IMG/VR virus record: IMGVR_UViG_3300036945_000242
Coordinates: 64,001 to 87,798 of that record
Strand: one strand, 5' to 3'
Length of the DNA stretch: 23,798 nt
Source of the DNA: a virus
Lineage: Duplodnaviria > Heunggongvirae > Uroviricota > Caudoviricetes
Notes under the pieces: generated by a model
Seen by the model: only the letters and a program-made list of their open reading frames with translations
Told to the model about the DNA's origin: nothing
Databases searched by the model: none
Translations under genes and position numbers: made by a program
Part shown: one piece after another, positions 1-23,798 of the stretch
Position numbering within the stretch: position 1 is the stretch's first letter
Layout of the letters: the number at the start of each line of letters is the position of its first letter

Positions 1-485
1 GAAGAAGAAGCTTGTACGAAAGGGATAACACGAGTAATACCATATACCCAGTCGTCTATGTTTAAGTATTTGTTATCGTATTCTCTAAGAGTTATAGAAC
101 CTAAAGTAGCAGTAACCGTACCATTACTAATAGTTTCTCCTGGAATAAACGTCCCCTTTACATTCTTAACCAAAAGCAAATTACCGCTAGAAGCACGGGT
201 AGTTTCCCTAACGGATAAAGCGGTAGCTCCAGAAGTTAAACCCACTAGATTAGAACTTAAAGGAAAGCTTTCCGCAGTGGCAGTGGCCAAAGTCATCTCA
301 GAAGCTCTGATTTGTTGCTTCATGTAAATGCGTTCTATACCCTCGTAGTGATACAGGCGGAAATAGTCTAACGCTTCATCTATACGGTCTTCTAGTTGTA
401 CGTCGTCTACGTTAATTTCTACCACAGGAGAACCTAAAGCTCTTAGTGCGTATTGTTTTAATTGTTCTCTTGATGCGACTGCCAT
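1..485 (-). CDS. gp13: T4-like neck protein gp13 (5' part; runs off the window edge; missing from the ORF track)
   Basis: Manual translation from ATG at 485: MAVASREQLKQYALRALGSPVVEINVDDVQLEDRIDEALDYFRLYHYEGIERIYMKQQI..., matching the gp13 N-terminal signature (LR.LG.P..EINV...Q.EDRIDEAL.YF..YH.DG). It starts 1 nt after the stop of the upstream fibre gene and the frame is open to position 1. Confidence 0.93.
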   Translation of the reverse strand, partial: MAVASREQLKQYALRALGSPVVEINVDDVQLEDRIDEALDYFRLYHYEGIERIYMKQQIRASEMTLATATAESFPLSSNLVGLTSGATALSVRETTRASSGNLLLVKNVKGTFIPGETISNGTVTATLGSITLREYDNKYLNIDDWVYGITRVIPFVQASS

Positions 486-486
486 A

Positions 487-1794
487 TTATGATACACTTC
501 CTGAAATTATACAAGATGTTGCTGATACGAAGAATGCGGTACATAAACCGTATCCTCGTAAAGATACCGAAGTTCTATTTGTAGTAGAACCACTAACATA
601 GGCTGATGTGGTTCCTATAGTAAGAGTAATTGCGCTTGTAGTATTATTGAAAATAGTAACAACATCTCCTGCAGAGAATACGTTGTTAGGTATAGTTACT
701 GTATTCTCAGCTATAATAGATTTACCTTTATCCGTAGCGATAAGCGTATATGGAGAAGATTGGGCGTTTGTAGGAACCTTCCTAACATCGCCTTTACTAT
801 CTGATATGCTATTAGAAGCGGTCAGTGAACCTACAGAGGCAGAAGTTGCGGATAAAGAAGCTAAGGTAGAATTTCCTGTTACTATTATTTCTCCGGAAAC
901 ACCTAAATTCACAATTGAAGTAGTTCCAGATAAAGAAGCATTAGTGAACATAGTCGATTTAGATTCATTAGTGACGTTACCTAAACCTAAATTTACCCTA
1001 GCAGTAGTAGCGTTATTCGCTCCAGTTCCGCCATCGCCAATGGCCAAAGCGTTAGTCAAGCCTGTAATCGTACCACCCGTAATAGACACAGCGGTAGAGG
1101 CTTGCGTAGATAAAGACCCTAAACCCAATCCAGCTCTAGCTTCGGATGCGGTAGTTCCGCCCGTTCCACCATTAGATACACCAACCACCCCAGAAACGTT
1201 AGACGCATTACCGTTTACATTACCCGTTAAATCGCCCGTAACGTTACCGATTAAATTCGAGTAAGTGGTTAAGGCGACTAGAGTTGGTGAAGATAAAGTT
1301 CCATTTATATCCCTATCGGGAATACTAGCTTCTGTTATCGTTTTATAACACCTACCGTTTGTTTGAGCCGAGTAGCTTACATTCGGCTTTCCGTTTTGCG
1401 TATATGTAAAGCTAGTTGTATTAGGAACGTTCAATACGGTAAAGGTTCCATTAAAAGTATTAGGAGCGATACCGAATACATTAACCGTATCACCTACACT
1501 AAAACCGTGAGCACTTGCGGTGTAAACGGTTGATGTGTTGGATTCTCTAGATACCGCAGAAGCGACAAAAGCTCCTGGAGATACGGTATAGAACTTCTGA
1601 CCCCTTAGCGTATCAGCGTCTAAACCCGACCCCGAACCATCTACTGTTTTCAATTTTGTTAAAATGTCTGAAGCAGTATAGCTTGAAGCGGATAGCTTAG
1701 TACCTAATTCAACATTCAGATTATTAAAATTAGCATCTACTTCATCATTAGTAAGAGGCGACCCCTTTACACTGCGTAGCGTTATTGTTGCCAT
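487..1794 (-). CDS. Fibre-like virion protein (435 aa), at the syntenic position of T4 wac/fibritin
   Basis: N-terminal MATITLRSVKGSPLTNDEVDANFNNLN anchor-like motif, VDGSGSGLDAD motif, two GGTG..(T)A..AR..LGL shaft motifs, Ser/Thr/Gly-rich body and a beta-rich C-terminal domain. AGGA RBS upstream; lies directly before gp13. Confidence 0.7.
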   Translation of the reverse strand: MATITLRSVKGSPLTNDEVDANFNNLNVELGTKLSASSYTASDILTKLKTVDGSGSGLDADTLRGQKFYTVSPGAFVASAVSRESNTSTVYTASAHGFSVGDTVNVFGIAPNTFNGTFTVLNVPNTTSFTYTQNGKPNVSYSAQTNGRCYKTITEASIPDRDINGTLSSPTLVALTTYSNLIGNVTGDLTGNVNGNASNVSGVVGVSNGGTGGTTASEARAGLGLGSLSTQASTAVSITGGTITGLTNALAIGDGGTGANNATTARVNLGLGNVTNESKSTMFTNASLSGTTSIVNLGVSGEIIVTGNSTLASLSATSASVGSLTASNSISDSKGDVRKVPTNAQSSPYTLIATDKGKSIIAENTVTIPNNVFSAGDVVTIFNNTTSAITLTIGTTSAYVSGSTTNRTSVSLRGYGLCTAFFVSATSCIISGSVS

Positions 1795-1803
1795 TCGTTT
1801 TCC

Positions 1804-2037
1804 TTATTTTTGGCTATTAGCGATTAAAGTCATCAATAAAGACTTGACTTCAGATAACTCGCTTTTTATACTATTTATTTCTATATTCTGACGCTCTATC
1901 TCAGCTTTTCGTTCGCCGACTATCTTTTTCTGTCTTATGTAATTTTCATACTCAGACTTATTAGTGTTAATGATAGCCTTGGTGCTAACGTCACGCACCA
2001 AGCTATCGTTTCCTTCAACTTTTAAAAATTGAGTCAT
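1804..2037 (-). CDS. Small coiled-coil protein (77 aa) of the type that follows VrlC-like genes in environmental T4-like phages
   Basis: KVEG..SLVRD..T.AIIN..K.EY..Y motif followed by a heptad-like tail (EINSIKSELSEVKSLL). It fills the gap between two genes almost exactly. Confidence 0.75.
   Translation of the reverse strand: MTQFLKVEGNDSLVRDVSTKAIINTNKSEYENYIRQKKIVGERKAEIERQNIEINSIKSELSEVKSLLMTLIANSQK
1872..1879 (-). promoter_or_regulatory. Possible T4-type late promoter (AATAAATA) upstream of the 435-aa fibre gene
   Basis: Minus-strand AATAAATA (N-ATAAATA late consensus) about 80 nt upstream of the ATG at 1794. It lies inside the 77-aa CDS and could be chance in AT-rich DNA. Confidence 0.3.
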
Positions 2038-2040
2038 AAA

Positions 2041-5000
2041 TTAAGCACAAGCGATAATTCTTAAATCTTTAATTCTTGGAACCGCTGAAGAGTTAGTAGA
2101 GCGCATAACTAATTTAACAGCCACAGAATCAAAAGGTACTAGGTTGTCTTCAGAATAGTCGATATCGTAGAACGATTGATCCCCGTTCTCTACTCTAACT
2201 ATACTAGAATCAGGATTACTCAAAACCCAGTTAATATCAGAGAAGTCGCTCACTGCGCCAGCGGAACTGGTTTTATAATATACTAATACTTCGGCTTCTG
2301 GAGGAATATTAGCAGCCAAACGAACTCTTAAGAAAGTAGAAGGAGTGGCTAGGTTAATCGCTCTAGAAACGTATTTACTAATAGATGAGCTTCCCATAGG
2401 CGTAATTTCATCAAAGAACGCTACTCTAGAAGTAACCGAAGTGGTACTTGCAGCAGATTCAGAAGTAAACGTTTTACCGCTAACAGTTATAACACCAGTA
2501 GTTCCGTTATTAGTAACCGAAGTAACTAAATAAGTCCCGTTATTTCCAGCAGTCGTAGCGTTAGCCACTGTAATATAATTACCAACCACAATAGTATCAT
2601 ACCAAGCCAACACATCAGCATTAGTAGTAGTAATAGTAGAACCCGAGAAGCTATACGCACCAGTAGCACCTGTAAATAATAAGTTTGAGTCTAACGCTGC
2701 TACGTTGGTATTAGTTTCAGCAGGAGCGTTAATTTTGTTAGAAATAGCGATAACTGAAGTTCTATGAGTATCAATAACAGGCGACAACGCATCATTAGAA
2801 GAAGCTAATTGTACAGAGAAAGCTAACGAATCATTTCCACCTAACTTAGTAGTTTCGTTAATTTCAGAAGCTACCATACGAGGTGAGTAGAAGTTATTGT
2901 TTTCATTCGCTAATACTGAACTGTAAGAACTATCCATTGTATAAGGCGTTTGGTTTCCATTATTAGACTTACCGCTAACAGTTTTAATCTTATAAGAGAT
3001 AGAAGTATCTGAGAACGATTGAGTTTGAACTTGAGGTTGGATAACGTCGTATTGAATATTCTTAGTCGCTTTAACCGTACTACCGCCACCATATCCAGAA
3101 GAAGTAGCTGAGGTAGAAACCGTTATTGTATAGCTGTCGTTAGTAACGTTAGCGATTTCATGGGTATCGTATAACTCTTCACTAGGAATACCGTTCACGT
3201 CAGCAGCCGAAGCGTTTGAAATAACAACATTTGACCCACTAGGCATTCCGTGGTCTCTATGCCAAACTCTAACTAAATTAGTACCTGCTTTAGTCTCAAA
3301 TGGGTCAATTTCTAAAGTATCTAACGGTAAAACGTCATTAACAAACTCTACATTACCTACGCTTGAAGTATCAAATTTCGCACGGTATATTGTAAACTTC
3401 ATATCTTGGTTCTGATCAGCAGTCCAAGTAGAAGCGTTTTGAGACTTAAACATAACCCCGTTATACGGTTGTTCAGATATGGTTCTGGAAGACCCTGGAA
3501 CCGTATCGCCCATTTGGGATATCCAAATCTTATAAGCGTTAGAATCCGATTGAACAACTAAAGCGTATTCACCATTGTTCTGTACATAAACTGGGCTAGA
3601 GAATACAAACGTTGTAGGCGTATTAAAGTCAGGGTATTCTACGCCCTCGCCGTCAATTACCGTAGTAGAAGATAAGTTTACTTCGCTAGATTGCTTAGAA
3701 ACCTTAGAGAAAGGTAAAATACGCTTTCCTGGGTAGCCGTTTACTACTTCACGAATTTCGATAGAAACAGGGACGTTAGCGTCTTTAGAAGCAAAGAATA
3801 AATCAACTTTAGTTAAGAAAGCTCCGCCAGTAGACTCAACTAAGAAAGTTTGAGCCAAGGGGTCATACCAACCAGTATCAGACACTACACGCTCAGAAGT
3901 CTCGACAATAACGTTATTTTCAATTAACTGTTCTTCAACTAATTGTGCGTTACGAGTAGAAAGTACGGTAGCTTGCTTAGTTTCTAAAATACCTTGAGCT
4001 GAGTAATTAACACGTGCTCTAGAGGAGAATTCGCCTGTAGCAACGTTATTATCTATCAACTTAAGCTCACGAATACCTGTACGGAAACGTGTCATATCGG
4101 TGTTAGGAATAGCGAAAAGCATATTCAAGTCGCCACTAAAGTTAGTAGTTAAAGCCGAACCTTTAGTATTGATTTCTAACGCTGTAATAGTACCAGTCGC
4201 TGTGCTTACGTTACCAGTAATAGTCTCGCCCGATACGAAAGTTCCCTTAACGTTAGCTACGAAAAGTGAAGTTTTATTTATGTTAGGATTAAATTCTTTA
4301 CCAACTACAACAGCTGTAGCTCCAGAAGTACCGCCCGTAACCACATCACCCCTAGTCAAACAACTTTGGGTATCTCCGTCTACCCTACGAGTAGGCTCAG
4401 TAGCCAAGCCACCCACATTAGTATCGTCAAGGAATGCGCCAGAAGTACCAGTGTATTCGATTTTCGAAGCTGGTGTACAAAATTCTGAAATAGGCGTGTT
4501 ATCGAAATAGCCATAGAAACGAGTATTTGGTTTTAATTTTTTAATCTGTACTAATATGTTTCTAGAACGAATGTAAGGGATAAACACGGTAGATAATACC
4601 TTATCCTCAACCACCTTAGTATCAATCTTAGCGATAATGCTAGTTTTAGTACCAATTCTAGATTTACCAACCTTGGTAGCTACGGTTTCGGTAACGATAC
4701 GACGCAGCGGACGTGTGCGACCCGATAACTTACCAAAGCGTTTATCCGCCTCGGCTACGGAAATTTGGATAGCTCCCTTTTCCGCCTTCGGCCAAGCACC
4801 CTCAGCCCTAGCTTCGTACGTCTTTTTAGTACCATCTACACTAATCGGCGTCCCAGTCCACTGGGTCTGCCATGCGTTCCATACAGTACCTAATACGCCA
4901 GCCTGATCAGCCATCATATACGCTATATTGAAGTTTCCTTCTTCATTCTTAAGAATATCAGGTCTACGGTCTACGTCAAACCACTCATCGGAAGAAGGAG

Positions 5001-8000
5001 TTAATCTAACGTCACCCAAGAATGTAAAGATAGCGTACGGATTTACGAACTCTGTGCGGGAAGCGTATGCTTGTGTTACTAAAGGGGCGTGTTCTAGAAT
5101 AGGTAACGTTATAACATCACCAGTTACTTGGTAACCAGCCGAATCTCGGTCAGTATCGTTAGAATTTTTCTCAATCATATTAACGTTTTTCATAGTAAAG
5201 AATGGGCGTAATTCGCCATTCTCCATATCTATGGAACACATATAATCGGGAGAACCTACGTCACCAACGTTATGCCCAGTAAAATTATCTACGATAAAGC
5301 CGTTTTTAAATCTATCTAAGTTGTCTGCGTCTTTAATAGATAAAGAAGAAGTTTCTTGTTCTAGGAGCGATAAAGAAGTATAATATTCTAAGGTATTGAT
5401 ACGTTGTTCAAGTTTACCAATATCCCTCATCGTATATCTACGATTATCAATCTTATTAACTTTTACGTTATTGCTTGTAGTTCCGAATGTGTATGGCTCT
5501 AACTCTAAAGTGTATAGAGACATACTAAGTTTAGCGTCTTCAGGAACGCCTGGATTTAACGAAGAAACTCCGTCAATCTTAAAGAACTTACCCGTAAAGT
5601 CAATAGCGATTTTATCAGTACGACTTAAGTAATACGTAAAGTCAGAGATAATATCTGTACCACGTTTAGGAATTAAAGTTCCTCCACCGCTACTAAAAGT
5701 CAACCCGTCATCGTTAATACGAGGTCTAAAATCTAAACAATCTCTTAACGGATAACCTCGATACGATGGAATATTACCATAAGGAACGTTGGCTGGGTAA
5801 GAATTTACAGAGAAATAATCTCCGTATGAGTGGGTAAAATACTCAAACGTAATTTGAATTGGAGCACTAGGGGCAGCGTATGAGGACTTAAGCGTTAAAG
5901 TACCGATATCGTAATGGGTGTCTCGCTGACCGTCGTCGAACTCAAATCTATCGGTAATGTCGTTAGAATAAGTTCCGGAAGGAGAAGCGAAAGACCCGTC
6001 CTTCATATTAACGCTCAATACTCGGTAACAATCCGCCTTACCTAAACTAATAACACCGCTTTTCGCTAGTTGTTCGGTAGTTATAGTTGTAGTTGCGGTT
6101 ACTAAAGTCTTAGATTTTTCAGTGCTGGTAGAACCCGTTTTAGTAACCGCCCCAATCACTGTACACGCAGCATTGTTATTAGCTAATTGGAAAGTTACAG
6201 AAGACCCCGAACGAACTGCGGAAGATGGGCTTAGTACCGCTCCCGTGGAATCTAAGGTGATAATATAATTATCGTTCTCATCAGTAGAAGCGAAAGTGCC
6301 TGAAGCGGTGGTAACGGTTAATTGACCAGAACCAGTAGTAGTTCCTGTGAATCGTTCATATACGCTATACGTAGTATCGTTAGTGTTGATAGAACTGCGT
6401 AAAGACTTAATAGCGTAATATGGTAGCGGGAATATTAAAGAAGAGCTATCGGGTTCTTTAATTTCAGTGGAAATAACTGAAATCGGAACTCCAGCTAATG
6501 TGTTAGAACTATCTACGGTCATAGTTTGTTGATCAACGATAGTCGCTACTCTAGCTAGGGTATTTTGTAAATAAACATAATCGCCTACGACTAAATCGGT
6601 TTGGAAAGATGTTCCGTTACCCGTTACGGTAGTTGTGCCTGATTGACTAACCGAGCCGATTAATTGGGTTACAATTGGGCTTATATTAGCTGAGAAAGAA
6701 CTACTTACAAAAGACTTAACTTTAGTGTTAAAATCTACGCCAGAATTTAATTTAACGTCAAATAAGAATAATTTATAAATTCCGTTTGAAGAGTTTACCG
6801 TACCGCTATCCCATTCGATAGCTTTAACTCGTGCTGTACCTAAAAGGGTTGCTCCTGATGGGACTCCGCTAGTTGTAGTTCTATTGTATAGGGATAAGGT
6901 CTCGAAAGAGTTTACGCTCGGTAACCCAGCAATTCCAGTCACTAATACGTAATTACCAATAGAAGAAGGTACTAATGAGCCGTCCGCCTGTGCGAAAACT
7001 CTAGCCTTATCTACTTCAACGTATTCAGTGGCGATTTTCTCAATCTCGTAACCTTGTACGTAAGCTTTTCCTGGCTCAAGACCGATAGCTAACTTACCCT
7101 CGTCTCCGTTTACGTAAACGCCACGGTTGTAATATGGGGTTTCGTTATATTCCCATTGTACGCCAGTTGTACCAGAACCGTCATAAGCCGAACCGATAGT
7201 ATGGGTAGGGGCTGTAGAACCTGAAGTTCCGCTGTTCTTTGCATAATACGTCTTACCGCCACTAACAACAACATCTCCCGCTAGGTAAGAGGTAGCAGTA
7301 GCCCAAGTACCACGGTTATTATTTCTATGTTCTCTTACGTCAATTTCAAAGGAATTAACCGTATAGTCGCCCGATTCATCGTATGTACGACGAGCCATAG
7401 TTTGCTCAAGAATAGCATAATCGGTAGTGCGTACTTGCTTCTTAACGCTACCTTCATCTACACGAGCTAACTCGATAAATCCGCTATCTTCGGTATCCGT
7501 TAAAGAACGTTTACTTAAAACTAAGTCGATAAAGTAGCGGTGAGCTCCTGGAGCTGCGTAATTGTAACTATTTTGAGCGTTATCTAAAATAGTCTCGTCA
7601 TCTTCAGGCGTAATTATAGATTCTACAACGTTAAGACCGATTCTATAAGAAGGCGATGCGGAGTATTTCTCTAACAGAATGGATTGAGTTTCGCATAATA
7701 CAAAGTATCCATTAACGTAATAAACGCCACGTTGAATAGAGGCGATAGAACCCACGCCAGTAGCGTTAGAAGCGATAGCTTGTACAGCGTATGTTAAATC
7801 TTCAGTGGCGATAATCTCGCCATTAGCGAACTTTTTAGTTACTGTATCAGTACCAGAATTTACATAGCGAACGTAAATGGTAGTGTAATCCGTACCTTCA
7901 GCGTGCGCAATGTCGATAATCTCGGCTACAATACCGCTAGTTCCGACTACACGAGTCCCTTTTAAATTTTCAATAAACGTTTCGGTAACTACGCCAGCGT

Positions 8001-8247
8001 ACGAAGCTTCTAATTTTACATAGTCAGCTTTAGTATCAATAGACATTTGTCCTGGAATTACCATCGCTCCTTGGTTAAAGAGGTGGTCGCCTTGGCGTTT
8101 AATTTGATTCTGGAGTACAGTTTGTAATTGGGTTAATTCTCTAGCCTGTACCGCTGCGGCAGGTCGGAAAAGAATTTTATAAAACTTCTTATTCTCATCG
8201 AAGTCGTCATAATACGGTTCGGTATTGAATTGGTTGTTATCTAACAT
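2041..8247 (-). CDS. vrlC: Large baseplate/virion structural protein, DUF4815 / VrlC-like (2068 aa)
   Basis: N-terminal PYYDDFDENKKFYKILFRP..AVQARELTQLQTVLQNQI motif, internal WYDPLAQTF and QN.S.WTADQ..D.KF motifs, and C-terminal PRIKDLRIIA. All are typical of this family downstream of gp8 in cyanophage-like T4 phages. Confidence 0.85.
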   Translation of the reverse strand: MLDNNQFNTEPYYDDFDENKKFYKILFRPAAAVQARELTQLQTVLQNQIKRQGDHLFNQGAMVIPGQMSIDTKADYVKLEASYAGVVTETFIENLKGTRVVGTSGIVAEIIDIAHAEGTDYTTIYVRYVNSGTDTVTKKFANGEIIATEDLTYAVQAIASNATGVGSIASIQRGVYYVNGYFVLCETQSILLEKYSASPSYRIGLNVVESIITPEDDETILDNAQNSYNYAAPGAHRYFIDLVLSKRSLTDTEDSGFIELARVDEGSVKKQVRTTDYAILEQTMARRTYDESGDYTVNSFEIDVREHRNNNRGTWATATSYLAGDVVVSGGKTYYAKNSGTSGSTAPTHTIGSAYDGSGTTGVQWEYNETPYYNRGVYVNGDEGKLAIGLEPGKAYVQGYEIEKIATEYVEVDKARVFAQADGSLVPSSIGNYVLVTGIAGLPSVNSFETLSLYNRTTTSGVPSGATLLGTARVKAIEWDSGTVNSSNGIYKLFLFDVKLNSGVDFNTKVKSFVSSSFSANISPIVTQLIGSVSQSGTTTVTGNGTSFQTDLVVGDYVYLQNTLARVATIVDQQTMTVDSSNTLAGVPISVISTEIKEPDSSSLIFPLPYYAIKSLRSSINTNDTTYSVYERFTGTTTGSGQLTVTTASGTFASTDENDNYIITLDSTGAVLSPSSAVRSGSSVTFQLANNNAACTVIGAVTKTGSTSTEKSKTLVTATTTITTEQLAKSGVISLGKADCYRVLSVNMKDGSFASPSGTYSNDITDRFEFDDGQRDTHYDIGTLTLKSSYAAPSAPIQITFEYFTHSYGDYFSVNSYPANVPYGNIPSYRGYPLRDCLDFRPRINDDGLTFSSGGGTLIPKRGTDIISDFTYYLSRTDKIAIDFTGKFFKIDGVSSLNPGVPEDAKLSMSLYTLELEPYTFGTTSNNVKVNKIDNRRYTMRDIGKLEQRINTLEYYTSLSLLEQETSSLSIKDADNLDRFKNGFIVDNFTGHNVGDVGSPDYMCSIDMENGELRPFFTMKNVNMIEKNSNDTDRDSAGYQVTGDVITLPILEHAPLVTQAYASRTEFVNPYAIFTFLGDVRLTPSSDEWFDVDRRPDILKNEEGNFNIAYMMADQAGVLGTVWNAWQTQWTGTPISVDGTKKTYEARAEGAWPKAEKGAIQISVAEADKRFGKLSGRTRPLRRIVTETVATKVGKSRIGTKTSIIAKIDTKVVEDKVLSTVFIPYIRSRNILVQIKKLKPNTRFYGYFDNTPISEFCTPASKIEYTGTSGAFLDDTNVGGLATEPTRRVDGDTQSCLTRGDVVTGGTSGATAVVVGKEFNPNINKTSLFVANVKGTFVSGETITGNVSTATGTITALEINTKGSALTTNFSGDLNMLFAIPNTDMTRFRTGIRELKLIDNNVATGEFSSRARVNYSAQGILETKQATVLSTRNAQLVEEQLIENNVIVETSERVVSDTGWYDPLAQTFLVESTGGAFLTKVDLFFASKDANVPVSIEIREVVNGYPGKRILPFSKVSKQSSEVNLSSTTVIDGEGVEYPDFNTPTTFVFSSPVYVQNNGEYALVVQSDSNAYKIWISQMGDTVPGSSRTISEQPYNGVMFKSQNASTWTADQNQDMKFTIYRAKFDTSSVGNVEFVNDVLPLDTLEIDPFETKAGTNLVRVWHRDHGMPSGSNVVISNASAADVNGIPSEELYDTHEIANVTNDSYTITVSTSATSSGYGGGSTVKATKNIQYDVIQPQVQTQSFSDTSISYKIKTVSGKSNNGNQTPYTMDSSYSSVLANENNNFYSPRMVASEINETTKLGGNDSLAFSVQLASSNDALSPVIDTHRTSVIAISNKINAPAETNTNVAALDSNLLFTGATGAYSFSGSTITTTNADVLAWYDTIVVGNYITVANATTAGNNGTYLVTSVTNNGTTGVITVSGKTFTSESAASTTSVTSRVAFFDEITPMGSSSISKYVSRAINLATPSTFLRVRLAANIPPEAEVLVYYKTSSAGAVSDFSDINWVLSNPDSSIVRVENGDQSFYDIDYSEDNLVPFDSVAVKLVMRSTNSSAVPRIKDLRIIACA

Positions 8248-8277
8248 CGGGTATATTGTCCTAATTGGTTATTTTTA

Positions 8278-11217
8278 TTAAAACCGAATAACAGTTCTCA
8301 TCGTAACAGCTTGGTCTTGTGTAGGCGTAAACGCTTGTCTGTTGTCGATATAAAGTAAATCTCCAGAATATTTATCTACGGACGGTGGAGTTACAGAAGT
8401 CGCCGTAAAGGAATAAGGAATTGTAGAATTAGCTTTAGCAAATTCGCTATTTGCGGTAGGAACCGCATTATCCAAAGATTGTAAAAGAATTGCTGTTCCT
8501 GTGTTAGCTACAATTCTAAATCTAGGAGAGTTATCCCCTACCATATTTAGTAAAGTATCCGCAGGGAATATTCCAACATCAGTTGTAGAACTAATTACCC
8601 AACACGCTGACGCTAAGGTATCCACTAAAGAAGAAGCTTCGCCGTATTTTCTAGGATTCTTAATAACACCAATTTGACGGTAGTCGTTATTGATATTGAA
8701 GCCTTGGTTTTTATCGTTAGAAATATTAGTATAAAACATTAACGTTCTAGCGTATAGGTTGTTGATAGCTTCTTTACCCATACCGCCATAAGGAGATATA
8801 ACCACACGAGCCGAAGCCCCATAAGCATCTATATTTCCTACGATAGTAGCATAAGCCCAACGATACCCGCTACCCGCATTAGTAACGTTAATTTTAGTAA
8901 CACGACCCGTTTCCGGATCTATAACGACTTGCCCCGTAGCACCGCTACCGTCCCCAACAATAGTAACCGTAGCATTAGTGTAACCGTATCCGCCAGAAAC
9001 CACAGGAATAGAAGAAATACTTCCGTCAATTGTCAATAATTCGATGTTAGCTTGTTGGGTGTCGATATTACCGATACTTAAATCAATAGAAACGGAAGCT
9101 TCTTCTCCGTCGCCGTTTAAGCTGACGTTAGCGTAAGAATACCCGACGCCACCGTCCAAAATACGAGCACCAACAATAGAACCGAAGGTCGAGGAGTATT
9201 TAAGTACCGTAGAACCCGAAGTAACCATTCCCGCAGAGTGTATTGGGGCTGTGGAACCCGTTGTACCGCCTACAATTACTTGATATAAGTTAGTACCATA
9301 CCAAACGTATTGACCCTTTACATAAGAAGTCGTCGGAGTCCACAAAGACCCCATAGTGCTATTAGATATAATAGGAATAATACGAGCTTCAGACTTAACT
9401 GTAGAAACTGAAGCGGTAGCTAAAGTACCATCACCCGTTATAGTTATACTTGGCGTCTTGGAGTATCCCGCACCATACTTAATTAAACAAACCGCAGTGG
9501 CTGCTTCTCCAGCGTAAGCTAAAGTTGCTGTTCCGTTGGTGGCTGAACCGCTAGTATGAGTAGGGGCGGTGGAACCCGTTGTACCCGCTATTGTTACGGT
9601 ATATAACCTATTGCTAGCGAATATTTGGTCGTTAGCGTTCAAAGCGGTAGAAGCCGTCCAGCTAGTGCCTATCGTAATATCGGGGGCTTCCGTATAGTCT
9701 ACGCCTGGATCTAGGATTTCTGCGGATATGACTGAACCGTTCTGTAATATGGCTACCGCTGAAGCTCCGCTCCCATCACCACTAAAACTTATTGTCGGAG
9801 CGGTAAGGTATCCAGAACCAAAAGAAACTAAATCTATTCTTCGTAAAGAGCCATACAATGTAATATCGGTTACTTTACCCGCTGAAACGGTAGCGGTAGC
9901 GGTGGCAGTAGAACCAACGAACTTTAAAGCACTCGTCCCATTACTAGCTATTTCATATCTATGTGTAGGAGCGGTAACACCCGTAACGCCCGATATTTCT
10001 ACTCGGTAAATGTTATTATTATAAGATAGGTATTGGCCTGATATGACTGAAGTTTCTGCGTTCCAAACTGAAGCCCCAGAAATAGGCGGTTCAAAAGCGA
10101 CTGAAGCTGAAGTGTATCCGCTACCTTGGGTATCTATTTGAACGTCTGTAATGAATAGCGGGTTAGCCTCTTGATAGCCGTCACCCTGTACCGATATAGT
10201 AGCACCAGTGTATCCAGTACCGCCATTATCAATACGAACAGCTTGTATAGTACCGCCAGAATAGAATTGATTCTTGAGGGCGGTAGTAACAGGAATATAA
10301 GATTCGGTTAAGAATTTATTTCTTAAAGAAATAGGAATCGTAAATAAGAATTTCCAAACGTATCCGTCTGAGTATGTATTAGCTGAGCTAGAAGTACCAA
10401 TAGGAGCAACCGTAGACGGTGCACCTCCATTATTGTTTAGACAGACGTATATATTGTTATCTTCCGTAATAACGTAAAATAAACAATCTTCCATCTTAAG
10501 CTTACCAGTAGCCGATATACCGATAACGGAATCCGCATGAGCCGATTCGCCGTTATTATCCGCTATGGTTACCGTAGGCTTATTCGTATAGCCTGTACCT
10601 CGATTAGTTACATTAACCTCTACAACAGCACCCGCATAAAGCGAGCAAGTAGCCGTAGCACCCGTTCCGCCTCCGTTATCTACTACAACGTATTTTAAAG
10701 AACAAGTACCATTAGTAGCATTACCGCTAGTATGGGTAGGGGCGGAAGTTCCAGAAGTACCTTCCCCATTTACCATATAATATCTACCGCCTACCGATAA
10801 CATATCACCAATAGCGTAGGCGGTAGAAGCAGCCCAAGTAACAGAACCCGTGCTACCGATATAGACTTTAGGGGTAGCGATATAATTCGCTCCTCCACTG
10901 ATTAAGTCTATACCAATAACTTCTGAGCAATAATCGTCATCATACGAATCGTAAACGTTACCCGAAACCCAATCAATTCTAGGTATAACAAACGAAACAT
11001 CTGTAGGTTTAATCTGTTTCATAGTGATAATATCGCTACGAGTATCTATTTCGTATTTGAAGGAATCGGTAGGAAATGGTGGTAACGCATCGTTATCCCA
11101 AGTCAAAGTCTTACCTAAAAAATAGTAATACCGAGATTGTTGTTGGGAAATCTCGTTATACAATCCTTCTGCGATTGTATTGTGTAGAGTTGATTTTAAT
11201 AAGGAAGAATTTGACAT
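8278..11217 (-). CDS. gp8: Baseplate wedge protein gp8-like, expanded (979 aa)
   Basis: gp8-type motifs YYFLGK..W...P.P.DS, IPRIDW.SG.VYD.YDD, FYVIT....YVCL.N, DGY.WKFL.TI...KFLT..YIPV, and C-terminal ND.RQIG.IKNP...YSGDLLYIDNR. The centre has about ten GxGY beta-repeats and four CBM-like inserts. Confidence 0.85.
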   Translation of the reverse strand: MSNSSLLKSTLHNTIAEGLYNEISQQQSRYYYFLGKTLTWDNDALPPFPTDSFKYEIDTRSDIITMKQIKPTDVSFVIPRIDWVSGNVYDSYDDDYCSEVIGIDLISGGANYIATPKVYIGSTGSVTWAASTAYAIGDMLSVGGRYYMVNGEGTSGTSAPTHTSGNATNGTCSLKYVVVDNGGGTGATATCSLYAGAVVEVNVTNRGTGYTNKPTVTIADNNGESAHADSVIGISATGKLKMEDCLFYVITEDNNIYVCLNNNGGAPSTVAPIGTSSSANTYSDGYVWKFLFTIPISLRNKFLTESYIPVTTALKNQFYSGGTIQAVRIDNGGTGYTGATISVQGDGYQEANPLFITDVQIDTQGSGYTSASVAFEPPISGASVWNAETSVISGQYLSYNNNIYRVEISGVTGVTAPTHRYEIASNGTSALKFVGSTATATATVSAGKVTDITLYGSLRRIDLVSFGSGYLTAPTISFSGDGSGASAVAILQNGSVISAEILDPGVDYTEAPDITIGTSWTASTALNANDQIFASNRLYTVTIAGTTGSTAPTHTSGSATNGTATLAYAGEAATAVCLIKYGAGYSKTPSITITGDGTLATASVSTVKSEARIIPIISNSTMGSLWTPTTSYVKGQYVWYGTNLYQVIVGGTTGSTAPIHSAGMVTSGSTVLKYSSTFGSIVGARILDGGVGYSYANVSLNGDGEEASVSIDLSIGNIDTQQANIELLTIDGSISSIPVVSGGYGYTNATVTIVGDGSGATGQVVIDPETGRVTKINVTNAGSGYRWAYATIVGNIDAYGASARVVISPYGGMGKEAINNLYARTLMFYTNISNDKNQGFNINNDYRQIGVIKNPRKYGEASSLVDTLASACWVISSTTDVGIFPADTLLNMVGDNSPRFRIVANTGTAILLQSLDNAVPTANSEFAKANSTIPYSFTATSVTPPSVDKYSGDLLYIDNRQAFTPTQDQAVTMRTVIRF

Positions 11218-11238
11218 GTGTATAACTTCTATTTACGA

Positions 11239-11682
11239 TTAGCTTACAGTGATAACCCAGCTGATAGAAATAGAATCGCCAGCAGCTTTATTTACAACAG
11301 GGAAGGTTGTGCGACATAACATAGTACCACCAGAAGAGGCATTAAAAATACCCGCTTCAGTGATAGCACCAGTACCCGTACCCGCAGGGAAAGTAGCAGT
11401 AGCGGTAATAGCGTTGGCGGCTGCGGTGAAAGCGGATAAGGAAACACGTCCAGCTTGGGTGCCGAGGGCGGTATCGCCAACGACTGGGGAAGCAGTTCCA
11501 GTACCGATTGCCATATGACTCATGACGGTAGAAGAAGTACCGACCATACGACTAGCTGCGTAAGATTTACCTGTTGTGACTACTAAGTTAGGGACTACGA
11601 TAGTCTCTTTTAGTTTACCTTCTTGATTTCGAACGGTGATAGATAATTCACCTTTCATTTTTAAGTCTTCGTTAATGTTCAT
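11239..11682 (-). CDS. Small virion protein (147 aa from the likely start), similar to tail-collar/fibre-anchor (DUF3751-like) domains
   Basis: Motifs NLVVTTG..Y.ASR, SHMAIGTG, GDTAL, EAGIFNA, RTTFPVVNK. Start reassigned from 11715 to ATG 11682, which has an AGGA RBS and avoids overlap with gp7. The family assignment is by motif memory only. Confidence 0.6.
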   Translation of the reverse strand: MNINEDLKMKGELSITVRNQEGKLKETIVVPNLVVTTGKSYAASRMVGTSSTVMSHMAIGTGTASPVVGDTALGTQAGRVSLSAFTAAANAITATATFPAGTGTGAITEAGIFNASSGGTMLCRTTFPVVNKAAGDSISISWVITVS

Positions 11683-11689
11683 AGTTTTC

Positions 11690-14600
11690 CTAGTTAAAGA
11701 GGGGATATCTAACATTAGAATATACCTCGGAGTCCCAATCGTCAGACTGAGCGTAAGCGTTTATTCTAATCGAACCGCTTTCTGTTCCCAAATAAGCGGT
11801 ATCTTCAATATATTTAGTTGTTTGTATAATAGGTGAGTCAGTAATAGTTGCGGTAGAATTTTCTAAAGTTACTTCATCGTTCAATATAGAATTTTCATCT
11901 ATTACTTTATCTATCGTATTTCTAATATATTCTGTTGTATATATGTTATTATCATCACTACCACTTATATTTAATGGGATAATTGGTTGAATTTTTATCT
12001 TAGCTATGTCATTCGCTATATCGCCTATTGCGCTAACTACAGCAATATTAGGTGCTAATAGTGATTCATCGTTAGTTTTAACGACAGAAGAAATTGTTCC
12101 CTTACTTCTGAACCCATAATAATCAGTAGAACTCCAAGAAGCCCCTAACATAAATGTTCCATCGTTAATATCAGATTGTTCACTCAACTCTAATAAAATA
12201 CCCGATGCGCTATCGGTAAGTTTATTTACTCCAGCCGTTATAGTAATTTTATCGGTTCCAGTAAAATCTACTGAGCTAGTAGTTCTAAATACGCTGGCGG
12301 TACTATATCTAACAATTATATAAACAGGAAACCCAACAGTATCATAAGTTACCCCAGAAGATGCGACGGATTGATATTCGGGTATATTTGAATTGGAAAA
12401 TACTTTTTCCCTTAAATCAGCATTTAATACTGACCCAACAACATTTACCGTCAAATTACCTGCAATACAAGTTATAATATAAGTTCCTGCGGTATAAAAT
12501 CCAGAATTTGCTCCAGTCATAGATATACTACCAGAACCGCTAAACGATAAAACGTATAACGTAGATTTAACCGAAATAGATTGCGAAGGTAAAGTATTTG
12601 TGGAATTTAACGTATTTACTCTACAACTAATTCCAGGAAATAAGCTAGTGTTGGTACTATCAATTATCATGTGATTACCCCTACCGCTTTTATCATTTAT
12701 TCTAGCTACCCTAGAGTTACTAGATATAGAAGTTATCGGTATTTCTCCAGCTTTATCGGCAAATATGGTCGATAAATCAGAAGGGTCGTACCATGCGCCT
12801 TGTTCGCCAGAAGCGAATAGATATGATGGATCGAACGCAGAAGTTTCTTTAGTTATTTTACTTTTAATATAGTTTTCGGTAAAAAATATTTCCGATTCGC
12901 TAGAGGCGGCACCTCTAACAATCATACCAAAAAGTCTATTATCGACAAAAGAAGATGTATAACTTCTACCAAACAATTTCATAACGTAATTACCGTACGT
13001 TCCGCTACCTTGGTCGGTATTAGAGGTAAATTCGGGAGCATTTAAGTTTAGTTCTGTATCGTTTACATATTTTTCAACATCCGTACTGTTTATGGTATCG
13101 GATAAGAAAGTATTATTATCGTCGACGGTAACGCCATCGTTTAAAAATGTAGAATTATCTACCGCTTTATTAACATAAATGCTATTGCTATCGGAAACCG
13201 ATTGAGTATCTTCTAATGCTTTATTAACATAAATGCTATTGCTATCGGAAACCGATTGAGTATCTTCTAATGCTTTATTAACAATATACGTCGTAGAATC
13301 GGTTGTTGGTATCGAGTCTTCTAATGCTTTATCTATTGAAAATAGTAAGTCTTCATCTTGAGTAATGGTATCTTCTAAAGCTTTATTAAAAGATATAATG
13401 CTAGAGTCAGAAAAATAATCTAAAGCATCTACCAAAATTTTATTAAACCCTACCTGCGTATAGTCAGTAGCGTATATAAAATCGGGTTCTATTGATTTAC
13501 TAAAAGTAATACTACTGATACTATCCGATATAATATACTCATCTCTAAGCGTTAAAGCCAACACCTTAATCATAGATTCTAGGGTAACGCTAATATCAAA
13601 ATTGTTTACAATACCATACTCGGCAAACATTGCCATACCGCTCGGGTGAAGTAGGGTTTTAACGGCTGATTTAAAGTCTTCAATACGCTCATCAATTTTA
13701 ATAACATAAGAAAAAGCTTGATAATACTTGCTGTCTTGAATGTAGATATCGTCGTCTAAGAAGCCGTCGTTATTTTTGTAGAATCCAGGATACTTAGCCA
13801 CGCCACCTAAAGTAATTTTTATAATAGCAGCGTCTTCAGGATTTTCTAGAACCCCTGAGTTAGAAGAAGAAAATTGAGCTAAAACTTCTCCCGCATAAGA
13901 ACCATCCCAAGCACTTACTGCGTAGTTATTTCTATTTACAAATCCTCGTTCGGTAAATCCGTTAAGGTTGTCGTTAAAAGTTATTTGACTTCCACTAACC
14001 TCGTATGGCGGTAATGTAGATTCCTCCTTAGAATCGGCTACAATTGTTTGTATGATATCCGTATCATACCCAATACCATATTTAATAAATTGTATAGTTT
14101 TAATACCGCCGACTGAATCTACGCTGGAAATTTTAACTACAGAACCATACCCATTCTCAGTTTGTATCGGTATCAATTGTCCTACTTTAAATCCAATACC
14201 TTTTTGTTGAACTTTAACGGTAGAAGTGGTTGGAACGATTTTGCCGATAAACGTATCACCTAAACTGATAGTATCGCCTACGGAAAGAGAACCGAAATAC
14301 TTTCGATTTATTAAGATTTCGTAAGTATTTTCTGAATACGTTTCTACTCCATCCACTAAAATAGTTACTGGCGTTATACGCTCAACTAAAATTTTAATCG
14401 TCTTAGAGGTAGTTATAACGTCTACTGATTGCTCTAATAGTTGTTGAATGTCCCCGTACTCAACTCTACAAAATATAGAAGTTTCCTGTTCCCACTTACC
14501 GTCTGAAGCCCTAAGCATTTGACGTCCAGGATAACTCATTTCAATATCTTTATTGAAGAGTAACCTAAACAATAACTTATAAGAAGCCTCAGACCCCTTA

Positions 14601-14869
14601 GCCAAGTATAAGTCCTTAATGTGTTGCATTAAGAACCGCTCGTTTACTACGGTGTAAGGTAGGTTGAAGCCTATTTCGTTTTTAAAGTATTTTATAAACG
14701 AGTCTAAAGTGGTGTCTAAGTCTCTAACTGACTTTAAATCTAAGCGAGTTTGCGTTTCTAGAAAATCGTAATACGCCTCTAAAAACGCTATGAATGTAGG
14801 GTAATCTTCCCTGACAAAATCAGGGACTTGACTAGCCACAATAGAAGATATATTCGGTCTAGTTATCAT
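11690..14869 (-). CDS. gp7: Baseplate wedge initiator gp7-like with C-terminal repeat array and inserted lectin-like domain (1059 aa)
   Basis: QVPDFVREDYPTFIAFLEAYY, IKDLYLAKGSE.SYKLLFRLLF, ASDGKW and YYQAFSYVIK....FK..VK.LLHPSG motifs; position between gp6 and gp8. Confidence 0.8.
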   Translation of the reverse strand: MITRPNISSIVASQVPDFVREDYPTFIAFLEAYYDFLETQTRLDLKSVRDLDTTLDSFIKYFKNEIGFNLPYTVVNERFLMQHIKDLYLAKGSEASYKLLFRLLFNKDIEMSYPGRQMLRASDGKWEQETSIFCRVEYGDIQQLLEQSVDVITTSKTIKILVERITPVTILVDGVETYSENTYEILINRKYFGSLSVGDTISLGDTFIGKIVPTTSTVKVQQKGIGFKVGQLIPIQTENGYGSVVKISSVDSVGGIKTIQFIKYGIGYDTDIIQTIVADSKEESTLPPYEVSGSQITFNDNLNGFTERGFVNRNNYAVSAWDGSYAGEVLAQFSSSNSGVLENPEDAAIIKITLGGVAKYPGFYKNNDGFLDDDIYIQDSKYYQAFSYVIKIDERIEDFKSAVKTLLHPSGMAMFAEYGIVNNFDISVTLESMIKVLALTLRDEYIISDSISSITFSKSIEPDFIYATDYTQVGFNKILVDALDYFSDSSIISFNKALEDTITQDEDLLFSIDKALEDSIPTTDSTTYIVNKALEDTQSVSDSNSIYVNKALEDTQSVSDSNSIYVNKAVDNSTFLNDGVTVDDNNTFLSDTINSTDVEKYVNDTELNLNAPEFTSNTDQGSGTYGNYVMKLFGRSYTSSFVDNRLFGMIVRGAASSESEIFFTENYIKSKITKETSAFDPSYLFASGEQGAWYDPSDLSTIFADKAGEIPITSISSNSRVARINDKSGRGNHMIIDSTNTSLFPGISCRVNTLNSTNTLPSQSISVKSTLYVLSFSGSGSISMTGANSGFYTAGTYIITCIAGNLTVNVVGSVLNADLREKVFSNSNIPEYQSVASSGVTYDTVGFPVYIIVRYSTASVFRTTSSVDFTGTDKITITAGVNKLTDSASGILLELSEQSDINDGTFMLGASWSSTDYYGFRSKGTISSVVKTNDESLLAPNIAVVSAIGDIANDIAKIKIQPIIPLNISGSDDNNIYTTEYIRNTIDKVIDENSILNDEVTLENSTATITDSPIIQTTKYIEDTAYLGTESGSIRINAYAQSDDWDSEVYSNVRYPLFN
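13164..13283. repeat. Perfect 54-bp tandem duplication (2 copies plus a 12-bp partial) within gp7
   Basis: 13164-13217 is identical to 13218-13271 (gctttattaacataaatgctattgctatcggaaaccgattgagtatcttctaat). It encodes VNKALEDTQSVSDSNSIY twice and sits within about 7 degenerate 18-aa repeats. Confidence 0.97.
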
Positions 14870-14877
14870 ATTATACC

Positions 14878-16752
14878 TTACCCTCTACTTGAGGTAAACA
14901 CGAAATTAGTTCCAGCACGATTATCACCATTAGAAGTCTTATCCGCAATGGAGTTTACCGTAATATAATTCTCATCTATTTGGGCGATTTGCGTATAAGC
15001 CGAAATTACATCGTTAGATTGAGGTTTAATTAAAAGTTCAAATTCAGTACCCGATACTAAAGCCGATATATTTAAATTGCTAATAGTTATTTTACCACTA
15101 GCGTAGTCAACAGTTCCGATTTTAGGGTTTACTACAATGTGATTTACGTATGAACCGCTAGTAGCGGAGGTTTCTGAGCTTCCGTGGTAGAATAAAACTA
15201 AATTACCCACCCCATCATCCTCTAGGTAGTGTATTCTAGAATCGCCAGTAATATAGAACCCAGTAGAAGATATTGCTTCCTCGGGTACGCCTTCAGAATA
15301 AATTGGGTTAATCAAGTTAATTTTATACTCAGCAGAAATACCGTATTTTGGTACAATAGTTCTACGTAAGTATATTGTAGTTATATTGCTAACGATGGCG
15401 GGGTCACACATATCAATCAATCTACTGAGCTTCGAGAATCTCATCATACCGTCAAACCTCTGAAGCTCATCCGTATTATACTTCTTGATAGTGTTAAGAA
15501 CTTCGGTCTGTAATTCACGGCTAGTTTTAGTGGTTTCTCTAGCGTTATAGTATATGGTAGTGTTTACTGCTATGTTGATAAACTCGGGGTCTAACAACTC
15601 AGGCGTTATAGAAACTACGCTACGAGTTTTGAGTACTGTGTTGATAATCTCGGTTTTCTGTGAAGATGTTAGGGCTAGAGCATTAGAAGGTTTAACGCAA
15701 ATAAACGTTTTACCGTAAATAGGCGGGTCATTATCCTCACCACCCCAAACCGCCACAGAAGCTATATTAGGATACTTAGAGTAAATCAAAGATTTAAAAT
15801 CATCAGGCGTTACCGCTCTATTTTGAGCCGCATATAACCTAGGAGCATTGTATTTAATACTATCCAACGTTTCAGGAGCCTCACCACCCGCTGCAGGAGA
15901 TATTAAAGTAATATTAGGGCGACTAGAAGGTAGCGTAGTAGAACCGTTAAAGGTAAAAGTTCTACAACCATTAGCTGAACCCATACGACTTACAAAATAG
16001 TCTATATGTACTACATTACCAAGCTCGACTCCAGAGGAAACTATACCATCGCCAAAATATACCTCATACAACCCATTATCAATTTCCTTAACGTAATATA
16101 CGTTGCTAGTAGATTCTAATTCTACAATAGAACTAGCGGGGTAAAACGTAGTAAATTTATCTGAGCTAGAAGCTTCTTGAACTTGTACTTTTAGCGTAGA
16201 TATATCGGCGTATTGGTTAGGGATAATAATCTTTTGACCATACGCTACCTCGTAACGGTAAGACAAAGGAGAACCTTCAACTAACTCTAAATTATTAAAT
16301 TCGTATCGAGTACCTGTGTAATTAGCGGTAACTTCTTCTAGGTTATAGAACGTATAAGTCACCCCATCAATAGTAGAAGAAAAGGGTTGTAATTTAGGTA
16401 AAGTTACGTTAGTGGGTAAGGTAGCGGTAGGGCTAATAGGAGCTATGTATAGGTTTAAATACGCTCTAGCTGACTTAGCTGAACGTGGGGAATAACCTAA
16501 CATTTTAGACAACGAAACTACGCTTTCACGCTTACTAGCTGAATCGAGAAACATCTCATTCAAAGCAAAGTTAGTGTAAAGAGCGTTATAATGGGTATTA
16601 TAGGCTAGTACGTCTATCAAAACCGATAAACCCGCACCATCAAAGTCGTAGTCAGAAAACTTACTCTGACCTCGCATATAGTCTTTAATATTGGTTTTTA
16701 TCTGGTCAAAATCCAGCTCGCTATAATTTATTCTTTTTGTGTTGCTTGCCAT
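14878..16752 (-). CDS. gp6: Baseplate wedge subunit gp6
   Basis: ELDFDQIK..IK.Y....KFSDYDFDG.GLSVLIDVLAYNTHYNA...N...NEMFLDSA, LGYSPRS, GG...E.LDSIKYNAP..YAAQNRAVT..DF and WGGEDN.PP.YG motifs. Confidence 0.96.
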   Translation of the reverse strand: MASNTKRINYSELDFDQIKTNIKDYMRGQSKFSDYDFDGAGLSVLIDVLAYNTHYNALYTNFALNEMFLDSASKRESVVSLSKMLGYSPRSAKSARAYLNLYIAPISPTATLPTNVTLPKLQPFSSTIDGVTYTFYNLEEVTANYTGTRYEFNNLELVEGSPLSYRYEVAYGQKIIIPNQYADISTLKVQVQEASSSDKFTTFYPASSIVELESTSNVYYVKEIDNGLYEVYFGDGIVSSGVELGNVVHIDYFVSRMGSANGCRTFTFNGSTTLPSSRPNITLISPAAGGEAPETLDSIKYNAPRLYAAQNRAVTPDDFKSLIYSKYPNIASVAVWGGEDNDPPIYGKTFICVKPSNALALTSSQKTEIINTVLKTRSVVSITPELLDPEFINIAVNTTIYYNARETTKTSRELQTEVLNTIKKYNTDELQRFDGMMRFSKLSRLIDMCDPAIVSNITTIYLRRTIVPKYGISAEYKINLINPIYSEGVPEEAISSTGFYITGDSRIHYLEDDGVGNLVLFYHGSSETSATSGSYVNHIVVNPKIGTVDYASGKITISNLNISALVSGTEFELLIKPQSNDVISAYTQIAQIDENYITVNSIADKTSNGDNRAGTNFVFTSSRG

Positions 16753-16754
16753 TA

Positions 16755-17147
16755 TTATCTCGTTCTATTAAGGATTACACTTACGCTTTGTACAGTGGAG
16801 GTGTTTAATATCATAAATTCTATTGTAACGTACAACGATATATCATCGGGTGATAACTTAGCGGTTACGTTGATAAGCCTTACTCTGGGCTCAAAGTTTT
16901 CAATAGTTTGAGCTACCGCTTTTTGTACCATAATTGGTAACATAGGCGTATTGAGTTCAAACATCAAACCCCGTATAGGGGATCCAATTTCGGGGTGAAA
17001 AGGGCGTTCGTAATAAGACGTTAAAATCAAATTACGTACGGAAGCCTTTATAGCTTGGTCATCGTACTTAATACTAATATCCTTTGTAACTGGGTGAGCT
17101 ATAAAGTTTAAGTCTAAGTCGGAAAAGGTTTTGGTATTTCTAGACAT
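16755..17147 (-). CDS. gp25: Baseplate wedge / sheath-initiator gp25
   Basis: FSDLDLNF..HP.T.DI....D..AIK.SVRNLILT...ERPF.PEIGS....LMFE...I.NFEPRV signature. Confidence 0.96.
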   Translation of the reverse strand: MSRNTKTFSDLDLNFIAHPVTKDISIKYDDQAIKASVRNLILTSYYERPFHPEIGSPIRGLMFELNTPMLPIMVQKAVAQTIENFEPRVRLINVTAKLSPDDISLYVTIEFMILNTSTVQSVSVILNRTR

Positions 17148-17153
17148 TATTTT

Positions 17154-17161
17154 TATTTATT
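17154..17161 (-). promoter_or_regulatory. T4-type late promoter (AATAAATA) for gp25, overlapping the sigma70 -10 box
   Basis: The minus strand reads TATAATAAATAAAAATAATG; the late box ends 6 nt before the gp25 ATG. Confidence 0.65.
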
Positions 17162-17187
17162 ATACTTTAAAAGGGGTTGTAAGTCAA
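17159..17187 (-). promoter_or_regulatory. sigma70-type promoter TTGACT-N17-TATAAT facing gp25
   Basis: Minus strand TTGACT (17187-17182), spacer TACAACCCCTTTTAAAG (17 nt), TATAAT (17164-17159). Confidence 0.8.
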
Positions 17188-17232
17188 GTAATTTATTTCG
17201 TAAAGATTAGGTAAAGTCGCTTGACTTACAAC
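17176..17232. repeat. 13-bp inverted repeat GTTGTAAGTCAAG / CTTGACTTACAAC with a 31-nt spacer
   Basis: 17176-17188 is the exact reverse complement of 17220-17232. Each arm contains a -35 box and the start of the spacer. Confidence 0.95.
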
Positions 17233-17249
17233 TAGGGTAGCGTTATAAT
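17221..17249 (+). promoter_or_regulatory. sigma70-type promoter TTGACT-N17-TATAAT facing the non-coding hairpin region and the antisense strand of gp5
   Basis: TTGACT 17221-17226, spacer TACAACTAGGGTAGCGT (17 nt), TATAAT 17244-17249. Confidence 0.8.
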
Positions 17250-17255
17250 ACCTTT

Positions 17256-17381
17256 AGGTTCTGACTTAACGTAGTTAAGGCACTGCGTAGCAGCGTGAAT
17301 AACTCTGTGTTAATAAGTAAAATAAAACTTAACAAACTTAGACTGTGAGCCTTTGGCTCACCTGCCCGTAGGGCAGTAAGT
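17256..17381 (+). ncRNA. Candidate structured non-coding transcript or DNA-hairpin element
   Basis: Lies downstream of the plus-strand promoter with no credible ORF. Four hairpins: CTTAAC-GTA-GTTAAG, CTGC-GTA-GCAG, GTGAGCC-TTT-GGCTCAC, CTGCCC-GTA-GGGCAG. Transcription is not demonstrated. Confidence 0.35.
17345..17376. terminator. Twin GC-rich hairpins just after the gp5 stop; possible (bidirectional) terminator or processing site
   Basis: Two abutting perfect stems (7 bp and 6 bp) 10-40 nt past the gp5 TAA. On the minus strand they are followed by an interrupted T-rich run, not a clean U-tract. Confidence 0.4.
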
Positions 17382-17386
17382 GTATA

Positions 17387-20302
17387 TTAAGCTTTACTAG
17401 GTCTGTATATAGCCTTGATAGATGAGTTGCTAGCTCTAGTGTAACCTTTATAGTTTATAGTTACTAAACCGCCTGTAGGGTTATTGTTTTTAGGGTCTGT
17501 ACCACCTTGGTTACCGCCAACACAATTAAACGAACCATCAGGTTTAACGTCATAAACAAAGCTTACATGGCTATACGTCCATACGATAATATCTCCTGGA
17601 AGCACCTCACCCGTAACTCTAGTTGCTTTCCACTTTTCTGGGTTATTATGAATAGCGAAAGCCGTAGGCGTAGAAACATAACGGTAATTACATTGCTTTA
17701 AAGTCCAATTTACAAATACCGCACACCAAGGTATTTGGTCGCTAGTTGCGACGGAACCTATACCTAAGTCCTTCCACATTGCTATAATATTAGGGTTACT
17801 ATTAGCCACTGTTTTATTAGACATAGCCCTTTCTGACCAATAACCTTCATTAGCTAGGTCTAATTGCTTCTTCAAGAAAGCTTGTAAGTCGGTAGCTTTA
17901 GCTCCGGATATTTGACTAGAAGTTTCTGGTACTTGCGGTTCAGGTCCTCGTACAGGGTTTATTCCTGCCGCTTCAGCTTCGGGGTTTCTATACCTATCCG
18001 GATTAGCTATAAAGTCAGCGTTAGCTCTTGCGTTCTCAGCTTCCAATTCGGGCGGTATATATACCGTTGGACTAGGTCTTACGGGTGTTTGTAATACGTC
18101 AAAACTCTGAACCACTACGCCTCTTTCTTCGGGTACGGCTGTAACGGGTAGTAACGTTTCGGCTGCGCCTCCAACATTTACATCTACCGTAGAGTTAAAG
18201 CTAGTCGTAGTCAATTCAACGCCAGCGGTTGACATATGCATTTTACCGCCAACCGTAGCGTGTATATCGCCCGCTACGCTTAAGAATAAACCCCCGCCAA
18301 TAACACACTCCACGTCACTAGCTACGCCTAAACTTAAGTCTCCGTGTATATTAGCTATACAAGAACCCCCAACATCAATATCCGCACTACCCGCAACAGA
18401 TACTTGAGCGTTGCCATCAATATTTACAGTACAAGCTCCGCCGATGTAAATAAACCCATTTCGGTCGATAATAGTATAACCATCCCCCACTATTTTATTG
18501 ACCTGAGTACCATTAGCGTCTATATCAATAAACGTTCCCGCCTTATGGGTTAAGCTTACGGTTTCATGTCCTGGAGTGTCGTCAAACATCTGTAAGTGAC
18601 CCGACTCCGACTCATAAACTTTAACGTAAGGGTACTCACCGCCCCATGGGGCTAGGGGTTGTTCCCAAGATATTTCATCTAATCCGTTAGGATACTTAAC
18701 GTTTCTAGTTCTACCTTGGTCTTTAGCAGCTAATGCGGTTTCTTTAAATACGCCTCTAGCTAGTCTATTAGTGCTAGGTTCATCCATTAAGTTTCTTAAC
18801 GGATATTTACCCATTGGGTCTTGAAATCCGACGGTGGTTACCGTTGGTCTATCTTCCGAAAGGGTAGCTTGACGTTGGGGCGATAGATATTGATTTTCGG
18901 CTTTATCCGGAACTCGCTCATCATTAGCCATAGATTTGTTAGTACTGTCTTGAATAACACCTTGACCTAAGAAGTATTCGTACATTTTATGTTTCTTAAT
19001 ATACGAATCGGCTACGGGTTTTCCTACCCTTTTTTTGGCGGCATCAAAATACGTTGGGCTATTTCTATCGCCCTTAACGTAGAGCTTAAAGAACATTACT
19101 GCTGCTAAAGCGGATTTCTCATAGTCTGTAATCAATATATCTGGATTATCCACTAATGGGATATTAAACCCTTCTTTAGCTAAGGCTTGTTGTATGTCAA
19201 AGTAACCACGCTTACCCGTTATTTGAACGAAACCCCGCCCATAATACTTACCCCCATCTCCAGGTAATTTATTACCTAATTCCTTACCCTTCGGATTATC
19301 GAAGCCGTACACGAACTCAAAAAACTCTGACCTTGGTCCATTCCAATTATGGTATTTTTTCCCTCTTACGGGGTCTTTACTATATGCGCTTCTAAACGTA
19401 GAAGTGTATTTATCAAAATCGCTATACTTACACCCCTCTTCAACTGGTTGCCACATAGACTCGCCACCACAAATACCCAAGATAGAACACTTAGCGTATT
19501 TACTGGTTATACCTAGCTTATCACACGCATCCAACAACGCTTTAATACCACGTCGCATATCTCCACGACCGCTTTTATCAATTAGTTTTTCAGGTCCTGG
19601 TTCTAGAGGAATTGCGGATTTAAGCGTTAAATCCGTCGCCTTACTGGTTTCTGGTTGAGCGGTTAGCTTAACTTCTTCATCAGTTTCTATTTTAGGTGTA
19701 ATTGTAGGCTTAGAAGTATCATTAGCGTTAAGTGGTTCCGCCCTAATACCTCCGCCCGAAGGGGCTGTAGCGGTTGTGCTTCCTCCACCAAACAACCCGC
19801 TTAATATGCTGCTGATAATACCGCCTAATCCGCCACCCAAGCCTAAACTACTCAAGAACGAAGCGAAAGCGTTTTTATACTCATCTTGACCAACTACCAC
19901 GTCCGATCCGTCTGGGTTCTTAACTGGTTCTCCGTCTGGAGTAGTAATAACCCCACCATCGGTTACTAGGTTATCGGTATCGCCAACAGCGGTTTCCGCA
20001 GCTTGGCTTCGGTGGATACCGTTAAATGTACCTAACATAATAGGTAGTTGTTGCTCGGGGTCTCTGAAGATAACCATAACCCAAGTTCCAGGAACTAACC
20101 CCACTGGAGCATTACCCACCCCGCTCATACTAGCACTGGTTATAGGCATTAGCGGTACTGCCCAAGGTAAATCTTCCGTAGGTAGAACGGACTTATCTTC
20201 CGTGTGTAAACCTACAACCCTAACCCTACATCTACCGATTTTTAAAGGATCTTCTCTATCCTCTACCACCCCAACAAAGTATGATACCGTTCCTTGATCC
20301 AT
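17387..20302 (-). CDS. gp5: Baseplate hub / cell-puncturing protein gp5 with GH19-like and CHAP-like domains (971 aa)
   Basis: OB-fold N-terminus (FVGVVEDREDPLKIGRCRVRV.G.H..LPWA), GF.DP.GKYP..NRLARG, YPY.KVYESESGH...DDTPG.E....H..GTF, and about 12 VxGxxxxx beta-helix repeats. Internal GES..EE..DG.KY.GRGF.QITG (GH19-like) and C-terminal PWCA.FVNW..SHV.FV..GGNQ (CHAP/TIGR02594-like). Confidence 0.93.
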   Translation of the reverse strand: MDQGTVSYFVGVVEDREDPLKIGRCRVRVVGLHTEDKSVLPTEDLPWAVPLMPITSASMSGVGNAPVGLVPGTWVMVIFRDPEQQLPIMLGTFNGIHRSQAAETAVGDTDNLVTDGGVITTPDGEPVKNPDGSDVVVGQDEYKNAFASFLSSLGLGGGLGGIISSILSGLFGGGSTTATAPSGGGIRAEPLNANDTSKPTITPKIETDEEVKLTAQPETSKATDLTLKSAIPLEPGPEKLIDKSGRGDMRRGIKALLDACDKLGITSKYAKCSILGICGGESMWQPVEEGCKYSDFDKYTSTFRSAYSKDPVRGKKYHNWNGPRSEFFEFVYGFDNPKGKELGNKLPGDGGKYYGRGFVQITGKRGYFDIQQALAKEGFNIPLVDNPDILITDYEKSALAAVMFFKLYVKGDRNSPTYFDAAKKRVGKPVADSYIKKHKMYEYFLGQGVIQDSTNKSMANDERVPDKAENQYLSPQRQATLSEDRPTVTTVGFQDPMGKYPLRNLMDEPSTNRLARGVFKETALAAKDQGRTRNVKYPNGLDEISWEQPLAPWGGEYPYVKVYESESGHLQMFDDTPGHETVSLTHKAGTFIDIDANGTQVNKIVGDGYTIIDRNGFIYIGGACTVNIDGNAQVSVAGSADIDVGGSCIANIHGDLSLGVASDVECVIGGGLFLSVAGDIHATVGGKMHMSTAGVELTTTSFNSTVDVNVGGAAETLLPVTAVPEERGVVVQSFDVLQTPVRPSPTVYIPPELEAENARANADFIANPDRYRNPEAEAAGINPVRGPEPQVPETSSQISGAKATDLQAFLKKQLDLANEGYWSERAMSNKTVANSNPNIIAMWKDLGIGSVATSDQIPWCAVFVNWTLKQCNYRYVSTPTAFAIHNNPEKWKATRVTGEVLPGDIIVWTYSHVSFVYDVKPDGSFNCVGGNQGGTDPKNNNPTGGLVTINYKGYTRASNSSIKAIYRPSKA

Positions 20303-21648
20303 TAGTTCGCCTTTCCGTCTAAGTCAATAACCAAAGAATCTTTAATCAATTCCATATGGCATTCGTGTTTTTCTTTACTAATTGTGTGATTGATAGCACC
20401 TATTATATAAGCACCGCTCAATAATTTATCCAGTTGTTTCTCGTTAGAATCCTCTTTATTCATAGGTTCTTTCTGGAACGCTTTAACCCCAACTACTTGC
20501 CCAACGGTGTAGTCGGTTCGTCCAGGAACGGTAATTTCTATCTTATTAGCCTGAGCCATCATTAACCTAGAAATTCTAGCTTGGGTAATATCGGTGTTAG
20601 AAACGTTACCGTACCCCGTAAAAGAACTCTTTTGTATAACATCATTGAACATTGCGGAACGAGCCGTAGCCAATAATTTTTTAGATTGCGTAGAGTATTT
20701 GTTTAAGTGAATCTCTTTATTGGGGTCATTCCAATCGGTGTACATAGAGTGCTTAGCGTTCTTATAACGCATAGTGGTTATATCAAACGATATCATCCTA
20801 GACCCGTACATACCGCCCGTAACTCGTTCCATAAAGTTATGGCTAACGGGTATTGTTAATTTATCTATACGCTTATAATCTAATTCAGGAACCCTAGAAC
20901 TACCGCCCGTAGGGGATATTAGTTGGTAAGGGTTATTGTACTCAAACTCTTGAACCAACGGTTGAATGTAGATATAGTCCAAACTTAAGAAATTAAACCC
21001 ATTCCTATTCTCGTAGAATAGGTAAGTAGGTGCGCCAATAGTGTTAATAGCGTTATCGGTCAAGTAGATTAAACTTTTAACTGGAGACCAATAATTAGAA
21101 ACAAACTTAGTCTTATTCTTAGTGGGTTCTATATTACATTGTTTGTTCGTATATAACCCATCTTCTTCTAACATTATGTTTTGAGCAATATCGGATATTA
21201 CCCCATCATACGCTCTAGAAGCCTTAGAGTTCATATCCGTAATAGCTTCCATGGATATAAAGTGTAGTTTATACACTACGCTACGCTCAGCCACCTCGGT
21301 AACGTCTTCCATCTTATAGATATAGAATTTACCTTGTATAATGCCTGCGGGTGAGTCGTCTAGGGTTGGTGTAAATATTTTAAGTTCTACCGCTTCCTCA
21401 CCTACCATCGGGAAGAAATTAGTGAAGTCTAACGACTCTCGAAATACTAATATCCCTGTGATGAAAGGGGAGAATAAATCCTCGAATACGTGTATTGTAA
21501 CTAATTGATTTTTAACGTTAAAATATCTACCCGTAGCCAACGAAATCATCATGACGCTCTCTACGTTCACGTCTCCCGCTAACCGTAATTTATTCGAGCT
21601 ATTAGAGTCGTCTCTTTGTATTGGTTGTATAGTTACTTCAGTTGTCAT
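20302..21648 (-). CDS. Baseplate hub protein, gp27-like (Mu gp44 / late-control D type fold)
   Basis: IHVFEDLFSPFITG...P.VGEE near the N-terminus and C-terminal ITVPG.T...VG....LSG.YII.AI.H.I....H...ELIKDS. It sits between gp53 and gp5 with TAATG overlaps on both sides. Confidence 0.7.
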   Translation of the reverse strand: MTTEVTIQPIQRDDSNSSNKLRLAGDVNVESVMMISLATGRYFNVKNQLVTIHVFEDLFSPFITGILVFRESLDFTNFFPMVGEEAVELKIFTPTLDDSPAGIIQGKFYIYKMEDVTEVAERSVVYKLHFISMEAITDMNSKASRAYDGVISDIAQNIMLEEDGLYTNKQCNIEPTKNKTKFVSNYWSPVKSLIYLTDNAINTIGAPTYLFYENRNGFNFLSLDYIYIQPLVQEFEYNNPYQLISPTGGSSRVPELDYKRIDKLTIPVSHNFMERVTGGMYGSRMISFDITTMRYKNAKHSMYTDWNDPNKEIHLNKYSTQSKKLLATARSAMFNDVIQKSSFTGYGNVSNTDITQARISRLMMAQANKIEITVPGRTDYTVGQVVGVKAFQKEPMNKEDSNEKQLDKLLSGAYIIGAINHTISKEKHECHMELIKDSLVIDLDGKAN

Positions 21649-22142
21649 TATAACAGTTTTCCGAATTCGGTGTTTATCTGATCAATCATAGCCTTAGAAA
21701 CTAGCTTAATTCTACGCTTAGACTCGTTTATACGCTCTTCGTAAAGCATATTAGAAACAGGTACAGCGGTAGGTGCGTCAGAGTTTACTACAAACCCGTT
21801 AGCGTCTTCATAGTGGCGAGTGACGTACATTTGGTCAGTGCCGTATTTACTTCTAACGTATTCTTCTAATCTATCGTAACTCATTGGCCAATCATTCACA
21901 TAGTCAAAGCGTAAATTAGCTAACATTAAAGCCCAGTGATATTGGGTAGAACCGTATATTCTATGAGCTATAATTTCTGGGGTATCGCCGTCTATAATAT
22001 CGTATTCATCGTAGATAGTAATGTTTTCAAGAGTTTCTTTTATAAAGCGAACGTTTATTGATACGTCCTTTATAACAAACATACGATCCTCCCCCGCTAC
22101 GGGGAAGTTGTAATAGATAACGGGTAGTTTATTAAAGTACAT
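21648..22142 (-). CDS. gp53: Baseplate wedge protein gp53
   Basis: MYF.K.P...Y, Y.I.DGDTPE.IA.RIYG...YHW...LAN......DWP.S...L..Y...KYG..HYE, and YEERINE.KR.IKL motifs. Confidence 0.93.
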   Translation of the reverse strand: MYFNKLPVIYYNFPVAGEDRMFVIKDVSINVRFIKETLENITIYDEYDIIDGDTPEIIAHRIYGSTQYHWALMLANLRFDYVNDWPMSYDRLEEYVRSKYGTDQMYVTRHYEDANGFVVNSDAPTAVPVSNMLYEERINESKRRIKLVSKAMIDQINTEFGKLL

Positions 22143-22143
22143 T

Positions 22144-23253
22144 TTAATACAATTCTTGGATAAGTTCTTTAGTAAGCACAGCCAATTCCATAAAGGTCAT
22201 AGTAACCTCTATTTGTGTTGGGCTTCCGTCTGGGAACGTAGAAAAAGTCCCAGCACCTGGAGTATAGTTTACGGTCATATCTGTAAGCACACAAGACGTA
22301 TGGCGGTGTAAATTAACGTTCTCTTTAGCGTTTTGGAAATACGTTATATCAAATTCGGAAGGATATATGTATAAGAAGTTATTCTCATCTTTATACTCCG
22401 GATGCATATGATATTTGAAAGCCTTAATGATATTTCTTACGTTAGAAGATTCGGCGGCATTTCTAGGTGAAAATAGGTACTTAAATGTAAATCTCCTACG
22501 ATCAACGCCCTTAAATATCTGTTCTTTCTTTGGGTTTGCGGCAAGACCGGAAGCTGCAGAAAGGGCTGCAGCGATAATAGGTGTTTTGTTTAGAGCCATA
22601 TTGGCTCCTACAGCGGGTGCGGCAGACGCTATCGAAGTAGAAATAATAGCATCCGCAGCTTGGAACGCCATAGTATCTTCTTCTTGCCAATTAACACCAT
22701 AAGATATAGAAAGCGAGTTAGGGACGTGCATAGCAATTGCGGTTCGTAAACGCTTTTGTTGTCGGTTCATACTTGCGGCTTGAGCAGCTATTAAAGCAGC
22801 TGCTCCGCCTCCTATTAACGCTCCAGTTCCGATTTTACCTAAAGCGGTCGGTCCTTTAATTACTGCCCCTGCAGCGTCTTTTTTATTCACTAAGGGTAGT
22901 CCAGCCGTCAATGCGGCAACTCCACCTGTAGCACCCCCAATCGCAGCTCCAATAACGGTAGCTTTAACTTTAGATAGGTCGGAACCCGCTATCTCACCAC
23001 GAATTCTAGGTGGTATTGCAGCGGTAACAACATTGTTATCAGTAGTGGCTAGTTTAGCTATCTTAGAATCGACCGCTACGTTAATATAGAAAACGACATA
23101 ATTACCCCCGTATATACCTTGCTTACTAAATAGATCGTTAGGGTATTGATGCTGGGTTACATTGTATTCTTTGTCTTCAAACGTTACTGGTGGTCTAGCT
23201 GGTGCGGGTACTGGCATTATGCCAACGTCGGTTTTTGGGGCTTCTGCCATCAT
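22144..23253 (-). CDS. gp48: Baseplate tail-tube cap gp48
   Basis: I.MHVP..L..SY..NW, NP..EQIFKGVD.R.F.F.Y.F.PRN..ES..V..II..FKYHMHP, YPSEFDI.Y, CVLT.M.VNY.P and DG.P..I...MTF.EL..LTKE motifs. Confidence 0.9.
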   Translation of the reverse strand: MMAEAPKTDVGIMPVPAPARPPVTFEDKEYNVTQHQYPNDLFSKQGIYGGNYVVFYINVAVDSKIAKLATTDNNVVTAAIPPRIRGEIAGSDLSKVKATVIGAAIGGATGGVAALTAGLPLVNKKDAAGAVIKGPTALGKIGTGALIGGGAAALIAAQAASMNRQQKRLRTAIAMHVPNSLSISYGVNWQEEDTMAFQAADAIISTSIASAAPAVGANMALNKTPIIAAALSAASGLAANPKKEQIFKGVDRRRFTFKYLFSPRNAAESSNVRNIIKAFKYHMHPEYKDENNFLYIYPSEFDITYFQNAKENVNLHRHTSCVLTDMTVNYTPGAGTFSTFPDGSPTQIEVTMTFMELAVLTKELIQELY

Positions 23254-23281
23254 TTTACCTTTTAATATTAAATTTACCTAT

Positions 23282-23289
23282 TATTTATA
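23282..23289 (-). promoter_or_regulatory. Consensus T4 late promoter TATAAATA driving the gp48-gp53-hub-gp5 operon
   Basis: Plus-strand tatttata at 23282-23289 reads TATAAATA on the minus strand, about 30 nt upstream of the gp48 ATG. Confidence 0.8.
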
Positions 23290-23729
23290 TGTTTCATAAA
23301 AGAAAATATACACCACAAAATCCGCAAAAGTATGGCGGAGACCCTACGAATATTATTATGCGTAGTTCTTGGGAGACTAAATTCGCTATCTGGTGCGATA
23401 GAAACCCATCAGTTATAAAGTGGACTTCAGAGGAAACCGTTGTACCGTATAGGTGTCCAACTGATCAATATAAAAAGATTCATAGGTATTTTGTAGATTT
23501 TTATATTCAGATAAAACAAACGGACGGTACTGTAAAGGGTTATCTAATAGAGGTAAAACCTCATAAACAAACCTTACCGCCAATCTATCCAGGAAAGAAA
23601 ACTAAACGATTCATGACCGAGGCTTTAACCTACGCCAAGAACCAAGCTAAGTGGAAGGCTGCGAATGAATACGCTAAAGACCGTAATATGGAATTTAAGA
23701 TATTGACGGAAAACGAGCTTGGTATATAA
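23289..23729 (+). CDS. gp4: Head completion protein gp4 (PD-(D/E)XK / TnsA-like nuclease fold), 146 aa
   Basis: P.NP.KY.GDP.NII.RSSWE.KF..WCD.NP.V..W.SEE..VPY, HRYFVDF, LIEVKP..QT.PP and NQAKW.AA motifs. Start reassigned from 23202 to ATG 23289, because the extension overlaps gp48 and does not resemble gp4. Confidence 0.93.
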   Translation: MFHKRKYTPQNPQKYGGDPTNIIMRSSWETKFAIWCDRNPSVIKWTSEETVVPYRCPTDQYKKIHRYFVDFYIQIKQTDGTVKGYLIEVKPHKQTLPPIYPGKKTKRFMTEALTYAKNQAKWKAANEYAKDRNMEFKILTENELGI

Positions 23730-23731
23730 CT

Positions 23732-23739
23732 AATAAATA
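23732..23739 (+). promoter_or_regulatory. Probable late promoter (AATAAATA) for the gene starting at 23763
   Basis: N-ATAAATA in the intergenic gap right after the gp4 stop, about 24 nt before the ATG. Confidence 0.55.
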
Positions 23740-23762
23740 ATAAATTAAACAGTAAAATTACC

Positions 23763-23798
23763 ATGGCATCAATATCAGAATTTGTTAGCGAAATTAGT
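23763..23798 (+). CDS. First 12 codons of a late gene, possibly the gp54-like tail-tube initiator
   Basis: MASISEFVSEIS after a late-promoter box. It resembles the 'ISEF.S.I' starts of gp54-like proteins but is too short to be sure. Confidence 0.4.
   Translation, partial: MASISEFVSEIS

Follow-up and report, generated by a model that had tools for sequence, protein, structure and literature searches.

We consider it quite likely that a gp7-like baseplate wedge protein of a T4-like phage recently gained an insert of ~460 residues, the core of which is one circularly permuted ConA/LamG-like domain. The protein (P0001, 1059 aa) is encoded at positions 11690..14869 (minus strand, stop codon included) of the window, that is, the whole stretch of 23,798 nt analyzed here (positions 64,001 to 87,798 of the IMG/VR record IMGVR_UViG_3300036945_000242). 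In the arrangement that we propose, the ~460-residue insertion would lie in the C-terminal 18-residue repeat region of gp7, and its core would be one complete copy of a phage ConA/LamG-like jelly roll carrying a nested small beta-sandwich. The chain would enter the domain at the turn after the '...LRVNG' strand and run through the C block, the last third of the sandwich; a linker of 6-7 residues would then join the old C-terminus to the old N-terminus and lead into the N block, followed by the nested domain and finally the M block, with the exit at the turn of entry. Because entry and exit would share one turn, two neighboring connections would tether the domain to gp7, and the conserved tail of gp7 could still occupy its position in the baseplate. 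A circularly permuted lectin/LamG-like domain inserted into gp7 had been claimed in an initial annotation of the window, and this claim was supported by the block order in BLASTP and HMM comparisons, by Pfam family PF13385, by ConA-like structure matches, and by relatives without the insert.

The gp7-like protein and its inserted segment

In P0001, which was taken from the ORF list, the N-terminal part alone matched the Pfam family PF23786 (Baseplate_wedge; 42.7 bits against a cut-off of 27), and residues 5-280 matched PHROG 17744, a baseplate wedge subunit (E 8e-50). The ORF is flanked by a gp6-like ORF (14878-16752) and a gp8-like ORF (8278-11217); the upstream ORF carries Gp6-like domains, Phage-Gp8 was found on the second ORF beyond P0001, and the same gp6, gp7, gp8 gene order was observed in locus L003. 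Given these profile matches and the position between gp6-like and gp8-like genes, the name gp7, assigned by profile and synteny, appears reasonable.

We aligned P0001 with the four closest gp7 proteins (P0342-P0345, 586-610 aa) using MAFFT. Residues 1-567 matched residues 1-580 of these proteins at 72-74% identity, and their last 50-57 residues were 74-84% identical to P0001; residues ~537-1002 (11864..13261, minus strand) had no counterpart. The kept parts are thus a gp7 body common to the ~600-aa relatives (residues 1 to ~536; 13262..14869, minus strand) and a C-terminal tail (residues ~1003-1059, ...IIQTTKYIEDTAYLGTESGSIRINAY...NVRYPLFN; 11693..11863, minus strand), both also delimited by DNA comparison with L003. 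This syntenic locus, the contig of one of the four proteins, encodes a 602-aa gp7 without the inserted segment; over gp6, gp7, a small ORF, the gp8-like gene, and the gene of a 2068-aa protein, it is collinear with the window at 79-81% nucleotide identity (79% down to window position 13482, and 81% from 11826 downward); in the window interval 11827-13481, only 284 nt correspond. In addition, the domain was absent from all of the other gp7 homologues (119/119). Since a syntenic relative of 79-81% identity lacks the segment, we regard the insertion as recent.

The insertion site is repetitive. Five tandem gp7 units of 54 nt (18 aa; ...IYVNKALEDTQSVSDSNS...) were located at 13152..13396 (minus strand) by a repeat search and internal blastn, and two of the five are 97% identical. 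A degenerate 18-residue periodicity runs on to residue 610, up to the seam, and the seam itself, at residue 611, falls on a repeat-unit boundary. Besides the permuted domain, the inserted segment contains extra repeat units and a linker, and the repeats blur its boundaries. Its GC content (0.31-0.38) equals that of the rest of gp7 (0.33-0.37); thus, composition shows no sign of foreign origin. Judged from these alignments, the gp7 segment is best described as a recent insertion in the 18-residue repeat region, with the C-terminal tail kept.

Order of the domain blocks

Residues 600-975 of P0001 were compared by BLASTP with 120 stand-alone proteins (206-658 aa), 84 longer proteins (582-1854 aa), and ~136-150 representatives; the representatives were drawn from an exhaustive HMMER scan with 6297 matches at E<=0.001. 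In essentially every complete protein, the subject order was N-(m)-M-C, the C block forming the extreme C-terminus. Residues 679-960 paired with the N-terminal portion and the middle of the homologues, and residues 607-671 paired with the final 55-70 residues, in alignments that finish a few positions short of the stop. Single homologues were therefore matched by both blocks in reversed order; the homologues did not carry the blocks in the order seen here, and the two blocks did not hit unrelated families. The canonical N-to-C order given in the initial annotation was confirmed in ~339 database proteins and 80 IMG/VR loci. Architectures were mostly N-mM-C, N-M-C, or NmM-C, and C-N-m-M was observed only in P0001 and P0122; when the 80 IMG/VR loci were scanned with the same HMM, one tandem array and no permuted copy were found. 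P0122 is the P0001 sequence on a second contig (L002, JGI 3300043137) and is 100% identical, so that the permuted arrangement is present on both a 3.6-kb and an 87.8-kb contig, which, being identical, may not be independent and represent one lineage only.

The blocks were delimited with a domain HMM of 265 positions built from 24 minimal homologues. The C block, which forms the final third of the canonical jelly roll and comes first in P0001, comprises residues 613-672 (DQGSGTYGNY...LFGMIVRGA...ENYIKSK; 12854..13033, minus strand), matches hmm203-262 (E 5e-18), and aligns with the C-terminal 55-70 residues of the homologues. It is followed by the closing linker from the old C-terminus to the old N-terminus (residues 673-678, ITKETS; 12836..12853, minus strand), whose position and length are those of the junctions between tandem copies. 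The N block (residues 679-736, FDPSYLFASGEQGAWYDPSDLST...DKSGRGNH; 12662..12835, minus strand) aligns with homologue residues ~15-75 and is covered by the match of hmm13-73 to residues 674-736 (E 3e-24). Next comes 'm', a nested small beta-sandwich of seven strands at the variable insertion site of the family (residues ~749-824; 12398..12625, minus strand). The M block (residues 855-962, ...VDFTGTDKITITAGVNKL...GDIANDIAKIKIQP; 11984..12307, minus strand) corresponds to the HMM segment ~95-199 at residues ~860-961 (E 9e-33; the match was reported as hmm7-199 to residues 766-961). Together, the N block, nested insert, and M block span residues 674-962 (window 11984-12853). The ORF and its blocks lie within a few codons of where the initial annotation had placed them (C block, 12854-13033 vs 12845-13027; N to M, 11984-12853 vs 11984-12835).

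The E-values of the three HMM matches are far beyond chance. The two parts were complementary within three profile positions, only hmm 200-202 being left unaligned, and when the pieces of P0001 were re-joined in silico, one continuous match (hmm7-262, 162 bits) was obtained. No other domain fragment was detected in P0001 (filters off) or in the 87.8-kb record at E<=10, nor was a canonical copy or spare fragment found in that record, which CheckV estimated to be 55% complete. On this profile evidence, the gp7-like ORF holds all three domain blocks in the order C-N-M, as one complete domain unit whose core elements are neither lost nor duplicated. Conserved columns (>=80%) were kept at 51 of 71 positions in N-m-M (72%) and at 14 of 23 in C (61%), and most of the changes were conservative; thus, the permuted domain does not look decayed.

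P0001 has all three blocks of the GEQGAWYDPSD family of ConA/LamG-like phage domains at 40-65% identity; it also has conserved residues of the family and, between N and M, the variable insertion site. However, members of that family are N-m-M-C and free-standing or C-terminal, whereas the domain of P0001 is C-N-m-M inside a baseplate protein. Two candidates were set aside during these comparisons. P0279 seemed to be a second permuted case since one BLAST HSP spanned query residues 608-964, but the profile identified a canonical domain ending at the C-terminus. 'LNLNA' (residues 607-611) was considered as a trimming overlap duplicating the 'IKIQP'/'LRVNG' strand, several BLAST HSPs reaching there; nevertheless, it was dropped because these residues are in register with the 18-residue repeat of gp7 and the profile leaves them unaligned.

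Position of the cut and predicted fold

In canonical members, the Pfam family Laminin_G_3 (PF13385) covers M and C (e.g., residues 88-243 of the 257-aa P0032), with 26-38 bits against a cut-off of 27.6. It starts at the position equivalent to the start of the M block; the M block makes up two-thirds of the Laminin_G_3 region, counted from its start, and its end is the strand before the cut. Since this one model spans M and C, the break falls inside the jelly roll, and the splitting of the model region in P0001 accounts for the lack of a PF13385 match at E<=1 in residues 600-975. The canonical equivalent of the cut lies right after the '...GIGDISGD...LRVNG' strand and ahead of '...DQGTGNYGNY', and in the AlphaFold2 model the cut is flanked by the first (613-616) and last (955-962) strands of the domain. 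The coverage by PF13385 and the ConA-like fold matches place the domain family as ConA/LamG-like.

AlphaFold2 was run on residues 600-970 with a composite alignment, in which each canonical homologue was split into an N-M and a C fragment on separate rows and windows over natural tandem junctions were added. One compact domain was predicted (pLDDT 92.6, pTM 0.91), with pLDDT of 94-98 in the C block and 95-98 in the closing linker; a single-sequence run on residues 585-985 gave pLDDT 30. In the predicted structure, the domain is a two-sheet jelly-roll beta-sandwich. Structure predictors tend to rebuild a family fold out of homologous pieces. In a split-chain ESMFold2 test, the C block (603-673) and N-m-M (674-964) scored 0.94, compared with 0.01 for the best of three controls; 58 of 80 solved complexes reach this mark, as do 2 of 110 mismatched pairs, a calibration that is rough here as own alignments were used. 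Contact agreement between the runs was at least 93%, partner pLDDT was at least 83, and the central C-block strand (649-651) was flanked by one strand of the N block (692-694) and one of the M block (877-880). The halves of one domain often pass split-chain tests through likeness to solved folds, and the pass may here stem from likeness to solved ConA-like folds; thus, this result is one of compatibility, not proof. In sum, the permuted segment is predicted to fold as one intact domain.

Structure matches of the model were ConA-like, and almost all of them covered only model residues ~76-367; among the few that aligned from residue 11 was 1ajo_B, a GH16 protein circularly permuted by engineering. 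A small sandwich of its own is made up of model residues 150-225; it resembles the C-terminal domain of STIV A223 and CBM16 and, on the model, would be the variable nested insert of the family. Foldseek gave no meaningful match against the PDB (best E 6e-3, TM 0.09), which is unsurprising when a domain is permuted and carries a nested insert. One good match was found in BFVD (A0A292GJA3_2, unnamed; E 3e-11, TMq 0.61) and added no functional information, and a PDB sequence search and PHROGs returned no match for residues 600-975.

Origin and implications of the permuted insert

We somewhat favor an origin by out-of-register capture, in which a tandem array of the domain would have supplied a piece of one repeat length, either linear or as a one-unit circle excised by recombination between copies. 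Natural tandem arrays were found in P0227 (two full copies), P0220, P0219, P0284, P0125, and locus L074. Single HSPs crossed both the inter-copy junction of arrays and the C-to-N junction of P0001 with a length difference of <=3 residues (e.g., BLAST, query residues 615-734 vs residues 604-720 of P0227), and in arrays and P0001 alike, a linker of 6-7 residues leads from a conserved Lys to an F/L-x-P motif. Stand-alone members begin with 15-35 leader residues and finish in '...KTGAY', and neither feature was seen at the P0001 junction. It is this tandem-like junction, free of stand-alone leader and end, that argues for capture from an array. No close tandem-array donor was found, the best homologues being 42-45% identical. 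Of the two origins offered in the initial annotation, duplication or a tandem array followed by trimming is thus the one favored by junction length and sequence, and a circular DNA intermediate less so.

A permuted, folded domain could also have come from a single-copy gene or a one-unit circle opened at the hairpin and integrated into gp7. Its exact one-unit length, without overlap or loss, is what the re-opening of a circle would give, and the failure to find a close tandem donor is in keeping with it. We nevertheless think this origin unlikely, because residues 672-679 contain no leader, no '...KTGAY', and no start or stop remnant, and match tandem junctions instead; besides, a one-unit circle from a tandem array would yield the same product, so that the models overlap. 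Improbable, in turn, is a relic of a decayed tandem array, in which gp7 would once have had two or more copies, of which the end of the first and a second one lacking its C-terminal part survive; these pieces would form no single domain, and the C block would be a mere linker. Tandem arrays of the domain do exist, the junction is tandem-like, and the fold of the permuted domain is a predicted one; however, the breaks are complementary within 3 of 265 profile positions, for which the chance is a few percent under two independent truncations, and the invariant C-block residues are kept. Moreover, there is no upstream N/M or downstream C remnant (filters off, E<=10), and the prediction is of one compact domain.

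The two parts associate as separate chains in the split-chain test, as they would if the C block of one gp7 completed the N-M part of a neighboring gp7 by domain swapping. Such complementation between subunits is very improbable given the pLDDT of 95-98 in the 6-7 residue linker and the intramolecular fold at pTM 0.91, and nothing suggests contact between the gp7 C-terminal regions of neighboring wedges. Hardly credible is an assembly artefact, in which a chimeric or rearranged contig would underlie the apparent permutation. The sequence is metagenomic and the 100%-identical L002 is perhaps not independent, but an artefact would need three in-frame junctions (gp7-C, C-N, and M-gp7) in one 3.2-kb frame, together with exact complementarity and a tandem-like junction. 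Unique gp7 sequence flanks the segment at either end. A collapsed tandem repeat would produce the canonical order, not the permuted one, and the arrangement is the same on the 3.6-kb and 87.8-kb contigs.

Capture of one repeat length from an array is related to the permutation-by-duplication model, in which a tandem duplication is followed by loss of the outer parts. Consistent with that model, tandem arrays of the domain exist and the C-to-N junction of P0001 matches an inter-copy junction; however, the intermediate, with two full copies inside gp7, was not observed, and out-of-register capture from another gene is equally compatible. The initial annotation had also suggested that permutation enabled the grafting of the domain. 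A permuted domain is indeed inserted in gp7, but a need for permutation is unsupported: the old termini are bridged by a linker of 6-7 residues, so that the native termini would lie close together in the model, and an insert in canonical order would probably be tolerated as well. Only tentatively, and with more doubt than belief, do we raise the broader idea that out-of-register capture might be a general, unnoticed route to loop-insertable lectin-like modules, the permuted form being selected because its ends meet at a hairpin and giving gp7, its tail kept, a new host-binding specificity in one step.

ConA-like sandwich permutation and the insertion of lectin-like domains into baseplate proteins are each already known. 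Natural and engineered permutants of ConA-like jelly rolls have no sequence relationship to the domain of P0001; compared with them, the permutation here coincides with an insertion, the event is recent, and it can be set against both an unpermuted family and a sister gp7 that lacks the insert. Carbohydrate-binding modules are inserted in phage baseplate proteins such as the 'evolved' Dit of Lactobacillus phage J-1 and BppA of Tuc2009; in those cases the host protein is a siphovirus Dit, in contrast to the myovirus gp7-like wedge here, and we know of no permutation described for these inserts. In a literature search of incomplete coverage, no phage baseplate protein was described as carrying a lectin-like insert in permuted form.

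The role of the family bears on what the insert may do. In a small sample of four settings, canonical members were encoded between cement and portal genes, between portal and protease genes, beside UvsW and an M15 peptidase, and upstream of terminase, the last in Pseudomonas phage vB_PsaM_M1, the sole cultured phage with a canonical member. All four are in or next to head/packaging genes or adjoin a lysin, which does not support the description of the family as fibre-associated in the initial annotation; a receptor-binding role is thus no more than putative even in canonical members. Judging from its fold class, from the CBM-like sandwich nested in it, and from its display on a wedge protein where the sequence is hypervariable, the insert may be an added carbohydrate- or host-surface-binding module shown on the baseplate, a possibility to which we give roughly even chances.

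The combination of permutation and insertion, caught recently and with likely intermediates at hand, represents a new variant and a good model case. Natural circular permutations have mostly been inferred between long-diverged families. Here, an unpermuted family with thousands of members, tandem arrays as possible intermediates, and an insert-free sister gene of ~80% DNA identity come together, and the link between permutation-by-duplication and domain insertion can thus be examined on a recent event. Pfam and Foldseek missed the domain because it is permuted, and scans that take account of block order may therefore reveal more permuted cases. For the phage, a conserved wedge protein would have acquired a lectin-like module in a hypervariable repeat region, which could plausibly change or add to its host-binding specificity.

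Repeats in gp7 and the downstream genes

The gp7-like baseplate wedge protein (P0001), which carries the permuted ConA/LamG-like domain, also contains five tandem units of 54 nt (18 aa) at window positions 13152–13396 (residues about 492–573). Two adjacent units share 97% identity, and the 18-aa repeat runs on in degenerate form as far as residue 610. Because this is the only stretch of the 13-kb module that failed to align with L003, the 80%-identical relative locus, the repeat region is, judged from this comparison, a hypervariable hotspot. The end of gp7 overlaps by 26 nt a 158-aa ORF (11239–11715, minus strand) with sub-threshold similarity to podophage fibre protein Gp80 and to the tail-collar fibre N-terminal domain; a 147-aa ORF occupies the equivalent position in L003.

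On the same strand lie the genes for a gp8-like protein of 979 aa (8278–11217), which far exceeds the 337 positions of the Pfam Phage-Gp8 model, and, next after it, for a DUF4815 protein of 2068 aa (2041–8247). Both show weak CBM_5_12 similarity, which in the gp8-like protein goes with several repeats of the motif '...TSG..APTHTSG...', and the sizes of both are conserved in L003.

Variation and context of the ConA/LamG-like family

Among the canonical homologues (P0002–P0341), the boundary of the N and M blocks is a hypervariable insertion site, with inserts ranging from none (proteins of 250–285 aa) to about 400 aa; in P0001 this site spans residues 737–854 (window 12308–12661). The N block also occurs without the rest of the domain, as part of fusions with other proteins such as GDSL/SGNH esterases (P0184, P0187, P0188 and P0190).

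In the loci examined (L004, L005, L006/L007 and L088), one free-standing family member was flanked by portal and protease genes, another by cement protein and portal genes, another adjoined UvsW and M15 peptidase genes, and another was encoded upstream of terminase. These neighbourhoods give a hint that the family's role is associated with the head or is otherwise unrelated to fibres.

Follow-up and report, generated by a model that had tools for sequence, protein, structure and literature searches.

T4-like phages are a textbook case of timed transcription, but to our knowledge almost nothing is known of regulatory RNAs, or of the boundaries between transcription units, in their environmental branches near the pelagiphage, Methylophilales-phage and cyanophage groups. 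The locus considered here raises the question of what two near-consensus host-type promoters, placed back to back and reading away from each other, are doing in the space between gp5 and gp25 of a late structural cluster. It lies in a window of 23,798 nucleotides (the whole stretch of DNA that was analysed), which forms the last 23.8 kb of an 87.8 kb IMG/VR record that is ~55% complete, has 39% G+C and carries nearly all of its genes on the minus strand. A first-pass annotation had offered three possible roles for the pair: a regulated switch with a shared operator, a transcription-primed replication origin, or a relic of a lost mobile or early gene.

The promoter pair and its neighbours

The surrounding cluster is of the T4 baseplate type and comprises gp48, gp53, a tail protein, the gp5-like hub, gp25, gp6, gp7 and gp8, the hub consisting of an OB domain, a lysozyme-like part and a C-terminal CHAP domain. 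The elements of the gp5-gp25 gap and the two flanking genes are as follows, with positions counted in the window.

16755..17147, minus strand: gp25 baseplate wedge gene, downstream of the sense promoter (PF04965, 2.6e-12; phrog_261, 1.3e-40)
17148..17386, no strand: whole non-coding cassette, ~240 bp, filling the space from the gp5 stop codon (17389..17387) to the gp25 start (17147); copy 3 of 3
17154..17161, minus strand: late-type box AATAAATA, 7/8 of TATAAATA, which overlaps the -10 box of the sense promoter and has its end 6 nt short of the gp25 ATG
17159..17187, minus strand: sense early-type promoter, with -35 box TTGACT (17187..17182), 17-nt spacer and -10 box TATAAT (17164..17159); 11/12
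17188..17220, no strand: inter-promoter region of 33 bp, upstream of both -35 boxes, with TTTAC(C/G) twice on the sense strand
17221..17249, plus strand: antisense early-type promoter, with -35 box TTGACT (17221-17226), 17-nt spacer and -10 box TATAAT (17244-17249); 11/12
17262..17282, plus strand: hairpin A, with core CTTAAC/GTTAAG, a 3-4 nt loop and two outer pairs; in 11 of 11 sequences
17283..17293, plus strand: hairpin B, CTGC-GTA-GCAG
17294..17344, plus strand: AT-rich linker, variable in length and sequence, with a mean identity of 0.57 and many indels
17345..17361, plus strand: hairpin C, GTGAGCC-TTT-GGCTCAC; identity 0.95
17362..17376, plus strand: hairpin D, CTGCCC-GTA-GGGCAG, abutting C and ending 10 nt from the gp5 stop codon
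17387..20302, minus strand: gp5-like baseplate hub gene, 971 aa (PF06714, 2.2e-23; PF05257, 2.4e-07; phrog_430, 2.6e-89)

Read in gene direction, the order is thus the gp5 stop codon, hairpins D and C, the linker, hairpins B and A, the antisense (backward) promoter, 33 bp, the sense (forward) promoter and gp25. The two sigma70 sites that the first-pass annotation had placed back to back at 17159-17249 were confirmed in coordinates and sequence: both strands carry TTGACT-N17-TATAAT, each site agrees with the consensus at 11/12 positions, and the -35 boxes are separated by 33 bp (17188-17220). Both sites also open with the 13-mer CTTGACTTACAAC, as described, and this sequence occurs exactly twice in the window (four matches when up to two mismatches are allowed, against 0.71 expected). 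The description of one promoter as facing gp25, and of the other as facing a non-coding hairpin region antisense to gp5, was likewise correct. The sense promoter has a predicted start near 17152, ~5 nt before the gp25 ATG, and the antisense promoter, with a predicted start near 17256, is aimed at the gp5 stop codon from a distance of 138-166 nt, a layout repeated in the other two copies of the cassette. The DNA upstream of both promoters is AT-rich.

A genome-wide motif search, which the earlier annotation had suggested, identified TT(G/T)ACTTACAA as a general early-promoter signature of the phage, the full form being TT(G/T)ACTTACAA-N12-TATAAT. Across the 88-kb record there are 17 sense-strand sites of the form TT(G/T)ACN-N16-18-TATAAT, against ~0.5 expected, and sites with the signature precede, among others, the tRNA cluster, the replication genes and gp55. 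On the antisense strand of the record, the extended motif is confined to the three cassette sites; three further consensus matches lie within genes and are without it. Since both members of the pair carry the early signature of the genome, both look like working host-type (early) promoters, as had been proposed. The suggestion of a shared operator did not survive the same search: the 13-bp inverted repeat is nothing more than the extended -35 consensus occurring twice, neither the other two cassette copies nor the orthologues have it in perfect form, and, as the 13-mer is the early-promoter signature of the phage, it is not a private operator.

Several other promoters and promoter-like sites were observed in the record. 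Outside the window, eight clustered tRNA genes (Arg, Met, Ser, Glu, Pro, Met, Trp and Thr; genome 28-2339, minus strand) have three early-type promoters in tandem in front of them, at genome 2506, 2718 and 2841; no tRNA was found in the window itself. The stand-alone early promoters at genome 22881, 35836 and 2506 have a canonical terminator in front of them (a GC-rich stem and a U run), with a UUCG loop in the terminators at 22881 and 35836. A 10/12 site, TTTACC-N17-TATAAT, is located on the minus strand at 14870-14898 of the window, inside the 3' end of gp6 and ending 1 nt before the gp7 ATG; it is without the extended early motif and may be either a chance match or an internal start signal.

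The late-type boxes noted in the first pass do exist, as an exact TATAAATA at 23289..23282 (minus strand) and the 7/8 version AATAAATA at 17161..17154 (minus strand), and in the genome late-type motifs show a strong sense-strand bias. The sense -10 box and the overlapping late-type box together read TATAATAAATA on the sense strand, and the sequence from the -10 box to the gp25 ATG is identical in the orthologues of relatives L040 and L183. In relatives that lack the cassette, CTAAATA or TATAAATA stands 5 nt ahead of the gp25 start codon, and the similar position of the box here, 6 nt before the ATG, indicates that gp25 keeps a late signal. At copy 3 the sense promoter is predicted to give a leader of only ~5 nt, with no Shine-Dalgarno sequence, and the use of this promoter is uncertain, in that an early promoter for gp25 may be useful or may merely have been brought along with the cassette.

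In the alignments, the inter-promoter region (17188..17220) is highly conserved in the closer relatives and has diverged in L175, L191 and L192. A palindrome, (A)ACC-N4-GGT(T), spans the predicted antisense start at 17244-17262, with arms that are kept in relatives and a centre where TTTA gives way to GTAA; a protein that switches the antisense promoter might bind here, or the palindrome may merely be a conserved initial transcribed sequence.

Copies of the cassette in the record and in relatives

A profile search of the 88-kb record with nhmmer returned exactly three copies of the cassette, at ~13.4, 48.0 and 81.2 kb, directly before the genes for primase, gp55 (the late sigma factor) and gp25, respectively. 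The gaps that hold them, of 245, 258 and 239 bp, are three of the largest intergenic gaps, and copy 3 is situated inside the late structural cluster and not at a late-to-early junction. No ORF is common to the copies according to the ORF map and the alignment, the antisense transcript included.

Two of the genes next to the copies can be described further. Upstream of copy 1 there is a 157-aa DUF7201 protein, and PHROG 451 matches both this protein (profile 16-114) and the primase downstream of the copy (129-460; L006:380-2142, genome 12288-14050); because one family spans both, the DUF7201 protein and the primase may be one gene, or may be annotated as one, in some phages. Upstream of copy 2, between UvsW and gp55, a 125-aa gene (L001:1667-2044, genome 48151-48528, minus strand) gives a sub-threshold match to the Sm-like family PF16243 (26.8 bits against a cut-off of 29.4) and is itself a member of a viral-only family. 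This gene is also present in relatives without the cassette, so that no link to an RNA is implied.

Related metagenomic phages were recovered by a degenerate scan for two facing -35 motifs and by looking up close homologues of the three downstream proteins. The scan gave ~140 matches, of which only three were true cassettes (L040, L046 and L127) and the rest chance. At the gp55 site, the cassette is present in L046, L127, L171, L174, L175 and L178, whose gp55 proteins are 72-90% identical, and absent in L180 and L182 (71% or less). At the primase site it is present in L191 (82%) and L192 (74%) and absent in L193 (66%). Conservation of the gp5-gp25 gap, which the first-pass annotation had put forward as a check, was found in L040 and L183/L184, with gp25 87% or more identical, and the cassette is absent from this site in L185-L190, with gp25 at ~70%. 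This pattern of presence and absence indicates that the cassette is a feature of a single small clade. A DNA search against cultured phages gave no match, and even the closest of these, Methylophilales phage Melnitz and pelagiphage HTVC008M, share only 38% identity in gp6. Exact scans with the own-genome versions of the conserved blocks found no match in one metagenome or among the IMG/VR contigs, collections that are perhaps without the record itself and its near copies.

The presence of such an element before gp25 is unusual, in agreement with the earlier annotation: where gp25 is ~70% identical or less, relatives show only a late-type box, and the place directly upstream is taken by a PAAR gene or another ORF. 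In L185-L190 this is a 100-aa PAAR gene directly before gp25, with a CTAAATA box 5 nt before the ATG, and in the still more distant L009-L028 there is no gap before gp25, or only a TATAAATA box. No PAAR gene was found in the 88-kb record of the phage itself. Given that the PAAR gene of the relatives is missing here, and that a gp5 with a C-terminal CHAP domain is followed by the cassette, the gp5/gp25 junction has been remodelled. The cassette came to the gp25 site later than to the other two sites and has been kept since.

The copies show concerted evolution, with paralogues within a lineage more alike than orthologues. Copy 3 of the record has an identity of 0.98 to its own copy 1 and of 0.89 to its orthologue in L040, and the copies of L040 and L046 have an identity of 1.00 to each other. 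The greater likeness within lineages implies that the copies exchange sequence. The contigs of L174, L183/L184, L191 and L192 start inside the cassette, in hairpin A or B, and such breaks in four relatives are as expected for a multi-copy repeat in short-read assembly.

On the evidence of sequence and comparison, the element is therefore a repeat that is conserved at the same sites, and these observations also bear on whether the two promoter sites are chance matches to the consensus in AT-rich DNA. Taken by number alone the sites could be so explained, as simulated windows of equal composition hold a mean of 0.84 sites at 11/12 or better, with two or more in 19% of cases; the window holds just these two, and its overall number of promoter-like sites is not enriched. 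Chance cannot, however, explain a pair that stands back to back in one of the few intergenic gaps, shares a 13-mer, occurs three times in the genome and is conserved in relatives. With the arrangement conserved in 13 sequences, and with invariant hexamers on either side of a variable spacer, this explanation is already refuted by the comparative data and its probability is negligible. The first-pass idea that the pair is left over from a mobile or early gene can also be set aside, because the element is repeated, occupies the same three sites in relatives and is under purifying and compensatory selection. For annotation, this means that a host-type promoter in a late cluster can stem from the spread of a cassette and need not be a relic, and that such an element breaks metagenomic assemblies.

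Hairpins and a predicted antisense RNA

Selection on the antisense promoter and on the adjoining hairpins was assessed from an alignment of 11 copies, comprising paralogues and orthologues, and two partial ones, i.e. 13 sequences. The TATAAT of the antisense promoter is perfect, and its spacer is 17 nt long, in all 13 sequences. Averaged over pairs, identity is 0.93 in the -35 box and 1.00 in the -10 box, compared with 0.34 in the spacer. An invariant -10 box and a fixed spacer length, together with a near-random spacer sequence, are what selection for a promoter predicts, and are not what a role of those bases in RNA structure would predict.

Hairpins A-D fold in every copy. In hairpin A, both partners have changed in two of the pairs (A-U to G-C and U-A to A-U), and hairpin B occurs in three fully paired stem variants (CTGC/GCAG, TCGC/GCGA and TTGC/GCAA) and in one intermediate whose pairing depends on a plus-strand U-G. 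Hairpin C has symmetrically lost one base pair in relatives, and hairpin D is invariant in nine of nine full-length copies. The linker of 35-50 nt between B and C is poorly conserved even in orthologues with 76-84% DNA identity in the flanking genes. The Watson-Crick compensatory changes fit either strand, and the wobble pairs are split, with one case favouring the plus strand and two or three marginal cases the sense strand. The stability of hairpins A and B is low (-1 to -7 kcal/mol), and a single sequence folds just slightly better than its shuffled versions. A three-way junction with the closing helix ACTTA/TAAGT was considered and rejected, as it is found in only ~5 of 9 copies and is absent in L040 and L175.

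No intrinsic terminator is listed on either strand in 17148-17386, and no U run directly follows hairpin C or D, the nearest U4 being 8 nt past hairpin C on the sense strand. As canonical terminators are used elsewhere in this genome, the cassette hairpins do not appear to be ordinary terminators, and it is more likely that they are structures that protect an RNA end, or that serve in processing or binding. A comparison with Rfam 15 gave no family match, the best scores (16.5 bits against a gathering threshold of 48, and 13.8 against 120) being at chance level.

By sequence and comparison, then, there is selection on both promoters and the stems are conserved, and from this we infer transcription itself, the end of the RNA and its role. 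On balance, the promoter pair probably forms the core of a conserved boundary cassette whose copies evolve in concert and which would make an antisense non-coding RNA. In this model, host sigma70 polymerase would read both promoters straight after infection. The forward promoter would provide an early start for primase at copy 1, for gp55 at copy 2 and for gp25 at copy 3, where the late-type box is also kept. The backward promoter would start a non-coding RNA near 17256 that contains A, B, the linker, C and D and extends for ~125 nt to 17376, with A and B at its 5' end and C and D ~100-120 nt further on. Without a canonical terminator, the primary antisense transcript probably continues into antisense gp5, where it would then be stopped, for example by Rho, which is favoured by the C-rich and G-poor plus strand in antisense gp5; the discrete small RNA is accordingly a matter of inference, and would arise by trimming back to the stable C/D hairpins.

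The most likely role of such an RNA would be in cis, by analogy with the OOP RNA of phage lambda, through pairing with read-through RNA and through the opposition of its polymerase to incoming polymerases, so that the cassette would act as an insulator of the downstream early unit from the upstream unit. Against an insulator, it has no obvious rationale inside a late baseplate cluster. Lambda OOP is a 77-nt, single-copy non-coding RNA with a constitutive host-type promoter and a proper terminator; it starts just past the 3' end of the neighbouring gene, close to the origin, overlaps the coding end of cII and pairs in cis with the convergent mRNA. The cassette resembles it in having a host-type promoter just past the 3' end of a gene, firing back at that gene. 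It differs in that its conserved part ends ~10 nt short of the upstream stop codon, in its want of a canonical terminator and in its three copies.

[quoted passage not shown] The cassette is in any case a compact and testable object, with two strong promoters, four covariation-supported stems and natural variants from at least six phage genotypes. Were the antisense RNA real, it would amount to a new phage RNA family and to an insulator-like element that has spread by recombination into a late structural operon, and were the cassette to prime replication, it would supply sequence-defined origins for this group.

Alternative explanations for the cassette

The cassette could instead be an RNA element acting elsewhere or a replication origin, and both possibilities were weighed against the boundary cassette. 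A small RNA acting in trans, or one serving as a protein binder or sponge, would use the hairpins as a scaffold and the linker or loops to contact host or phage targets, and this would suit structured 5' and 3' domains around a single-stranded middle, a strong early promoter and three paralogues with differing middles. However, the middle is not conserved between orthologues, complementary matches of 11-15 nt in the 88-kb record (~55% of the genome) occur at near-chance frequency in both orientations with no convincing site among them, and the lack of an Rfam match also counts against it, which makes a role in trans quite improbable. A transcription-primed origin would have the backward, and perhaps also the forward, early transcript form a persistent R-loop in the linker and prime the leading strand. 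T4 oriF and oriG consist of a MotA-dependent middle promoter and an AT-rich unwinding element, and the T4 origins share no sequence motif, whereas oriE depends on an early promoter, lies in the gene 5 region and has 12-nt iterons and the repEA/repEB reading frames (PMC3016281). A strong promoter followed by an AT-rich linker without sequence conservation fits the minimal oriF/oriG design (PMC3016281); as in T4, there are several such stretches per genome, one of them adjoining the primase gene, and copy 3 adjoins gene 5 as oriE does. Unlike the T4 origins, the cassette copies share sequence and conserved hairpins and contain neither iterons nor a reading frame. The AT-rich stretch begins ~40 nt past the start, behind two conserved hairpins, and an origin leaves the four compensated stems and the invariant C and D unexplained. 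The skew check that had been recommended revealed no GC or AT shift at any of the three copies, which is weak evidence if the phage replicates largely by recombination, as is probable. On balance, it is also quite improbable that the cassettes are origins.

The remaining alternative is a terminator-promoter module like the PeSL (promoter-early stem-loop) cassettes of T4-type phages, in which only the sense parts would matter: D/C and B/A would act on the upstream mRNA as stabilisers or attenuators, transcription would start afresh at the forward promoter, and the backward RNA would be a functionless by-product or a block to polymerase. PeSLs combine stem-loops with sigma70 early promoters, are found at module junctions and undergo recombination (PMC2839356; PMC4122927); the cassette copies, judging by their concerted evolution, recombine too, copy 3 stands where gene content differs from that of relatives, which have the PAAR gene there, and the stems fit the sense strand equally well. 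The resemblance extends to a short, repeated intergenic module in T4-like myoviruses that runs from stop to start codon and has a sigma70 early promoter, here with AT-rich DNA upstream, and stem-loops. PeSLs are, however, short, with one promoter, a stem-loop that overlaps or touches it and efficient termination, they number ~50 per genome in hyperplastic regions before ORFans, and the papers that describe them mention no backward promoter (PMC2839356; PMC4122927). The cassette, by contrast, is ~240 bp long, with two divergent promoters and four separate hairpins at 35-190 bp from the sense promoter, none with a U run on either strand, and its three copies in 88 kb precede core genes at positions that are stable in relatives. 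Possible signs of modular exchange are the concerted evolution and the altered gp5/gp25 junction, with no exchange event directly reconstructed. Because three of the four PeSL features are lacking (a single promoter with an overlapping terminator stem-loop, tens of copies, and hyperplastic regions), the cassette is not classed in the PeSL family. A purely sense-strand function is also at odds with the backward promoter being the best conserved of the pair, with a conserved initial transcribed region, and with hairpins A and B that are too weak to terminate. The stand-alone modules of the same genome (22881 and 35836) place the same early signature directly after the end of an upstream gene, but they have one canonical terminator, with UUCG loop and U run, which is not used in the cassette, and no backward promoter. 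A PeSL-like module is considered unlikely on these grounds. The classic PeSL layout, with the -35 box enclosed in a stem, is seen elsewhere in the record, at genome 43480.
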